Notes under the pieces: model-generated | The model's database searches: none | What the model saw: only the letters and a program-made list of their open reading frames with translations | Told to the model about the DNA's origin: nothing | NCBI RefSeq assembly: GCF_004365815.1 | Contig: NZ_SODD01000062.1 | Location: 1-9,799, forward strand | Direction of reading: 5' to 3' | Origin: Breznakia blatticola | Lineage (GTDB): Bacteria; Bacillota_I; Bacilli_A; Erysipelotrichales; Erysipelotrichaceae | Length of the DNA stretch: 9,799 nucleotides | Shown: in pieces, positions 1 to 9,799 of the stretch | Layout: every line of letters begins with the position of its first letter | How positions within the stretch are numbered: position 1 is the first letter of the stretch | Position numbers and translations under genes: made by a program

Positions 1-69
1 ATATAGAAAGGATAATTAAATTCGACTTTCATAAGGTGCTGTTGGTTGAAATAATGTGACTACGTTTGG

Positions 70-135
70 TTAGAATAAAGCGCCGAAGCACAATACAAAT
101 AATTCATTTTGTGTATATTGCATATTACTTTCCAT
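70..135 (-). pseudogene. Remnant of the 209-aa accessory gene (first 15 codons retained, then divergence and a stop)
   Basis: The minus strand reads ATG GAA AGT AAT ATG CAA TAT ACA CAA AAT GAA TTA TTT GTA TTG, giving MESNMQYTQNELFVL. This is identical to the start of ORF 8374..9003. Identity ends at nt 92, the repeat boundary, and the frame stops after 21 codons (TAA at 70-72). Confidence 0.6.
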
Positions 136-427
136 CCAAATCTGTGTGAATCTTTTTCTTCAGTAAGTTCGATAATTCTGAATCATACGTTGTAAATGAT
201 TTAAATAGTTCAGGGAATGCTACAATAAGTTGTTCTTCATATTTTATTAGAATGTTAAAAAGTTCAATAAAGCCCTCAACACATCCTGCCGTAAATTGTT
301 CATCATTTGACATTTGCGTGCATAGTTCTATTAAATCATCGTGTTCTTCTTGAATATTTAATTTGAAGCTTTTTTCCAATTCACTAATTGCTTGCAGCTT
401 CTTTTTATTTACTTTGATTTCACCCAT
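125..427 (-). CDS. Small helical toxin-partner protein, 100 aa (copy A); WXG100-like/Lap-like T7SS accessory candidate
   Basis: ORF-track ORF with an ATG start and SD AGGGAG 5 nt upstream. It overlaps the upstream 122-aa gene by 19 nt. The composition is K/E/L-rich and looks like a helical hairpin. It matches 8993..9295 at 98 of 100 residues. No canonical W-x-G motif is visible, so the family call rests on size, composition and position only. Confidence 0.7.
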   Translation of the reverse strand: MGEIKVNKKKLQAISELEKSFKLNIQEEHDDLIELCTQMSNDEQFTAGCVEGFIELFNILIKYEEQLIVAFPELFKSFTTYDSELSNLLKKKIHTDLDGK

Positions 428-777
428 TCTAACTCCCTATATTTTGCATTCCATGCAGTTTCAAAACTACCTAACGTTCCCTCTAATTTTCTAATATTTG
501 TTCGTAAGTCTTCAATCAATGTTTTTGTATCTCTTATTGTTTTTTCACGATACGGATAATATGCTGCATATAATGATGATTCATGAGGTCCATAACTTTT
601 TAAGCTACTAAAACCACTATTTTCAAATGTTCTTAATTTTGCCTTCGCATCATCTATATATTCTTGCACATCGCAATAATTACTATAAATTTCATTACAT
701 TGTTGTTTTATTGCTTTCTTTTGTCTTGTTTCTTCTTCATCTGTCCACCAGATGATTGTATCTCCAAATCTTTGCAT
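409..777 (-). CDS. Small helical toxin-partner protein, 122 aa (copy A); T7SS accessory candidate
   Basis: ORF-track ORF with an ATG start. The stop of the upstream 29-aa ORF lies 1 nt before it (TAAcATG). It matches 9277..9645 at 121 of 122 residues. The sequence suggests two long helices separated by the loop 'ENSGFSSLKSYGPHESS'. The family call is by position and size only. Confidence 0.7.
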   Translation of the reverse strand: MQRFGDTIIWWTDEEETRQKKAIKQQCNEIYSNYCDVQEYIDDAKAKLRTFENSGFSSLKSYGPHESSLYAAYYPYREKTIRDTKTLIEDLRTNIRKLEGTLGSFETAWNAKYRELEWVKSK

Positions 778-778
778 G

Positions 779-868
779 TTAGAACATTCCTTTAATAACT
801 GCTAGTATGGCACGAACCAAAGACCCCAATATCCCTTGTCTTTTTTTTGGTTTATTATTTTCACTCAT
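779..868 (-). CDS. Unannotated small ORF, 29 aa: MSENNKPKKRQGILGSLVRAILAVIKGMF (basic N-terminus, hydrophobic/amphipathic C-terminus)
   Basis: Hand-translated and below the ORF-track size cutoff. It has an ATG start with GGAGGGAG about 10 nt upstream. Its TAA stop abuts the ATG of the 122-aa gene. It sits just downstream of a terminator and a candidate promoter. Only its 3' half lies inside the 746-bp repeat. In the right-hand copy the 5' half is replaced and a TAA precedes the homologous part. Confidence 0.4.
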   Translation of the reverse strand: MSENNKPKKRQGILGSLVRAILAVIKGMF

Positions 869-903
869 ACACTTCACTCCCTCCGATGTTGACTTACTTA
901 CAT

Positions 904-932
904 AGTATAAAAACAATTGTTATTAATATTAA
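904..932 (-). promoter_or_regulatory. Candidate sigma-A type promoter for the left-hand accessory-gene operon
   Basis: The minus strand reads TTAATA (932-927), 17 nt of spacer, then TATACT (909-904). This lies about 35 nt upstream of the small-ORF ATG and immediately after the terminator T-tract. In AT-rich DNA such matches are easy to find by chance. Confidence 0.3.
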
Positions 933-953
933 AAAAGAGGCGACTGCCTCTTT
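931..953 (-). terminator. Rho-independent terminator ending the toxin/immunity array
   Basis: The minus strand reads AGAGGC-AGTC-GCCTCT followed by TTTTTT (stem at 936-941 and 946-951). It lies 78 nt downstream of the stop of the 114-aa gene. Confidence 0.6.
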
Positions 954-1028
954 AGTTAAATTGAGTATATCCAACAACATGGGGTTTTTGTCCAATATAT
1001 AGTTTATCTTCTTTAATAACTTACTATT

Positions 1029-1373
1029 TTACTTCCATCCTTTTGCTTCTAAATACTTATCTGGTATTCGTAACTCTATTTCCTCTTTTAATTCCTTAAA
1101 GAAAATATTAAAATCTGCTTTATCAAACCATTTTTGACTATTCTCTAAAGATACATAATTTTGTCCATGATTTATACTACAACCAAATCTTCCTCTTTCA
1201 TAATTCAATCTAATATTAAAGTAATTATATACCTCGAAATCTATGCTAAATGTTCTATGGTTAACATCATCATTTACATCAAATATTGCGAAATTATCCA
1301 CTCTATCCCCAAAATACTCACGTATTTTTTCGTCTAAACTTATTGCCATTTCGTGTGTGCTATTTAATTGCAT
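1029..1373 (-). CDS. Candidate immunity protein (114 aa) for the orphan-2 toxin tip; family not recognised
   Basis: ATG start with a strong SD, AAGGAGGA (1381-1388), 7 nt upstream. The SD is embedded in the end of the toxin ORF, and the two genes overlap by 14 nt. The protein is small and acidic with no signal peptide, sits directly 3' of a variable toxin tip, and is followed by a terminator. Confidence 0.7.
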   Translation of the reverse strand: MQLNSTHEMAISLDEKIREYFGDRVDNFAIFDVNDDVNHRTFSIDFEVYNYFNIRLNYERGRFGCSINHGQNYVSLENSQKWFDKADFNIFFKELKEEIELRIPDKYLEAKGWK

Positions 1374-2019
1374 ACCAATATCCTCCTTCTTCTATCAATC
1401 TTATATATCCATGTTCTGTTGTTAGATAAACCCATTCATTCCATAATGCTGTATCTTTAAAATCATATGGATACTGTGAAAATCTTATAGTTTTTCCAGC
1501 ATTAACTGCATCATCTAATACCGGTTTATTGAATAAATTAAACATATCATCATCTGTCAAATTATATTGATTTTTAATATCATTCCACTTCGTTCCTAAA
1601 TCAAAATATGTATCCCCTGTACCTTGAGCTTTTGTTATATAGGAATCCGGACTCCCTTCATAAAAATACTTTCCTAATGTCATGTTTTCTCCATTGACAT
1701 TTTTTACAGATATCGAGCGTAGTTCCAAATAATCTTCCCAAGGCATGGTATAGCCTGCATCTCTTACATTATGCCATTCATTATACCTGGCAGCATCTTC
1801 TTTAGACATTCCTTTTAGCCAATCATCAAAACTATCTCCACTGGTTCCCTTATTTGCTAGTGTGTCTAAATCAAGTGTAGTAGATGGTTTTGCAGTTACT
1901 TTACTAAATGCTGCTCCACCTGCTACTGTTGCTCCTGCCATAATTGCAAATGCCAATAGTGGATTACATCCATTTTCTATCAGGTATTGACTACCTAGAC
2001 CATCATATATACTCCACAA
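1360..2019 (-). CDS. Orphan toxin module 2: about 52 constant-region codons fused to an unassigned 161-aa C-terminal domain (5'-truncated, probably not independently translated)
   Basis: Residues 7-58, 'GLGSQYLIENGCNPLLAFAIMAGATVAGGAAFSKVTAKPSTTLDLDTLANKG', are near-identical to codons 288-339 of the 707-aa toxin. At the DNA level 1846-2001 matches 4066-4221 and 6918-7073. The only start is a TTG with no SD, and a stop lies 4 codons upstream. The C-terminal 161 aa (1363-1845) have no counterpart elsewhere in the window. Confidence 0.65.
   Translation of the reverse strand: MWSIYDGLGSQYLIENGCNPLLAFAIMAGATVAGGAAFSKVTAKPSTTLDLDTLANKGTSGDSFDDWLKGMSKEDAARYNEWHNVRDAGYTMPWEDYLELRSISVKNVNGENMTLGKYFYEGSPDSYITKAQGTGDTYFDLGTKWNDIKNQYNLTDDDMFNLFNKPVLDDAVNAGKTIRFSQYPYDFKDTALWNEWVYLTTEHGYIRLIEEGGYWYAIK
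1846..2001. repeat. 156-bp third copy of a constant-region segment (matches 4066..4221 and 6918..7073)
   Basis: Offset of 2220 nt to the orphan-1 copy. It encodes the segment from 'GLGSQ' to 'LA.KG'. Both ends are abrupt. Confidence 0.85.
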
Positions 2020-2205
2020 AACTATAAAGGACTAACCTATTTTGGCTTGTCCTCTTAAGAATTATAAGTGTTGCTTTAAGCAATTATCTATAGGTTTAGT
2101 AAAGCCACTTATTTTTTAAAGTGCCTTTTTATTTTGATATTGTCACTATTTTAACTAAAATAGCACTTCTTTCTAAAACTCTATTCTATAGTATCCAGTT
2201 TAATT

Positions 2206-2544
2206 TTAGAGTTGAATTTCTTTTTTTGTCAAATTATCAAAAAAACTTATCTTCCCATTTTCTTTAACTAATTGTATGTCAGATCCTATAGGAAAATTAT
2301 AAATCCCTAAAATTGCTGGTTCAATATTTGCAACAGTATTAAAATCCACAATAACTAGATTTTTAGGATTATTTACAAACTCATCTGTATCTATGTCAGA
2401 TAATATTCTCCATCCATTATCATTCTTATCAATGGATTTCTCACGAAAAAGCCATTTTACTTTACCATTGCCATTCAATATATTTTTAGACACTACAGTG
2501 CCTCCTGCATTTTCTAAGAATTTAATCATTTCTGTCATATTCAT
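2206..2544 (-). CDS. Imm33/DUF2185-like immunity protein (112 aa)
   Basis: The sequence '...DKNDNGWRILSDIDTDEFVNNPKNLVIVDFNTVANIEPAILGIYNFPIGSDIQL' fits my recollection of the DUF2185/Imm33 pattern: a conserved GW, an acidic stretch and a G-S motif. It overlaps the ankyrin gene by 23 nt. The start is ambiguous: ATGs at 2544, 2538 and 2529, with SD AAAGGA best spaced for 2538. Confidence 0.6.
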   Translation of the reverse strand: MNMTEMIKFLENAGGTVVSKNILNGNGKVKWLFREKSIDKNDNGWRILSDIDTDEFVNNPKNLVIVDFNTVANIEPAILGIYNFPIGSDIQLVKENGKISFFDNLTKKEIQL

Positions 2545-3040
2545 TCATCCTTTCTAACAACTTTTCTCTATGTCCCTGTTTTTTTGCAAGTTCATATGGT
2601 GAAACCCCGAACTTGTTTTGTGTCTGAAAATCAACAAAATCTTGTGCAAACCATAATTTATAGAAAGGTACTAATTCCTCATCAGTGTATTTCAAATTAA
2701 TTAACCACTGCAACGCAAGTCTGTTTTTTTTATCTAGTGCATTTATATCTACACCTTTATTTATAAATTCTTTGCATAGTTTATAAGTATCTTCAAGTGA
2801 ATGATTTGTTTGACCCAGCAAAACGTGTAGAACTGTTTCATTTTCTTTGTTTTTTGATAAAACATCCACATCTTTTTCCAGTAAAAAATTTGAGATATAA
2901 TAACGGCTTGCTAAATCTGAATTAGATAATGCATAATAGATTAAAGACTTGTTATCATAGAGTTTTTTCTCATCTCCTGGAATATAGTTTTTCTTAAATT
3001 CATCAATATTTTTCAATTTTGCTATTAAATCTATTTTCAT
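2522..3040 (-). CDS. Ankyrin-repeat immunity protein (172 aa)
   Basis: Ankyrin-like repeats are visible, for example 'NETVLHVLLGQ...LCKEFINKGVDINALDKKNRLALQWL'. The ATG start has SD AAAGAGGTG (3046-3054) 5 nt upstream, immediately after the GH-E toxin stop. Ankyrin-repeat proteins are an established immunity class in polymorphic toxin loci. Confidence 0.75.
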   Translation of the reverse strand: MKIDLIAKLKNIDEFKKNYIPGDEKKLYDNKSLIYYALSNSDLASRYYISNFLLEKDVDVLSKNKENETVLHVLLGQTNHSLEDTYKLCKEFINKGVDINALDKKNRLALQWLINLKYTDEELVPFYKLWFAQDFVDFQTQNKFGVSPYELAKKQGHREKLLERMNEYDRND

Positions 3041-3054
3041 CGTTGCACCTCTTT

Positions 3055-4899
3055 CTATTCAAATCTATGACTTCTATTATTAGCTGGTATTTCTGGCCAA
3101 TAATTAGCAGGATCATTGTACCAATCTCTAAACTCCTTCGGTGTCAATTCTCCATCTAGATATCTTTTGTACATATCTGAATATTTAGCGTCAGGTTTAT
3201 GTCCCATATCCCAAATTCCATTACGACTTGTTCCTGGTTCCCATTCTATAATGTCTCCAGTATTTGGGTCTCTTACAATTCCATCTGTATTTTTTGCATT
3301 TTCATAAACATCTTCTACAACACCTTTTCTATACGAAGGACGATTATTAGGATCTAAATAAGGTCTATTATCTATTATTTCAACAACTTCTCCTTCACCA
3401 ATAACTTCTATTGTGCCATCTTTATTGATAATTTTCTTTGCACCCGAATCCTTAAATACATTATCTAGTGAATTGACTTCATCTAATCCCTTAATACCTA
3501 CTTGCTTAAGGTCATCTATATTCTTAACTCCCAAGCTTAGTAAATCATCTGTGTTTTTGATTCCTAGTTTTGTTAAGTCATCTATACTTGTGATTTCTAG
3601 TTTTCCTAAATCGCTTGAGTTTTTTACTCCATATTTTAGTAAGTTATCTGCTTCTCTTCTTATATCAAGAATCGCATTTCCATTTACTTTGTTGTATGCA
3701 CTTATTTCATCTAGTTTATTTAATGCTTTTTGATATCTTAAATAGTCATCCATATCCATGTTTGGTGGCAATCCATCTGTTAACTTAGAATTTAGATATT
3801 TTTCATATCTTGCTGCCTCTGTTGCATCCATCATATCCATAAAGCTTTTCTTGCTATCAAAGATATCATCAATACTTTTATAGGTTGCTAAATCACCTAA
3901 ACCAATATGTTTTAAATCTTCTAAACTATTTACTCCGAATTTTGCCAAGTCATCTGCATTTTTAATTCCTAGTTTAACTAGATCATCACTATTCTTTACA
4001 CCTAGCTTAGCAAGGTCATCCATACTTGTGATTCCATGTTTTGCTAGTTCATCTACATTATTAATCCCTTTACTTGCTAGAGTGTCTAAATCAAGTGTGA
4101 TAGATGGTTTTGCTGTTACTTTACTAAATGCTGCTCCACCTGCTACAGTTGCTCCTGCCATAATTGCAAATGCCAATAGTGGATTACATCCATTTTCAAT
4201 TAGGTGTTGACTACCTAGACCTATCACCATTGCTTGTCCTGTTTCTATTCCTACTTTGATTGTGAAACTTCCTACTCTTGCTGCTGTTGTAGCTCCACTT
4301 AGTGAACCAAAAGTAGCTATATCAATTCCAATTGATATAAGTCCTCCAACTCCCAACATGACTCTTTCATCATCAGATAGTTTTTCTCCTGTCATTGTTG
4401 TTCCAGAACATGCTTCTGCAATGTTTTTTATACCACCTACGACAGGTATACAATCTAAGACAAAACTTAATCCAGATATAAAATCATCCGCTTCCATGTC
4501 ATGTGCAAACTTAGATCCTAGTACTGCATTCATGTATTCATCTTCAGATATTTTATCTGCTTTTATTATACCATCATCTATACCCTTTATGTATTTGTTA
4601 AAGTCATCACCTAAGTCGATGATCGTTTTCCTTTTGACAATATCTTCATAGGTTACTTCTACTTTTCTTACTTTTTTTGTCGTATATCCTTGATATGTAT
4701 TTGGATCTTGTATAACAACAATATCATCTTGATTGATACTTATATTTTCCGTTTTTAGTTTCATAATGTCAATCAATGAGATATCTTCTAGTTTTACTTT
4801 AATATCATCACAAAAGTCATCATCTACTTCTTCTAACAACGAATGCATTCCCGTACGGGTACTACTGTAGTTTGTTTGTTTTTGGTATCGTTTTCTCAA
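3055..4899 (-). CDS. Orphan toxin module 1: 5'-truncated PT-TG polymorphic toxin with a GH-E (HNH/EndoVII) nuclease C-terminus
   Basis: nt 3445-4984 align with 6297-7836 at a constant offset of 2852 nt, with no indels that I can see. That is about 14 aa differences in 483. The variable tip (3058-3450, 131 aa) contains 'WDMGHKPDAKY...PEIPANNRSHRFE', which matches the GH-E family signature. The ORF-track start is a TTG with no SD. The frame is open up to a stop near 5044 but contains no start codon there, and codons 1-33 of the full-length gene are missing. Confidence 0.8.
   Translation of the reverse strand: MRKRYQKQTNYSSTRTGMHSLLEEVDDDFCDDIKVKLEDISLIDIMKLKTENISINQDDIVVIQDPNTYQGYTTKKVRKVEVTYEDIVKRKTIIDLGDDFNKYIKGIDDGIIKADKISEDEYMNAVLGSKFAHDMEADDFISGLSFVLDCIPVVGGIKNIAEACSGTTMTGEKLSDDERVMLGVGGLISIGIDIATFGSLSGATTAARVGSFTIKVGIETGQAMVIGLGSQHLIENGCNPLLAFAIMAGATVAGGAAFSKVTAKPSITLDLDTLASKGINNVDELAKHGITSMDDLAKLGVKNSDDLVKLGIKNADDLAKFGVNSLEDLKHIGLGDLATYKSIDDIFDSKKSFMDMMDATEAARYEKYLNSKLTDGLPPNMDMDDYLRYQKALNKLDEISAYNKVNGNAILDIRREADNLLKYGVKNSSDLGKLEITSIDDLTKLGIKNTDDLLSLGVKNIDDLKQVGIKGLDEVNSLDNVFKDSGAKKIINKDGTIEVIGEGEVVEIIDNRPYLDPNNRPSYRKGVVEDVYENAKNTDGIVRDPNTGDIIEWEPGTSRNGIWDMGHKPDAKYSDMYKRYLDGELTPKEFRDWYNDPANYWPEIPANNRSHRFE
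3466..3630 (-). repeat. In-frame tandem 33-bp repeats, block 2, orphan-1 copy
   Basis: Same units as 6318..6482, with one G-to-E change (GKLEITS). Confidence 0.85.
3904..4068 (-). repeat. In-frame tandem 33-bp repeats, block 1, orphan-1 copy
   Basis: Same units as 6756..6920, with one A-to-V change (DDLVKLG). Confidence 0.85.
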
Positions 4900-5375
4900 G
4901 CTTTCTAGTGTACTTGTTTTATCACCTGCTTGAATAGAATATCCGGATTCTTTTGCAATTGCCTTTGCTTTTTGAATATATTCAAGTATGATTGGGAATC
5001 CAGTTTTTTTGAACTGAAAAAATAATCTGATGTAAAACCTACATTACTTTAAAACCTCTTCTAATCATAGTAAAGTAGGTTTCTTTACAAAAAACATTTC
5101 ATATCATCTTTTGTACTATAACAAGTTATCTTGATGTGACACTTTATTTTGGTGTTTTGTTTGTATAACCAAAAAGACCTTATTCACAGTATGTACAATC
5201 TGCTGATAATGGTCTCTATGTTTATTTCTTGTTTCTTATTTACTTTACATGTAAATTTCACCCATAAACATTTGCATATTATTTTTATTTATTCATCGCT
5301 TCTTCGTAAGTTACTTGGGATAGATTAATAAATTCTAATTTGCCAATTCACAATGTTTTTTCGTTATTAATAACC

Positions 5376-5798
5376 TTAGTAATTGTCAATACCTTCTTGA
5401 AAATAATCTTCAATGAAATCATCAAATGAACTATATCTTTCGTTCATCTTTTTTTCCCCAGGCTCCCATGAAAATACTTTTGAATCTTCAAAATTAGATT
5501 CTAAGCACATGATAAATTCTCCTAGATCATAAATCACTATAGCATTTTCATTTAACCCCAACTTTCTATATTTGATAGTTGCTTGAACCAAGGAAGAACC
5601 TAAATCACCTTCAATTCCTTCAATATCTATACCGCAAATTCCTCCCGATCCATAAGTCGATAAATAATCTTTGTATTGTTTAGGAAATTTCACATTTAAT
5701 TCATCTTCAACTTCTCTTATTCTTTTTTCTTCAATAGGTCCATAAAAATCACCAACATTGCTATATTCATTAATCATTTTTTTTATCTTCTCGTTCAT
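5376..5798 (-). CDS. SMI1/KNR4 (SUKH-1) family immunity protein (140 aa)
   Basis: 'IREVEDELNVKFPKQYKDYLSTYGSGGICG' is the typical SMI1_KNR4/SUKH N-terminal pattern. The ATG start has SD AAGGAGGA (5803-5810), and the gene begins 12 nt after the LHH toxin stop. Confidence 0.85.
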   Translation of the reverse strand: MNEKIKKMINEYSNVGDFYGPIEEKRIREVEDELNVKFPKQYKDYLSTYGSGGICGIDIEGIEGDLGSSLVQATIKYRKLGLNENAIVIYDLGEFIMCLESNFEDSKVFSWEPGEKKMNERYSSFDDFIEDYFQEGIDNY

Positions 5799-5810
5799 CA
5801 GTTCCTCCTT

Positions 5811-7934
5811 TTAGTAATTCGATGCACGCCATTTCCAATAATTATTTCTAAAGTTATTAAATTGCTTTTCTAAATTAGGATCATTCCTAAAACTTCCACC
5901 ATTTTCAACCAAACCATGCAATGTAGCACTATTATCACTATGTACGACTTCAGATATCTCAACCATTGAACCTGGTTCTCTTTGCGTTAAATGGTGTAAT
6001 TCCACAGCCGACTCACTACCGGCTGAATCAACAATGTATGGAGCTCTACCACTTTCCATTAACTGTTTGTTATTCAGTCCTTTAGCTTTGGGATTTGTGG
6101 GTATGTAATTAGGATCTATGTCTGTTTGATAAACTCTCCTTGATACATTTACATCCACTCCAGTCACCTTTACATTCCCTGAAATTTCATATGCTTTATA
6201 CTTTTCAGGTAGCCATTCTAAATCAACTTGTTCGCCTGTAAGTTTGAGATTCTTATTCCTATCCCCTATCGAATCAAGGACTTCATCTGTTGCTAACGAA
6301 CCCTTAAATACATTATCTAGTGAATTAACTTCATCTAATCCTTTAATACCTACTTGCTTAAGGTCATCGATATTCTTAACTCCTAAGCTTAGTAAATCAT
6401 CTGTGTTTTTAATTCCTAGTTTTGTTAAGTCATCTATACTTGTGATTCCTAATTTTCCTAAATCACTTGAGTTTTTTACTCCATATTTTAATAAGTTATC
6501 TGCTTCTCTTCTTATTTCAAGAATCGCATTTCCATTTACTTTATTGTATGCACTTATTTCATCTAGTTTATTTAATGCTTTTTGATATCGTAAATAGTCA
6601 TCCATATCCATGTTTGGTGGCAACCCATCTGTTAACTTAGAATTTAGATATTTTTCATATCTTGCTGCTTCTGTTGCATCCATCATATCCATGAAGCTTT
6701 TCTTACTATCAAAGATATCATCAATACTTTTATAGCTTGCTAAATCACCCAAACCAATATGTTTTAAATCTTCTAAACTATTTACTCCGAATTTTGCCAA
6801 GTCATCTGCATTTTTAATTCCTAGTTTAGCTAGATCATCACTATTCTTTACTCCTAGCTTAGCAAGGTCATCCATACTTGTGATTCCATGTTTTGCTAGT
6901 TCATCTACATTATTAATCCCTTTACTTGCTAGAGTGTCTAAATCAAGTGTGATAGATGGTTTTGCTGTTACTTTACTAAATGCTGCTCCACCTGCTACAG
7001 TTGCTCCTGCCATAATTGCAAATGCCAATAGTGGATTACATCCATTTTCAATTAGGTGTTGACTACCTAGACCTATCACCATTGCTTGTCCTGTTTCTAT
7101 TCCTACTTTGATTGTGAAACTTCCTACTTTTGCTGCTGTTGTAGCTCCACTTAGTGAACCAAAAGTAGCTATATCAATTCCAATTGACAATAGTCCTCCA
7201 ACTCCCAACATGACTCTTTCATCATCGGATAGTTTTTCTCCTGTCATTGTTGTTCCAGAACATGCTTCTGCAATATTTTTTATACCACCTACGACAGGTA
7301 TACAATCTAAGACAAAGCTTAATCCAGATATAAAATCATCCGCTTCCATGTCATGTGCAAACTTTGATCCTAGTACTGCATTCATGTATTCATCTTCAGA
7401 TATTTTATCTGCTTCTATTATACCATCATCTATACCTTTTATGTATTGATTAAAGTCATCACCTAAGTCGATAATTGTTTTTCCTTTGACAATATCTTCA
7501 TAGGATACTTCTACTTTTCTTACTTTTTTTGTCGTATATCCTTGATATGTATTTGGATCTTGTATAACAACAATATCATCTTGATTGACACTTATATTTT
7601 CCGTTTTTAGTTTCATAATGTCAATCAATGAGATATCTTCTAGTTTTACTTTAATATCATCGCAAAAGTCATTATCTACATCTTCTAACAACGAATGAAT
7701 TCCCGTACGTGTACTACTGTAGTTTGTTTGTTTTTGGTATCGTTTTCTCAAGCTTTCTAGTGTACTTGTTTTATCACCTGCTTGAATAGAATATCCGGAT
7801 TCTTTAGCAATTGTTTTTGCTTTTTGAATATACTCATTTGCTTTTTGTAGATTGGACCAATTGATAGAAACTGTGTTTTCCTCATTTACTCTGTTTTCCC
7901 ACGCTTGCTTATTTGAAAATATTGAGCGATTCAT
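5811..7934 (-). CDS. Full-length polymorphic toxin (707 aa): non-LXG N-terminus, pre-toxin TG motif, hydrophobic Gly/Ala-rich segment, two blocks of five 11-residue repeats, LHH (HNH/EndoVII) nuclease C-terminus
   Basis: ATG start with SD GAGGTGA 7 nt upstream, and a TAATG overlap with the upstream gene. The PT-TG-like motif is 'VVGGIKNIAEACSGTTMTGEKLSDDERVMLG' (about aa 214-243). The C-terminal 163 aa (5814-6302) contain 'SAVELHHLTQREPGSMVEISEVVHSDNSATLHGL', the LHH-family signature. An SUKH immunity gene follows immediately. Confidence 0.88.
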   Translation of the reverse strand: MNRSIFSNKQAWENRVNEENTVSINWSNLQKANEYIQKAKTIAKESGYSIQAGDKTSTLESLRKRYQKQTNYSSTRTGIHSLLEDVDNDFCDDIKVKLEDISLIDIMKLKTENISVNQDDIVVIQDPNTYQGYTTKKVRKVEVSYEDIVKGKTIIDLGDDFNQYIKGIDDGIIEADKISEDEYMNAVLGSKFAHDMEADDFISGLSFVLDCIPVVGGIKNIAEACSGTTMTGEKLSDDERVMLGVGGLLSIGIDIATFGSLSGATTAAKVGSFTIKVGIETGQAMVIGLGSQHLIENGCNPLLAFAIMAGATVAGGAAFSKVTAKPSITLDLDTLASKGINNVDELAKHGITSMDDLAKLGVKNSDDLAKLGIKNADDLAKFGVNSLEDLKHIGLGDLASYKSIDDIFDSKKSFMDMMDATEAARYEKYLNSKLTDGLPPNMDMDDYLRYQKALNKLDEISAYNKVNGNAILEIRREADNLLKYGVKNSSDLGKLGITSIDDLTKLGIKNTDDLLSLGVKNIDDLKQVGIKGLDEVNSLDNVFKGSLATDEVLDSIGDRNKNLKLTGEQVDLEWLPEKYKAYEISGNVKVTGVDVNVSRRVYQTDIDPNYIPTNPKAKGLNNKQLMESGRAPYIVDSAGSESAVELHHLTQREPGSMVEISEVVHSDNSATLHGLVENGGSFRNDPNLEKQFNNFRNNYWKWRASNY
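6318..6482 (-). repeat. In-frame tandem 33-bp repeats, block 2, five units, in the full-length toxin
   Basis: The units are GVKNSSDLGKL, GITSIDDLTKL, GIKNTDDLLSL, GVKNIDDLKQV and GIKGLDEVNSL. They are followed directly by DNVFK and the variable tip. Confidence 0.85.
6756..6920 (-). repeat. In-frame tandem 33-bp (11-codon) repeats, block 1, five units, in the full-length toxin
   Basis: The units are GINNVDELAKH, GITSMDDLAKL, GVKNSDDLAKL, GIKNADDLAKF and GVNSLEDLKHI, followed by a degenerate sixth unit GLGDLASYKSI. The consensus is G-[IV]-x-[NS]-x-[DE]-[DE]-L-x-K-h. Confidence 0.85.
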
Positions 7935-8377
7935 TATGAATCACCTCTCTGTTCCTCTTGTGCTTTTATTGCATTTGCGATCATATCACTTGTAATTGGT
8001 TGACCATCACTTGTAGTTCCTAAATCACTTTCGGACATCATTCCCTCATTCAAAAATCGTTGTGTTATTTTTAGAGCAAGCATTTCATCAAACTGCATAA
8101 AACTACGAATCATCTCAAGTAACTCATTATATAAAAACGTACAATTCAATTCTAACAATTCTATTTGCTTTAATACTGGTTGACTATACTCACTAATTTG
8201 TTTTTTCGCTGCTCCATTATATCCACTCAAAAAATCATTTATGAATTTCTCATGGTCATTTCGATATTTTCTATATCGTTCAAGATAGCGAAACATTTTT
8301 ACTGTATAGTCAATTTTCTCCTCGCTAAACTCAATTCGTTTACTTGTCCCAATTGCATCACTCATTAATACATTCAT
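7934..8377 (-). CDS. Helical accessory protein (147 aa from the MNVLMSD start), WXG100-like candidate immediately upstream of the toxin
   Basis: The ORF track gives 7934..8434. The ATG at 8377 forms an ATGA overlap with the stop of the 209-aa gene and has SD AGGGGA 7-8 nt upstream, so I prefer the shorter form. 'FLSGYNGAAKKQI' resembles a W-x-G-x-A helical-hairpin turn with Y in place of W. The stop overlaps the toxin ATG (TAATG). Confidence 0.7.
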   Translation of the reverse strand: MNVLMSDAIGTSKRIEFSEEKIDYTVKMFRYLERYRKYRNDHEKFINDFLSGYNGAAKKQISEYSQPVLKQIELLELNCTFLYNELLEMIRSFMQFDEMLALKITQRFLNEGMMSESDLGTTSDGQPITSDMIANAIKAQEEQRGDS

Positions 8378-9003
8378 ACATATTCCCCTATTAATGTTTC
8401 GACTGCTTTTTGCACTCGTTTTCTTGGATAACAATCCATTTCTTCTGTATTTATTTTATATATATTGAAATACCCATCTTCAACAAACAACACACCATTT
8501 TCTTGTTGACGAGTTTCTCGATTTATCTTTTGATAAAAGATAGCTTTGGTATCTGTGTATTCTTCCATATGTTTTAGAAATTTATCTTTCTTAATAAACT
8601 TCTTTCTATACTTATCGTCTCCAATTGCATCAAGGTTCGGTATTCTTGTAAGAATCGAAGCACATAAAATATCTTTATTTAACGGTACAATTTGTGTCAA
8701 ACCATCCATTTCAACACAAGCAATATACCTTCCTGATTCAAGTTGTGAAACACGTATTCCACCAATATTGATAAAGTGTTTTGCTTCTTCATATTGCATC
8801 AATAAATAAATCTGTTTTTTTCCTAAGTCTGTAAGTTTTCTATCCGTAGTAACAATTTGTTTTTTTATTAGTTGCTCAATGATTTCCTCATGTTCTTTTT
8901 CTCCTAAAAGTTGAAATGAAGGATATCCAATGAGTTTTGTTTTATTTGCGATCAAAGCTAATACAAATAATTCATTTTGTGTATATTGCATATTACTTTC
9001 CAT
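8374..9003 (-). CDS. 209-aa accessory protein; candidate toxin adaptor/chaperone (occupies the EsaE position of S. aureus-type loci)
   Basis: ORF-track ORF. It overlaps the 100-aa gene by 11 nt, with an alternative ATG at 8991 just after that gene's stop. It has no signal peptide or TM segment. The function is inferred only from gene order: small, small, about 200 aa, small, toxin, immunity. I cannot verify family membership by eye. Confidence 0.6.
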   Translation of the reverse strand: MESNMQYTQNELFVLALIANKTKLIGYPSFQLLGEKEHEEIIEQLIKKQIVTTDRKLTDLGKKQIYLLMQYEEAKHFINIGGIRVSQLESGRYIACVEMDGLTQIVPLNKDILCASILTRIPNLDAIGDDKYRKKFIKKDKFLKHMEEYTDTKAIFYQKINRETRQQENGVLFVEDGYFNIYKINTEEMDCYPRKRVQKAVETLIGEYV

Positions 9004-9295
9004 CCAAATCTGTGTGAATCTTTTTCTTCAGTAAGTTCGATAATTCTGAATCATACGTTGTAAATGATGTAAAAAGTTTAGGGAATGCTACAATAAGTTG
9101 TTCTTCATATTTTATTAGAATGTTAAAAAGTTCAATAAAGCCCTCAACACATCCTGCCGTAAATTGTTCATCATTTGACATTTGCGTGCATAGTTCTATT
9201 AAATCATCGTGTTCTTCTTGAATATTTAATTTGAAGCTTTTTTCCAATTCACTAATTGCTTGCAGCTTCTTTTTATTTACTTTGATTTCACCCAT
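8993..9295 (-). CDS. Small helical toxin-partner protein, 100 aa (copy B)
   Basis: Same evidence as 125..427. It differs at 2 residues (PKLFTSF here versus PELFKSF). It sits inside the right-hand 746-bp repeat and is contiguous with the intact downstream operon. Confidence 0.75.
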   Translation of the reverse strand: MGEIKVNKKKLQAISELEKSFKLNIQEEHDDLIELCTQMSNDEQFTAGCVEGFIELFNILIKYEEQLIVAFPKLFTSFTTYDSELSNLLKKKIHTDLDGK

Positions 9296-9645
9296 TCTAA
9301 CTCCCTATATTTTGCATTCCATGCAGTTTCAAAACTACCTAACGTTCCCTCTAATTTTCTAATATTTGCTCGTAAGTCTTCAATCAATGTTTTTGTATCT
9401 CTTATTGTTTTTTCACGATACGGATAATATGCTGCATATAATGAGGATTCATGAGGTCCATAACTTTTTAAGCTACTAAAACCACTATTTTCAAATGTTC
9501 TTAATTTTGCCTTTGCATCATCTATATATTCTTGCACATCGCAATAATTACTATAAATTTCATTACATTGTTGTTTTATTGCTTTCTTTTGTCTTGTTTC
9601 TTCTTCATCTGTCCACCAGATGATTGTATCTCCAAATCTTTGCAT
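9277..9645 (-). CDS. Small helical toxin-partner protein, 122 aa (copy B)
   Basis: Same evidence as 409..777. It differs at 1 residue (LRANI here versus LRTNI). It is the first gene of the intact operon. Confidence 0.75.
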   Translation of the reverse strand: MQRFGDTIIWWTDEEETRQKKAIKQQCNEIYSNYCDVQEYIDDAKAKLRTFENSGFSSLKSYGPHESSLYAAYYPYREKTIRDTKTLIEDLRANIRKLEGTLGSFETAWNAKYRELEWVKSK

Positions 9646-9730
9646 GTTAGAACATCCCTTTAATAACTGCTAGTATGGCACGAACCAAAGACCCCAATAT
9701 TCCTTAATGTCATTAAGTTAAGAATCCATT

Positions 9731-9776
9731 AACCAAGCAAAATTCATCGATGAAGTGAATTTTGCTTGGTTTTTTT
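9731..9776. terminator. Strong hairpin with a flanking T-tract (terminator-like; orientation ambiguous)
   Basis: AACCAAGCAAAATTCA (9731-9746), a 9-nt loop, TGAATTTTGCTTGGTT (9756-9771), then T-tract continuing to 9776 on the plus strand. An A-tract lies on the other side, so it could act bidirectionally and insulate the operon from whatever lies to the right of the window. Confidence 0.5.
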
Positions 9777-9799
9777 GTTGTCTTCTAAAAGTTGTGTTC

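Follow-up and report, generated by a model that had tools for sequence, protein, structure and literature searches.

A probable EsaD-like T7SSb toxin locus with one complete toxin gene and two 5′-truncated toxin cassettes in Breznakia blatticola

Genes and features of the contig

The window analysed here (9,799 nt) is the entire 9.8-kb contig NZ_SODD01000062.1 of Breznakia blatticola (Erysipelotrichaceae), a cockroach-gut bacterium known from one genome, with 30% GC, and all genes of the array lie on the minus strand. The gene order 5′ of the complete toxin is small-small-DUF5081-small-toxin, as in S. aureus esxC-esxB-esaE-esxD-esaD-esaG, and EsaD-type modules carry esxC-esxB-esaE-esxD upstream of the toxin (PMC10653861; PMC12478183). 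The first gene of this conserved order is an ORF for a 122-aa small helper protein in the esxC position (9277..9645), followed by an ORF for a 100-aa protein in the esxB position (8993..9295); neither has a Pfam match. Next come a 209-aa DUF5081 protein (8374..9003; Pfam PF16887, E 3.1e-13, above the gathering score), assigned as an EsaE-type T7SSb targeting chaperone, and an ORF in the esxD position (7934..8434) whose small helper product has 146–166 aa, its start codon being uncertain. EsaE is a DUF5081 member and EsaD secretion requires it (PMC12478183). In Thomasclavelia, a homologous module lies directly 3′ of YukC/EssB and an FtsK_SpoIIIE EssC-type ATPase; the DUF5081 gene occupies the same position there, the 122-aa, 100-aa and esxD-position helpers are 29, 23 and 27% identical to the genes in the same positions, and the counterpart of the esxD-position gene gives a sub-threshold WXG100 match (E 0.044). 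No T7SSb core gene lies within the 9.8-kb contig; the T7SSb assignment leans on gene order and the relative in Thomasclavelia.

The toxin array is bracketed by a second copy of the helper pair (92..837, minus strand; 122-aa gene 409-777 and 100-aa gene 125-427). By BLASTN this copy and 8960-9705 form a direct repeat with 98.9% identity over 746 nt; the copy retains the start of the DUF5081 gene for 15 codons and then diverges to a stop. Further paralogues are present elsewhere in the genome, on a 4.2-kb and a 33-kb contig. The toxin family is very rare, with 10 matches among 5.8 billion proteins. The original prediction, made from the letters of the DNA, had left the EsaD-type T7SSb, the helper genes, the 746-nt bracketing repeat and the extra paralogues unnamed.

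The complete 707-aa toxin (WP_134171344.1; 5811..7934) starts with ATG and has an SD duplex of -10.0 kcal/mol; it lies downstream of the secretion-helper genes, in line with the original prediction of one complete gene. Its layout is a helical N-terminal region, a PT-TG/glycine-rich hydrophobic segment (~7158-7325; Pfam PT-TG, E 4.6e-08), HhH block 1, an EDAARY linker, HhH block 2 and an LHH nuclease tip (~5820-6074; PF14411, E 9.9e-22, residues 621-705 of 707, profile positions 1-75 of 76). For the N-terminal region, LXG was found neither in Pfam, even at E 10, nor by hhalign, and the AlphaFold model was unusable (pLDDT 36.5). Candidate immunity to the LHH tip comes from a gene for a 140-aa SUKH_5/SMI1-KNR4 protein (5376..5798; Pfam SUKH_5, E 5.8e-29; SD -12.2), and an LHH-like fragment with a SUKH_5 gene is also present at another locus, L005.

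The second toxin gene (orphan 2, 3055..5043, minus strand) ends in a GH-E tip (~3058-3285; PF14410, E 1.6e-22, residues 539-614 of a 614-aa ORF, profile positions 1-68 of 68). The LHH and GH-E scores are both far above the Pfam gathering scores, so the naming of these two tips by the original prediction holds, as do all of its other parts that could be tested by computation. Downstream of the GH-E tip lies a gene for a 172-aa ankyrin-repeat protein, the candidate immunity gene for this tip (2522..3040; Ank_4 E 8.1e-05, just above the cut-off, and Ank_2 E 3.9e-04, below it; SD -10.4), and then a gene for a 112-aa Imm33 protein (2206..2544; Pfam Imm33, E 4.5e-23; SD -10.0), which may be either a second immunity gene of this cassette or a stray.

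The third toxin gene (orphan 3, 1360..2019, minus strand) consists of a constant-region piece (1847-2005), a diverged EDAARY linker and a tip of ~130 aa. Tip 3 has no match in Pfam, NCBIfam or PDB sequences, or by fold. Its family comprises 766 protein clusters in which it is always C-terminal, and the carriers include a TPS/haemagglutinin CdiA (P0197), an LXG protein and a PT-TG protein. The 114-aa candidate immunity gene (1029..1373; SD -12.6) and the toxin stop overlap by 14 nt; identity is 41-48% to the likewise overlapping gene 3′ of tip-3 homologues in loci L002 and L005. A conserved partner gene of ~114 aa always follows tip 3, and the two co-occur across taxa. Because it is always C-terminal, is found on CdiA, LXG and PT-TG carriers and has a conserved partner gene, we take tip 3, from these sequence comparisons, to be a real toxin tip; its presence on CdiA makes it one of the tips common to CDI and T7SSb-type systems. 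Each tip is thus followed by its own small gene or genes, as had been claimed, and these either belong to the SUKH_5, Ank or Imm33 families or are found beside their tip in other taxa, all with strong SD pairing.

The shared constant region and its truncated copies

The claim of a collinear, gapless long repeat was borne out by self-BLASTN, which aligned 3445..4984 (orphan 2) with 6297..7836 (complete gene, codons 34-546) at 96.883% identity over 1540 nt, with 48 mismatches, 0 gaps, an offset of 2852 and E = 0. DNA identity of the two copies collapses directly 3′ of ...SLDNVFK (codon 544), just where the original prediction had it end, and its estimate of about 14 differences in 483 aa proved exact for codons 62-544, the changes outside being T41A and the junction change G545D. 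A separate repeat search agreed with this. Over codons 34-545, 46 codons differ, 30 by synonymous and 16 by non-synonymous changes (dS 0.104, dN 0.013, omega 0.125; binomial P 7e-12), which indicates that the long copies diverged under purifying selection. The two copies also share a 276-nt perfect tract, at 4001-4276 in orphan 2 (permutation P 0.003), and among four paralogues the variant residues fall into three incompatible, position-clustered partitions, a block-wise mosaic. This tract and the mosaic are the only hints of exchange, and short-read assembly could affect both, as well as the join of 5′-end to tip; the 276 identical nucleotides exceed the usual assembler k-mers. A metagenome scan gave no match to a swapped arrangement.

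Both further genes are 5′-truncated copies, as originally proposed. The open frame of orphan 2 runs from 5043, and homology begins at 4984 (codon 34) with a sharp 5′ breakpoint and in-frame stops just upstream. Codons 1-33 are missing together with the ATG and the SD; the orphan keeps 511 of the 544 constant-region codons at 97% and stays open for 643 codons without stop or frameshift. The divergence of its constant region under purifying selection (omega 0.125) leads us to read it as a recently displaced, once complete toxin. Orphan 3 keeps ~53 codons, from codon ~286-287 to ~339, with a stop just upstream in frame; its stretch 1847-2005 matches 4067-4226 and 6919-7078 at 93.1% over 160 columns with one gap, the homology covering ~155-160 nt with a longest perfect stretch of ~50 nt. 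The original prediction, which put the constant-region piece at codons 288-339, was thus nearly exact, but what follows KG339 is not wholly unrelated as had been supposed: orphan 3 still has, in diverged form, the linker that lies between the two HhH blocks of the long genes (MSKEDAARYNEW...MPWEDYL vs MDATEAARYEKY...MDMDDYL).

Proposed working of the locus

We consider it probable that the array is an EsaD-type polymorphic-toxin locus of a T7SSb, with one complete toxin and two orphan cassettes. The complete toxin would be translated, bound by the helpers and exported via T7SSb, and would act on neighbouring cells by cutting their DNA. Export of the orphans would fail for want of the initiation region and of the N-terminal end to which helpers bind; the immunity genes of the orphans, probably co-transcribed with the rest and having strong ribosome-binding sites, may protect against relatives that use those tips. 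If RecA-type recombination took place between the 1.5-kb direct repeats, the LHH tip would be lost along with its immunity gene, and the expressed 5′ end would become joined to the GH-E tip; recombination in the 155-nt homology would give a tip 3 fusion at much lower frequency, its product being without both HhH blocks, a form that the Thomasclavelia toxins have naturally. That the orphans are silent and recombination-ready is our inference.

A possible but less favoured explanation is that the truncated genes are inert relics of displaced toxins, that only the immunity genes matter and that the toxin fragments are never reused. It fits the weak SD pairing at the candidate starts of the orphans (-1.5 to -4.7 kcal/mol: TTG 4899, -4.7, and ATG 4848, -3.4, in orphan 2; TTG 2019 and ATG 1941, -3.1 and -1.5, in orphan 3) beside the strong pairing of the five candidate immunity genes (-10.0 to -12.6). 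Moreover, orphan 3, with ~155 nt at 93% and ~50 nt perfect, is a poor recombination substrate, and the purifying-selection signal is what would be expected of a recently retired gene, present function not being needed. However, orphan 2 has kept its 643 open codons in an AT-rich genome, the 1540-nt, 97% direct repeat, regardless of any purpose, offers RecA an efficient substrate, and the perfect tract with the mosaic suggests continuing exchange. In Salmonella Rhs, moreover, recombination has been shown to reactivate orphans (Koskiniemi et al. 2014, as cited in PMC7790226).

It appears unlikely that the orphans are expressed from internal starts, whether to yield toxins with a shortened N-terminus or to provide the immunity proteins with partners inside the cell. 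Both are intact ORFs, annotated in RefSeq and GenBank as normal genes that start internally, omega is low for the constant region of orphan 2, and no terminator-like site separates the orphans from the upstream operon: the only intergenic minus-strand site from the first helper gene to the last cassette is a hairpin with T run 3′ of that cassette (934..953, terminator search), the other minus-strand match (7945-7925) overlapping the toxin start codon. Against this, their candidate starts pair far more weakly than the -10 kcal/mol or better of their neighbours, recent displacement explains the low omega equally well, and orphan 2 is short of 33 N-terminal residues and orphan 3 of the entire N-terminal region, which in EsaD binds export partners (PMC10653861). 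Finally, although the contig ends in or beside repeats in a short-read draft, with paralogues on the 4.2- and 33-kb contigs, and chimeric joins across the identical tract would also give a mosaic, a partial assembly artefact from misjoined near-identical paralogues is very improbable, since the 48 differences flank that tract on both sides, the long copies stand on a single contig at a distance of 2852 nt and have separate tips, immunity genes and spacers, and the independent Thomasclavelia MAG, from a different genus, again has a complete gene with an orphan (1252 nt in common, 99.4%).

Relation to known systems

The layout, one complete toxin gene followed by truncated copies that have different tips and their own immunity genes, is already well known in bacterial warfare loci. 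It is seen here in a little-studied lineage, for which a literature search found no study of an Erysipelotrichia T7SS toxin, and with one toxin tip without recognised activity. In cdiA-CT/cdiI, rhs-CT/rhsI and Neisseria MafB loci, a full-length toxin is likewise followed by 5′-truncated tip/immunity cassettes with constant-region homology, and Poole et al. 2011 reportedly describes orphan cdiA-CT/cdiI modules. CDI and Rhs differ from the Breznakia locus in using T5SS or T6SS rather than T7SSb; their constant regions show no relation to that of Breznakia, which is without the VENN or PxxxxDPxGL junction motif.

The S. aureus EsaD module has the same gene order, but the Breznakia helpers and N-terminal region have no detectable similarity to LXG/WXG100 models, EsaD has its own nuclease domain and EsaG (DUF600) immunity in place of the LHH/GH-E tips and SUKH_5, and the Breznakia constant region, unlike EsaD, has two HhH repeat blocks. 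In Enterococcus faecalis OG1RF, the orphan toxin modules OG1RF_11111, _11113 and _11123 lie downstream of full-length T7SS toxins and have 5′ nucleotide homology, unrelated 3′ ends and their own immunity genes, their tips being found on full-length toxins elsewhere (PMC7790226). The orphan plan is the same, but Breznakia orphan 2 keeps nearly the whole constant region and not a short stretch, and the E. faecalis carrier is a Pfam-recognised LXG protein whereas that of Breznakia is EsaD-like. In Listeria T7SSb loci, start-less second copies of lrhA (Rhs) and essC, which retain the constant part but have a different variable end, have been suggested as diversification templates (PMC10327511); those truncated copies are of a Rhs cage toxin and the EssC ATPase, with helpers absent beside them, whereas the Breznakia orphans share their array with a complete helper set.

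Gene content and secretion context

Every long ORF of the window lies on the minus strand, and the toxin locus opens with helper genes of 122 aa (9277–9645) and 100 aa (8993–9295), neither of which matched a Pfam family, followed by a 209-aa protein (8374–9003) with a DUF5081 match (PF16887, E 3.1e-13) and by a 146–166-aa helper ORF ahead of the toxin (7934–8434). In the 707-aa toxin (5811–7934), Pfam found a PT-TG domain, two sub-threshold helix-hairpin-helix (HhH) blocks and an LHH nuclease tip (E 1e-21), and the gene after it encodes the immunity protein SUKH_5 (5376–5798; Pfam E 6e-29). A second toxin frame (orphan 2, 3055–5043) has the same PT-TG domain and repeats with a GH-E nuclease tip (E 2e-22), and Pfam identified an ankyrin-repeat protein (2522–3040) and then an Imm33 protein (2206–2544, E 5e-23) after it. 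The third frame of 219 aa (orphan 3, 1360–2019) and its 114-aa gene (1029–1373) are both without a Pfam family. The PT-TG matches of the toxins (PF14449, E 4.6e-08 and 3.1e-07) were over the gathering score, the LHH match (PF14411) scored 77.4 bits where the cut-off is 23.3 and covered profile positions 1–75 of 76, and for GH-E (PF14410) the score was 80.3 bits, the cut-off 25 and the coverage positions 1–68 of 68. Both families are polymorphic-toxin domains in Pfam, and with these full-length family-model matches the LHH and GH-E tips are predicted HNH/EndoVII-fold nucleases. Thus, of the three C-termini that the original prediction regarded as toxin tips, the Pfam search placed two in toxin families and left the third without a match; each tip does have its own small downstream gene or genes, as had been proposed, namely SUKH_5 after LHH, the ankyrin-repeat and Imm33 genes after GH-E, and the 114-aa gene after the third tip (tip 3). 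The GH-E cassette (2206–3040) holds two overlapping candidate immunity genes, one of which may be cognate to GH-E and the other a stray whose toxin was lost.

The S. aureus chaperone EsaE, a DUF5081 member, is required for the nuclease EsaD to be exported (PMC12478183), and Yang et al. showed that the four genes esxC-esxB-esaE-esxD form a conserved cluster immediately 5′ of esaD, or of genes that resemble esaD and encode different toxin domains. The order and sizes of the helpers here (122, 100, 209 and 146–166 aa) fit this layout, and the small proteins gave no significant match to WXG100 or another family. A homologous module in Thomasclavelia (120 aa, 108 aa, DUF5081, 120 aa, PT-TG toxin) is located directly 3′ of YukC/EssB and a 1262-aa FtsK_SpoIIIE ATPase; its helper proteins are 23–29% identical to those of Breznakia, and the gene order is kept. 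Because gene order and sizes are those of esxC-esxB-esaE-esxD, and because the Thomasclavelia module follows EssB and the ATPase, we place the locus by synteny with EsaD-type T7SSb substrates. The 9.8-kb contig contains no T7SSb core gene such as EssC or EssB. EsaD itself is weakly recognised as LXG (PMC10653861). A Pfam search of the helpers and the toxin N-terminus to E 10 returned only noise, with no LXG match for residues 1–200; hhalign of the N-terminal region against two LXG proteins matched the HhH repeats alone, and an AlphaFold model of toxin residues 1–210 from a 6-sequence alignment was helical, with a pLDDT (36.5) too low for use. The C-terminal YxxxE of the 122-aa helper (YRELE) was considered as a T7 export signal and was not relied on, because the Thomasclavelia homologue is without the motif.

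Constant region and orphan cassettes

The original prediction described two collinear copies of a constant region at an offset of 2852 nt, without indels and differing at about 14 of 483 aa. Self-BLASTN bore this out, aligning 3445–4984 with 6297–7836 at 96.9% identity over 1540 nt (48 mismatches, no gaps, offset 2852) in agreement with a repeat search, and the codon comparison counted exactly 14 amino-acid differences within those 483 aa. In the numbering of the 707-aa gene, identity between the long copies sets in sharply at codon 34 and breaks off directly after ...SLDNVFK at codon 544, which is the abrupt breakpoint previously proposed; 46 codons differ between the two, 30 synonymously and 16 not. 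For the third gene, 1847–2005 aligned to 4067–4226 and 6919–7078 at 93% identity. Its proposed fusion to an unrelated tip after KG339 holds, except that the linker motif MSKEDAARYNEW...WEDYL survives there in diverged form. In the long genes this motif lies between the two repeat blocks, and the Thomasclavelia relatives have it too. The observation was thereby confirmed in every detail save this linker.

The HhH repeats (‘DDLAKLGIKN...’) form two blocks of the constant region, at ∼6750–6920 and 6310–6480 in the complete toxin and at ∼3900–4070 and 3460–3630 in orphan 2. They were recognised from sub-threshold TfoX_C, pol-lambda fingers and RNAP alpha-CTD matches and from a 33-nt tandem period, and the sole NCBIfam match, a sub-threshold NusA C-terminal repeat, reflects the same repeats. 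By hhalign the blocks align to a 14-repeat block of the LXG toxin P0005, and they are missing from orphan 3 and the Thomasclavelia toxins. It is possible that they constitute a DNA-binding module travelling with nuclease tips.

Both downstream copies had been read as start-less cassettes that share the constant region of the complete gene, and this reading is supported. The frame of orphan 2 is open from 5043 only, with homology from 4984 (codon 34) and the first ATG at 4848; homology of orphan 3 starts at ∼codon 286, and an in-frame stop codon lies a few codons 5′ of it. When Shine–Dalgarno strength was calculated by pairing the 3′ end of the 16S rRNA with the 22 nt before each start, the complete toxin gave −10.0 kcal/mol and the five candidate immunity genes −10.0 to −12.6, and every candidate orphan start, RefSeq and GenBank choices included, gave −1.5 to −4.7. 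Orphan 2 and orphan 3, judged by these features, are orphan toxin/immunity modules as the literature defines them, and that definition has been used before for a T7SS locus of E. faecalis (PMC7790226). Between genes on the minus strand, the only terminator-like site is at 953–934, past the last cassette, and the cassettes probably share the toxin transcript. Promoter-like sites in the window were not in excess (45 compared with 53.4 ± 8.3 in shuffles), there were no Rfam families, and the spacers 4985–5375, 2020–2205 and 838–1028 and both contig ends showed no similarity to the other sequences compared.

The Breznakia genome has at least two further paralogues on other contigs, which were compared as proteins: P0002 with a complete N-terminus and another HNH-like tip, and P0004, which is cut near residue 125 and has an AHH tip. 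Among the paralogues, the common constant part is joined to GH-E, AHH or another HNH-like tip. The toxin family is very rare, with 10 matches among 5.8 billion proteins.

The third tip and its partner gene

Tip 3 had no match in Pfam or NCBIfam, 25 members of its family scanned against Pfam were also negative, and the PDB sequences gave 0 matches at E 10. A word-indexed search returned short proteins only, and an exhaustive profile search with an E cut-off of 1e-3 returned 766 clusters (154 at 1e-30), in all of which the domain is at the extreme C-terminus. Carriers include P0197, a 2301-aa CdiA with TPS, haemagglutinin repeats and DUF637, the 682-aa LXG protein P0101 and the 727-aa PT-TG protein P0111. 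Short homologues from metagenomic contigs and Pseudogracilibacillus are located within toxin/immunity cassette arrays that include barnase-type ribonuclease/barstar, PT-HINT, TNT and SUKH, and each of them is followed by an overlapping 113–114-aa gene that is 41–48% identical to that at 1029–1373. Because the domain is C-terminal on CdiA, LXG and PT-TG carriers and has a conserved partner gene, comparative evidence identifies tip 3 as a genuine polymorphic-toxin tip, one without a match among the families and folds searched. The 114-aa gene, conserved beside it across taxa, is a candidate immunity gene. AlphaFold modelled a core of 89 residues of tip 3 with pLDDT above 90, and Foldseek found no match for this model (best E 0.79 in PDB and 0.61 in BFVD).

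Two of the loci with tip-3 homologues are long orphan-cassette arrays. In L005 8001–14000 (Pseudogracilibacillus) an LHH-like fragment adjoins a SUKH_5 gene and tip 3 occurs twice, each time with its immunity gene, and L002 1800–12000 has barnase-type ribonuclease/barstar, PT-HINT, SUKH-3 and PoNi genes and IS110 copies. These arrays indicate that the tip/immunity pairs of the window circulate among distant Bacillota.

History of the locus and comparison with known systems

Between the long copies, dS was 0.104 and dN 0.013 (omega 0.125; synonymous excess, binomial P 7e-12), so their divergence dates from a time when both lineages encoded a working protein. In the simplest reading, orphan 2 would have been a complete toxin until recently, and an incoming block of the LHH gene with its immunity gene would have displaced it, with the join at codon 34. 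The mismatches are spread unevenly, leaving a 276-nt perfect tract (4001–4276 = 6853–7128; permutation P 0.003) that covers the segment also common to orphan 3. Moreover, variant sites that divide four paralogues two by two fall into three incompatible partitions clustered by position (residues 144 and 151; residue 174; residues 293, 329 and 431). The tract and the paralogue mosaic point to gene conversion; both could also be a product or distortion of short-read assembly across identical stretches, and hence we place limited weight on them.

A crossover between the 1.5-kb direct repeats would remove the LHH tip together with the SUKH_5 gene and leave the GH-E tip joined to the complete 5′ end. 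If it fell in the 155-nt homology of orphan 3, where the longest perfect stretch is ∼50 nt, the product would be a shorter toxin lacking the repeat blocks, as the Thomasclavelia toxins naturally do. Of 600 pattern matches in a metagenome scan, none was a relative.

The only relative-bearing genome in a genome scan was a Thomasclavelia MAG (33% identity). The pattern of the window recurs in it: an orphan shares 1252 nt with the complete gene at 99.4% and begins 105 nt past the start codon of that gene, but its tip is a different one and is followed by a small gene of its own. The complete toxin and orphan (L001 3028–4764 and 9929–11725, equal to L006 10001–11737 and 16950–18698) are part of a layout in which EssB/EssC and helpers are followed by the complete toxin, an IS110 transposase, a ribonuclease fragment with SUKH, and the orphan. 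Only about 35 N-terminal codons are missing in the Thomasclavelia orphan and 33 in Breznakia orphan 2. A common truncation residue in the two genera was considered and rejected; there is no fixed truncation site, because ∼15 aligned residues separate the two breakpoints and a third orphan, P0004, starts only near residue 125. We tentatively suggest, with rather less than even confidence, that tip 3 (∼1363–1760) and its 114-aa partner form an undescribed toxin/immunity family of at least 766 clusters with a fold absent from the PDB, moving between T5SS (CdiA), T7SS (LXG, EsaD-like) and other carriers, and that near-complete orphans without ∼35 N-terminal codons in two genera reflect recurrent retiring and re-arming of whole toxins via 5′-end exchange.

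A 746-nt direct repeat (92–837 and 8960–9705, 98.9%) brackets the entire toxin array and places a second pair of 122-aa and 100-aa helpers past the last orphan cassette. The DUF5081 start in the second copy keeps 15 codons and then diverges into a stop, with the contig end 91 nt on; an IS insertion, another module or an assembly break could be the cause. Deletion or duplication of the whole 8-kb array could occur between these repeats. A small frame ending ‘...KKRQGILGSLVRAILAVIKGMF’ (779–916 and 9647–9705), the last 20 codons of which are within the repeat, abuts the start of the 122-aa helper and could encode a small membrane peptide or belong to the end of a gene lying upstream. Just 5′ of the first helper gene, a palindrome with a 17-bp stem and a plus-strand T run (9731–9771) resembles a terminator that would serve a plus-strand transcript, though no plus-strand gene is evident.

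No study of T7SS toxins in Erysipelotrichia was found in the literature searched, and the locus extends the EsaD-type T7SSb module and the storage of alternative tips in orphan cassettes to this class of gut bacteria, where antagonism between bacteria has received little study. With a 1.5-kb repeat (97%) beside a 155-nt homology, it is also a natural substrate for measuring tip switching, and it flags a widespread tip 3/immunity pair without known family, fold or activity. The way polymorphic toxins are currently understood is unchanged by it. The locus would operate in the manner of CDI, Rhs, MafB and T7SS-LXG loci that bear orphans. It differs from them in its host class, in the divergent N-terminal region of the toxin and the HhH blocks in its constant part, in an orphan that keeps 94% of the constant region, and in having one uncharacterised tip. 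The finding is real, and the original prediction, in which the orphan tips would be silent and exchangeable, read it correctly; these differences are variations within a well-described theme.
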